A stretch of 62,231 nucleotides of DNA from Chiloscyllium plagiosum (lineage: Eukaryota), in the NCBI RefSeq assembly GCF_004010195.1, contig NC_057718.1, forward strand, positions 90,403,758 through 90,465,988, in the 5' to 3' direction. The position numbers and the translations under genes were made by a program. Position 1 is the first letter of the stretch. The number at the start of each line of letters is the position of its first letter. Positions 1-62,231 of the stretch are shown here, piece after piece. Below the pieces are notes generated by a model that was not told the origin of the DNA, did no database searches, and worked only from the letters and a program-made list of their open reading frames with translations.

Positions 1-1455
1 GGTGTACCCTAGAACTCTGTGGGAAGCTAGAGAAATGATTGCTGGGCCTCTTGCTGAGATATTTGTATCATCGATAGTCACAGGTGAGGTGCTGGAAGAC
101 TGGAGGTTGGCTAATGTGGTGCCATTGTTTAAGAAGGGTGATAAGGACAAGCCAGGTGAGCCTGATGTCGGTGGGCAAGTTGTTTTGTGCGTGGGAAATC
201 ATGTCTCACAAAGTTGATTGAGTTTTTTGAGGAAGTAACAAAGAGGATTGATGAGGGCAGAGCATAGATGTGATCTATATGGACTTCAGTAAGGCGTTTG
301 ACAAGGATCGCTATGGGAGACTGATTAGCAAGGTTAGATCTCACAGAATACAGGGAGAACTAGCCATTTGGATGCAGAACTGGCTCAAAGGTAGAAGACA
401 GAGGGTGGTGGTGGAGGGTTGTTTTTCAGATTGGAGGCCTGTGACCAGTGGAGTGCCACAAGGATTGGTGCTGGGCCCTCTACTTTTTGTCATTTATATA
501 AATGATTTGGATGCAAGCATAAGAGGTACAGTTAGTAAGTTTGCAGATGACACCAAAATAGGAGGTGTAGTCGACAGCAAAGAGGGTTACCTCAGATTAC
601 AACAGGTTATTGACCAGATGAGCCAATGGGCTGAGAAGTGGCAGATGGAGTTTAATTCAGATAAATGCGAGGTGTTGCGTTTTGGGAAAGCAAATCTTAG
701 CAGGATTTATACACTTAATGGTAAGGTCCTAGAGAGTGTTGCTGAANNNNNNNNNNNNNNNNNNNNNNNNNNNNNNNNNNNNNNNNNNNNNNGATAGTGA
801 AGAAGGCATTTGGTATGCTTTCCTTTATTGATCAGAGTATTTAGTACAGGAGTTGGGAGTCATGTTGTGGCTGTACAGGACATGGCTGTACATGGTTAGG
901 CCACTGTTGGAATATTACGTGCAATTCTGGTCTCCTTTCTATCGGAAAGATGTTGTGAAACTTGAAAGGATTCAGAAAAGATTTACAAGGATGTTGCCAG
1001 GGTTGGAGGACTTGAGCTATAGGGAGAAGCTGAACAGGCTGGGGCTGTTTTCCCTGGAGCGCCAGAGACTGAGGAGTGACCTTATAGAGGTTTACAAAAT
1101 TATGAGGGGCATGGATAGGGTAAATAGGCAAAATCTTTTCCCTGTGGTTGGGGAGTCCAGAACTAGAGGGCATAGGTTTAGGGTGAGAGGGGAAAGACAT
1201 AAAAGAGACCGACCGGGCAACGTTTTCACGCAGAGGATGTTACGTGTATGGAATGAGCTGCCAGAGGATGTGATGGAGGCTGGTACAATTGCAAGATTTA
1301 AGGGGCATTTGGATGGGTATATGAATAGGAAGGGTTTGGAGGGATATGGGCCAGGTGCTGGCAAGTGGGACTAGATTGGGTTGGGATATCTGGTCGGCAT
1401 GGATGGGTTAGACCGAAGGGTCTGTTTCCATGCTGTACATCTCTATGATTCTCTA
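1..1455 (+). mobile_element. CR1-clade (HER1-like) LINE, RT region to 3' tail, frameshifted
   Basis: ORFs 270-797 (YMDFSKAFD, SGVPQGLVLGPLLF, KFADDTK) and 853-1374 (RPLLEYYVQFWSP, VWNELP); 3' tail ...gggtctgtttccatgctgtacatctctatgattct. Confidence 0.95.
747..792. other. Assembly gap (46 N) inside the CR1 copy
   Basis: Run of n characters with CR1 sequence on both sides. Confidence 0.99.
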
Positions 1456-1972
1456 AATCTAACCAATTCAATCAGGCTTTCAGTAAGTAGCATGCAGAGA
1501 TGAATAAATTAAGCAGCTCCTCTATTTTTCCCAAAGCTACCTGCTCTGAATTAGTGATTCAGCCAAAACGCAAAACTGAAGGGGGAAGTGGCTAGTCAGA
1601 TTATTCCAAAGAGGCTTGTTTTGAGCCTCTCGAGAAGTTATCAATAATTTTAAAATTCCTCATGGTGAGGTTTCAATACATTCTTAACCCAGCTGGAGCA
1701 CAAGCAGGACTGATGGTGCACTTATGCCATCATCTTAGGAGCAATATTTCTTTGGAGAAATATCCTAGAATGGAAAATCACCCACTGTTCATGTTGGGGG
1801 GCTGACCCATTGTGCTTTGAGTGCAATCTTTCACCAATATTCCCTCTTGTCTGTTCAGGTGATAGACAACAAAGAACCCAAGGGACCCATAAGTGAGGAA
1901 TAACAGGCGTGTTTGTCGTGTTCCTGGTTGTTATTTGGCTGGGTCTGGACATCTTCTGGTCAGGTTTGTGTG

Positions 1973-2150
1973 TGGAGTGTTCAATTCCCGCCTCAGGCGA
2001 CTGACTGTGTGGAGTTTGCTCATTCTCCCCGTGTCTGCGTGGGTTTCCTCCGGGTGCTCCGGTTTCCTCCCACAGTCCAAAGATATGCAGGTTAGGTGAA
2101 TTGGCCGTGCTAAATTGCCCATAGAGGTAGGTGAAGGGGTAAATGAAGGG
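1973..2150 (+). mobile_element. HE1/V-SINE, 5'-truncated body
   Basis: ttcaattcccgcctcaggcgactgactgtgtggagtttgc...; matches the full copy at 8517. Confidence 0.9.
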
Positions 2151-2151
2151 G

Positions 2152-2980
2152 TGTTAGTCTGCCTTCCTGTTCTTGCTCCAAAGTGGATAACCATACATTT
2201 ATCCATATTAAACTGCATCTGCCATGCATCTGACCATTCACCTAACTTGTCCAGGTTATTCTGTAATCTCCTAACATCCTCATCATATTTCACCCTGCCA
2301 CCCAGCTTTGTGTCATCAGCAAATTTGCTAATGTTATTGCTGATACCATCTTCTATATCATTTACATATATTGTAAAAAGCTGCGGTCCCAGCGCGGATC
2401 CCTGCGGTACCCCACTGGTCACTGCCTGCCATTCCGAAATGGAGCCGTTTATCACTACCTTTTGTTTCCTATTAGCCAACCAATTTTCAATCCAATCTAG
2501 TACTTTGCCCCCAATACCATGCACCCTCATTTTACTCACTAACCTCCTGTGTGGGACTTTATCAAAAGCTTTCTGAAAGTCCAGTTACACTACATCTACT
2601 GGATCTCCCTCGTCCATCTTCAGAGTTACATCCTCAACTATTTCAAGAAGATTAGTCAAGCATGATTTCTCCTTCATAAATCCATGCTGACTCTGTCGTA
2701 TCCTGTTACTACTATCCAGATGTGCCGTAATTTCATCCTTTGTAATCGACTCCAGATCTTTCCCACCACTGCGGTCAGACTAACTGGTCTATAATTTCCT
2801 GTTTTCTCTCGCCCACCTTTCTTAAAAAGTGGTATAACATTAGCCACCCTTCAATCCTCAGGAACCGACCCCGAATCTATTGAACTCTGGAAAATAATCA
2901 CCAACGCATCCACGATTTCCCGAGCCACCTCCTTCAGTACCCTGGGATGCAGACCATCAGGCCCCGGAGACTTATCAATG
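2152..2980 (-). mobile_element. CR1 LINE RT fragment
   Basis: ORF 1931-2539(-): SGVPQGSALGPQLF, ISKFADDTKLGG, WQMQFN. Confidence 0.92.
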
Positions 2981-2984
2981 TAGA

Positions 2985-3115
2985 TTAGGTGCCTTACTCA
3001 AGGATAAATTTAGAGGAACAGGGTAGGGGAATGGGTCTGGGTGGGTGACTCTTCAGAGGTGTCGGTGTGGACTGGTTGAGCCAAAGGGCCTGTTTCCACA
3101 CTGTAGAGGATTCTG
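2985..3115 (+). mobile_element. HE1 SINE 3' part
   Basis: gtcggtgtggactggttgagccaaagggcctgtttccacactgtag. Confidence 0.8.
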
Positions 3116-3651
3116 TGAAAGCAAGGAACAAACGCAGACAGCAGTCCTTCAGGCTAAATTGGAGGACCAAAAGCAAACGTCTTTCAGACAGTGGAATAAA
3201 TACAACCAAGGCCTTGGAAGAGCTTCCAACTCCAGAGCCAAGCTTAGGGTTTATGTGTGGCAGCAGAAATCTTGAAAAAGCATTGTAAACCTCAAAAAGC
3301 ACCTCACCACTTCCTCAAAATAAGGTACCAGACTCAGTCACCAAAAGAAAAACAGTGTGGTGTCCCCCGACAACCCACTTTGTGAAAGAACATTGAAGGA
3401 GCGAGGGGGGTCAGCACAATCCAGGCCAGAGCAGACAGCCTAACCTTTCAAGAAGTTGAGGCACAAGGATGCACAGAGAGAGCAGAAGAACCCCACCAGT
3501 TTGCCAGCAGGGAACCCACTGGCGCGATTGTCAAGTTAAAGGGTGTCATGAAGCAGCCCCGGGGATCCCAACATGGCTGCCATCTTGTATGGGATGTGGA
3601 GGAGGTCTTCATAACCAGAGCCCTTCATTAAGCCATGCACAAGATAACACG

Positions 3652-4285
3652 GAGAGTCATAGAGATATGCAGCACGGGAACAGACCCTTCGGTCCAACTT
3701 GTCTATGCCGGCCAGATATCCCAACCCAATCTAGTCCTACCTGCCAGCACCCAGCTCATATCCCTCCAAACCCTTCCTATTAATATACCCATCCTGATGG
3801 CTTTGAAATGTTGCAATGATACTGGTCTCCACCACTTCCACTGGCAGCTCATTCCATACCCGTACCATCCTCTTTGTGAAAAAGTTGCCCCTTAAGTCTC
3901 TTTTATATCTTTCCCCTCTCATCCTAAACCTGTGCTCTCTAGTTCTGGACACCTCCATCCCAGGGAAAATACCTTGTCTATTTATCCTATCTGTGCTCCT
4001 CATGATTTTATAAACCTCTATAAGGTCACCCCTCAGGCTCCAACACTCCAGGGAAAACAGCCCCAGCCTATTCAGCCTCTCCCAACAGCTCAAATCCTCC
4101 AACCCTGGCAACATCCTTGTAATTCTTTTCTGAACCCTTTCAAGTTTCACAACATTTTTCTGATAGGAAGGAGACCAGAATTGCACGCAATATTCCAACA
4201 GTGGCCTAACCAATGTCCTGTACAGCTGCAACATGACCTCCAAACCCCTGTCCTCAGCACTCTGACTAATAAAGGGAAGCCTTCT
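3652..4285 (-). mobile_element. CR1 (HER1-like) LINE 3' fragment
   Basis: ORF 3737-4291(-): LYRTLVRPLLEYCVQFWSP...VWNELP; tail homologous to 1300-1455. Confidence 0.93.
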
Positions 4286-5268
4286 CTTCACTATCCTATC
4301 TACCTGGGGTTAGTAACTGTTTCTCTAACAGCACACATTGAGGCTTGTTAAAGTGTTTGGAATGTTTTTCAGCTTTGACTCTTTCAATGCTTCTTGAAAT
4401 AGTTGGGTCCTCCTCAGTTGGTTGGTTTGTCCTATTCCACTTGCTGAGCAGCTCCTTCCATGGGGACGATTGGCTTCATTTGAAGGCAGATGGAAGATTT
4501 CTGAGGGATTCCTTGTCCGACAGGAAATGTATTTCATTTAAAGAAGAATCCGACCCTGATATTGGATTCATGAGCAAAGATGTCTGGCTTGATTTGCGAG
4601 TGAATATTGCTGAGGTGGTACCTGAAGTATTATGTGCAGGCCCAGACCCTATGTCTAAGGAAACACAGACCTGCTAACGATGGAGTCCAGCAACAGTTCA
4701 CCAGACTGATTCCTAGCATGGTTCGGTCCATCCAATGAGAAGGAAATGGGAGAGACTGGTCCTGTGAAGGAGGAACGGCAATCTCATAGAAACTTAAAAC
4801 ACTTGTAAAGGGATAAACATAATTGGGGCATGAAGGACCTTTTTCCTGGCTATGGGGGCTAGAACACAGTCTCAGGATGAAAGGCAAACCATTTAGAGGA
4901 GCAATATTCCCTCTCCCAGAGGATGGAGACTCTTTAGAATTCTTTACCCAAGATGGCTGCAGAAGCTCAGTCCATTTGCCCCATTAAATTCACTCAATGG
5001 GATGTGGGCATTGCTTGATGAGCCAACATTTATTGCCCATCTCCAGTTGACCTTGAGATGCCTGTCTCCCTAAGCTTCTGTTATATTTTATCTAAACACG
5101 AGAAAATTATGGGATCTGTTGTGCCAAGGCTGGACTAGGGAACCCACCAGGATCTATTCTTTGTCCCCTTCTGTTTCTTATTTACATGCAACCGCTGGGT
5201 GAGATGATCAGGAAGCACACTGTGTACCACATGCACACTGACGACACAGCGTTTTACTCACCACCACT

Positions 5269-5921
5269 TGTTATGGACCAGGCCAGGCTCCCCTCAATGC
5301 ATTTTAAGTAGGCAGCCTAAACCTACGTTTTCTAGCTGTCTAAGGCAGATGTAAGGAAAACCCAGGAGTGATGCAGCTGGTCAAACCACTTGGCTTCAAG
5401 TAAACAGAACTTCTTTACACACCACCCAATGAAACAGAAACAAAAGAAAACAGAATTTTGAATAACAACATTTGAAAATCCAACTGACACAATCCCCGCA
5501 ACTTAACGAAGGAGCTGTTCCAATTTCCTGCAACATCTCCATGAATATCTCCCTTGGCCAAGAAGGTAACATCAGACACAGGTTCTTACAGGAGAGGTGT
5601 CAGAGAGAGAGAGAAAGAATCAGCCAGGGACCATGGGCTGAGACATGGAACCTCTTTCTCACTTTCTTTAGGTCTCCAGCTAAAACGAAACCCAACTAGA
5701 CAAATCCCTGAAGTGGGAGAACTGGCCACTCTCCTTTCATTGTTCAACTGTTTCTAAAAAAAATGTAAAAGCCTTTTCCCTGATTGTTGCCTTGGGTAGT
5801 ATCTGTTAGCCATTAGCAAAGACCCCAAATCCCAGACAAATCAGAACCTCTGTGTTTTACAACCCCTGTTGAAAAAAACCCAAGGATAACATAACCTTGT
5901 TAAAGAGGCAACATCATCACA
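5269..5921. mobile_element. Solo-LTR-like element
   Basis: Starts TGTT, ends ACA; its start (tgttatggaccaggcc) resembles the insertion at 38370 (tgtattgaccaggcc); no clear TSD. Confidence 0.45.
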
Positions 5922-6041
5922 TACCTCTCTCCACTGGCTGTGGTTTGTCAGCCTTTCTCGCCTGATGTCCAATGTTGGATCTGTGGATAAATGTCCTTCC
6001 ACAGGGAGTGGCTAGGATCAGGAATACTCTGCCTGATGATG

Positions 6042-6188
6042 TTAAAAATCACACAACACCAGGCTATAGTCCAACAAGTTTAATTGGAAGCACTAGCTTT
6101 CGGAGCGCCGCTCCTTCATCAGCTATAACCTGGTGTTGTGTGATTTTTAGCTTTGTACACCCCAGTCCAACACCGGCATCTCCGAATC
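6042..6188. mobile_element. Miniature fold-back PLE, family B
   Basis: Inverted arms gttaaaaatcacacaacaccagg / cctggtgttgtgtgattttta; perfect 13-bp TSD ctgcctgatgatg (6029-6041, 6189-6201); HHR core on - strand 6091-6122. Confidence 0.88.
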
Positions 6189-6654
6189 CTGCCTGATGAT
6201 GCAATGCCGAATGGTTAATCATGGTGTTCAAAAGGGATTTGAATTATTTGGAAAGGAAGAAAGTGCAGGGGTGCAGAGAAGAGGGAAGGGAACAGCGTTG
6301 GCTGAATTGCTCATTTGGAAAGCCAATACACACATGATGGGAAGACTGGTCTTCTTATATGCTGTAACCATTCGAGGATTTTCGAATGCTGTGATTTCAT
6401 CATATTCACAAAACACTGTTAAAAGAAAGGACCAGATTATGTTTCACCTTCTCTTGTCTGTCTGATTACATATTTAATGTACATCGGTAACCACAAAATA
6501 ACTCATTAGTTGAATATGAAAGACAATCATTGATTGAAAACCAACCTGGCAGCTTCCTGAGGCTGTGAAAGGCACTATATAAATGCAAATCTTTCTTATA
6601 TATAACTTAGGTTTCAGCTGCGGAAGGAAACACCTCTATTTTTAATGTTTTTTC

Positions 6655-7170
6655 ATCTGTCCAGTTCTGGTCATCCTGCTAATAGTTAGGATATTATTAT
6701 ATTGGAAAGGGTGCAGAAAAGATTTACCAGGATGTTACTGGGACTGGGGGGTTTGGGTTGTAAGGAGAGGCTGGATAGGCTGGGACTTTTTTCCCTGGAG
6801 CATAGGAGGATGAGGGGGTGACCTTGTAGAGGTTTATTAAATCATGGGGGGGATACATAAGGTGAATAACAAAAGTCTTTTCGTTAGGGTGGGGGAGTTC
6901 AAAACTAGGGGGCATCATTTGAAAGTGAGAGGAGAAAGATTTAAAATGGACCTGAGGGGCAACTTTTTCACACAGAAGGTGGTTTGCATGTGGAACGAAC
7001 TGCCAGAGGAAGTGGTAGATGCAGGTATAATTGCACCATTTAAAAGACATTAGGACAGGTACATGGATAGGAAAGGGTTGGAGAGATATCAGTCAAACAC
7101 AGGCAAATGGAACTGGTTCAGTTTGGGAAGCCTGGATAGTTTGTTTCTGTGCTGTATGGCTCTATGACTT
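6655..7170 (+). mobile_element. CR1 LINE 3' fragment
   Basis: KTRGHHLKVRGERFKMDLRGNFFTQKVVCMWNELP plus CR1 tail. Confidence 0.9.
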
Positions 7171-7533
7171 TATTTGGCATACTGAGGCAAGTAATACAAA
7201 ACGATAAACTTTTGGAAATCTATCACAGGTTCAAGGAAGATTCAACAGAAATGACTTAAAATTCTATGAACCGATGTTCCACTTGGTCTCAAGATGAACA
7301 CAAACTGCTCTTGATCAACAGATGGTCACAAGGCAGGTAGACACCCTCTAGAGGACAGATCCAGCAATTACACAAGCCCATCAGGCCAAATTACAATGGC
7401 CAGATCCATTACTGAGCTCCCTTCAGTGGTCAAACCCCAAACCTATAGCAAGTACATCACCTCATTCTTCCTCTTCCCTTGCTAACCCTGGTGAAATGCC
7501 ATCTCCATCCCAAGAAAACAGCTCCGAAGTTAT

Positions 7534-8128
7534 AAAACCATAAATTGCTGGAAAAAAACTCAGCAGGTTAGACGGCAGCTGTGCAGAGAAAGCACAATAA
7601 AAGTTTTGGGTCCAGTGACCCTTCTTCAGAACTGATTGTGGCCACAAAAAGGTTGGTAAGATAAATGCTAGAGAAGGGGTGGAGGGAGGAGGTAGGAGTA
7701 AATGATAGGTGGAGAATGGATTGTGTATTGAAACAGCCCATGTAATGGCAAGGCATTGTTGGGGTAAGGAGATGGGAGAAGGTGCCTCAAGCCCTGAAAT
7801 TGTTGAACTCGATATTGAGTCCAGAAGTTTGTAGAGTTCCCAAATGGAAAATGAGGTGCTGTTTTTCCAGCTTGTGCTGAGCTTCACTGGAACACTGCAG
7901 CAAGACTGAGACAGAGATGTTTGCCAGGGAACAGGGGTTGGGTTGGAATGACAGGCAACAGTCTATGGCTCTATAATAGGAAGCTGAGGGTCATTTTTAC
8001 AGACAGAACATAGGGATTCTGCAAAATGGTCACCCAGTCAACGTTTCATCTCCCCAGTTCTCCCAGGCTGACCTTTCCCCACACCTTTGTTTGCGCAACT
8101 GTTGTTTCTTTTCTCTCTCTCTCTCTGC

Positions 8129-8167
<39 letters not shown>

Positions 8168-8401
8168 TCTCTCTCTCTGGGCTCTATCTCCACCTATCGT
8201 TTTCTCCTTCCCTCTCTTCCACCCCTCCTCTCGCTTATGTACCATCCTTTTCCTAGCTACTATTAGTTCCAAAAAAGGATCATTGGACTCAAAATGTTAA
8301 CTTTGCTTTCTCTCCATTGACGCTCCCTAACCTGATGAGTTTTTCCGGGAATTACTGTTTTCAGTTCTGATTTCCAGCAACCACAGTTCTTTAATTGTTC
8401 T
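7534..8401. mobile_element. PLE family C, asymmetric inverted insertion
   Basis: - strand encodes GIY-YIG C-terminus (LLQCSSEAQHKLEKQHLIFHLGTLQTSGLNIEFNNFR) and HHR-like ctgaagaagggtcactggacccaaaa; inverted 3' module at about 8200-8401; TSD gctccgaagttat / gcttcaaagttat (7521-7533, 8402-8414). Confidence 0.8.
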
Positions 8402-8516
8402 GCTTCAAAGTTATTCCTGCCAGTCGTGTTCAAACTCCAAAGGGGAAACTAATAGGGAATGCAGGTTAGCAGTAACATTGGTCAGGGCTTTTGCTCAATG
8501 ATCAACCACGGTGGGT

Positions 8517-8836
8517 GGGCGGCACGGTGGCACAGTGGTTAGCACTGCTGCCTCACAGCGCCAGAGACCCGGGTTCAATTCCCGCCTCAGGCGACTGACT
8601 GTGTGGAGTTTGCACGTTCTCCCCGTGTCTGCGTGGGTTTCCTCCGGGGGCTCCGGTTTCCTCCCACAGTCCAAAGATGTGCAAGTCAGGTGAATTGGCC
8701 ATGCTAAATTGCCCGTAGTGTTAGGTAAAGGGGTAAATGTAGGGGTATGGGTGGGTTACGCTTCGGCGGGTCGGTGTGGACTTGTTGGGCCGAAGGGCCT
8801 GTTTCCACACTGTAAGTAATCTAATCTAATCTAATC
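8517..8836 (+). mobile_element. Full-length HE1/V-SINE
   Basis: A box tggcacagtgg, B box ggttcaattcc, V-SINE core, CR1-like 3' end, (aatct)n tail. Confidence 0.95.
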
Positions 8837-9775
8837 ACTCTATTGCTTCCTAATCCACTAGTGCATGTACATATCCAGAACAAAAAGCCTCAAGGTAACC
8901 CTGTACCACTGACCCATTCACTTAGTCACCTATACGACTGACCCACTCACCCATGTGCAGGCAATGTACAATGAAGCAGGTGTGCCAAATGCCTTGTTCA
9001 GCACTAACTACCTGTGACTCCCCTTTCAAGGAACTATGCATCTGCACTCCTAGGTCTCTTTGTTCGGCAAAACTCTCCAGGACCCTACCATTATCTCTAT
9101 AGCCCTGATTTGCCTTATCAAAATGTAACACTTCCCATTTATCTAACTTAAACTCCATCTACTACTCCTCGGCCCTTTGGCCCATCTACTCAAAGTCCAA
9201 TTGCACTCTGAGATAACCTTCTTCACCGTCCACTACACCACTAACTTTGGTGTCATCTGCAAACTTACTAACTACACCTCCCATGTTCACATCCAAGGCA
9301 TTTATATAAATGTCAAATACCCAGCACCGATCCTTGTGACACACCACTGGTCACAGGTCTCCAGACTGAAATACAACCCTCTATAACCACCCTCTCTCTC
9401 CTACCTTCAAGCCAATTTTGTATCCAATTGCATAGGTCCCCCTGGATTCCATGTGATCTAACCTTGTTAACCAGTCTACAATGAGGAACCTTGTCAAATG
9501 CTTTGCACAAGTCCATATACAACATCTACTGCTCTGCCTTCCTTGAACTTCTTTGTCACATCTTCAAAAACTTCAATCAAGTTAGTGAGACATGATCTCC
9601 CATGCACAAAGCCATTTTGATATCCCCTAATCAGTCCTTGCCTTTTCAAATGTATGGAAATCCTAGCTCTCAGAATCCCCTCCAACAGCTTATCCACCAC
9701 TGACGTCCGGCTCACTGGTCTAGAGGTCTCTGGCCTTTCCTTACAACCTTTCTTAAATAATGGCATAACATTAAT

Positions 9776-10098
9776 GGGCGGCACGGTGGCACAGTGGTTA
9801 GCACTGTTGCCTCACAGCGCCAGAGACCCGGGTTCAATTCCCGCCTCAGGCGACTGACTGTGTGGAGTTTGCACGTTCTCCCCGTGTCTGTGTGGGTTTC
9901 CTCCGGGTGCTCCGGTTTCCTCCCATAGTCCAAAGATGTGCAGGTCAGGTGAATTGGCCAAGCTAAATTGCCCGTAGTGTTAGGTAAGGGGTAAATGTAG
10001 GGGTATGGGTGGGTTGCGCTTCGGCGGGTCGGTGTGGACTTGTTGGGCCGAAGGGCCGGTTTCCACACTGTAAGTAATCTAATCTAATCTAATCTAAT
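9776..10098 (+). mobile_element. Full-length HE1/V-SINE nested in CR1
   Basis: Near-identical to 8517-8836; CR1 resumes on both sides. Confidence 0.95.
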
Positions 10099-10957
10099 TA
10101 GCCAACCTCCAGTCTTCCAGCACCTCACCCGTGGCTGTTGATGGTACAAATATCTCAGCAAGGGACCCAGCAATCTCTTACCTAGCTTTCCACAAAATTC
10201 TGGGAAACACCTACTCAGGTCCTGGGGATTTATCTATCATTATGCATTTAATGATCTCCAAAGCCTCCGCTTCTGTAACTATTTATTTCTCTAAGTTTCC
10301 TAGCTTCCATTTCCTTCTCCACAGTAAATACTGATATGAAATATTTGTTTAGTATCTCTACTCCTACTGCCTTTATAGTCCTCCAGGGATTCACTTGATC
10401 AACACCTGATATATGCCTGCTTTTTCTTGACCAGAGTCTCTATTTCTCTGGTCATCCAGCATTCCCTACACCTACTTGTTTTGCCCTTCACACTGACAGG
10501 TACATACTGTCTCTGGATTCTCGTTATCTCATTTTTAAAGGCTTCCCACTTTCCAACCACTCTGTTACCTGCAATAGACTCCTCCAATCAACCTTTGAAA
10601 GTGCCTGTCTAATACCATCAAAATTGGCCTTCCTCCAATTTAAACTTTAACTTTTAAATCCGGTCTATCGTTTTTCATCACTATTTTAAAACTAGTAGAA
10701 TTCTGGTCACTGACCCCAGAGTGCTCCCTCACTGACACCACAGTCGGCTGCCCTGCCTTATTTCCTAACAGGAAGTCATGTTTTGCACCTTCTCTAGTAG
10801 GTACATCCACATACTGCATAAGGAAGTTTTCTTGTACACACTTAACAAATTTCTCCCCATGCCCTGAACACTGTGGCAGTTCCAGTCTATGTTTGGAAAG
10901 TTAGAATTCCCTACCATTACAACCTTATTATTTTAGTTATATATATTATATATATAT

Positions 10958-11595
10958 ATAGAACATTACAGCACAGTACAGGCTATTCGGCCTTCAATCT
11001 TGCGCCAACCTGTGGAACCAATCTGAACCCTATCTATCCCTATACTATTACATTTTCATCCATATGTCTATTCAATCATCATTTAAATGCCTTTAAATTT
11101 GGCGAGTCTACTATCGTCGAAAAATGTGGTGCTGGAAAAACACAGCAGGCCAGGCAGCATCCGAGGAACAGGAGACATTTCGGGCATAAGCCCTTCTTCA
11201 GGAATCCTGCAGGCAGGCTGTTCCACGTCCCTACTACTCTCTGAATAAAGAAACTACATCTGATACCTGTCCGATATCGATTATCCCTCAATTGCCCCCT
11301 CGTGCTAGCCATCACCATCCCAGGACAAAGGCTCTAACCGTCCACCCTATCTAACCCTCTGATAATCTTCTATGTCTCAATTAAGTCTCCTCTCAACCTT
11401 CTTCTCTCTAATGAAAACAACCTCAAAACCCTCAGTCTTTCCTCGTAGGACCTTCCCTCCATACCAGGCAACATCCTAGTAAATCTCCTCTGGACCCTTT
11501 CCACAGCTTCTAAATCCTTCCTATAATGCGTTGACCAGATCTGTACACAATACTCCAAGTGCAGCCGCACCAGTGTCTTGTGGAGCTGCAGCATA
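10958..11595 (-). mobile_element. CR1 3' fragment (second subfamily) nested in CR1
   Basis: ORF 11370-11594(-): LVRLHLEYCVQIWS...RFTRMLPG; tail next to a (TA)n tract. Confidence 0.88.
11116..11205 (-). mobile_element. Miniature single-arm PLE, family A
   Basis: Homologous to the 3' module at 48300-48400; ends at cttcttcaggaat; interrupts the CR1 tail. Confidence 0.82.
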
Positions 11596-12116
11596 ACTGA
11601 GATCTCCTTACAAATTTGTTCCTCAATTTCCCACTGATTATTGGGGAGGTCTATAATACAATCCCAACAATATGATTATTCCTTTCTTATTTCTCAGTTC
11701 CACCCAAATAACTTCCTGGACATATTCCCAGGAATGTCATCCCTGAGTACAGCTGTAATATCATCTCGAATCAAAAACATCACATCCTTCCTCTCTTGCC
11801 TCCCTTTCTATCCTTCCTATAGCATCTATATCCTGGAATGTTAAGCTGCCAGCCCTGTCCATCCCTGAGCCATGTGTCAGCAATAGCTATGATATCCCAG
11901 TCCCATAACCTGACCTAAGCTCATCTGCCTTACCTGTCAGGCCTCTTGCAATGAAGTGAGTGGAGTTTAATTTATCAGTCTTTCCTCGTTCTCTGCCAAG
12001 CTCTTGTCTGCCTTCACTTTTAGACTTATTCTCCTTAGCTACTGCACCGACGCCATTTTATTCTCTTTTCTCACGATCACTTCGGTGCCCCCCCCCCCCC
12101 ATCTTACCAGTTTAAA

Positions 12117-12220
12117 TATGGAGGTGCCTGACTAGCTACCTGATTAAGGAGTAGTGCTCCGAAAGCTTGTACTTCTACATAAACCTGTTCGACCATAACC
12201 TGGTGTTGTGTGATTTTTAA
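12117..12220 (+). mobile_element. Miniature PLE family B: short inverted tail plus HHR arm
   Basis: TSD cttaccagtttaaa / cttactagtttaaa (12103-12116, 12221-12234). Confidence 0.82.
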
Positions 12221-12721
12221 CTTACTAGTTTAAAGCCTCCTGAGGAGCACGAGCAAATCTCCCTGCAGGAATATTGGCTACCTTCCAATTCAAATGGAAC
12301 CTGTCCCTCTCCTACAGGTCATTTCTACTGTGGAAGAGATCCCAAAAGTGTGGATCCTTGCTCCCTTGCACCAGTTCCTCAGTCACGCATTCATCTGTTC
12401 CATCCTCCAATCCCTACTCTCAGAGGCACGTGGCATTAATCAGATATTTCTACCCATGAGGCCCTACTTTGTCACCTGTGTGCCAACGTGCATAATGACC
12501 TCCTGCTGGTCACTGTCCCCTTTGAGAATATTCTGCACCCACTCTGAGATTTTGAAAAAATCATGTCTGAAACTACAGGGGAAGAGGATGATCTTTGGTT
12601 TTTGATCCTGATCAGCGAAGGGTTTTTTTTAAAAATCACTGATACCTCTGCTGCTGCAAGGCTGGATATTGCCCGCCCCACATCAGCTATGAAACATGCA
12701 CTGATTCTTTGTTGTGTGTAT

Positions 12722-14110
12722 ATGTAGGATGTGGACGTCGCTGGCTGGGCCAGCATTTATTGCCCGTCCTTAGTTGCCCCTTGAGAAGGTGGGGGTGAAC
12801 TTTCTTCTTGAACTACTGCAGTCCACCTGCTGTAGGTTAACCCACAATGCTGTGAGGGAGGAAATTCCAGGATTTCGATCCAGCGACAATGAAGGAACGG
12901 TGATATATTTCCAAGTCAGGGTGGTGTGTGGCTTTGAGGGGAATTAGAAGGTGGTGGTGTTCCCATGTATTTGCTCCTCGTGTCCTTCCAGATGGATTTG
13001 GTTGTGGATTTGGAAGGTGCTGTCTGTGGATTTTTGGTGAATTTCTGCACTGCATCTTATAGATAGTACACACTGCTGCTACTGAGTGTCGGTGATGGAT
13101 GCTTGTGGACGTGGTGCCAATCAAATGGGCTGCTTTGTCCCAGATGGTTTCAAGCTTCTTGAGTGTTGTTGGAGCTGCACTCATTCAGGCAAGTGGGAAG
13201 TATTCCATCACACTCCTGACCTGTGCCTTGTAGGTGATGAACAGGCTTTGAGGAGTCAGGAGGTGAGTTACTCACCACAGCATTCCAAGCCTCTGACCTA
13301 CTCTTGTCGCCATTGCGTTTATGTGGTGTGTCCAGCTGAGTTTCTGGTTAATGATAACCCCAAGGATGTTGACAGTGGGGGATGGTAACACCATTGAATG
13401 TCAAGGGGTGGTGGTTAGAGTGCCTCTTATTGGTGCTAGTCATTGCCTGGCATTTGCGTGGAGCAAATGTTACTTGCCACTTGTGAGCCCAAGCCTGGAT
13501 ATTGTCCAGGTCTTGTTGCATTTTAACATGGACTGCTTCAGTGTCTGAGGAATCACGAATGGTGCTGCACATTGTGCAATCATCGATGAACATCCCCACT
13601 TCTGACCTGATGGAGGGAAGGTCATTGGTGAAGCAACTGAAGATGGTTGGGCCGAGGACACTATCCTGAGGAACTTCTGCCGTGATGTCCTGGAGTTGAG
13701 ATGACTGACGTCCAACAACTCGAGAGTTTGCCCCTCTGATACCCATTGATTCCAGTTTTGCCAGGGTACCTTGACAACACACTCAGGTAACTGCAGCCTT
13801 ATTGTCAAGGGATGTCACTCTCACCTCCCCTCTGGAATTCAGCTCTTTTGTCTACGTTTGAACCAAGGCTGGAATGAGGTCAGGAGCCGAGTGGCCCTGG
13901 CAGAACCCAAACTGAGTGTCACTGAGCAGGTTATTGCTGAGCAGCTGCTGCTTGGTAGCACTGTTGGCCCACAGCAACTCATGGGTGCCCAGTCCTGACT
14001 GTCTAGATCTGTTCGAAGTCTGTGCCATTTAGCACAGTGATAGCGTCACACAGCACGATGGGGGTTATTCTCAGTGTGAAGGTGGGACTTTGTCTCCACA
14101 AGGACTGTGT
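12722..14110 (-). mobile_element. CR1-group LINE family 2, RT to 3' end
   Basis: EVPQDSVLGPTIFSCFTNDLP...GMFIDDCT...WQVTFAP; 3' end ...gggcaataaatgctggcccagccagcgacgtccacatcc. Confidence 0.88.
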
Positions 14111-14234
14111 GATGAAACCCAATCTCCAGAGCCCTTGCGCAATTTCTCAGTCTGAGAGCTCTAAACCTCCACTTGTTGGCTGGTTCCTAAAAAGCTGATC
14201 CCTGAGTCTTATGGAATTCTTTAGCCTCTGATCT

Positions 14235-14535
14235 GCACGGTGACTCAGTGGTGAGCACTGCTGCTTCACAGCGCTAGGGTCTCAGGATCAATTCCAGCCT
14301 CAGGTGACTGTCTTGTGGAGTTTGCACATTCTCCCTGTGTCTGTGTGGTGGTGCTCTGGTTTCCTCCTACAGTCCAAATATGTGCAGGTTAGGTGGATTG
14401 GCCATGCTACATTGCCCATATGTTAGGTGTGCTAGTCAGAGGGAAATGGGTCTGGGTGGGTTACTCTTCAGAGGGTTGGTGTGGACTGGTCGTACCAAAA
14501 GTCCTGTTTCCACACTGTAAAGAATCTAATCTAAT
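14235..14535 (+). mobile_element. HE1/V-SINE, diverged
   Basis: A/B boxes, V core, aatct tail. Confidence 0.9.
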
Positions 14536-15121
14536 CGGTCTCCCAAAATTCTCTCCCTTTTCAGGTATCTTTATTTTTGACTTTTTTTCTCAAAAAGTTC
14601 CAAAAATGATAGTGCAAAAGTTCGAAAAACAGGCGTCCGTTTTACACCGTGCTAGTGAAGAATTAGAAAAGCCGTTGGAAACACTGAGCAAGTGAGCTAC
14701 GTTGGTACTGCCTGTGTTACTTGAGGCGAATGCAAGTAAAATTCACAAGACAGTCATTTTTAGGCAGATGAGGCAACAAGCCAATGAGACCATCGAGCAG
14801 TCCTGTGCCTGCCTGAGGGTCCTGGCAGCTGAATGTTACCCTGGTGAAGCTGGACAGTTTGAAAGGGAAATAAATACAAAACGTTGGAGGTACTTCTTCC
14901 AGCCACTTTGAATAAAGACAGAAAGCTTTCAGTGCAACTGTAGCTTACAATCACATTACTGTTCATTGAATCCAGAGCCATTGAAATCGAGGCCACTATA
15001 AACCACATTCCGAGTTCAGTTTTTAAAAAAAAAGTGATATTGGGCCATGGCGAGGCCAGAATTTATTAACCACTCTCGGTTACCCTGGAGAGGCTGGTGT
15101 TGAACTAACATCTTGAACTGT

Positions 15122-15329
15122 GTTAAAAATCACCCAACCACAGGTTATAGTCCAACAGGTTTGTTTGGAAGTACTAGCTTCCGGAGCGTTGCTCTTTCAT
15201 TAGGTAACTAGCTACCTGATGAAGGAGCAGCGCTCTGAAAGCTAGTACTTCCAAATAAACCTGTTGGACTATAATCTAGGGTTGTGTGATTTTTAACTTT
15301 GTACACCCCTATCCAACACCGGCACCTCC
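15122..15329. mobile_element. Miniature fold-back PLE, family B
   Basis: Two inverted HHR arms centred on taggtaactagctacctg; perfect 14-bp TSD acatcttgaactgt (15108-15121, 15330-15343). Confidence 0.9.
15213..15247 (+). ncRNA. Minimal type I hammerhead ribozyme motif, family B
   Basis: UAC CUGAUGA A GGAGC AGC GCUCU GAAA GC UA GUA. Confidence 0.7.
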
Positions 15330-16404
15330 ACATCTTGAACTGTTGCAGTACTTGTCGTGTGTGTACACCCACAGGGAGTTCAAGGATTTTGACCCCAGCG
15401 ACTCTGAAGGAACAGTGATATATTTCCAAGTCATGATGGTGCGTGGCTCAGAGGGAAACCTTCAGGTGGTGGTGGTATTCCCATGTAAAACTGCTCTTGC
15501 CCTTTGAGTTGGCAGAGGTTGTGAGCTTGGAAAGGTCTATTGAAGGAACAAGTTGAGTTACTTCACTGTTCCTGTTTCACCTGCCAGGGAATCCAAAGCA
15601 GTGGCACAAACCGAGGTGGGGACACATCCCCACAATTCTGCCAGCATGGCACTGTTTCCCCACACCGACCTCAATGACCTATTTCCAGTTGGCAACGCAA
15701 ACCCTCTGGAAGTCCTAACTACTTCACTCTTGTTGGTCACTCACCAGAAGAACCAATTAACAGTGTCCCCTAGGTATCCCACTGGAATGCTATCACCAGT
15801 AGAAGCAGATGACCTTGAATATACTCTGGTGCTCTCTTTCAAATGTAGCAAACAACCACATGTGACTGTGACCAATATCTGCTCAGACGGAGGTGTCTCA
15901 TAGCTACAAGAGGCTCCGTTAATACAAGGAGAGGCAAAACAGTGAGAAAATTCCAGATTTGGCTCATTCTCTGCGATGCAGGGAATGAGAAACTTTTCGC
16001 TGTCCAGCAGTGAGAATACTCAATGTAAATGCTAGGGATATTTGAAAGGCTAATCTCGGTTAAGGATGCCAGTATGACCTCTGCACTTTACAGCGTATGT
16101 TGAGCCTTGACACACACGTGTTTTCACAGATCGACACACGACTTCACGTCGTGTACATGATCTTTAAGCGGACCCGTGCTGAACAACATTCTAACCATGT
16201 AAGCCAAAGTACAGTGTCAATGTCAGTAGAAGGAGTTGATAACAAAGTGGCAACAAAACAAGAAGAGGCATTACAACTAGCTCCGATGATTATGAAATAA
16301 CGAAAGGTGCAATGGGAAGGGTGTTTGTAAACAAGCCCTTCTCTGAAAGCTGAGTGATAATGTTACTACAGTAGGAACCTTGAACTCCATACAAGAATTC
16401 GAAG

Positions 16405-16620
16405 GTTTGAAACTCACCATGATAGATGGTGGGATTTGAATTTAATATCATCTGAAACTAAAAGCGAGTCTAATGGTGATTGTTGTTAAAGTGCCCTCTG
16501 GGGAGGAAATTTGCCATCCCTACCTAATCCGACCGACATGTTACTCCAGATCCCCAACAATGCGGTTGATTCTTAACTACTCTTTAGGAAGGTAAATACT
16601 GCTCTTGACATCCATTGTCT
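16405..16620 (+). mobile_element. Second SINE family, fragment
   Basis: gatggtgggatttgaatt...ggaaatttgccatccctacc...caatgcggttgattcttaact; homologous to 28985-29645. Confidence 0.65.
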
Positions 16621-17512
16621 GTGAGCAAGCCAATGATAAACACATGACGAGGTCTTCACAATGTTTGAAACGAGCTCAACAATACAATACTTTCCACAAC
16701 TCTATTGTCATTCTTCCCTCATCATCAAGGGAATGTCTTGTTGATCTAGCCCATAATGCTCACCAGGAATTGTCAAAACCAAAACATATCCTTGGCAAAG
16801 AGTGGGGAACCCAGGATTTGAGTGCAGGGTAGGACACAAAGTCATTCAGTTTTTGCTACATCAAACAACTACAACATCAAAACATTGTGATCCTCTGAAG
16901 ATGTCAGGACTACCTCAAGGACTATGGATCAAGATATGGGTTGAATCCACAGGCTTGCCCACTGGTGAATACTTGCTTGTGGTCATTGATCACTCCTGCA
17001 GCTTCCCAGTCATGCAAATAGTTATGCCCTTTTCAAAGAAAGTAGTTATCCCAACGCTTGACCAGATTTTTGACATCAAAATGGTGAGAAATGACAATGA
17101 ACCAACAATCCCCCCCACCCATTCAACACTGATGAGTTCAGTAAACTTCCAATATCTCAAGATTTCACTCATCAAAAAAATCACACCCCACTGGCCAAGA
17201 GCTAATGGACTGATTGAGGGATGTATGTGGACATTGAGAAAAATGGTCCATATTGGAACAGCTGAGAGCAATTCTTGGAATCATTTCTATCACAAATATA
17301 GAACACCTCCTTACTCAGTACTGAAAGGCCCACTCATCTTTGCACGTCTTATCTCATATGTCTGCCTGAGTTAACAGTCAATGTGCAAGTGCATACAATC
17401 AAGAACAGTAGAATGGAATGGGAGTAAATGCAGAATGAAACATGAAATTCAGAGCCAAAACCAGAAGACGAGCTTGAGAAACATGACAGCAAGCAGACAG
17501 CCCCTTGTGACA

Positions 17513-17733
17513 GGAGAAAGCGAGGCCTGCAGATGCCTGAGAGTCAGAGTCAAAAAGGGTGGTGCTGGAAAAGCACAGCAAGTCAGGCAGCATCCGAGGA
17601 GCAGGAGAGTCGATGTTTCGGGCAGGAGCCCTTCATCAGGAATTCCTGGTGAGGAACTTATGCCCGAAACAACGAGTCTCCTGCTCCTCAGATGCTGCCT
17701 GACCTGCTGTGCTTTTCCAGCACCACACCTTTT
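17513..17733. mobile_element. Miniature fold-back PLE, family A, inside Gypsy
   Basis: Inverted arms centred on aggaattcct; degenerate TSD gccccttgtgaca / gcccctttatgaca (17500-17512, 17734-17747). Confidence 0.87.
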
Positions 17734-17908
17734 GCCCCTTTATGACATCTAACCATTTATGTTGACTGACACAAAATGATTTACAATCACAGCTAAGCAC
17801 AATTTGTTTTATTCATTCAAGGGATATGGGCATACTTGCCTAGGCCAGCATTTATTGTCCATCCCCAGTTGTCCAGAGGGAAGTTAAGAATCTACCACAT
17901 TGCTACGG

Positions 17909-18279
17909 AACAAAAACAGAAATTGCTGGAGAAACTCAGCAGGTCTGGCAGTATCTGTGGACCGAAAACAGAGACATTGAGATGTACAGCACAGAAACAG
18001 ATCCTTCGGTCCAACCCGTCCATGCCGACCAGATATCCCAACCCAATCTAGTCCCACCTGCCAGCACCCGGCCCATATCCCACCAAACCCTTCCTATTCA
18101 TATACCCATGCATTTTAAATGCTGTAATTGTCCCAGCCTCCACCACTTCCTCTGGCAGCTCATTCCATACACACACCACCCTCTGAATGAAAAAGTTGCC
18201 CCTTAGGCCAGTGACCCTTCTTCAGAGCTTTAGTGAAGAAGGCTTACTGGACTCAAAATATTGACTCGATCTTCACTTT
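17909..18279. mobile_element. Miniature fold-back PLE, family C, interrupted by a CR1 tail
   Basis: Centre ccagtgacccttcttcagagctttagtgaagaaggcttactggactcaaaa; TSD accacattgctacgg / atcacattgttatgg (17894-17908, 18280-18294). Confidence 0.75.
17975..18208 (-). mobile_element. CR1 (HER1-like) 3' tail
   Basis: Homologous to 3660-3895. Confidence 0.88.
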
Positions 18280-18407
18280 ATCACATTGTTATGGGTCTGG
18301 AGTCACACATTGCATAGTCTGGGTAAGAACTGCAGTCTCAGGTGAACCAGATTTATGACAACCATTCTGTCAACATTTTAATTCCAGAATTTTACTGAAT
18401 TCAAATC

Positions 18408-18720
18408 TCAGCACTTGATTAGAAAGCTGAGTCTGTTGGGCCTAAATACCTCCTTGTGTAACTGGATCCTTGGCTTCCTGACTGGGACACCCCGGTCAGT
18501 TCGGATTGGCAACAGCATCTCCAACACCATCACACTGAGCACAGGATCTCTCATGGCCAGACTGTGCAACAGTTTGTTATCCTGAGCTATCAGGCTCCTT
18601 AACACTGTATGATCAGACTCTATTCCATCTGAAACTCATGCATGACTTTGAATTGCTGCTAGAGCAATGTTTTATTAACTATCATTCTTTATTACACTGT
18701 AATTTTACCACTGTGCCTAT
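18408..18720 (+). mobile_element. Rex1/Babar LINE fragment, internally deleted
   Basis: Translates as [21 protein letters not shown]...[17 protein letters not shown]. Confidence 0.75.
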
Positions 18721-18841
18721 TGTCTTGACATATTTGGAGGGATATGGGACAAACACAGGCAGGTGGGACTAGTTTAGTTTGGGAACGTGGTCAGCATGGA
18801 CTAATTGAGCTAAAGGGTCTATTTCCATGCTGTTTACCTCT

Positions 18842-19035
18842 ATGACTGTCTGTGTGGAGTTTGCATGTTCTCCCCGTATCTGTGTGGGTTTCTGCCGGGT
18901 GCTCCAGTTTCCCGCCTCAGTCCAAAGATGTGCAGGTTAGGTGGATTGGCCATGGTCAATGCAGGATTAAAGGGTCTTGGTGGGGGTTGGTGTGGACTTG
19001 ATGGGCTGAATGGCCTGCTTCCATATTGATTTCCA
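18842..19035 (+). mobile_element. HE1 SINE fragment
   Basis: V core tgtgtggagtttgcatgttctcccc. Confidence 0.82.
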
Positions 19036-19109
19036 TAGTAGCACATTAGGTTATATCATTCCCAATCAGTCTGTGACATGACGGACTTGCTCCCACTTTA
19101 TCTCTGTTA

Positions 19110-19626
19110 TCCTCTTTCAGCTCACCACCCCATGGAAATACTCCAATCCTCCGTGTCGGTAACTTTCAAAACTCCTCAGCTGTCCGGGCCCTAAACTCTC
19201 GAAATCCCTCCCTCGAGCTCCTTCCTCCTCTGCAACCCTCCTTTAAACCTATCTCCTTGACTGAGATTCTGGTCACCCACCCTAATGGTGAAAGTGGGTA
19301 CTGCAGATGCTGGAGATTTGAGTTAAGATCAGAGTCGTGCTGGAAAAGCACAGCAGGTCACGCAGCATCTGAGGCGCAGGAAAATCAACGTTTCGGGCAA
19401 AAGCCCTTCATTAGGAACCCTTCTAGATGAAGGGCTCTTGCTCGAAACGTCGATTTTCCTGCTCCTCGCATGCTGCCTGACCTGCTGTGCTTTTCCAGCA
19501 CCACTCTAATCTTGACTCACCCACCCAAATCTCTTCTTCTCTGGTCTGCTTCTGTTTTTGTCTCATTTCAGAAGCACGCTACCGTGTCGAAAGGTGCCAC
19601 ATAAATCCAGGTAGTTGTTGTTGTTG
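19110..19626 (+). mobile_element. L2-like LINE 3' end
   Basis: ...aaacctatctccttgac...aaggtgccacataaatccaggtagttgttgttgttg. Confidence 0.55.
19287..19516. mobile_element. Miniature fold-back PLE, family A
   Basis: Inverted arms; TSD tcacccaccctaat / tcacccacccaaat (19273-19286, 19517-19530). Confidence 0.88.
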
Positions 19627-20104
19627 CATAAACAGAGTCACCCTGGGCCTCTTAAGTCAACTGCGAATCATTGACTTTCCAGGCTTGAGTACATACTGTG
19701 TGCGTTGTAATTAGAATCTTTCCAAACCGCTCGAATCCAGTCACAGACTTATCTTTCCCCTCCTCCGCACTCTCACTCCTTCCCCGCTATATATCGATAA
19801 ACTCAATCGGGCCTCTGGAGTAGGCTGTATGCAATCCAATTTTACCCAGTTGCTATGATGGAGTGGACTGCAAGCATTGATTGTATCTCAGGGAGCAGAG
19901 TCTAACAAAGCCTCAGCATGGAGGAGGGACAGCAGTTCTCTGTGTTGTGTGTGTGTTTAGTTTACATCTTTGCAAACAGAGAGCAATGACAACATACATG
20001 CTCTTAAAAGGGCTAAGAAACCATGGCCTTCAGAGAGGGTCGGGGTGGAAATAACTGCCTAATCACCCTAATCTCTCAAACCTCTCACAACCAACAGGGC
20101 GAAA

Positions 20105-20270
20105 TGATGTGGAGATGCTGGTGTTGGACTGGGTTGTACAAAGTTAAATGTCACATAACACCAGGTTATAGTGCAACAGGTTTATTTGGAAGGATAGCTT
20201 TACAGCTCCGAAAGCCGATGCTTCCAAATAAACCTGTTGGACTATAACCTGGTGTTGTGTGATTTTTAAC
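20105..20270. mobile_element. Miniature fold-back PLE, family B
   Basis: Inverted arms; TSD aacagggcgaaa / aacagggtgaaa (20093-20104, 20268-20279). Confidence 0.86.
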
Positions 20271-20527
20271 AGGGTGAAAGGTGGGATATTGCTGCTCGTC
20301 ACATAGTTCAAACAGAGACGCAACATTTTCAAGGTGCTCCAGGCTTTAAAGAGTTAGCTGTTGTCATGGTGCTTAAGTACACAGTCCACACTAGGAAGCT
20401 TCCCTTGCTATTTATTGTATGACAAACTTGTAACTCTCTCGTCGGTACCACAGAATATCAAAGACTTCACAAGGTGATTTCTGTGGGGGTGAAGTCTGTC
20501 GGGTCATAGCTCCAGATTTTACAACCA

Positions 20528-20730
20528 ACAGAGAGTAGTTAGGGTGTGGAATGCCCTGCCTGCAATAGTAGTAGACTTGCCAATTTTAAGGGCATTTAAA
20601 TGGTCATTTGATAAACATATGGACGATAATGGAATAGTGTAGGTTAGATGGGCTTCAGATTGGTTTCACAGGTTGGTGCAAGATCGAGGGCCGAAGGGTC
20701 TATACTGCGCTGGAATGGTCTATGTTCTAT
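20528..20730 (+). mobile_element. CR1 3' tail, second subfamily
   Basis: Reverse complement of 10960-11240 without the PLE insert. Confidence 0.82.
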
Positions 20731-21089
20731 TTGACTTTTCCAGGATGTTGAAACATTCCATGTGCAAACAGCCTTCAGGATGTTAAATCATTCGGAGTGT
20801 TAGAAGGTAGTTCCCTTCCGCCTGTAGTTATGTCCAGCCCTGTGACAGGGGGCCTGAGGTCTCCTTCCATCTGCTTCAGGTGTTCTGCAATAGTTCATCA
20901 CTATGGTTGGGGGGGGGGAGGCGCGGTGGTGGTGGGGGGGGGCTGTTGCACAATCTGTACAATAGCTTGATTAAAACTTGATAAATGTCACTTAAGATTT
21001 TGATTTTCATTACAGGCCCCCCTCGGAGATTGCTTTCATTTATTTGTCCATTTTAAAGTGTAGACAGTACCATGTGACTTTCAGCCCGA

Positions 21090-21347
21090 TATTCCAAGGC
21101 GACTGTCTGTGTGGAGTTTGCACGTTCTCCCCGTGTCTGCGTGGGTTTCCTTCGGGTGCTCCGGTTTCCTCCCACAGTCCAAAGATGTGCAGGTCAGGTG
21201 GATTGGCCATGCTAAATTGCCCCATAGTGTTAGATGCATTAGTCAGAGGGAAATGGGGCTGGGTGGGTTACTCTTTGGAGGGTTGGTGTAGACTTGTTGG
21301 GCCGAAGGGCCTGTTTCCACACTGTAGGGAATCTAATCTAATCTAAT
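21090..21347 (+). mobile_element. HE1 SINE, 5'-truncated
   Basis: V core and (aatct)n tail. Confidence 0.9.
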
Positions 21348-21526
21348 TATCTATCAATGATGTTTCACCTTCCCAGTTCAGGGTGACATTTATGTTCATG
21401 AGAAACCTTTGCACTGTCACTGGATCCCTTCCAAGTGTACAGCATACCTCGAAACACTCCTGGAGTGTTCCAAATCCTTGGTATCTATGGGGACACATGC
21501 CTACAGAATATTCATCCTATTTTTGA

Positions 21527-21970
21527 AACATAGAAATATATAGAATCAGTGCAGGAGTAGGCCTATCAGCCCTTCGAGTCTGCCCTACCTTTCAACATAA
21601 TCATCCCACTCCCATTTTCTCCCCATACCCCTTGATCCCTTTAGCCACAAAGGCCATGTCCAACTCTTTCTTGAACATATTTAATGAACTGGCCCCAACA
21701 GCCAGCTGTGGGAGAGAACTGCACAAGTTCACAAGTCTGAGTGAAAAGATTCTTCCTCATCTCAGTCCTGAATAGCTTACTCCTTATTCTTAGAGTGTGA
21801 CACTCCCAACATTCTTACAGTTCCCATCAGGGTTTTATTCGTTTCTATGCAATCCCCCATGATTTGTCAAAATTCCAGTGAGTACAAGCCCAGTCTTTCT
21901 TCACACGTCAGCACTGGTTTCCCAGGAATCAGTCTGGGGAAACTTCGCTGGATTTCCTCAATAGCAAAAT
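21527..21970 (-). mobile_element. CR1 3' fragment, third subfamily
   Basis: aaacatagaaa...gcaggagtaggcc...agcccttcgagtctgc tail. Confidence 0.75.
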
Positions 21971-22482
21971 TTCCATTTATTAAGATTACAGCTGCAATAA
22001 TTTAACCTGGTTGCGCAACTCTTCACCCACTTACCAACCTACCCTTACCCACTTGGCACCTCACCTAATCACACCCTGCCAACATATCCACATATCCATC
22101 TGACAATATACCTCACAACCAGCTGCCAGTCTATCTCCCTCTTCCATTTACCTTACTTACTCTCAGTTGCTACCAAAGTGGTTTTGGACTGTTAAACCAT
22201 AGAATGAGATGGCTCATGTGACAAATGCGAGATGTGGCTTCAGTGCTGACCCAGTCTGCTCCTGTCTTTGTGGATTCCTGGGTGTGTCTGCACGGTTTCA
22301 ATTAGGAAGACTGCTGACCTAGAGGTTGGCTCAGGCAACTCCTTGGAATTGTAAGTGGGCAACTTTTATTCTGATGTTGGTCAGGGATGTTTCAATATAT
22401 TGTTCAATAACAGACCGGGTTTACTGACGCAAAGGTCTCTCATGGTTTCGACGAACTCCAATTGCGAACATAACTGAGAAAT

Positions 22483-22830
22483 AGTGTGCACTATCTACAA
22501 GACGCTCTGCAGAAATTCACCGAAGATCCTTAGAGAGCACCTTCCAAACCCACAGCCACTTCCATTCAGAAGGGCAAAGGGCAGCAGGTATATGGGAACA
22601 CCACTACCTTCTAGTTCCCCTCCAAGCCACTCTGACGTGGAAATATACAGCCGCTCCATCACTGTCACTGGGTCAAAATCCTGGAATTCCCTCCCTACCG
22701 ACATTGTGGGTCAAACCACAGGAGGTGGACTGCAGCGATTCAAGAAGGCAGCTCACCCCCACCTTCTCAAGGGGCAATTAGGGATGGGCTATCAATGCTG
22801 ACCAGCCAGTGACGTCCAAGTCCCATAAAT
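22483..22830 (+). mobile_element. LINE family 2 3' end
   Basis: Homologous to 12722-13080. Confidence 0.85.
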
Positions 22831-23197
22831 TCAGTTGTCAGCTTTGCATGAATTAATTCTGTTGCATGAAGCCAATCATTTAATAACAAATGATACAAAT
22901 CTCATTTCAGTGATTTTTTTTTCCTTTTCCAAGCGAATGCATCTCAGTAATTTAATGAGCTATAAATTGGAACCTCTTAGTATGTAAGTACCCTTGTTGC
23001 ATTCAAGCCACATATCACTTTCTTGAGGTGGTTAACTCAGTCCCACAATCCCGAATGCCATATGTTTTTCAATGTAAGTAGAAGGTCTTGTATGGAAGTA
23101 GAGGTAGACGATGATGAGCTTGCTGGCAAATATCTTCAATAAATTTCCCCAGCCTGACAGGCTATATTTTGATCTCTATGTTTTGATTTAACAAAAA

Positions 23198-23498
23198 CAC
23201 AGTGGCTCAGTGGTTAGCACTACTGCCTCACAGCACCAGGGTCCCAGGTTTGATTCCGGTCTTGGGCGACTGTCTGTGTGGAGTTTGCACATTCTCCCTG
23301 GGTCTGCGTGGGTTTGCTCTGGTTTCCTCCCACAGTCCAAAGATGTGCAGGTCAGGTGAATTGGCCAGGCTAAATTACCCCATAGTGTTAGGCCAATTAG
23401 TTAGAGGGAAATGGGTCTGGGTGGGTTACTCTTTGGAGGGTTGGTGTGGACTGGTTGGGCCGAAGGGCCTGTTTCCATACTGTAGGGAATCTAATCTA
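23198..23498 (+). mobile_element. HE1/V-SINE
   Basis: A/B boxes, V core, tail. Confidence 0.9.
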
Positions 23499-24949
23499 AA
23501 GAAATTTTAAACATCGCAGACAGTGGTAACAGAATCCTTATTTTATTCATGTATCTCTCCTCCCAGGTCCTTTCATTCATCTATCCATTCAGAGAAATAT
23601 TAACAAATCGAAGTGTGAAAATGAAAGCATTCTGTATTAATCCTGGTAAAATGCACCACTTCACTGGAGTCAAATTGCTTTCCAATTATATACCTATACT
23701 GTAAATGAATTAATGTCTTGGAACACCTTGTGAGGACTGCTGTTCAACAAAGATTTATGTCCATTGGAACACTGTACGTCTCTCCATTAGAAATGTAGTT
23801 ACCCCACTGGCTACCACAGCAAGTGAGGAGCCAATTACTCAGTGGATTCTTTTAGTGGAGTTGGAGTTGAGGGGGGGTTGCTGTTTGGGATTTAGGGTGG
23901 GTGTCAATTCTGGTAGTGGTGGCTCCAGTTCTATTTGGTCCAGGCCAGCGGCAGCAGAGTGGGGTCAGAGGTCGACTCCAGCATGGGCACAGGGGAGCAG
24001 TTGGCGGAGTATTGCGTCACATGGGAGCGCTGATCAGGAAGGGCTGAGGGAGGGAATGGGGTGGGGTGGTGTCAGATCTCCAGGAGATGTCAGGTTAGAG
24101 CCTGGGGAGGGCGTGAGGGATAGAGGAGGGGTATATTTGGGGGTTTGTGTGAGGGAAGTATGGGGTCAGTTCAATAGTTACTCAGGAGTTAGACTTGGCA
24201 CTTAATAGTCTAACCTTTCCTGAGCAAATAATTTACTCAATTTCATCAGAAACCTCAAATTCCCCAGTTTAAGCAGAGACAAACAGAGGGATCCAGGTAT
24301 CAGGAAATTGCCCAGCAGAAGATTCAATGTCCTAGTCATATCCCTCCATGGGGTCCCCAGACACAATTCACATCTACACAATTGTCTGGCTGTCAAAACA
24401 TCTGAGCTATTGTCTGCACTATAAATTTAGGTTTCTCTCATTGACTGTTCAACCTGGAATTATGCAAATCGACTATGGCCATTTGTTAACTTGCAGCAGC
24501 AACTAAACTTTAAAGTAGAGCTCGTTCGCTCTAAATATAATCCATAAGTAGCTCCTTTCTGGCTTTATCTGCCTATGCTCAGATGCTTGATGAATTTGTA
24601 CTTGAATCTCCCGGGCTTTCTGTTCATCACAAAAATTTAAGATTGGCAGGAACGAAACTTTCAACTTTGATTGGTTCGGAGAGCTGAGGGTTCAGTGTGG
24701 TGAAATATGCTTCCCTTTACATGCTGTTACCTGCCATATGTTAGCTGGTTCTAAGCTAATCAAGCAGTAGCCATTGGAAACTATGATATTCTGTTCGATT
24801 GCATGCAGTAAGTACTAAAATTATCTCCCATTCAACACCTACACAATAGCAATATTTATGACTGTGACATTCTACAGTATACAAATAATAGCTATCTTTT
24901 ATCTCTCCACATAAGGCTCAGTGCCATCTGGTCTGTAAAAGCTACTGTC

Positions 24950-25314
24950 CACACAGCACACTCAAATGTAGTCTCACACACACACACGTGCACTACACAC
25001 GTGTACACACACACACACTAACATATACACTACACACGTATACACACATACACTAACACGTACACACACATGTACACACACTAACACATACGCACACACG
25101 TACACTACACACGTATAGACACGCATACACTAACACATACACACACATGTACACCACACACGTATAGATGCACACATACACTAACACGTATGCACATATA
25201 CTCACACACACACTACACACATGTAGACACACATACACTAACACATACACACACACATATGCACACACGTATAAAAACACACATATACACACAAACACAC
25301 ACATCCTTACACCT
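24950..25314 (+). repeat. CA-rich degenerate minisatellite, left arm of an inverted pair
   Basis: Recurrent cactaacacata / cactacacacgt units ending in catccttacacct. Confidence 0.85.
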
Positions 25315-25905
25315 ATACCTACCTCTTGGCTGCCTCTTACATCTCTTAACTTACTTTCTTAGAGGTTTCTTTGTGCTTCCTTTGATGCTCTCAGTTTCTC
25401 TGATTTGCATTAGCATCTCGCACAGACTGAAAGGTAGGCAGCGTATTGTGCTTGGCATCAACAGCCAAGGGCGTGGACATGTTGGTCTCCAGCACCTTTT
25501 ATGCCTATGTGTAACCTATGATGTGTGCCAACAGTTTGGGTGACAAACACACAGCATATGCCTCAGTCTAAAGGCCATGTTTGAATGTCAAAAGTGACTA
25601 GTTCTAACTGGCGTCAAGGGGGATTGTTGTCAGTCAGGGATACCACTACAGTCACTCAAGGATTAGAGTACTGAGGGTCGGTTATAGTCAGCTACCTGGT
25701 CCAGTGTCTACACTGTCTGGGGATTGGGCCTTTGTCAGTCCTGCAGGCCAGTCTGGGATGAAGCTATAAATGTTGGGAAGATGGGGAGACATTAGTCTCG
25801 ACACTGTGGCACGAAGATTCAGGGCTGTCCTCACAGTTCAGGGCAGGGGCTCGGGCCATGGTCACTCTTGGGAGCTTGGGCAATAATTCTCGGGGGTTTT
25901 ATCAC

Positions 25906-26585
25906 AGGTGTAAGGATGTGTGTGTGCATGTACATATGTGTGTAACTGTTAGTGTATGTGTGTGTGCATGCATGTGCATATGTGTTAGTGTATATATGTG
26001 TGTGTCTATACGTGTGTAGTGTACATGTATGTGCATATGTTAGTGTATGTTTAGGTTAGATTACTTACAGTGTGGAAACAGGCCCTTCGGCCCAACAAGT
26101 CCACACCGACCCTCCGAAGAGCAACCCACCTAGACCCATTCCCCTACATTTACCCCTTCACCTAACACTACGGGCAATTTAGCATGGCCAATTCACCTAA
26201 CCTTCACATTTTTGGACTGTGGGAGGAAACTGGAGCACCCTGAGGAAACCCACTCAGACATGGGGAGAATGTGCAAACTCTGCATAGACAGTTGCCTGAG
26301 GCGGGAATTGAACCCGGGTCTCTGGCACTGTGAGGCAGCAGTGTTAACCACTGTGCCACCGTGCCGCTCACGGTGTGTGTGTATATGTGTCTACACGTGT
26401 GTAGTGTACGTGTGTGCATATGTGTTAGTTTGTGTACACGTGTGTGTGTAAGTGGGTGTGTACGAGTGTGTATATGTGTGTGTCTACATGTGTGTAATGT
26501 ATGTGTGTATATGTGTTAGTGTATGACTGTATGTCTACACGTGTGTAGCATATGTGTTAGTGTGTGTACGCGCGTGTGTGTGTGA
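25906..26585 (-). repeat. Same minisatellite inverted, split by an HE1 SINE
   Basis: Begins aggtgtaaggatgtgtg; recurrent tatgtgttagtg / acgtgtgtagtg units. Confidence 0.85.
26051..26367 (-). mobile_element. Full-length HE1/V-SINE
   Basis: Reverse complement of the 8517-type element. Confidence 0.93.
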
Positions 26586-27074
26586 ATATGATGTGTTGGG
26601 GAAAGGGAGTAACCTTACTTCTGGGGATGGGCTGCATTGTACCGTGACATTGAGGGGGTAATGACAATGAAGGGGGTCAACAGCAAAAGTAGTGATGGAA
26701 TTTGAGATAACACAGGAGGGTATGGAGGGCTGCAGGACTGGGGTTGGTCCACCAACCTGGCTTCAGCACCAGGATTGTGGATGGTTAGGGTGCACACAGC
26801 GATGCAGTAAGCCAAGGTCTGAGGGAGAGAACTGAGTAAGTAGGAAGCGCAGAGGGGTGGGCTATAAGAATGAGGTGGACCATAAGACCATAAGACATAG
26901 GAGCAGAGGTTAGGCCATTCAGCTCATCGAGTCTGCTCTGCCATTCAATCATGGCGTTTTTCCGCTTCCTCCCCAGACAACAGCCATGAAGTGCAGATGC
27001 TGCGTGTAATAGTGAGAATGTGAGACTGTTAGCTTTGGAGACCTCTCCGTTCAGTCGCAAGGTTTGAGTGAATA

Positions 27075-27275
27075 GTTAAAAATCACACAACACCAGGTTG
27101 TAGTCCAACAGGTTTAATTGGAAGCACACTAGCTTTCGGAGCGACGCTCCTTCATCAGGTGATTGTGTCGCTCCGAAAGCTAGTGTGCTTCCAATTAAAC
27201 CTGTTGGACTATAACCTGGTGTTGTGTGATTTTTAACTTTGTACACCCCAGTCCAACACCGGCATCTCCGAATCA
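27075..27275. mobile_element. Miniature fold-back PLE, family B
   Basis: Inverted arms; TSD tgagtgaat (27065-27073, 27276-27284). Confidence 0.88.
27127..27161 (-). ncRNA. Minimal type I hammerhead ribozyme motif, family B, intact core
   Basis: CAC CUGAUGA A GGAGC GUC GCUCC GAAA GC UA GUG; helix I CAC/GUG, palindromic AGCU helix III. Confidence 0.8.
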
Positions 27276-28036
27276 TGAGTGAATGGTGTCTGTGAGGTAG
27301 CAGCGAGAGGGTGGTGGACCTGGGGACAGAAGACCACTGACCTGCTCCCTGCATGTTCCTCTGTCTGAGAAACTGGCCGTACCCTCCCTACCACCAGGAC
27401 ATACCTCCCTGAAAATGGCACTTTTCCAAAATATGGGAACATTCAGCCACATTGGCATCTTCCAATCAAGTGGCACCCTGTGAAATGTCTAAATACTTTG
27501 AGCAAGAGGATGCAGTTAAATCTGGTGAAAGAGTGTAACCGTACAGTGTACACGGCTGTACACTCAGACCCATTACTAATTTGTGACAAGTTACTGCCGT
27601 AGCAGAAAGTTATTACCTCTGCCCTATCTCTGAAGTTACCTAACTGTGGCAACAGATCTTCAGATGCTCCTGTTGAGGGTGGATCGTGATTGTTTAGATC
27701 ATGTGGAAAGGCCTAACTCAATCCATATCCCTTGAAGGTGATGGCAAATTGTAAATCTCACACTGGTACTGCGCCTAAAAAGGATTCAAACTGTCCGGAG
27801 AGAGTGAAAGACCTTTACAGTGAGTAACATCGAGTCACAGAGTCAAACACCATCACTTCCCAGTTAGTTCTAGTAAAACAAAACAGGTAGTCGTGCCTGC
27901 TCTGTTGAAACAGAACTCTAACACGGTGGGCTCATCACAAAGGAAGCTAGTTGGCAGAATTGATGATGGACCTTCATTCATTCCAGTTCGAAATTCTGAC
28001 TGGCTAGGAATCGCTAGTTGACTTGTACTAAATTGA

Positions 28037-28218
28037 GTTAAAAATCACACAACACCAGGTTAGATTTGGAAGCACTAGCTTTCAGAGCACTGCTCCTTGG
28101 TCAAGTAGCTAGCACAATGAAAGCTTATACTTCCCAATAAACGTGTTGGGACTATAACCTGGTGTTGTGTGATTTTTAACTTTGTCAAACCCAGTCCAAC
28201 ACCGGCTCCTCCACATCA
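28037..28218. mobile_element. Miniature fold-back PLE, family B, older
   Basis: Inverted arms; TSD tgtactaaattg / tgtcctaaactg (28024-28035, 28219-28230). Confidence 0.82.
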
Positions 28219-28984
28219 TGTCCTAAACTGGACAGCGGATTGTCAGCTGCTGATGATGTGTGAAAGTAGAGAAGAGACGTGGTCTGGATGCCAACAATTA
28301 TCGACAAATAAATAGGGATTTTGATGCTTAAAGTGTGCTTGATAGGAACTGAAATGTTTACGTTTTGGTTTGCTGATGGTGGGGAATAAAACCCACGGAT
28401 GTTGGTCAGTCACAAATATCCTCCTGACTGATTCACTTCTGCCCCACTGTGAGAAAATTCACTCTCACGAGCTTTCAATTGAATTCACTCTTCAATGCAG
28501 TTCACTTCGAAAGGAAATCAAGCAGACAGCTCGCATTTGTTTCAGATGTAATATCGGCACAAATTGATGGTTTGTTTACTGAAAATTACCTTCAAAATCC
28601 TTGGAGTGCTGTAAAACTGTGTTGGGTCATTTCACACTGCCATTATCAAATCTCATTTCAGTGCCACAAGATGAAGGAGCGCAGTCCCGATCTCTGAGAT
28701 GATCAACGACTTCACGGCTTCAAAGGTTAATTTGCAACGCTGATAAAGAATGATCTACTTTCCAGTGCATTCAGTTTTAAATGTGCAACTGCAAATTATT
28801 AAAATCCAATTTGTCTGAGAGGAAGAAAAGGAGTTTTCTTGTGTTGTAAGGACTGAAATAAATAACAACTACACACGAACCCAGCTATGGGGCTTCCGGA
28901 TTATTGTTTAATGCATATGTTGCATGGCCACTTTTGTAAGTACTTAACTGAAAGCCACAAAGGACCATAGGCATTCCTCTCTCT

Positions 28985-29645
28985 ATTGGTGGTGAGATGC
29001 TAATGTCACTGAACTAGTAATTTGTTCGGTCCCAGCTAACATCTAGAGATGTGGTTTCACATTCTTGTTGGAATTTAGATTCAATTAATAAATCTGAACA
29101 TAGAAGGGTTTTGATATTTGTGATCCTGACAAATATCATTGCATCTTTTAAAAGTGCATCCAGGCCATTAATGTCCTTTTACACACAGAAATCTGCCATC
29201 CTTGTCTGATCTGTCTTCCATGTGATTCCTGTCAGGATTAGAGTGGTGCTGGGAAAGCACAGCAGGTCAGGCAGCATCCGAGGAGCAGGAAAACCAATGT
29301 TTCGGGCAAAAGTCAGGAATACGTTTGGGAGCCTCCAGAGTGGAGAGATAAATGGGAGGGGTTGGGGCTGGGGAGAAGGTAGCTGAGAGTGCTATAGGTG
29401 GATGGAGGTGGGGGATGAAGGTGATAGGTTAGAGAGGAGGGTGGAGCGGATAGGTAGGTAGGAAGATGGACAGGTGGGACAGGTCATGAGGGCACTGCTG
29501 AGCTGGAAGGTTGGACTCCATGTGACTCCAGGCAATCCAGAGAGTGGGTAACTCTTTCACGTGCTCTGAAAGGCCTAGGAAGTCACTTAGGGATGGGCAA
29601 TAAATCCTGGCCTTGCCAGAAATGTTCACTTCCCTCAAAGATGAA
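28985..29645 (+). mobile_element. Second SINE family sharing its 3' end with LINE family 2
   Basis: Head taatgtcactgaactagtaat; body aaatctgccatcctt; tail tagggatgggcaataaatcctggccttgccag. Confidence 0.7.
29230..29516 (-). mobile_element. 5'-truncated PLE family A (3' UTR plus 3' module)
   Basis: Homologous to 48110-48395; TSD tccatgtgattcc / tccatgtgactcc (29217-29229, 29517-29529). Confidence 0.85.
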
Positions 29646-30684
29646 AACGAATTTGAAAGATTCAACTAGCTCTATGTAGTTTGAGGGTTACCACAGCAAT
29701 GTGGGGCAAGGCGAGGTGGGGGCAGGGTAGGGGGTGTGGCTGGGTGGGGCAAGGATACCTGACCGAAGCTACTTTGTTCTGTCTGAAAAAAAACACAAAT
29801 GATAATGCATCCCGCCAATTACACCAAGGCAGGGGGTCTTTGGGGGAACCTGGAAATGGCGGAGGAACCTGCAAAGCGCACAATTCTTGTGGAGGCTCAG
29901 GGATGGATTTCATCAGCCATTTCTGGCCAATTGTCCACCCAGTGGGCAGCTAGAATGACAGGGAGGGTGATGGCCATCGAAAGCAAGTGAAGCACAGCCA
30001 ACCCCATTAGAGAGGGCAGAGGCTGGAGTAGGTGGTTTAGTTATGATTGGATAATAGGCTGGAGAGAGAAGCTGAGGGGCTTTGAGGAAGTGGTCAGCAG
30101 TGGCACGATTTAAGAATGTCCATCAAATATGCCACTTTGCCCAATGCCTTAATATTATCCATTAAAAATGGAGGGCATTTCTAGTGTGTTGGGAAGGGGT
30201 CTCATTCCCCATCACCATCCCCATCCCCCACTAGGTCTTTAACAAACATCCTTTGTTCTATCCCACTTGCTACTGTAGGATTAAGGGAGTTAGATACAGT
30301 TCTTAGTGCTAAAGGGTTCAAATGTCATGGGAGAAAGCAAGAACAGGCTCTCATTCAGAGTGGAGCAGGTTTGGATGGGCCAAATGACCTACTACCGCAG
30401 CTAGTTTCTGTTGCTATGTCACTGTTGGCATGGCGACGGAAGGCCACTGAGGCAGATTCATGTCGGGGACCATGACTGGCAATTATCTTCCGACTCCTTC
30501 ACAGCACCCAATGTCCACCTCAATACTTGACTCCAGGGCACGGAGTAAATTCCGGTCAGTGCATCTTTTTCCTTTTCCACCAGCTTGACATGTTTCCAAA
30601 ATCGTAGCTCCTTCTTGGAAGAATGATTGGGTGGCTTTGCAAGATTTCCCCAAAATCTTCCATTCACCCAAAGTGCTTCAAGTA

Positions 30685-30820
30685 CTGCAGAAGAGTTAGA
30701 CCCGACTGGAAACGTTGACTCTGTTCCTCTCTCCACAGATGCTGCCCAGACTTGCTGATTTTCTCCAGCACTCTCTGCTTTTATTTCAAGCCTTCAGAAA
30801 CTGCAGTGTTGTACTTCTTT
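30685..30820 (+). mobile_element. Old PLE 3' module, C-like
   Basis: ctgcagaagagttagacccgactggaaacgttgactctgttcctctctccacagatgctgcc: degenerate HHR plus shared downstream motif. Confidence 0.6.
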
Positions 30821-30944
30821 TTCAAAGCTACCATCAGGAACTGAGCTGTGTCCAGCGCTGTCCAGAAAAGTTACAGTCACAGTCAGTCAGCCTGCGCAGT
30901 AACAGTGAATCAAAGTGATACTAAAACATCCCTGACTAGCAGGA

Positions 30945-31165
30945 AGGTGGTAGTTTAGTGGTAATCCCAGTAAGAGGCTGTTAATCCAGAATCTCTGCTC
31001 AACGTTCTGGGGATATGGGTTCAAATCCCACCCAGGCAGGTCGTGAAATTTGAATTCAGTTAAAATTTGGAATAAAAGAAAAGCTAGCCGAGTTGCAACC
31101 GTAAAAGTTCATCTGGTTCTCTAATGTCCTCTTGGCAAGGAAAATCAGCTACCTTTACTGATCCT
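30945..31165 (+). mobile_element. Second SINE family, 5' part
   Basis: tRNA-like head gtagtttagtggtaat...gggttcaaatcccac. Confidence 0.65.
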
Positions 31166-31655
31166 GGAAAAGCAGTTAATTAAAATCAGCTAACAAACAC
31201 TTGGCTGAGCTCCAACACCCATCGTTAGATTCAGTTCAGCAGAATGTAATGACAGTTTCTAGAGGCTGTGGGAGTTTTGCTTTGATTGACAGTTTAATGA
31301 ACAGTAAATAGGATTTAAAGTAATTTTGAAAAGAGTTTAAAATGGCTGTTTATTTATTTTGTTAGTTCTGTGTGCATTATGGATGAGAATGAGTGAACAT
31401 CAGAGTTTTGGATGATGCATGGCTGTGTATGGACTAGCCATGCAGTTAATCAGGGCTATGGGGAATGAATGGTCGAGGAGAAAGTCTAGGGTACCTGAAA
31501 CCCATACATAGAACTGGGCCAGTGCCCCAGGAAGGGAGGTGCACCATCTAGTTGTCCGCCTTGGGCTTGCTTCAGGAAGCAAGCTAACTCTGTGAGAGAG
31601 AAAGTAAGGGAAGAATGTAGTATGAGTTAAGAGTTGGAAAGACAATGTTGGGAAA

Positions 31656-31719
31656 TATCGACTCTTCTGCCCTTCGGATGCTGCCTGACCGGCTGTGCTT
31701 TTCCACCACCATATGTTTT
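31656..31719 (+). mobile_element. 64-bp PLE family A insertion
   Basis: Perfect 15-bp TSD gacaatgttgggaaa (31641-31655, 31720-31734); contains ggatgctgcctgaccggctgtgcttttcca. Confidence 0.85.
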
Positions 31720-31827
31720 GACAATGTTGGGAAAGGTGTTTAACTCGCGTTAAATGTAAAAGGGAAAAAAAACTGACCCACAATCCTTCTTCAGGGCGGT
31801 AGGGAAATTCAGCAATGACTCTTATTC

Positions 31828-32320
31828 AATTTTTATAGATGCACCAAAGAAAGTATCCTATACCGATACACCACAGCTTGGTATGGTAACTGCTCTGCCC
31901 AAGACCATAAGAAATTACAGAGAGTTGTGAACACAGCCCAGTCCATCACACAAACCCAACCTTCCATCCATTGGCTCCGTACTTCCCACTGCCTTGGGAA
32001 AGCTGCCAACATAATCAAAGACCCCTCCCACCCTAGTTATACTGCCTTCCACTCATCGGGCAGAAGATATAAAAGTTTGAAAAAAAATGTACCAACAGAT
32101 TCAAGAACAGCTTCTTTCCCGTTGTTATCAGACTGATGGACGGACTTCTCATATATTAGGGTTGATGTTTCTCTGTTCCTTCTCTGTAATACCAAATTCT
32201 GCATTCTGTCCTGTTACCCTTTTGTACTTATGTAAGGTATGATATGTATGGTTAGCAAATAAAACAACACTTTTCACTGTATCCTGGTATGTGTGACAAT
32301 AATAAATCAAATCAAAATCA
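31828..32320 (+). mobile_element. Rex1/Babar LINE 3' fragment
   Basis: AWYGNCSAQDHKKLQRVVNTAQSIT...KAANIIKDPSHP; (aatca)n tail. Confidence 0.85.
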
Positions 32321-32571
32321 TTGCATTTGTCGGACTTGGGACAATTAGCTGGAGCTAGTGCACACAAAATGCCACCTGTTTTGCACACGAATTTGAAATT
32401 GATATCCTACAACGGGGTACAACCACGATTTATTAAATTTGACACCTACCTCAGAGATCAGCTGGATTTGGCATCAGGCAGGCCGTGTGTAACAACGTGT
32501 CAGCTGAGGTGAATTTTCCATTTTCCGTACTCCAAGCCCTTCCGTTTGTCAGACCAAAAGTGGCTGACGAC

Positions 32572-32697
32572 AGAAATAACTGCACAGAGGCTGGTATCCC
32601 GTCACCTCTTATTCACACGTCGAGAGTCCTTGACACTGATCCTGCTCCCTGAGAGCCAGCTCTCAGAGTGGGCAGGACCCCAGACACTCCTGTTTAA
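32572..32697 (-). mobile_element. Partial LTR related to 33750-33984
   Basis: Shares agagccagctctcagagtg...gacactcctgttta. Confidence 0.6.
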
Positions 32698-33451
32698 TTT
32701 CCTTTTTTTCTGGAATGACCGTCGGGATCCCTGCTCTGGAAATAGCTGTGGGTATCGCTGTCAGGGCGGTAGCTATCTGGGATCCATCTCCTGGTGGTAG
32801 CTGCAGGGATAGCTCTCTTACATGAGGTCATGACCTGCAATAATACTAATTGCAGGCCTGTTATCTTTGCACCAAATCTGTTCTTGACATTGTGTTCCTG
32901 ACGTTCCCTTTTGAGGTTGATTGGCTTCCTGCTATTTTCGAGTAGGTATGAATTTATTTTGATTAATTGGAAAGTCTGGCATCTTTGCATGAATATTGAT
33001 CGAAGTTGAATGTCCGGTATCTACCGAGGTCCCATTCAGTCTGGGTGCAGTAGCGTTAGGCCTGGTTGATTGTTCTTTTAGAGTTGAGGTGTGAATTGGA
33101 TTTTCGGGCTGAACAGTGGTTTTAGGAAGCTATCCCTGTGACTGTGTATTTTTCCAGTCCATAGCCCAGCTGTCTTTTTAATTTTAAAAGTTCATTTAAG
33201 AAGTCCAAAACTTTAGTCAAGTATTTCAGATTAAGGGGATATTTGCTCAATCCTGCACTACCTACTCGACCCCTATGATGCTCCTCTCATTCAATTCTAG
33301 CTCCATTCCACTGCTCACTGCTCCCTAAACAGCTTGATACTTTTGGGATATCCTGGAGTGCTGCTAGCACCATCTTTAAAATATCATAGTGTACTGGACA
33401 AGCTCTTTTAGTCTAGAACTACCCTGCAACATTCCTGACATTTGCCTCAGA

Positions 33452-33643
33452 TATGCAGAGAAGAGAAAATTGGCAACCCACTTCACTGACAGGGACCTGG
33501 ACGTCCCTGTGGACTGTGTAGTTTAGACACAGGATGCCCTCGTCCCTCAGGACTGGAAGACATGACACCAGACCCTACCAGCCTGATCCATGGTTGCTAC
33601 CCAACTGAGTGATGTCCCAGCTGTCTGGAGGAGTGCGCTGCTT
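33452..33643 (+). pseudogene. Myb/SANT-like (Harbinger-type) relic
   Basis: Translates with stops as KRKLATHFTDRDLDVPVDCVV*TQDALVPQDW...LPA*SMVATQLS. Confidence 0.45.
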
Positions 33644-33749
33644 CTCTCACTCACTGTTACCCACCCCAAATTGGACACCAGTAACCTTGCACTGCCTAAG
33701 CACTCACTCAGGGCACCTTCTTACCTGCTTCAAATTTTACAGTTGTTCC

Positions 33750-33984
33750 TGAACTAACTCCACAGAGCCTAGTATACCATCAATAAGTCATCCTTTATTG
33801 ACACGTACATACTACTTGACACTGGTACGGCTTTCTCAGAGCCAGCTCTCAGAGTGCGCAGAACCCCCGACACTCCTGTTTATATCTGTCAGCCAGGACT
33901 CCCTGATTGGACCCGACTAACAGCCCCAATCAGGGAACTCATATGCTGTGAGGTCCACCTGCTAACATCATTACAGTCACTACA
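33750..33984 (-). mobile_element. Solo-LTR-like element, about 235 bp
   Basis: TG...CA termini; CCAAT, TATAAA and AATAAA in order on the - strand. Confidence 0.65.
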
Positions 33985-35096
33985 ATGACAAGTTCAATTC
34001 TCCCCTGTGTTTCTCAATGCCCTACAAACTCAAATTTAGCAATAACTTCTACACTGACTATATTAGTTATGCTGCATAATTCAAATGTTTGCTTGATTTG
34101 TTATTATTGAGGCAACCAAATGATTTCAGGTGAACAAGACCCTGAAATGCAATGTGTGTGCTATGCATAAATATAACCTTTGTATTGGTAAATGTGAGGT
34201 CACGGGAATAAGTAAGTGATGTATTGCTGGTGTTTAAATACAAAACCACGCATAAACTCTTTTTTGATTAAGGAATCTAAATACATGTTAATGTTACAGG
34301 TGAAGATTATGAAGAAAAAGCATTAAATGCTGCAACACATTATGAAGAATGAATTTTCTGCCTGCAAATAGAACTCTCAAATGACAACCACACATTATCC
34401 TGGTTTAATTTGTATCTCCCCAGTTTAATCCATCTGTTGTCTCATCATCAAGTACTGAGGGAATGTTAAATCGACTGATTAAACTAATCAAATTTTTTTT
34501 CTTTAATATAAAGTTTGGTGAATTGACATTGGAGGAGCTCCGTTGTTGTGTGGGTGAAATAAACTCTCAAAGGAGTAGTGTTCCGTTTTCGAGAACACCC
34601 ACGTCATTGTAGAGTGAGATCCGGTAAACAATCTTCTGAAGCTCTGTGGCGTAATTGGTTTTCCAGAGTTCAATACAACAGCATCCATTTAGTAGACTGC
34701 TGGAGTAAAATATAACAGAGTTTATCTCCTATCAGTATTGGCAAAGTAATGAATTTTGGACACAGAGCACTGTGGCTTGTTCAACTGAATCTGATCTAAA
34801 ATAAATACCATCATATTCAGGGTCACCCGATGCTTTGGTTTCTTTCACAGCAAGTTATGAAAAGTTGTGTGAAGTTTGCCTTTGGTTTACTGTGATTTAT
34901 GCAACTTGCTGCAACTCTGAGAATTGGGTTTCAAGAGTGACTGAGCAGGAGTTGAATTGGATGGATCAATACTCACTTTGCTCTCCTTGTGCAGGTTTAA
35001 TGGTCACCCTTAGCAGCTGCTCAGTATGTGCTGGGCTACACAGTGGCATCCTGTTCCCCTCATTTGCAGGAGAAAGAAACTTAGAGTAAATCTACT

Positions 35097-35222
35097 CAGA
35101 GTCATAGAGTCGTAGAGATGTACAGCACGGAAACTGACCTTTCACTCCAACTTGTCCATGTCGACCAGATATCCTAAGCTAATCTCGTCCCATTTGCCAG
35201 CATTTGGCCCATATCCCTCTAA
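35097..35222 (-). mobile_element. CR1 (HER1-like) 3' tail, target of the PLE palindrome
   Basis: agagtcatagagtcgtagagatgtacagcacggaaac... Confidence 0.85.
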
Positions 35223-35315
35223 GGAGAAAGTGAGGTCTGCAGATGCTGGAGATCAGAGCTGGAAATGTGTTGCTGGAAAAGCGCAGCAGGTCAGGCAGCA
35301 TCCAGGGAACAGGAG

Positions 35316-35351
35316 AATCGACGTTTCGGGCATAAGCCCTTCTTCAGGAAT
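35316..35351 (-). ncRNA. Mirror-image hammerhead motif, family A
   Basis: Exact reverse complement of 35353-35388. Confidence 0.78.
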
Positions 35352-35352
35352 G

Positions 35353-35388
35353 ATTCCTGAAGAAGGGCTTATGCCCGAAACGTCGATT
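35353..35388 (+). ncRNA. Minimal type I hammerhead ribozyme motif, family A
   Basis: AUUC CUGAAGA A GGGC UUAU GCCC GAAA CG UC GAUU; predicted cleavage after C35384; helix I weak. Confidence 0.78.
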
Positions 35389-35844
35389 CTCCTGTTCCCT
35401 GGATGCTGCCTGACCTGCTGCGCTTTTCCAGCAACACATTTCCAGCCCATATCCCTCTAAACCTTGGTCCTGATGGAATGCATCCCAGAGTGCTGAAAGA
35501 AATGGCAGAAGTTATAGTAGAAGCGTTAGTGGTAATTTACCAAAATTCACTGGATTCTGGGCAGCTCCCGGCAGACTGGAAGACTGATATGATATTTGAT
35601 ATTATTGTCACATGTTCTCAAGTACAGGAGTACAGTGAAAGTGCAGACGCCACCACACAAGACACCATCTCAGGTACAGGTATCTAGGCACAGAATCTTA
35701 AGAACAAGGTAGAAAAAAAGAACAAAGTTAAAAGTTAAACATAGCATTAATTGTAGTACAGTACGAAATACGGCTAAATGTTACACATTTCAGACCTCCT
35801 TCGTTTTAAGTAAAAAATAAAGAAACAAAGCTGAAGAGGAACCA

Positions 35845-36170
35845 TGGGTGGCTCAGTGGTGAGCACTGCTACCTCACAGCGCCAGGGACCTGGGTTCAAT
35901 TCCAGTCTCGGGTGACTATCTGTGTGGAGTTTGCACATTCTCCCTGTGTCTGTGTGGGCTCCTTTGGGTGCTCTGGCATCCCCCCACAATCCAAAGATGT
36001 GAATTGGCCAGGCTAAATTACCCATAGTGTCACAGGGATGTGCAGGCTAGGATCATTAGTCATGGAGATGGGAAAGGGGGGGGGGGGGGGGGGGGGTCTG
36101 GATGGGATGCTCTTTGGAGGGTCAGTGTGTACTTGTTGGGCTGAATGACCTGTTTCCACACTGTAGGGAT
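35845..36170 (+). mobile_element. HE1/V-SINE with a poly-G tract
   Basis: A/B boxes and V core. Confidence 0.88.
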
Positions 36171-37388
36171 TTGATGAAACTTGAAATGTTACAGTCTTTC
36201 TTAAATGCTTAACCACAATGGGATTGCACTTTAAGGAATCACTGGGAGTCCATGCTGAGGCCAAGCGATCCACCATGCCAGCCTGAGAGTCTGCCACGCT
36301 GGCCTGCAAGTGTGATATGCAAAGCTGAAAGGAGTCAACACCCTCCATTGTCAGTGGCCAGCAGATTGCCCTACAAAAGGGTATACTGTGGTGTTGGTGG
36401 TCATTTTCCACAACAAGCTTGCATCCCAGTTGAATGGCAGCATGTTCAAGCCCTCGTACAGGATGTTCTTATAAAATACCCAAACGCTCGTGCCCAAGAA
36501 AAGCAAAGTGAAGATGGCACAAGAATACCAGAGCACATGATCAAGAGAATTCAAGCACAAATTCTTAAGCTGTGTCTAAAATTTCTCAGTGTTTTGTGTT
36601 GGTTCAACAAGGCCATCATTCAAGTGCTGACCTGCTTTTCTTGGTGCCCTCCAGTCCCACTTTTCCAGAGGGAATGAAATCCCCGCATTCAGTCAGATTC
36701 ACAGCGGATGTGAACCTGCACCCAGAAGCTGAGGCAAAAGTCTCCCTTTGATGTTATGCTTGAGATTGCCAAACACAGCCGTAGTTTTCAAACGCATTTT
36801 GACAGAATACCAGACACACAGATTTAGTAAAGGATGTATTTAACAAATTAAAACATGTAAAGCAGCGCTACCCAGTAGAGAAAAGGTCTGCACCGAATTA
36901 GCAGTGAGATGGCTGCCAAATAATTACTGCAAAATTGAAACTGGCAACTTGGGGAGAACTGACTAGAGTTCAACAACAACTTCAATCTCCTCATCCACAG
37001 AGCTTAGCGCCTGGCCAGACAGCTGATACTTGGTGACGTGCAGCAAATGCAGAATAATTGCGAAGCAAAAATTGAACTCAATAAAGAATGCACTGCATTC
37101 TGTGAAGGAATGTATGGCTTCGAGATGGGCAAAACGCAAGGGATTGGCACGAGGTAGTGAGGCTTAAGGGGACAGTGCAGGCAATGATTGCCTGAATAGT
37201 CTTCATCTGCATCCGTAACACTCCTGGGATTATGGGATATCATTTCAGCTTCACGGCACAGATTAAAAAGACATATGCATCTCGATATGCAGCCCTGCCG
37301 GGAGTGGGAAAGGTTTATGGCGTGTGAGAAACTTGGTGATCTTGTAAAGGGAAGAGAACGATCAGAGGTTAAAGTCCAAATTTCCAAA

Positions 37389-37577
37389 GTTAAAAATCAC
37401 ACAACCCCAGGTTATAGTCCAACTGGTTTAATTGGAAGCACTAGCTTTCAGAGCACTGCCAACCACCTGATAAAGGAGCAGTGCTCCGAAAGCTAGTGCT
37501 TCCAATTAAACCTGTTGGACTATAACCTGGTGTTGTGTGATTTTTAACTTTGTCCACCCCAGACCAACACCGGCACC
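37389..37577. mobile_element. Miniature fold-back PLE, family B
   Basis: Inverted arms; TSD tccaaatttccaa / tccatatttctaa (37375-37387, 37578-37590). Confidence 0.86.
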
Positions 37578-37851
37578 TCCATATTTCTAATATCTCCCTC
37601 GATGTGCTCTTGCTGGTTGTGAGGGAGGCAGAGGGAGCTAATAACTTGAGGATGAAATCTGCCAGGAGGTATGGTTCCAGGTGGTGACAAAGTTGGTGTT
37701 GGTGCTAAGTGGTTGAAAGACCTCAACAGAGCAAGGACGGTGAATACAGCAGCGCAGTCTGATGTGTTCTATCACCCCAACAGCTTCTGAAGCCTCCTCT
37801 TGCACGTGACTTTCTCCACCAATGTACCCAGCAGAGCAGCCAACCCTCTTT

Positions 37852-38187
37852 GAATCATAGAATCCCTACAGTATGGAAACACGCCCTTCAGCCCAACAAG
37901 TCCACACCAACGCTCCAAAGAGTCACCCACCCAGACCCGTTCCCCTACCCTATTATCCTATATTTACTCCTGACCAATGCACCTGAACACTACGGGCAAC
38001 CAGCACGGCCAATCCACCCTAACCTGCACATCTTTGGATTGTGGGAGGAAACCGGAGCACCCGGAGGAATCCCACACAGATGCAGGGAGAATGTGCAAAC
38101 TCTACACAGACAGTCACCTGAGGCTGGAATCGAACCTGGGTCCCTGGGGCTGTGAGGCAGCAATGCCAACCACTCAGCCACCATGCC
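37852..38187 (-). mobile_element. HE1/V-SINE
   Basis: Reverse-complement HE1. Confidence 0.9.
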
Positions 38188-38369
38188 GTCCCTTTGGTTG
38201 TACCTTCCCAGCATCCACCAGCATCACCCTTATTGTGATAGAATGCATTACCTTTCTCTAACAGTTGTAGGTCAGTCTGCACAGCTCCAGGACATCTCTG
38301 CAGATGTTCCTCAAGACAGTGTCCTAGGCTGAACCAATTTAAGCTGCTTTACCATAAACCTCTTTCCAC

Positions 38370-39372
38370 TGTATTGACCAGGCCGAATGCCCTCAAAATA
38401 TATTAACATGGGAGCCGAGACCACAACTTGTTCTTATTTTAAATATGTTGTGTTCGAGGTGCAATTCTATTGGTCAAATTACTCAACGTGAAGCAAAATA
38501 CAGTTTATTCATACACTCTAGTTAAAACACAATAAAAGAAGAAATTTTCTTTTTAGATACCTTACAGTATGGAAACAGGCCCTTCAGCCGGACAAGTCCA
38601 CGTCAACCCTCTGAAGAGCAACCCACCTCCAATTTACCCCTGACTAACACACTCAACACTATGGGCAATTTAGCATATCCAATTCACCTAACCTGTACAT
38701 TTTTGAATTGCGGGAGGAAACCAGAGCACCCAGAGAAAACTCACACAGACACGGGGAGAATGTGCAAACTCCACACAGATAGTCGCCCGGGGCTGGGATC
38801 GAACCCGGGTCCCTGTAAGGCAGCAGTGCTGACCACTGAGCCACTGTGCCATCCCTGCAGTGTGCGGCTTACCCCTGACTCCCCAAAGTCTGTCCACCAT
38901 CTATAAGTCAGGAGTCTGATGGAATAAAAGGAAAGATTTGGCTGAGCTGTAATTCTATGGAAATGTTTAACAAAATAATAAATGCAGTAACTGTTACGAA
39001 TTAACTGTTCCAATATAGTAACATCCCATAAGCAAACCCTTGGCAAAAGGCAAATTCAGAAAACAGATTGTCTCACATGTAACTCTAGCAGACTAGGGAG
39101 AAAAACATCAAGAGAAAACTTGGAGAGAGTGTAGCAGGGAGAAGTGTACTGCAGCAACAGACCCAGCGACAACTGCTACTGAAAGATTAGGAAACTAAAA
39201 ATCCTGGTTCTATTGGAGCTTGACCCTGCCCGGCCAGGCTGCTCCTATTGTTCTAACTTTTTAAAAAATCCCAAGACCTCACAAGCTGTTTACTTTAATG
39301 GACATCCTGCCACGTCTGCCTTAACACCTCTCTTAAAGGATAAAATAGACCTCTTAAAACCTCTTATCATCA
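38370..39372. mobile_element. Solo-LTR-like insertion related to 5269-5921
   Basis: Starts TG, ends CA; cleanly interrupts the LINE. Confidence 0.55.
38552..38852 (-). mobile_element. HE1/V-SINE
   Basis: Reverse-complement HE1. Confidence 0.88.
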
Positions 39373-40709
39373 AATCATCATAACGTCTGAAGTAGGGATG
39401 CTCACTGATGATTTCACAATGTTCAGCACTATTCATACTCCTCAGATACTGAAGCAGTTATGTTCAAATGCAACAAGACCTGGATAATATTCAAGCTTGA
39501 CTGAAAGATGGCAAGTAACATTCATGGCATGTAAATGCCAGGCAATGATCATCTTCAACAAGAGGGAATCAAATTATCATCACTTGACATTTTTGGACTG
39601 TGGGACATTTTGGACAATGGCTTTGCCATCACTGAATCCCTCACTACTAACATCCTGGGAGTTACCATTGACCAGAATCTGAACTGGACTAACCATATGA
39701 ACACTGTGGCTACAAGAGTAGGTCAGAGTTTAAGAACCCAGCAGTGAGTGACTCACCTATGACTCTCCAAGCCTGTCCACCATCTACAAGTCAGGAATGT
39801 GATGGAATACTCCCCATTTTCCTGGATGTATGCAGCTCCAACAACACTCAAGAAGCTTCACACCATCCAGGACAAAGCTGCCTGATTGATTAGCACCACA
39901 TCCACAAACATCCATTCCTCCAACACCGACGCTCAGTCGCAGCAGTGTGTACCATCAACAAGACGCACTGCAGAAATTCACTGAAGTTCCTTACACATCA
40001 TCTTCCAAACCCACAACCACTTTCATCTAGATAGACAAAGGCAGCAGATGCATGGGAACACCACCACCTTCTAGTTCCCCTTCAAGCCACTCACTATCCT
40101 GACTTGGAAATAGATTGCTGTTCCTTCAGTGTCGCTGGGTAAAAATCCTGAAATTTCCTCCCTAATGGCATTGTGGGTCAACCTACAGCAGGTGGGCTGC
40201 AACGGTTCAAGAAGGCAGCTCACCACCACCTCCTCAAGGGGGTAATTGGGGACAGGCAATAAATGCTGGGGCCAGCCAGCAATGCCCAAGTCCCTTGAAG
40301 TTTTGTAAAAAATATTAATTAAAAAATCACCTTTATCCAATGCACTGTATCCTATGGGTGAACATAGGCCATTTCTCTAACTCATCGATCACTTGTAGAA
40401 GGAGAGAACAGAGAAGTGAGACAGAGGTGTGCGGGATAACCTGGGATGGATCTCCAGCTACTTCGTTATAACAGCAACAGAGAAGGAGGGGTCATAATTC
40501 AATGGAGTCTCGGTGGGCTCAGTCAGTGAAGTTTGGAGAATGGGAGCCCTCCTGTTTAGCTCGGTGAGGGGATTAAGTCTCAGGCAGCCATGAGGCATGC
40601 ACCAATCAGCCAGAGGGCACAGACTACAACAAACCATGCTCACTGGATACAGCTCACTGGATCCGGGGGTGGGGGATGGACTGATGGATGAGTTGGCGCC
40701 AATTGTTGC

Positions 40710-41610
40710 TGAGACACTGGCCTTCTTTGGTCAGAGCATTGAGTATAGGAGTTGGGAGGTCATGTTGTGGCTGTACAGGACATTGGTTAGGCCATTTTTG
40801 GAATTTTGATTCCAATTCTGATCTCACTGCTATAGGAAAGATGTTGTGAAACATAAAATTGTTTGGAAAACGACATTGCTGGTATTGGAGGGTTTGAGCT
40901 GCAGGGGGAGGCTGAATAGACTGGAACTGTTTTCCCTGGAGTGTCGGAGGCCGAGGGGTGTAACCTTATAAAGGTTTATAAAATCATGAGGGGCACAAAT
41001 GGGATAAATAGGTTTGTTTCCTAGGGTAAGGGAGTCAAAAACGAGAAAGCAGGTTTAAGGTGAGAGGGGAAATGTTTAGAAGGGACCTAAGAAGCAACTT
41101 TTTCCACGCAGAGCATGGTGTGTGTATGGAATGAGCTGCCATACGGTGGAGCTTGGTATGATTGCAGCATTTAAAAGGCATCTGGATGGGCAGCACATTG
41201 GCTCTGTGGTTAGCACCGCTGCCTCACAGCACCAGGGATGCTGGTTCGATTCTACCCTCAGGCAACTGCTAGTGTGGAGTTTGCACGTTCTCCCCGGGTC
41301 TGTGCGGGTTTCCTCCGGGTGCTCCGGTTTCCTCCTACGGTCCACAGTTGCGCAGGTTAGGTGGATTGTCTGTGGGAAATGAGGGTTTCAGGGGGAGGGT
41401 AGAGGGCGTGGTTCACGGTAGGATGTTCTTCGGAGGGTTGATATGGACTTGATGGGCTGAATGGCTGGCTTTCACAGTGCAGGGACTCTATAATGATGAC
41501 TTGGAAGGTTTAGAGGGATACGGGCTAAATGTTAGCAGATTGGACAGGATTGATTTGGAATAAATGGATACGTTGGACCAAAGGGTTTGTTTCTGCGCTG
41601 TTCAACTCTG
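40710..41610 (+). mobile_element. CR1 3' fragment containing an HE1 SINE at about 41190-41470
   Basis: QSIEYRSWEVMLWLYRTLVRPFLE; HE1 boxes and V core inside. Confidence 0.85.
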
Positions 41611-42149
41611 GGCTGTCGAGAATCAGTGTTGCGTTGAGAGCTGGTCAAAGCACATTGTTGACATGAGCAGAGAGACAGAGTGTGAGGAGTCCACTTTGAT
41701 CATGGGCAGGATCCTGCCACTGGGACCAACATGCCACTTCCATGGACCATCAGGTGTGGCACTGTAATGAGAGCATGCAAGCAATCAGAAGTTTCTTTCA
41801 GTGAGACATACCTTAACCTAGGCCTCAGGCTTCCCGCACCCCCCTGATCTACACTGAGTTGTCCGCAATCAGAATGGCAGGAGGAAGGTGCAGCTGGGGG
41901 TTGAAAGAGATTATGGTGAATAGGAGCCTGGGAAGGTAGATTCGAATGAAATTAATGCTGACGTACCCAACAATGCCCATATCGCATGAATGACAGAAAC
42001 AAACTTCTCATCCAATGCCGCAGCATCAGTCAGTGTCCAGAATTATAATGATGGATATCAAAATGGAAAAGGAAAATTCTTCTTTGGCCAATATTTGTTT
42101 AAAGAGATGTCCCTATCCATAAATCCTTGATGGCAAAAGAGCAGGTGGA

Positions 42150-42740
42150 TAAGATGGCACATTACATTTATTAGTCAAAACATTGAATACAAGAGCAAGG
42201 AAGTTATGATTGAGCTGCTTAAGACATTAAGTTGGCCACAGCTGAAGTACTGTGTGTATTCCTGGTCACCATTCAACAGGAGGAATATGATCGTACCAGA
42301 GAAGGTGCAGGAGAGGTTCACCAGGATATCTTACTGGGATGGAGTGCTTCAGCTATGAAGAGATAGGTTGGAGTTGTGTTCCTTGGAGCAGAGAAGGCTG
42401 AGGGGAGCCCTGAGTGAGATCTATAAAATTAGGAGGGCTTGCACTTGATCAATAGGAAGACACTGTTCCCCTTAGTCAATGGACAGGGTCAAAGCAGAGG
42501 TCAGAAGGTTGAGAGAGGATTAAAGGCAACTTCTTTTCACCCAGAGAATGGTCGATATCTGGAACACACTGCCGTTAAAAGGTGGCAGAGGTGGAAACTA
42601 TCACAACATTTACGAAATATTTCAAGTCAAGTGCTGGGAAATGGGAATCTAATAGAATAGAATAGACAGGAGTTTGATGATCTCCATGGACATAATGGGC
42701 TAAGGCACTCTTTCTGTAGTGTATTATTCAATGGTTTTAG
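42150..42740 (+). mobile_element. Older CR1 3' fragment
   Basis: attgaatacaagagcaaggaagttatg...gtactgtgtgtattcctggtcacc. Confidence 0.75.
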
Positions 42741-42934
42741 GCAACAGAAAGACTAAACAAGAGTAATGTAATGGATATAATATGTCTAGATTTCCAAAAG
42801 CTTTAGAAAATGGCACCACATAATATATTAATGAATTAGGTCACAGACCTAATTAGGTAAGTCAAAGTATGGATAGTTAGTTGGCTGCCAGATAGAAGGC
42901 AGACTGCAATATTAAAAGAAATTGAACCAGAGTG

Positions 42935-43268
42935 CAGAAAGGCAGAAGATACCAGAGCGTTCGGTCTCTCACGGCCAGACTGTGCGGCAGTTTCTTCCCC
43001 CAAGCCATCAGGCTCCTTACCACTGTGTGATCGGACTCTTTCCCATCTGACATTCTTTGCATGATTTCGAATTGCTTCTCGAAAAATGTCTATCATTTAT
43101 CATTCTTCTATTACACTGTAACTTGCGTGTTTTGCACTTCTTATGCACTTTATACCATGTACGATTGTGCTGTCCATGTAGCACCCTCTGTCCTGGAGGA
43201 ACGCTGTCTCGTTTTTAGTGTATCTGCTGTATATGGTAGAAATGACAAATAAAAAGTTACTACTACTA
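42935..43268 (+). mobile_element. Rex1/Babar 3' end inside an old CR1 fragment
   Basis: GRRYQSVRSLTARLCGSFFPQAIRLL; aataaaa and (tac)n tail. Confidence 0.75.
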
Positions 43269-43679
43269 GAAAGAGGGGTCAGACCTAGAATCGCTGTTGT
43301 TCTCTTTATATACAACCGATCTAGATATCAGAAACACAGTCACAATTTCTAAATTTATCCCACCAAATCAGGTGGGATAGTCATCACTGAGGAAGGCTTT
43401 AACAAGTTCGAAGGTATTAATAAGTGACACCTAATTAGCAAATTAATTTAATCAAAGCTAAGGATTTCTATCTTGACAAAAAAGACAAGTCACTTATTAC
43501 TTGGAAAATAAGGACATAAGTGTGATAGAGGTGTAGGATTGAGTTTACCTTTCAACAATTAGTTGTAATTGAATCAAATGTAATGTGATAATAAAGCAAG
43601 TGAGGTGTTACTATTATGTTCTGTTTAATTGTGGTCAATATAAAATACAGTCTGTTGTAAGTGAGAATGGCGACATGAT

Positions 43680-45590
43680 CCTGCTCAAGAGTGATATCAT
43701 GAGCTTATGGTTTTCTTATTGATTTTATAGCCCCACCATAACGTAAACTGGAACACCACCTTGAAGTGGAATAGCTTTGGATCAAGACACACTATTATAT
43801 GTCCTTGATTAGTTTGTAGCTTAAAGAGCCGTCAGGAGAAATGGTCTCTTCCACAGTACATAACTGACCTAAATGCATACATTAATCTGGAATCAAGTTC
43901 TCTAATTGGATTTATGCAATTATTTCTTATAAGGCAACTAGACAGTACAAATTTACTATAGTGATAAAGTTGGATTGCTGAGAGTGGGCTGTGGTCTAAT
44001 GAGAATTCTTGTAAACATGATTTCTCTGGGGAATAAAGCGAATTCCTAGTTAACTCGGTCTTAGCACAGAGTCATTGTGAAGTCATGCATCATGGTTATT
44101 TAAATTAAACTGCATTGATAGGCTCTTGAATTCTCTAGGATACCCGAATATATGAATTAGACGTTTGGGATGACAGTAAGGATTAGGATGTGATACCACT
44201 TGTCAAACAAGCAGACCATATGGTGCCTCACTAACTTAACAGACAGCTATAAATTTGGTGGGCTGTAGTTGGGGCTTTCTTTAACTCAACCAACACCACT
44301 CAATATTGGTATAACACATTTAGCGTAACAAAGGCTGATATTTCTGTAGCCCTTGATGTTAATGGCTCTCGCCAGGACATCTTCAATAGATCAGTCTTAT
44401 TAAGGAATGAAACACTGTTAACCTTACCAATGCAGTCTGCTAACCAAGTAATGTGTATGAATCTGTCTTTATCACTGTATCTACCTTTCTACGGTCTGTA
44501 CAGAATCGAGTTGATCCATCAGTTGAGGACCGGTGAATTCTAGTTGCTTTGCCTAGATAGAAGTTGATAAGATTATGAATGGCATGGATAGAGTGGAAAG
44601 CATGAGGCCTTTTCCTGGGGGGGGGGGGGGATCAATTACTAGGGGAGGCAAGTTCAAGGTGCGAGGGGGGATGCAGTTTAACAGAGCTGTGTGAGGCAGG
44701 TTTTTCACACAAAGGGTGGTGAATGCCTGTAACGTGCTGCCAAAGGAGGTGGGGGAAGCAGACGCAATAGCAACATCCAAGAGGCACCTGGACAAATATA
44801 TGAATTGGAAGGGAATAGAGGGATACATATCTTGTAAGTGAAGACAGGTTTGGTATAGAATGTGTTGGCGCAGGCTGGGAGGGCCAAAGGACTTGTTCCT
44901 GTGCTGTTATTGCTCTTTGTTCTTTTGTTCGAGATTGACCAGACGAAAGGATTGAATCTCCAGCTCTCCCAAGATTTGTTTCTCTTGGTTCAGTTGACAA
45001 GGGTGCTGCTGAATGAGAACTGACCCTCCTATGTCCACTTCACATCCTTAGGTAGCTGGGCATCTACGCATATCACTACAGATATCTTATACTTCCTTCA
45101 TTATATTCTTTTCAATTTCATTTCCTTTTCACTCACTTTCTCTGCCATCTACGGTCAGCATGGACTGGTTGAACTGAAGCATCTGTTTCTGTGCTGTACG
45201 ACTGTATGACTCCATCTCTGGTTTCTCTGATCTCTCCTCATGGTAAAACTGCATTGACTGTAAATATATCACTTAAATCTGTACCTGGAGTACTTGGCCT
45301 CTCTTGTATTTCCTCCAAATCCATGTACCATGATAGTACCTCAATCATTTCTGTTTTCCTAGTTCTGCCCAGGCAATGCGACCTTCAGTTTACCCACCAA
45401 TTCAAGCAACTCAAGTTGTGGAAGTTCCATTAAGACTGTCAGGGCCAATTCTGCCACCTGCAGGAAATTCTTTGCCTCTTCCAATGTCATGTCCTAAATG
45501 CAGTATGGAAACTAATGATTAATTTCATTTCTGTTATTTACAAATACTCAGATCCTCAGATTCGCATCAGTCCTCAATGAGCCCCCAAGC
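43680..45590 (-). mobile_element. Decayed, internally deleted Gypsy element (gag start, RT)
   Basis: DGSTRFCTDRRKVDTVIKTDSY...DCIGKV...KTDLLKMSWREPLTSRATEISAFVT at about 44290-44525; PBS-like tgggggctc at 45579-45587. Confidence 0.75.
44554..44930 (+). mobile_element. CR1 3' fragment inserted in Gypsy
   Basis: tttttcacacaaagggtggtgaatgcctg; (tgttctt) tail. Confidence 0.82.
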
Positions 45591-46238
45591 ATTTCCACTG
45601 GAGTCGTGCATTGGAAATCAGGCCCTGCTATTCCTTCAGTTGCATTAAAGGTGTTTTTTTTTATTTTAATTTTAATTCTTAATTTTTAAAAGTTTTAACT
45701 TGTAAAAAATCGGTCAAATTTTCCAATGCACTTGTCTTTTAGACTCAGGTTGACAGAAAACAGAGCAGGTTTCTGTCCTTATTCATAAAAAGACACAGCT
45801 TAAAGCAACAGATGAGTGGAAATAAAATGGTCATCTTCACACTTGGGATGCTTAACACTTCAGGATAAAATAGCTCCTTCCCTTTCAGAGTTCTCTTAGG
45901 TCCTCCCCAAATGTTCGCACCAAGCTCTTCAGCTACCTGGGAGCCAATCACATAGTTGTTCACAAGCAGAAGGTCTTTGTCATTGACAACTGGTCACTGG
46001 TCTGGAGACCAATCGGACACTTGCTGCTGGCTAAGTCACCATTTGTACATAGCCCCCGGCTCCAGCTCAGCTAGAACTTGGCTTCACCAACTGCTTCAGC
46101 CAACAGCTGTGTAAGCAGCACTTGCAATAAGCATGAGGCAAGTTGCTTTTAAAGTTGCAGCAATTTTTCAACAAATTGGCTTTTAAAACCGACACTTTTC
46201 ATATTTTGGTTGGGAATCAAAAATACAGCAAGAGAAAA

Positions 46239-46659
46239 GTTTGTGTAAAGGTTTGTATCTCGGGTGCCAGTTACCGAAATGGGAGGTTGATTTGGAGACG
46301 TTTCATCCCCTTTCTAGGTGACATCCTCTAAGCTGTCCTTAATAGCCAAACACACAGATAACAAGGACCACAAATTCAACTGGGACAACACAACAATCAA
46401 AGGATGAGCTAAACAGAGGACAGCAAGAGAATTCCGTGAAGCCTGGCACTCATCCACGGACTCTATCTATAAACACATTGACCTGGACCCAATATACCGG
46501 CCGCTGCATCGATCAACCAGTACTGGGAATGGGGAGCAGCAGGAACTAAACCAAATAAATACCAAATGACACAGGGCAACAGCACTTCACAGGAAGCTCC
46601 ACAGCACTGTAGATAGTGGCACCTACAAACCTTCAGCCAAAATACCACTTTGTACAAAC
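46239..46659. mobile_element. PLE family E (Poseidon-like C-terminus), inverted structure
   Basis: SLIAKHTDNKDHKFNWDNTTI...AREFREAWHSSTDSIYKHIDLDPIYRPL on +; inverted terminal piece 46239-46330 with HHR-like gaggatgtcacctagaaaggggatgaaacgtc. Confidence 0.7.
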
Positions 46660-48425
46660 CCGTTATCTGTGAAGCCCCCACCACCCGTTTCTACCTCCTA
46701 CCAAAGATTCACAAACCTGCCTTCCCTGGTCGACCAATTGTCTCAGCCTACTCCTGTCCCACTGAACTCATCTCTGCATTGATTGACACCGTCCTGTCCC
46801 CCTTCACCCAGGAACTCTCTACCTACTTTCCGGACACCACCTACACCCTCCACCTTCTCCAAGATTTTTGTTTCCTCGGCCCCCAACACCTCATCTTCAC
46901 CATGGACATCCAGTCCCTCTACACATCCAGCCCTCCATTTCTTTCTCTCACACTGTCCCAACCAGTACCCTTCCACCGATACCCTCATCCACCTGACTGA
47001 ACTGGTCCTCACCCTTAACAACTTCTCCTTCCAATCATCCCACTTCCTCCAGACGAAAGGGGTAGCCATGGGCCCCCACATGGGTCCCAGTTATGGCTGC
47101 GTCTTTGTCGGGTATATGGAACAGTCCATCTTCCACAGCTATACCGGTACCATCCCCCATGTTTTCCTCCGCTACATCAATGACTGTATCGGTGCTATCT
47201 TGTGCTCCCATGAGGAGGTTGAACAGTTCATCAATGTCACCAATACATTCCACCCCTACCTCAAATTCACCTGGACCATCTCATACACCTCCCTCCCCTT
47301 CCTGGACCTCTGCATCTCTATCTCTGGCGACCAATTAACCACGGACATATACTACAAACTCACCAACTCTCACAGCTATCTGGACTACACCTCCTCCCAC
47401 CCTGCCTCCTGTAAAAACATCATCGCTTATTCCCAATTCCTCCGCCTCTGCCACATATGATCCCGAGATGACCAATTCCACCTTAGAAAATCCCAGGTGG
47501 CCACCTTCTTCCAACTTCGCAATTTCTCTTCCGACATGTTTGACAATGACCCCTAGCACATCTCCTCCACTTCCCACACCACTGCCCTTGAACCCCACCC
47601 CTTCCAACAGAACTAGGACAGAACGCCCCAGTCCTCATCTTTTACCCCACCAACCTTTGCATACATCACATCATTCTCCGGCATTTCCGCCACCTACAAA
47701 CGGACCCCACCACCAGAGATTTCCCCCCTCACCTCCGTCCAAGGCCCCAAAGGATCTTTCCACATCTGACAGAAATTTACCTGTACCTCCACCCATGTCA
47801 TCTACTGCATCCGTCACACCCGATGTGGTCTCCTCTACATCAGGGAGACAAGACACCTACTTGCAGATCAGTTCAGAGAACATCTCTGGGACACCTGCAC
47901 CAACCAACCCCATCCCCCCATGGCTGATCACTTCAACACCCCCTCCCATTCCACCAAGGACACGCTGGTCTGAGCCTCCTCCATTGCCAAATCCTTACCA
48001 CCCGATGCCCGGAGGAAGAACGCCTCATATTCCGCCTTGGGACTCTGCAACCACATGGCATCAATGTGTATTTCAACAGTTTCCTCATTTCTCCTCCCCC
48101 ACATTATTCCAATCCCAAGCTGCCAACTTGGCACCACCCTCCTGACCTGTCCATCACCTTTCCCATCTCTCCGCTCCACCCTCCTCTCCAAGCTATCACC
48201 TTCTCTCCCACCTCCATTTACCTATCGCATTCTTAGCTACCTTCCCTGCAGCCCCACCCCTCTCCCATTTATCTCTCAGCCCTCCGGCCCACAAGCCTCA
48301 TTCCTGATGAAGGGCTTATGCCCGAAATGTCGATTCGCCTGCTCCTCGGATGCTACTGACCTGCTGTGCTTTTCCAGCACCACACTCTCGACTCTGATCT
48401 CCAGCATCAGCTGTCCTCACTTTCT
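46660..48425 (+). mobile_element. Long PLE family A (Neptune-like): RT, GIY-YIG and 3' HHR module, frameshifted
   Basis: RFYLLPKIHKP..PGRPIVS, FTMDIQSLYT, QTKGVAMG, FLRYIND, FTCTSTHVIYCIR..RCGLLYIRET; HHR at 48300-48335. Confidence 0.92.
48300..48335 (+). ncRNA. Hammerhead motif in the PLE 3' module
   Basis: AUUC CUGAUGA A GGGC UUAU GCCC GAAA UG UC GAUU. Confidence 0.72.
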
Positions 48426-48700
48426 ACTACACAAAAAATTGGAACTGTTTTCCTAAGAAATGTGAGAAACACCATTCTCCAACCCCAAAATTGTTTGCTC
48501 AAAGGCTTATTTGGTATCCCAAGCAGTCATGTTTGATTTGGTTTTCCAGGGTCGGGCAGTCACTCAGGTCACTTTCGTGATTAGTATCCTATTCTTGTGT
48601 TATTCTCCTTCACACTCAGTCTGGTGTTAACTACGCAAGTGGCGTAGTTTCAATTGGTATGAAAATCTCAGACAGGGTTTATTAACAGTCTATATCAATG

Positions 48701-49670
48701 GTTAAAAATCACACAACACCAGGTTATAGTCCAACAGGTTTATTTGGAAGCACTAGCTTTCGGAGCACTGCTCCTTTGTTGTGGAGTACAAGATCATAAG
48801 ACACAGAATTTATAGCAAAAGTTTACAGTGTGATGTAACTGAAATTATATATTGAAAAAGTCCTGGATTGTTGGTTAAGTCACTCATCTTTTCGAATGAT
48901 CGTGTTGGTTTCAGTTCTTTCATACGTAAATTCCAGAACTTCCTTTAAAAGTTACATTCTCACGTGAACTTTAGCAATAGGTGCCAAGTCAGCCCAGATA
49001 ATGCACTGAAGGTGTGAGGTGCCCTGTGTGAGGCCGTCTGTGCCACAATGTTCAGACTGATTCTAATTTAAAAAGGGGATTTACAGAATCATACATGGAT
49101 TCATGCAGTTTTTGAGCAAAATAAAATATAATTCTGCAAGTACAAATTCAACCCACAAACTGGGTGTGTGTGTGTGTGCACGTGGGCATGTGGGTGTGGG
49201 GGTGCATGAGTGTCTGTGAGAGAGTGTGTGTATGTGTATGTGTGTGAGTGGGACTGGAAAGGGGTATAAGTCTGTGAGAGGGTGCATGTGTGTGCGAGTG
49301 TGAGTATGTACGTGTGAGCGTCTGAGACAGAGCTTGTGTATGAGAGAGGGTCTGTGTGAATGTATGGGTCTGTAGGAGTGTGTGTGTGTGTAATGCAATG
49401 AGGTCCCCTGTAGTGTGACATGAACCCAGGGTCCCAGTTGAGACCATCCCCATGGGTACCGAACTTGGCTATCAACCTCTGCTCGGCCACATTGCGTTGT
49501 TGCCTGTCTGAAGTCCACCTTGGAGGAGGTTCACCCGGAGGTCTGAGGTCATATGCCCCAGACCATTGAAATGTTCTCTGATTGGGAGGGAACACTCATG
49601 ACTGGCGATTGTTGTGCAGTGTTCATTCATCCATTGCTATAGCCTCTGCTCGGTATCGCCAGTGTACCAT
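48701..49670 (-). mobile_element. Long PLE family B: GIY-YIG C-terminus, CA-rich 3' UTR, 3' module
   Basis: WYTGDTEQRL..WMNEH...LPIREHFNGLGH...AEQRLIAKFGTHGDGLNWDPGFMSHY; ends gatttttaac. Confidence 0.88.
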
Positions 49671-49764
49671 GTACCTTGAACATCACATGGTGCTCAACTG
49701 GACCTGGTTGTGAGCATCTGGGAATGGTGATCACCAACCATCTGCCCTGGCTCACCCATGTTGG

Positions 49765-50320
49765 CTTTCCAGTCAAGAAAGCATAACAGTGTCTCTACTT
49801 CCTCACGAGGCTCAGGAGACTTGGCATGCCCATAAAATCAGTTACCAATTTTTATAGATGCACCATCCGGAAGCATCTATCCAGGACCATAAGAAACTAC
49901 AGAGAGTTGTGAGTGCAGCCCAGTCCATCACACAAACCAACCTTCCATCCATTGACTCCATCTACATCTCTCGTTGCCTCAGGAAGGCAGCCAACATCAT
50001 CAAAGACCCCTCCCACCCCGGTTATAATCTCTTCCACCCTCTTCCATTGTGCAGAAGATAGAAAAGCTTAAATACACGTACTGATAGATTCAAGAACAGT
50101 TTCTTCCCTGCTGAATGGATCTCTCACATTTTAAATTTGATGTTGATCTCGCTGACTGTGCACCTTCTCTGGAGCTGTAACATGGTGTTCCTCACTCCTT
50201 TCTAATACCCAATGCACTTTTTACGATATGATCTGCCTTTACTGCACACAAAACAAAGCTTTTCACAGTATCTAGGCATATGTGACAATAACGAAACAAA
50301 TCAAATCCAATCAGTCAAAT
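49765..50320 (+). mobile_element. Rex1/Babar LINE 3' fragment
   Basis: LYFLTRLRRLGM; DHKKLQRVVSAAQSIT...KAANIIKDPSHPG. Confidence 0.85.
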
Positions 50321-50514
50321 GCAGTAATAACTTGTAGTTACGGACCAACTTATATACACATCCCTACTCCAGCAGGTAGTGCTCTAGACTGCTCACAGCT
50401 GCTGCCCGTGTATCATCCTGGTCTTTGACATGTTATCATCCTCAGCTTTAAAACAGTGAGAGTATAGCTCCGGTCTGGAATGCATTGCCCTAGAGTGTGC
50501 TGAAGGCAAATTCA

Positions 50515-50687
50515 AGATTAGAGTGGTGCTGGAAAAGCACAGCAGGTCAGGCAGCATCCAAGGATGAAGGGCTCCTGCCTGAAATGATGACTCTCCTGCT
50601 CCTCGGATGCTGCCTGACCTGCTGTGCTTTTCCAGCACCACTCTAATCTTGACGCTAATCTCCAGCATCCTCAGTGCCCACTTCTGC
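50515..50687. mobile_element. Miniature fold-back PLE, family A
   Basis: Inverted arms; TSD ctgaaggcaaattca / ctgaaggcagattca (50500-50514, 50688-50702). Confidence 0.87.
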
Positions 50688-50924
50688 CTGAAGGCAGATT
50701 CAGCCATTGTTTTCAAAATAGAGTTGGATAGTTATTAGAATAGAAAAGGCTTGTCTCTCTCCAGGGAGAGGTGAGGAATTGGGCAGAGGTAAGTGACTCC
50801 TGCAGAAGGTTGGCACAGATAAACCAGGCTGCTTTCTGAGCTGTATTCATTCAATGGGAAAAGGAATAGATATCATTTATTGGGATTATATTCCATCTGC
50901 CGTTGCTCTGCCCAATTTACCCCA

Positions 50925-51052
50925 GGAGAAAGTGAGGTCTGTAGATGCTGGAGATCAGAGCTGAAAATGTGTTGCTGGAAAAGCGCAGCAGGTCAGGCAG
51001 CATCCAGGGAACAGGAGAATCGACGTGTCGGGCATAAGCCCTTCTTCAGGAA
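50925..51052 (-). mobile_element. 128-bp single-arm PLE family A unit
   Basis: Perfect TSD ccaatttaccccag (50912-50925, 51053-51066); begins ttcctgaagaagggcttatgccc on -. Confidence 0.9.
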
Positions 51053-52689
51053 CCAATTTACCCCAGCTGGTCAGTATCAGACTGAGACCATCCTCCTCAC
51101 TCTCAACAATGTCCAGCAATTTTCACGTCCTCTGCAAACTTATTCATTACACCTTCTACTTTTCACAGCAAGTCATTAGTGCACGTAATAAACAGCAAGG
51201 GACCCAGCACCGATCCCTATGGTACACTTCTGGTCATGGGTGTGCAATAATCAAAACAACCCTCCACCACCACCTGTTGTTTGCCCCTTGTTTGTAATCC
51301 GGTTTTGGATTGAGTTGGCCAACTTACCTTGGATTCCATGGGCTCTTACCTTTTGGACCAGCCTTCCATGTGGGACCTTCTCAAAGCCCTTATTGGTGTC
51401 TAGGTAATCCAAGTTGACTGCACTACCCTCATCAATATAGTTAGTCACCTGTTCAAAAAAAACCTCAAATTACTCAGCGAGACTCTCCCTCTACCAAATC
51501 TGAGCTGACCATCCCTGCCAATCCAAGTGTTGATTAATCCTGCCCTTCAGAATTTTTTCTAATAGTTTTCCTTCCACTGATTTTAGACTAACTGTTCTGA
51601 CCTATCCCTGCTGCTTTACTTGAACAAAGGAGCCACATTAGCTATCCTCCAGTCATCTGGCTATTCCCCAGTGGCCAGCGAACTATTACATCTCTCCACC
51701 AAGGCTCCAGCAGCCTCCTCCCTTGCCTTAGATAGTCTGGGATGCATCTCATCAGTCCCTGAGGGTTTATTCACCTTTATCCCTGCTGAAACATCTAATA
51801 CCTGTTCTTTATTAATTTTAATACGTTCTAGAACCTCACCACCCCAACTGAAATCTCCAGCTACAATGTCTTTCATTTCTGTGATTACGAAGAGAAATAT
51901 TCATTTAAGACCTCACTCATGCCCATTGACTCCAAACATAGATTGCCCCTTTAGTCTATAATAGGCCCCAGCCATTCCTTGGGTAACTCTTGTATTTTTC
52001 CTAAACTTACAAAGCTTTCCTAAACTTGGTGTCTTCCCTGGTCTCTTCTGCCAAAACGATTTCCCTCTTTGTCCTCCTAATTTCCTTTTTGAGAACCTCC
52101 TTGACTCTCTATACTTTTGAAGGGCCTCCCTATTTTTAATGCACTGTATCAGATATCTGCTTCCTTCCTTTTTGCTATCAAATTCTCAATCTCCCTTGAT
52201 ATTCAGGGTTCATCTAGGACCTCTGCCCCTGCCCTTCACTCTCAGAAGAACACACTGGTCCTGAATTCTCATTACACTACTTTAAAAGGACTTTGTTTGA
52301 CAGGTATTGTCCAATGACTTTGAAATTGGCCTTCCCCCCAGTTTATACACTTAACTTCTGTACTATCCTTACCCTTTCCCAGAAAGAACTTTGAAAGTTA
52401 CAAAATTACGATCAAAATGCGGAAACTTCAACCACTTGCCTGCCTTCATTCCCCAGGATTAGGTCTGCACTGCTCCATTGCTCACGCACTGGCACAAGAA
52501 AGTTTCCTGGATGCATTTTGAAAATTCCACGTATCTAATCCTTTCACGCTAAGGTGATCCCAGTTCAGGTTCACAAAGTTGAAATTCCCTGCGATTATAA
52601 CCCTGTTTCTCTCACTGCTTTCTGTGATTTGCTGACCGTGACTGTTGGGAGACTGCAGTGTGATCTCAGTAAAATAACCACCCACTGTT

Positions 52690-52985
52690 TTAGATTAGAT
52701 TCCCTACAGTGTGGAAACAGGCCCTTCAGCCTAACCAGTCCACACAGCCTCCGAAGAGTAACCCACTCAGACCCATTTCCCTCTGATTAACGCATCTAAC
52801 ACTATGGGCAATTTAGCATGGCAATCCACCTGACCTGCACATCTTTGGACTGTGGGAGGAAACCAGAGCACCCAGAGGAAGACCACGCAGACACGGGGAG
52901 AACGTGCAAACTCCACACAGTCGCCCTGGAATATCGGGTCCCTGGCACTGAGAGGCTGCAGTGCTAACTACTGAGTCACCGTGCA
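52690..52985 (-). mobile_element. HE1/V-SINE
   Basis: Reverse-complement HE1 nested in CR1. Confidence 0.88.
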
Positions 52986-54006
52986 GTCCTACGGTGCTTT
53001 TATTTCTAAGCTTTACCCAAATGGCCTCAGGTGAAGACATCCTCCCTCATTGCTGCAGCGCTGGTTCCTTTATCAATAATCGAATGCCCCCACCTCTCTG
53101 ATTCCCCCACCCTCCACTATTGTTGGATAGACATATGGATGGAAATGGAATAGTGTAGGATAGATGGACTTCAGATTGGTTTCACAGGTCAGCACAACAT
53201 TGAGGGCCGAAGGGCCTGTACTGCACTGTAATGTTCTATGTTCTATCGTGCCTGAAACCTCTACACCCTGGAATGTTGAGCTGCCAGCCCTATCCTTCTT
53301 TCAACCATGTCTCAGCGATTGCAACAATATTATACTTCCATGTGTTGGTCAATGCTCTAAGTTTTTAACCAGTCAGATTTCTTGCATTAAAAAGATCCCA
53401 TTTAGTTTTCTCGATCTCCATGTGTCTTCTCCATGTGCTGGACTGTCCTAGCATTCCTCCTATAACCGATTGGACTTTCCTTCTGACATTACATCTACCC
53501 TGCCAAATTAGTGTAAAACCTCCCCAACAACACAAGCAAACCTCCCAGCAATGATATTGGACTCATTCTGATTCAATACCTATTCAGTTTGTACATCTAC
53601 CCCAGAAGCTGTCCCAATGATCCAAAAATCTAAAGCCCTCCCTCGTCACCATCCTTTTGGCCACGTGATCATTTGGCCTATCTTCCTGCTCCTATACTCA
53701 GTAGCACGCGGCACTGTAAGTAATCTGGAGATTACAACCTGATCAAACTTCCTCTTTAATCTACAACTCAACTCTTTAAATTCCTGCTTCAGGACGTCAT
53801 TTCTTTTCTCATCCATGTCACTGGCACTGACATGTACCACAACAGCTGGCTGCTTACTCTGCTCCTTCAGAATGCCCAGCCTGGTGCCAGGGGCAACATA
53901 CCATTCAAGAGTCTCATTTTCTGCTACAGCCATCAGCTCCCCTTATGGTCGAGTCCTCTATCATTAAGATCAAGTCAGATTCCTTGGGTACTTTATAAAA
54001 AAATGG

Positions 54007-54137
54007 GCAAAAGTGAGGACTGCAGATGCTGGAGATCAGAGATGCTAGATTAGGGCCTTTGCCTGAAACGTCGATTTTCCTACTCCTCAGATGCTGCCTG
54101 ACTTGCTGCGCTTTTCTAGCACCACTCTAATCTAGAC
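54007..54137. mobile_element. Miniature PLE family A: inverted tail plus arm
   Basis: Degenerate TSD tactttataaaaaaatgg / tactttctaaaaatgg (53989-54006, 54138-54153). Confidence 0.8.
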
Positions 54138-54217
54138 TACTTTCTAAAAATGGCAACAGAAAAGTCTCTGTCCCATAGTCTGTAATGAATGGGGTAGCAC
54201 AAGGTTTATCTATTGAT

Positions 54218-54490
54218 ATTAGATTACCTACAGTGTGGAAACAGGCCCTTCAGCCCAACAAGTCCACACCAACCCACCCAGACCTATTCCCCTAACTAAT
54301 AGACCTAACACCACGGGCTATTTAGCATAGCCAATTCACCTAACCTGCACATCTTTGGATTGTGGGAAAAAACCCACGCAGACACAGGGAGAATATGCAA
54401 ACTCCACACAGCCACCCAAGGTGGGAATTGAACCCAGGTCCCTGCTGCTGTGAAGCAACAGTGCTAACCACTGAGCCACTGTGCCACCCC
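54218..54490 (-). mobile_element. HE1/V-SINE
   Basis: Reverse-complement HE1. Confidence 0.88.
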
Positions 54491-54984
54491 AAAAAGGGGA
54501 GACAGATATGTTAACTTGTTCAGCCTTACCCTCAATGGTTGACTCCTGACTTTAGCTGTCCTGGTGGAAAACGTCCAAAATGACAACTGGGCCCATTGAT
54601 GCCAGAAAGAAAGAATAACGAACGAGGAGGTCACCTCTCGGACTGGTTTTGAGCCCCTCCCAGTGGATTGGTTTCACCACTGCATCTTAAATGGCTTTGT
54701 GCTTGACTGAGGGAGGAAGAGGGTGTGATAGAATCATAGAACCCCTACAGGGCAGAAAAATAAGTCTGCGGTGAAAACAAATAAGCATGATCTGATGTGC
54801 ATTAAAGCTAAACCCCATGCTGTGTCTAATGTTTAATTAACAGCGGAATGCTGTTCCCCACCGTTGGAACACTTGGTCAAAATATAACTCTGCTCTCTTC
54901 CCCGACAGCACGCTGCAAGTTATGGGATGTCACCACAGGCAACCTGAGAAAATACAAATAGCTGACTATTTACTTATTGCTGGG

Positions 54985-55602
54985 GGTGGCACGGTGGCTC
55001 AGTGGCTCAGTGGTTAGCACTGCTGCCTCACAGCACCAACGACCCAGGTTCGATTCCAGCCTTGGGTGACTGTGTGGAGTTTGCACATTCTCCCCGTGTC
55101 TGTGTGGGTTTCCTCTGGTTTCCTCCCGCACTCCAAAGATGTGCAGGGCAGGTGAATTGGCCATGCTAAATTGCCTGTAGTGTTAAGGTGCATTAGTCAG
55201 AGGGATGTGGGTCGGGTCGGGGGGGGCAGGGTTTCTCTTTGGAGCGTCGGTGTGAACTTGTTGGGCTGAAGGGCGTGTTTCCATACTGTAGGGAAGCTAA
55301 TACGGCCGGCACAGTGGCTCAGTGGTTAGCACTGCTGCCTCACAGCACCAGGGTCCAGGTTCAATTCCAGCCTCGGGCACCTGTCTGTGTGGAGTCTGCG
55401 TGGGTTTCCTCCGGGTGCTCTGGTTTCCTCCCACAGTCCAAAGATGTGCAGGTCAGGTGAATTGGCCATGCTAAATTGCCATAGTGACTAATTGCATTAG
55501 TCAGAGGGAAGTGGGTCTGGATGGGTTACTCTTCGGAGGGTCGGTGTGGACTGGTTGGGCCAAAGACCCTATTTCCACACTGTAGGGAATCTAATCTAAT
55601 CT
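54985..55602 (+). mobile_element. Two head-to-tail HE1 SINEs (about 54985-55280 and 55305-55602)
   Basis: Two sets of A/B boxes, V cores and tails. Confidence 0.88.
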
Positions 55603-55619
55603 AGTTTATATATCCTGCT

Positions 55620-56075
55620 TGCTGGGATGTATTTTCACCCACCATCCAGATAATATGCTACCTTTCTTGCTTCCAAAACTGACATTTTTGTATCTTCCAA
55701 CATGGCACTCCAATTGCCAGATCTTTGTCTGCCCTCTTCTCCTATCCATGTGTTTTTGTAGCTTCCTCATGTCGCCCTCACACCTTACCATGCTATTTAT
55801 TGGTGCATCAACAGCAAATTTAGAACCTAACCCTCCATCCTTTCGTCTTTGTCCATTGAGCTTCTACATTGATCCCTGTGGCAAACTGCTGGTTACCCCT
55901 TGCCAGGCTGAAAAAGATCAATTTCTCTTCCACTTCCTGTCAGCCAAGCAAACTTCTACCTCTGCCATTATAATAACCCCAACACCATGCGTTTTTATTT
56001 TCATCAATATCCTTTGAATTGGCACCTTATCAATCTTAGTACATCCACTGGCTTTCTCTTTATCCACAGCCAATG
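55620..56075 (-). mobile_element. Old CR1 RT fragment
   Basis: LQKHMDR...KIWQLECHVG; ctaaatttgctgttgatgca (KFA-D-like). Confidence 0.6.
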
Positions 56076-56114
56076 TTTCCTCCTCAAAGAATAGATGGGA
56101 TGTGGTTCATCAGG

Positions 56115-56524
56115 GCGGAAGTTGGGTACTGCAGATGCTGGAGATTAGAGTCAAGATTAGAGTGGTGCTGGAAAAACACAGCAGATCAGGCAGCATCCGA
56201 GGAGCAGGAAAATCGACGTTTCGGGCAAAAGCCCTTCATCAGGAATGCGAACGTCAATTTTCCTGTTCCTCGGATGCTGCCTGACCTGCTGTGCTTTTCC
56301 AGTACCACTCTAATCTAGACTCTGATCTCCAGCATCTGCAGTCCTCACTTTTGCTGCTGGAGATTAGAGTCAAGATTAGAGCGGTGCTGGAAAAGCACAG
56401 CAGGTCAGGCAGCATCCGAGGAGTAGGAAAATTGACATTTCGAGCAAAAGCCTTTCATCAGACATCTGAGGATGCTGCCTAACCTGCTGTGCTTTTCCAG
56501 CACCACTCTAATCTTGACTCTGAA
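56115..56524. mobile_element. Four-arm PLE family A array (two fold-backs)
   Basis: Arms in -,+,-,+ order; outer TSD gttcatcagg (56105-56114, 56525-56534). Confidence 0.87.
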
Positions 56525-57144
56525 GTTCATCAGGACCTAGGCATTTTCAGCCAGTAACTCCAGCAACTTATTCTGACCCCTTGCATGTAAATTTCCTGAA
56601 TTCCTCCCTCCTTCCCATTTCCACTGCCTCACTCAAGAAGGAGGTTTTTAAGAGGCTGGAAGATGAATGGATCAAGGGACGGAGCTTTTTGAAGGGGAAC
56701 GCCTGAGTTTTGGGCGGGGGGGAGGGCTGACGGCCAGATTTATTTTGGGGAGAAGGTGAGAGGTTGGCTTTGGCAATTATCAAACGTCTCGGGTGAAGTA
56801 GAATCGGGCCCAATGGTTGTGGAGGCAGTCTGAATGAAGGCGATGATGGCGGTGAGGCTGATAGGCTGGAGAATCCACCTCCATTCACTGGGACATTAGC
56901 CATGCCATTGCAGTGAATGTCAGGCCTTCACACATACTCTTGTGAGGACAGACATGTTGTTGGCATCACACTGCTCCTTGAGAAAAGTTCGCCAGTTTTG
57001 AATTGAGTATTTACGAGGTTTCTGGAGGACCTAACTCTCTCAAAAGGTGGGATTTTCCTGTACTATGTGTTCCCTGCTGTTACGGGATTGAGTTTTCTTT
57101 CTTCAGTCAGTCCTATCACATGCTATTTAGTTCATAAACATTGC

Positions 57145-58277
57145 GACTACAAAGCCAAGGACTCCCATAGCTACCTTCACTACAGTTCGTCACACCCCAC
57201 ATCCTGCAAGAACTCCAGTCCATTCTCCCAGTTCCTTCGCCTACGTTGCATCTGTTCGGATGATACCAAACTTCCAAAACAATGCTGCTGACATGGCTTG
57301 CTTCTTCCATGACTATGGTTTCCCACCCACTGTGGTTGACAGGGTGCTCAACCACATCCAACCTATCACTCACGTTTCCGCCCTTGCCCCTTCCCATCAC
57401 TCACAACAGAGAGATCAGGTTTCCCTTGTCCTCACTTTTCATCCCACCAATCTCTGCATTCAGCAGATCATTCTCCGCCATTTCAAACAACTCCAGTAGA
57501 ATGCCACCACCAAACACATCCTCCCCTCACTGCCCTGGTCTGCATTTTGCAGGGATCATTCCCTCTGGGACACTCTAGTTCATTCCACAACCACCAACAT
57601 CAACCACTTTTCCATTGGCACCTCCTGACGTAACTGTAGAAGGTGCAACACCTGCCCCTTCTCCTCCTCCCTGCTCACCATCCAAGGGCCGACACAGTCT
57701 TTCCAGGTGAAGCAACATTTCACCTGTACATCCCCCAATCCTGTGTATTGTATTCGCTGCACCTAATCTGGCCTACTCTCCACTGGAGAAACCAGACGCG
57801 GACTGGGTGACCGCTTGGCGGAATACCTCCAGTCTGTACACAAACATGACCCCCTGACCTTCCCATAGCTAGTTATTTTAACACTATGTCCTGCTCACGT
57901 GCCCATGTGTATGTTCGCGGGATGCTGCAGTGCTCCAGTGAATCACAGCACAGACTAGAGGAACAACATCTCATCTTCAGACTAGGTACTTCACAGCCTT
58001 CTGGGCTCAGTATTGAGTTCAACACTTTCAGATTGTGAACCCATTCTTTCCCTTTAACCTCTTTTCTCTCCCAGCACTCCAAACTACCCCCCTACCCCAC
58101 TGCCCCCCACTGTAGTATAAATGCTGCCCCTCTCCACACTTCACCAGCTCTGATGATAGGTCGGTTAGACTCAAAATGCTAGCTTGCTCCCTCTCCATGG
58201 ATATTTCTGACCCGCTCTGATCACCGGCATTTGTTGTTTTCAATACAGATTCCAGCATCTGCAGTAATTTGCTCCTA
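57145..58277 (+). mobile_element. Long PLE, C-like: RT C-terminus, GIY-YIG and 3' HHR module
   Basis: YKAKDSHSYLHYSSSHP...SQFLRLRCICS; HFTCTSPNPVYCIRC; LEEQHLIFRLGT; ctgatgataggtcggttagactcaaaa at about 58150. Confidence 0.88.
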
Positions 58278-58315
58278 TATTCTAGTTATGAAGCTGTACA
58301 TAATTTCCATTATTG

Positions 58316-58549
58316 TCATTCTCCCCGTGTCTGCGTGGGTTTCCTCCGGGTGCTCCGGTTTCCTCCCACAGTCCAAAGAATGTGCAGGTTAGGTGAATTG
58401 GCCATGCTCAATTGCCCGTAGTGTTAGGTGCAGGGGTAAATGTAGGGGAATGGGTCCGGGTGGGTGCACTTCGGAGGGTCGGTGTGGGCTTGTTGGGCTG
58501 AAGGACCTGTTTCCACACTGTAAGTAATCTAGTAATCTAGTAATCTAGT
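58316..58549 (+). mobile_element. HE1 SINE, 5'-truncated, (taatctag)n tail
   Basis: V core and 3' end. Confidence 0.9.
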
Positions 58550-58714
58550 CTGCTAGTTTTGATGCAAAGGTCTTTCGTTCAATGAACGGTGACTATTTTT
58601 GACAGTAGCCTGAGGAAACATGGTCGTAGTTACAATATTTTTAGATGTTGTCTTATTCCAATTTTGAAAATATTATAAAACCTGAAAATTACTCAGATCA
58701 CGATTTGGGTGAAA

Positions 58715-59800
58715 GCAGTCAGGAAGCACTTCAGAGGTCCAGGACTTCCAGGTGACCGCCCTCCAAGCAGACGCTGACAGCCAAGGTTGGTACCCGTGGG
58801 AAAGGCCTCAACCAGGACCTTGGGTTCACATCACACTACAGGTGACCCCACTAAACACACACACATACACACACTCACGGACACACACACACTCATGCAC
58901 ACGCACACACACACACACACTCACAGACACACACTCACGGACACACACTCACGGACACACACACACTCACACACACACTCACGGACACACACACACACAC
59001 ATGCACACACACATATATGTTTGTGGGATGAATGTGTCCTTGCACAATTACATTTTATTTTGCTCAAAAACTGCATGATTCCATGTAAGATCCTGAAAAT
59101 TCCCTTTTTTAGATGAGAATCAGTCTGAACATTGGGGCACACACACACTCATGCACACACACACTCACGCACACACACACACACACTCACAAGCACACAC
59201 ACACACTCACAGGCACACACACTCTCATGCACACACACACTCGCACACACACACATGCACACACACTCACGGACACATACACACACACACACTCACGGAC
59301 ACACACACACTCACATGCACACACACATATATGTTTGTGGGATGAATGTGTCCTTGCACAATTACATTTTATTTTGCTCAAAAACTGCATGATTCCATGT
59401 AAGATCCTGAAAATTCCCTTTTTTAGATGAGAATCAGTCTGAACATTGGGGCACAGACGGACAGACTTTAACCTCACACCTTCAATGTACTATCTGAGCT
59501 GACATGCCACCTATTGTTAAAGTTCATTTGAGAATGTAACTTTTAAAAAAGTTATGGGATTTATATATGAAAGAACTGAAACCAACATGGTCATTCTAAA
59601 AGATGAGAGACTTAACAAACAACCCTGGTCATTTTCAATATATAATTTCAGTTGCATCACACTGTAAATGTTTGCTATGAATTCTGCGTGTTACAATCTT
59701 ATTCTCCACAACCACCTGATGAAGGAGCAGTGCTCCAAAAGCTAGTGCTTCCAAATAAACCTGTTGGACTATAACCTGGTGTTGTGTGATTTTTAACTTT
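58715..59800 (+). mobile_element. Long PLE family B 3' part with internal tandem duplication
   Basis: Homologous to 48701-49600; HHR at 59713-59747 with GAAA changed to AAAA. Confidence 0.88.
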
Positions 59801-59934
59801 AATGAAAGGAGTTATAAATCTGGCCTCACGGTTGAAAAGAAAAAAATTGCAGAACATCAGTAAGGAGTTTGCAGATAAGACTCTGCTGGTTTAGTGAACA
59901 CTATTATCCCTGGAGGGATAATGTTTAACTTTCC

Positions 59935-60570
59935 AACGGATGTGAGTGTCTCTGGCAAGACCAACATTTCTTGCCCAACTCCAAACTGTCCTTGAGCTGT
60001 GCGGCTTGCTAGGCCAGTTGAAGAGCTTTTAAAAATCATCCCCACGTTGCTGGGCACCTGGAGTCACAAGTAGGGCAGACCGGGTAAGATTGGCAGATTT
60101 CCTTCGCTAAAAGGACGTTAGTAAAGCAGATTTTATTTTTATGACGATTGAGGTTAGTTTTATGGTCACCATTACTAAGACTAACCTTGTGTTCCGGATT
60201 TTATTAATTGAATTAAATTTCGTAGGGTTGTTCTCCTCGTGTCTGTGTGGGATTCCTCCAGGTGCTCTGGTTACCTCCTGTAGATGTGCAATTTAGGTGA
60301 ATAGGCCGTGCTAAATTGCCCCATAGTGTCCAGGGATTTGCAGGTTTGGTGGATTGGCCATGGGGAATGCAGGGTTACAGGGAGAGGGTAGAGATGTTGG
60401 GTGTGAGTGGGATGCTGTTTGCAGGGTTGGTGCAGACTTGATGGGCCACATGGCCATGCTGTAGGGATTCTATGAATCGAGGGTCCATGGTGAGATTTAA
60501 ACTATGTTCTTAATGGTGTTAACTCAGACCTCTGGGAATACAAGTCAACAGTTATTGCCGCTGCAAACAC
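59935..60570 (-). mobile_element. Second SINE family copy interrupted by an HE1 fragment (+, about 60225-60475)
   Basis: ctggagtcacaagtagggcagaccgggtaagattggcagatttccttc. Confidence 0.7.
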
Positions 60571-60648
60571 CATGATGTGTGTTGCCCCTTGTCTTCATTG
60601 GGATTTTACCTGCAGTGGTGGCGACTGTATGCAGAGAGATGCCAACCA

Positions 60649-60664
60649 CTGCCACCTTGTGGTC
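60649..60664 (-). promoter_or_regulatory. Candidate CTCF motif
   Basis: gaccacaaggtggcag; one mismatch to CCASYAGRKGGCRS, in apparently non-repeat DNA. Confidence 0.35.
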
Positions 60665-61216
60665 GGAGTAGTTTGCTGCTACCATTCTCTTTTCATGACT
60701 GAGTCTAAGGACTTACTCATGAATCTTAATGACAAGAGGTTCTTGCCTTAAACATGATATAGGTTATTAATAAGTTAGACCAAAGACTATACAGATATAG
60801 GTCTTCATCCTACAAGGTCTGAAGATACTCTGCCTTTTCCACATTTAAGTCCTGCTGATATAATTAGATTGAGTGGAGTGTAATGCCATTTCCAACACTA
60901 TCCCCTTCATAATTATTACATTATAGAACATCTCTCCACCAGATATTTTCTCCTTCAATAGTTAATATTTATGCAACATTAGTACATTTATCACAATCCA
61001 TCTCTAGCCATCTGGACATTTCAAAATTCTTCCCGAATGTTTTCTCTTCAGACCTTAAAGATTGGTAGGTGTTTTGCTTGAGGAGTGCTGACCCTGACCC
61101 TGTGTAGTGAGTTCTCTCTATGCTGAAAGACATTTTATTTCTCCATGTCCTTTGCTGAGGTAGTCGGTCCAATACTTCACCTGTGGGACCTTCGACCTCC
61201 TGAGTCTCTTTCTCAG

Positions 61217-61384
61217 GTGCGGAGGTGCCGGTGTTGAACTGGGGTGTACAAAGTTACAAATCACACAACACCAGGTTATCATCCAACAGGTTTATTTGGA
61301 AGCACTAGCTGTTGATGTGCCTCGAAAGCTAATGCTTCCAAATAAACCTTTTGGACGATAACCTGGTGTGGTGTGATTTGTAAC
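61217..61384. mobile_element. Miniature fold-back PLE, family B
   Basis: Inverted arms; TSD ctctttctcag / ctcattctcag (61206-61216, 61384-61394). Confidence 0.85.
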
Positions 61385-62002
61385 TCATTCTCAGAGGAAT
61401 TTGACCCCACTTAATCAGACAGTTGTCCAATAAAAACATCCAGGGGGATGTTTAATCTCATGAATTGCCTTCATGGAAGATGGAAGATCAGTTAAAATGG
61501 GCCTTTTCTCTTTCTTTGTTGCAGTATTTTGGATTTCTGGACCAGGCAATTTCGTCTTGGCCATTTCCTGAATCGAATGGAGATTGATTATCTTGTCTCA
61601 ATGTTGGCCACTATTGAGTGATACACAGCCAATCATTCTGAGCCAATATTCACTCTCAACGTACTGATACACCTGCATTAAAGTCTCTAAACTCTTCAAC
61701 ATGTAGATTGGGTTGAATACCTGCATCCGCCCTCTGTGGCTGTCTTATTGGTGAACCCCAATATCCTCAATCCTTGGTTTTGCGAGTTGAGGATTGCTGT
61801 TGATCTAGCTCTGTCGCTAGTGCGGACAATTCTTCCTTGGAAGGCAAAGAATTGAAATATTCCTCCTGCTTTGGTGACATTTCAACATCTTGGACTGCCA
61901 CAGTGCTGCAAGGCAGCTCACGACCACTGATACAAGGGCAATCATTCACAGGAAGTGGGTGTCACTGGCTAGGCCAGCATTTATTGACCATCCCTAGCAG
62001 AG

Positions 62003-62231
62003 GGAGAAAGTGAGTACTGCAGATGCTGGAGATCAGAGCTGAAAAATGGGTTGCTGGAAAAGCGCAGCAGGTCAGGCAGCATCCAAGAAACAGGAGAATC
62101 GATGTTTCGGGGATAAGCCCTTCTTCAGGAATGAGGAAGGTGTGCCAAGCAGGCTAAGATAAAAGGTAGGGAGGAGGGACTTGGGGGAGGGGCATTGGGA
62201 ATGCGATAGGTGGAAGGAGGTTAAGGTGAGG
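62003..62231 (-). mobile_element. PLE family A 3' end, running off the window
   Basis: ggagaaagtgagtactgcagatgctgg...cccttcttcaggaatgagg followed by 3' UTR. Confidence 0.88.

Follow-up and report, generated by a model that had tools for sequence, protein, structure and literature searches.

The palindromic insert at positions 35223-35444 of the Chiloscyllium plagiosum DNA analyzed here can be assigned with high confidence, from its sequence, to the stubs of endonuclease-bearing Penelope-like elements (PLEs). The analyzed DNA, hereafter called the window, is a single stretch of 62,231 nucleotides. The broader account, in which the insert is a dead and promoter-less by-product of the retrotransposition of such an element, is likely as well, and the palindrome itself is most probably functionless.

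The core of this 222-bp insert is an inverted repeat formed by two PLE end modules, a left arm on the minus strand (35258-35351) and a tail-less right arm on the plus strand (35353-35446). As an earlier note on this DNA had claimed, arm-to-arm comparison shows 94 bp of complementarity with no mismatch around a single base at 35352 (G on the plus strand, C on the minus strand), for a palindrome of 189 bp overall. When the whole window was searched for perfect arms with a spacer of less than 40 nt, the second-longest measured 45 bp. An RNA copy of the palindrome is predicted to fold into a 93-bp stem with a 3-nt loop, and the fold z-score is -27, with none of 200 shuffled sequences being equally stable. 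The insert is lopsided, in that a 35-nt unpaired PLE tail (35223-35257, minus strand) adjoins the left arm only. The left arm starts 4 nt above the hammerhead core, or 6 nt above it if the center and the next base are counted as templated by the parent.

The 16-mer at 35207-35222 is identical to that at 35445-35460, and this pair is the only direct repeat found at 34500-36200. The dinucleotide GC at 35445-35446 serves both as the last two nucleotides of the right arm and as the first two of the second 16-mer, and thus the element itself has arms of 92 bp plus a 2-nt microhomology. The left 16-mer lies within an older dispersed repeat (about 35090-35222), which has five further copies in the window. 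Because the 16-mer is single in each of these paralogous host repeats, the perfect 16-bp target-site duplication (TSD) asserted previously is a true one. The same holds for the claim of intact CpGs: all eight in the palindrome are preserved, whereas other family arms mostly read TG or CA at one or more of the four columns. The host repeat continues for 3 nt past the right TSD, and 5 nt past it the flank switches to other sequence; the repeat had been shortened already before or during the insertion. The right flank at 35466-35561 is 73% like 2869-2964, a segment that adjoins a reverse transcriptase (RT) frame.

A longer, decayed copy belonging to this PLE family lies at 46662-48425 on the plus strand, where an RT and C-terminal GIY-YIG remnant is followed by a pseudo-LTR (pLTR), a hammerhead (48304), and a tail. 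Its coding remnant is broken by frameshifts and stops. The frame at 46960-47457 has up to 80% identity to shark proteins, and tblastn aligns homologues with RT and GIY-YIG on 46662-47976; two of these, P0039 and P0059, have both RVT_1 and GIY-YIG domains. Pfam and PDB searches of the decayed pieces returned no match, and the identification comes via these homologues. Downstream of the ORF remnant, the pLTR end at 48300-48425 is 86% identical to the palindrome arm (blastn). Canonical PLEs are defined by an RT with a C-terminal GIY-YIG domain (Craig et al., 2021, PMC8557442), and the PLE origin suggested in the earlier note is supported by the finding that the same end module closes the 46662-48425 remnant.

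PLE insertions are described as carrying an inverted, 5´-truncated copy, a one-sided tail of 30-40 bp, and a TSD (Craig et al., 2021, PMC8557442; Arkhipova et al., 2013, PMC3846280). We find the complete set here, namely a family with RT and GIY-YIG, a pLTR hammerhead, an inverted copy with a tail, and a TSD, and thus the palindrome represents a known type of insertion in a very short form. It shares with the EN+ PLE units in these two papers the head-to-head inverted copy, the junction palindrome, the tail at one end, the TSD, the pLTR hammerhead, and a parent with RT and C-terminal GIY-YIG. It differs from them in that the unit is reduced to the terminal 130 nt and its arms enclose no ORF, and in that its TSD is 16 bp rather than the 8-10 bp of the rotifer examples.

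All comparisons among copies were limited to this one 62-kb window. A blastn search with the palindrome arm gives 22 matches at 14 places, and the exclusion of two weak matches (8313 and 17955) leaves 12 places for this family (family A), which comprise five simple inverted pairs, one four-armed cluster, and six single arms. Family-A arms end at only a few positions: 10 of 20 at the same tail end as the left arm of the palindrome, 9 of 20 about 35-37 nt earlier, where its tail-less right arm stops, and one in between. A second family (family B), unrelated to family A in sequence except for the core, follows the same one-tail plan in seven inverted pairs (6043, 15122, 20143, 27074, 28036, 37385, and 61252) and has long copies at 48701-48814 and about 59560-59800. 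The tail is found on exactly one arm in all 12 simple pairs (five of family A and seven of family B), an outcome with a chance of 0.5^12 = 0.0002 if the arms chose freely. TSD-like repeats of 9-16 bp flank 13 of the 16 loci tested, among them a perfect 13-bp TSD at the 6043 pair. The TSD finder was run without a chance control, and matches of 7-8 bp at two further loci were not counted as TSDs; one locus had none.

Several other copies deserve brief description. A solo tailed copy at 50925-51052 (minus strand) is 97.7% identical to the left arm and has a perfect 14-bp TSD; it lacks an inverted arm, and in its core the GAAA box is changed to GACA. A solo tail-less copy at 11122-11205 (minus strand) has a G just before ATTCC, which is possibly a cap-derived base, and no TSD was found for this copy. 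The cluster at 56105-56534 holds four family-A arms enclosed by a single 10-bp direct repeat. Arms of two different subfamily variants abut head to head at 56246/56250, and the cluster could represent either a nested insertion or a single event that used two templates. Pieces of another end module, which is family-A-like downstream of the hammerhead, occur at 30690-30790 and 17923-17961. Outside the window, a 26-nt pattern detected no family copies in public metagenome and viral contigs; 27 contig loci retrieved with a 21-nt pattern matched the arm over only 19-26 nt and were dropped as chance matches.

How the mirror image arose is a separate question from what the insert is. The centers of the pairs vary, with some arms separated by one base, some meeting without a spacer on a self-complementary AT or CTAG (two pairs), some joined through microhomology, and some separated by filler. 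Because the centers differ, the mirror must be built anew at every insertion. The reach of the arms is also informative. Relative to its tailed partner, the tail-less arm is longer toward 5´ in six of the 12 pairs, by about 24-70 nt at 54050, 6043, 27074, and 28036 and by 5-6 nt at 20143 and 61252. It is equal in three (the 35352 palindrome, 17642, and 15122) and shorter in three. In the six pairs of the first class, each arm contains sequence missing from its partner and could not have been copied from it, which excludes a single fold-back cDNA for these pairs as they now stand, unless a later deletion across the center, which could also yield non-nested arms, has intervened.

We consider the chance slightly better than even that, as these junctions suggest, the stub was made from two separately primed cDNAs that were run to the 5´ end of the RNA and joined. 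The PLE protein would cut the target with a 14-16-nt stagger, the spacing recorded by the TSDs. Both free 3´ ends would then act as primers, each for a separate cDNA templated by the 5´ portion of the element RNA, a step modeled on in vitro work with an anole element. One cDNA would begin at the tail end and the other 35-37 nt further in, at the two fixed ends observed among the arms. The cDNAs, about 130 and 92 nt in length, would extend to the 5´ end of the RNA, a few bases above the hammerhead core, which is probably the transcription start given the clustering of arm ends there. Finally, the 3´ ends of the cDNAs would be joined head to head and filled in. Each arm would then represent a cDNA read inward from its own copy of the TSD and begun at one of two sites, and pairs with no spacer on AT or CTAG are as expected of two annealed 3´ ends.

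The principal alternative, a lesser but substantial possibility, derives the same PLE stub from one self-priming cDNA that folds back, with the endonuclease cutting at the tail-less site and asymmetric centers arising by later deletion. Self-priming is the published reading of junction palindromes (Arkhipova et al., 2013, PMC3846280), and the short hairpin of the parent has its loop at the junction site. The arms are nested or equal in six of the 12 pairs, and the 35352 palindrome, with its identical nested arms, is fitted equally well by a fold-back. Moreover, the arms of the 27074 pair have in common a 2-nt insertion that is absent from the other pairs; such private variants in both arms are natural for a fold-back, whereas two cDNAs would have to share one RNA or source locus as their template. 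Against a fold-back, the junction predicted by the native hairpin (a 4-nt GGAA spacer) is seen in none of the five family-A pairs; the center here is 1 nt, and two pairs have none. The six non-nested pairs include the little-diverged 27074 (arms identical at 71 of 72 positions) and 6043 (perfect 13-bp TSD), where a later deletion would have to be invoked, and solo copies have the same 5´ end, as exemplified by the 51052 copy, which shares this start in the absence of an inverted arm.

The reading with two primed cDNAs has partial precedents. The protein of the anole Poseidon element PAc nicks and extends both target strands in vitro, initiates reverse transcription at two points, one at either end of the tail and both a short way downstream of the hammerhead, and has been given a dimer model (Frangieh et al., 2024, PMC11167929). 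These properties match the arrangement described here, whereas the PAc ORF begins inside the hammerhead and we see no such frame in the arms. The inverted arm is left unexplained in the available portion of that report. Twin priming by LINE-1 likewise involves cDNA primed by both target ends, a discrete TSD of 12-18 bp, microhomology at the second priming site, and end-joining at the inversion junction (PMC11702581). It differs in that the L1 arms are adjacent, almost non-overlapping parts of the RNA, whereas here one and the same stretch is represented in both arms, and there are two fixed start sites.

A more general proposal, to which we give somewhat less than an even chance, is that PLE insertion is routinely two-ended. 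A dimeric protein would make one cDNA per target strand, each from its own tail-bounding start site, and when priming occurs on the 5´ copy of these sites both cDNAs would run off the capped 5´ end and be joined. It is also a possibility that new stubs arise from outward, single-arm transcripts of stubs in which the start site is retained. If true, one two-ended rule would account not only for the inverted pLTR and the one-sided tail but also for the mini-palindromes, and it could be tested by counts of junctions in shark genomes, where such pairs are numerous. Our literature search, with most subscription papers, Repbase, and Dfam outside its scope, found no description of these shark stubs and no proposal of two-ended PLE priming.

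The 5´ ends of the arms are of interest in this regard. Eight of 17 short family-A arms, one solo copy among them, start 3-6 nt above the core, and the other nine start further downstream. An origin of these ends by ribozyme cutting was rejected, because the predicted cut is located about 32 nt further downstream. Long copies carry a TATA-like run about 30 nt above the start of the short arms. Specifically, three family-A copies have (A/T)TTTAT at -37/-36, with short arms beginning at -3 to -6, and two family-B copies have TAT(A/G)AAT at -40, with short arms beginning at about -7 to -9. A third family, represented by a second decayed RT and GIY-YIG element at 57010-58280 (plus strand), has TATAAAT at -34 above its decayed hammerhead core at 58150. 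The family-A run is a weak TATA with a shuffle P of 0.01-0.02 for each copy, values that come from three homologous copies and a test made after the fact. The offset between TATA and core shifts with the family, which is the behavior expected of a promoter and its start site. At the putative start, the parent sequence also resembles an initiator. Given the after-the-fact test and the lack of independence among copies of a family, we regard the runs as a lead. Promoters in pLTRs are known from other PLEs (Arkhipova et al., 2013, PMC3846280).

The junction base invites a related thought, in that an extra, cap-derived G has been reported for L1 (PMC11702581). The junction C matches the parent base, and the G could alternatively be a copied cap. 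A cap origin of the center G is possible and is inseparable from a complement of the parent C.

The earlier note described mirror-image hammerheads, with CTGAAGA 5 nt from the center on both strands. The motif does start at 35357 (plus) and 35347 (minus), and each strand carries one minimal type I hammerhead (35357-35384 on the plus strand, predicted cut after C35384; 35320-35347 on the minus strand, predicted cut after C35320). Any one transcript, however, contains one hammerhead and its antisense rather than two hammerheads, and we therefore rejected an in-cis dimer of two ribozymes. The architecture comprises CUGAAGA, a bulged A, a 4-bp stem II, GAAAC-GUC, and a palindromic ACGU with no loop III, while helix I has 3-4 pairs around a U-U mismatch. 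A descriptor for this motif has 11 matches in the window, nine of them within the two families, compared to 0-2 in 20 shuffles. Rfam at its gathering threshold gives no match across the window, and no hammerhead family is among 18 weak matches at 35100-35600. Some of the latter are to microRNAs, the best being MIR6136 with 56.9 bits against 99, and a microRNA identity was dropped because these matches reflect the hairpin alone.

With its CUGANGA/GAAA/NUH core, bulge before stem II, palindromic 15.2-16.2, and short helix I, the motif has the features of a minimal hammerhead (Cervera and De la Pena, 2014, PMC4209133). It shares with the motifs of that paper the intact core, the unpaired base before stem II, G10.1-C11.1, the palindromic 15.2-16.2 without loop III, and the short helix I, and it differs in having a stem II of 4 bp rather than 7-8. 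Schistosoma is described there as having pairs of hammerheads on opposite strands 100-700 bp apart, whereas the motifs here are exactly complementary and separated by 10 nt. The part of that paper available to us makes no mention of sharks.

In read-through RNA the hairpin would bury the ribozyme, as proposed previously, and this proposal holds up in silico: a fold compatible with the hammerhead is 58-60 kcal/mol worse than the hairpin, and a transcript from either strand reaches the antisense arm first. As single motifs, minimal PLE hammerheads fail to cleave (Cervera and De la Pena, 2014, PMC4209133), and the anole PLE hammerhead requires the protein of the element, while insertion in vitro can proceed without this ribozyme (Frangieh et al., 2024, PMC11167929). 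Because such hammerheads barely cleave alone or without the element protein, there would be little ribozyme activity to sequester.

Of the ten pairs compared, only the 35352 palindrome is free of mismatches. This perfection, together with the retention of all CpGs, places it among the youngest in the window. At the mutation rate of 7e-10 per base per generation reported for the epaulette shark (PMC10587355), the probability of observing no differences in 108 site pairs is 0.47 after 5 million generations. The 95% upper bound on the age is about 20 million generations, or 12-15 million with a CpG mutation rate 5-10 times higher, and any conversion between the arms would make the bound looser still. 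The description of the insertion as very recent is thus overstated, since zero differences allow up to about 12-20 million generations.

It had further been suggested that Dicer or ADAR acts on the hairpin and that the parent PLE is thereby silenced. We find this suggestion unsupported, given the absence of a host-gene domain in the frames scanned and the poor cleavage by minimal PLE hammerheads, and consider it improbable that the hairpin is a functional source of small RNAs. Read-through RNA would be expected from the predicted fold to form the 93-bp stem, Penelope small RNAs have been described from both rotifer and fly (Arkhipova et al., 2013, PMC3846280), and lizard Penelope repeats are hyper-edited (PMC5625713). 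Nevertheless, a Pfam scan of 140 of the 183 stop-free frames of at least 75 amino acids, which short exons would escape, reveals no host-gene domain, only four RVT_1 matches and one further match below threshold. The stub also lacks the upstream TATA-like region, nothing singles out the 35352 copy among twelve decaying pairs in 62 kb, and editing tends to unwind such duplexes instead of feeding silencing (PMC5625713). Heavy editing is reported for lizard Penelope repeats and a frog palindromic repeat, and hyper-edited sites in the elephant shark are mostly in repeats (PMC5625713). By analogy, a host transcript that crosses the palindrome would probably fold into the hairpin and be edited by ADAR, and it is plausible that such editing would apply to all pairs of this kind and not specially to the 35352 copy.

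Even less probable is a palindromic non-autonomous element, similar to a MITE or a retrozyme, that moves as a ready-made unit. The insert is short, hairpin-shaped, TSD-flanked, and present in multiple copies, as such an element would be. However, its centers vary among copies, its TSD-like repeats range in length from 9 to 16 bp, and its inverted repeat stops short of the left end, leaving the 35-nt tail outside. We thus see neither terminal inverted repeats at both ends nor the fixed TSD length and shared center of a MITE or palindromic DNA transposon. Solo and long copies of the same sequence are also present. Non-LTR retrozymes (bioRxiv 10.64898/2026.07.22.740005) are likewise small, non-coding, related to PLE pLTRs, and equipped with a type I hammerhead, but they are head-to-tail tandems with at least two ribozymes per strand. 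Here the units are head to head with one ribozyme per strand, and no head-to-tail units with same-strand hammerheads were found.

An artefact of assembly or library fold-back is extremely improbable, since the inversion is confined to the element and stops where diverged family copies stop, and since the bounding target duplication is single in paralogous empty sites, even though library preparation can create perfect palindromes and this one is known from assembled sequence.

As a single locus, the palindrome is of little import beyond being a clean example of a described insertion pattern, one that is very common in this genome. The mirror-image stub itself fits that pattern, and the useful aspect is the mechanistic reading that the non-nested arms favor. 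As a class, the stubs are a record of the PLE insertion mode, which the papers cited above call unresolved, and the intact copy supplies exact priming sites and a junction, as well as a template RNA with which in vitro tests can be made. In sharks, such pairs would also provide ADAR with a large supply of double-stranded RNA if they are transcribed. The window also holds more RVT_1 fragments at 255-794, 1934-2584, 9497-9811, and 13351-13782, which are probably LINE remnants.
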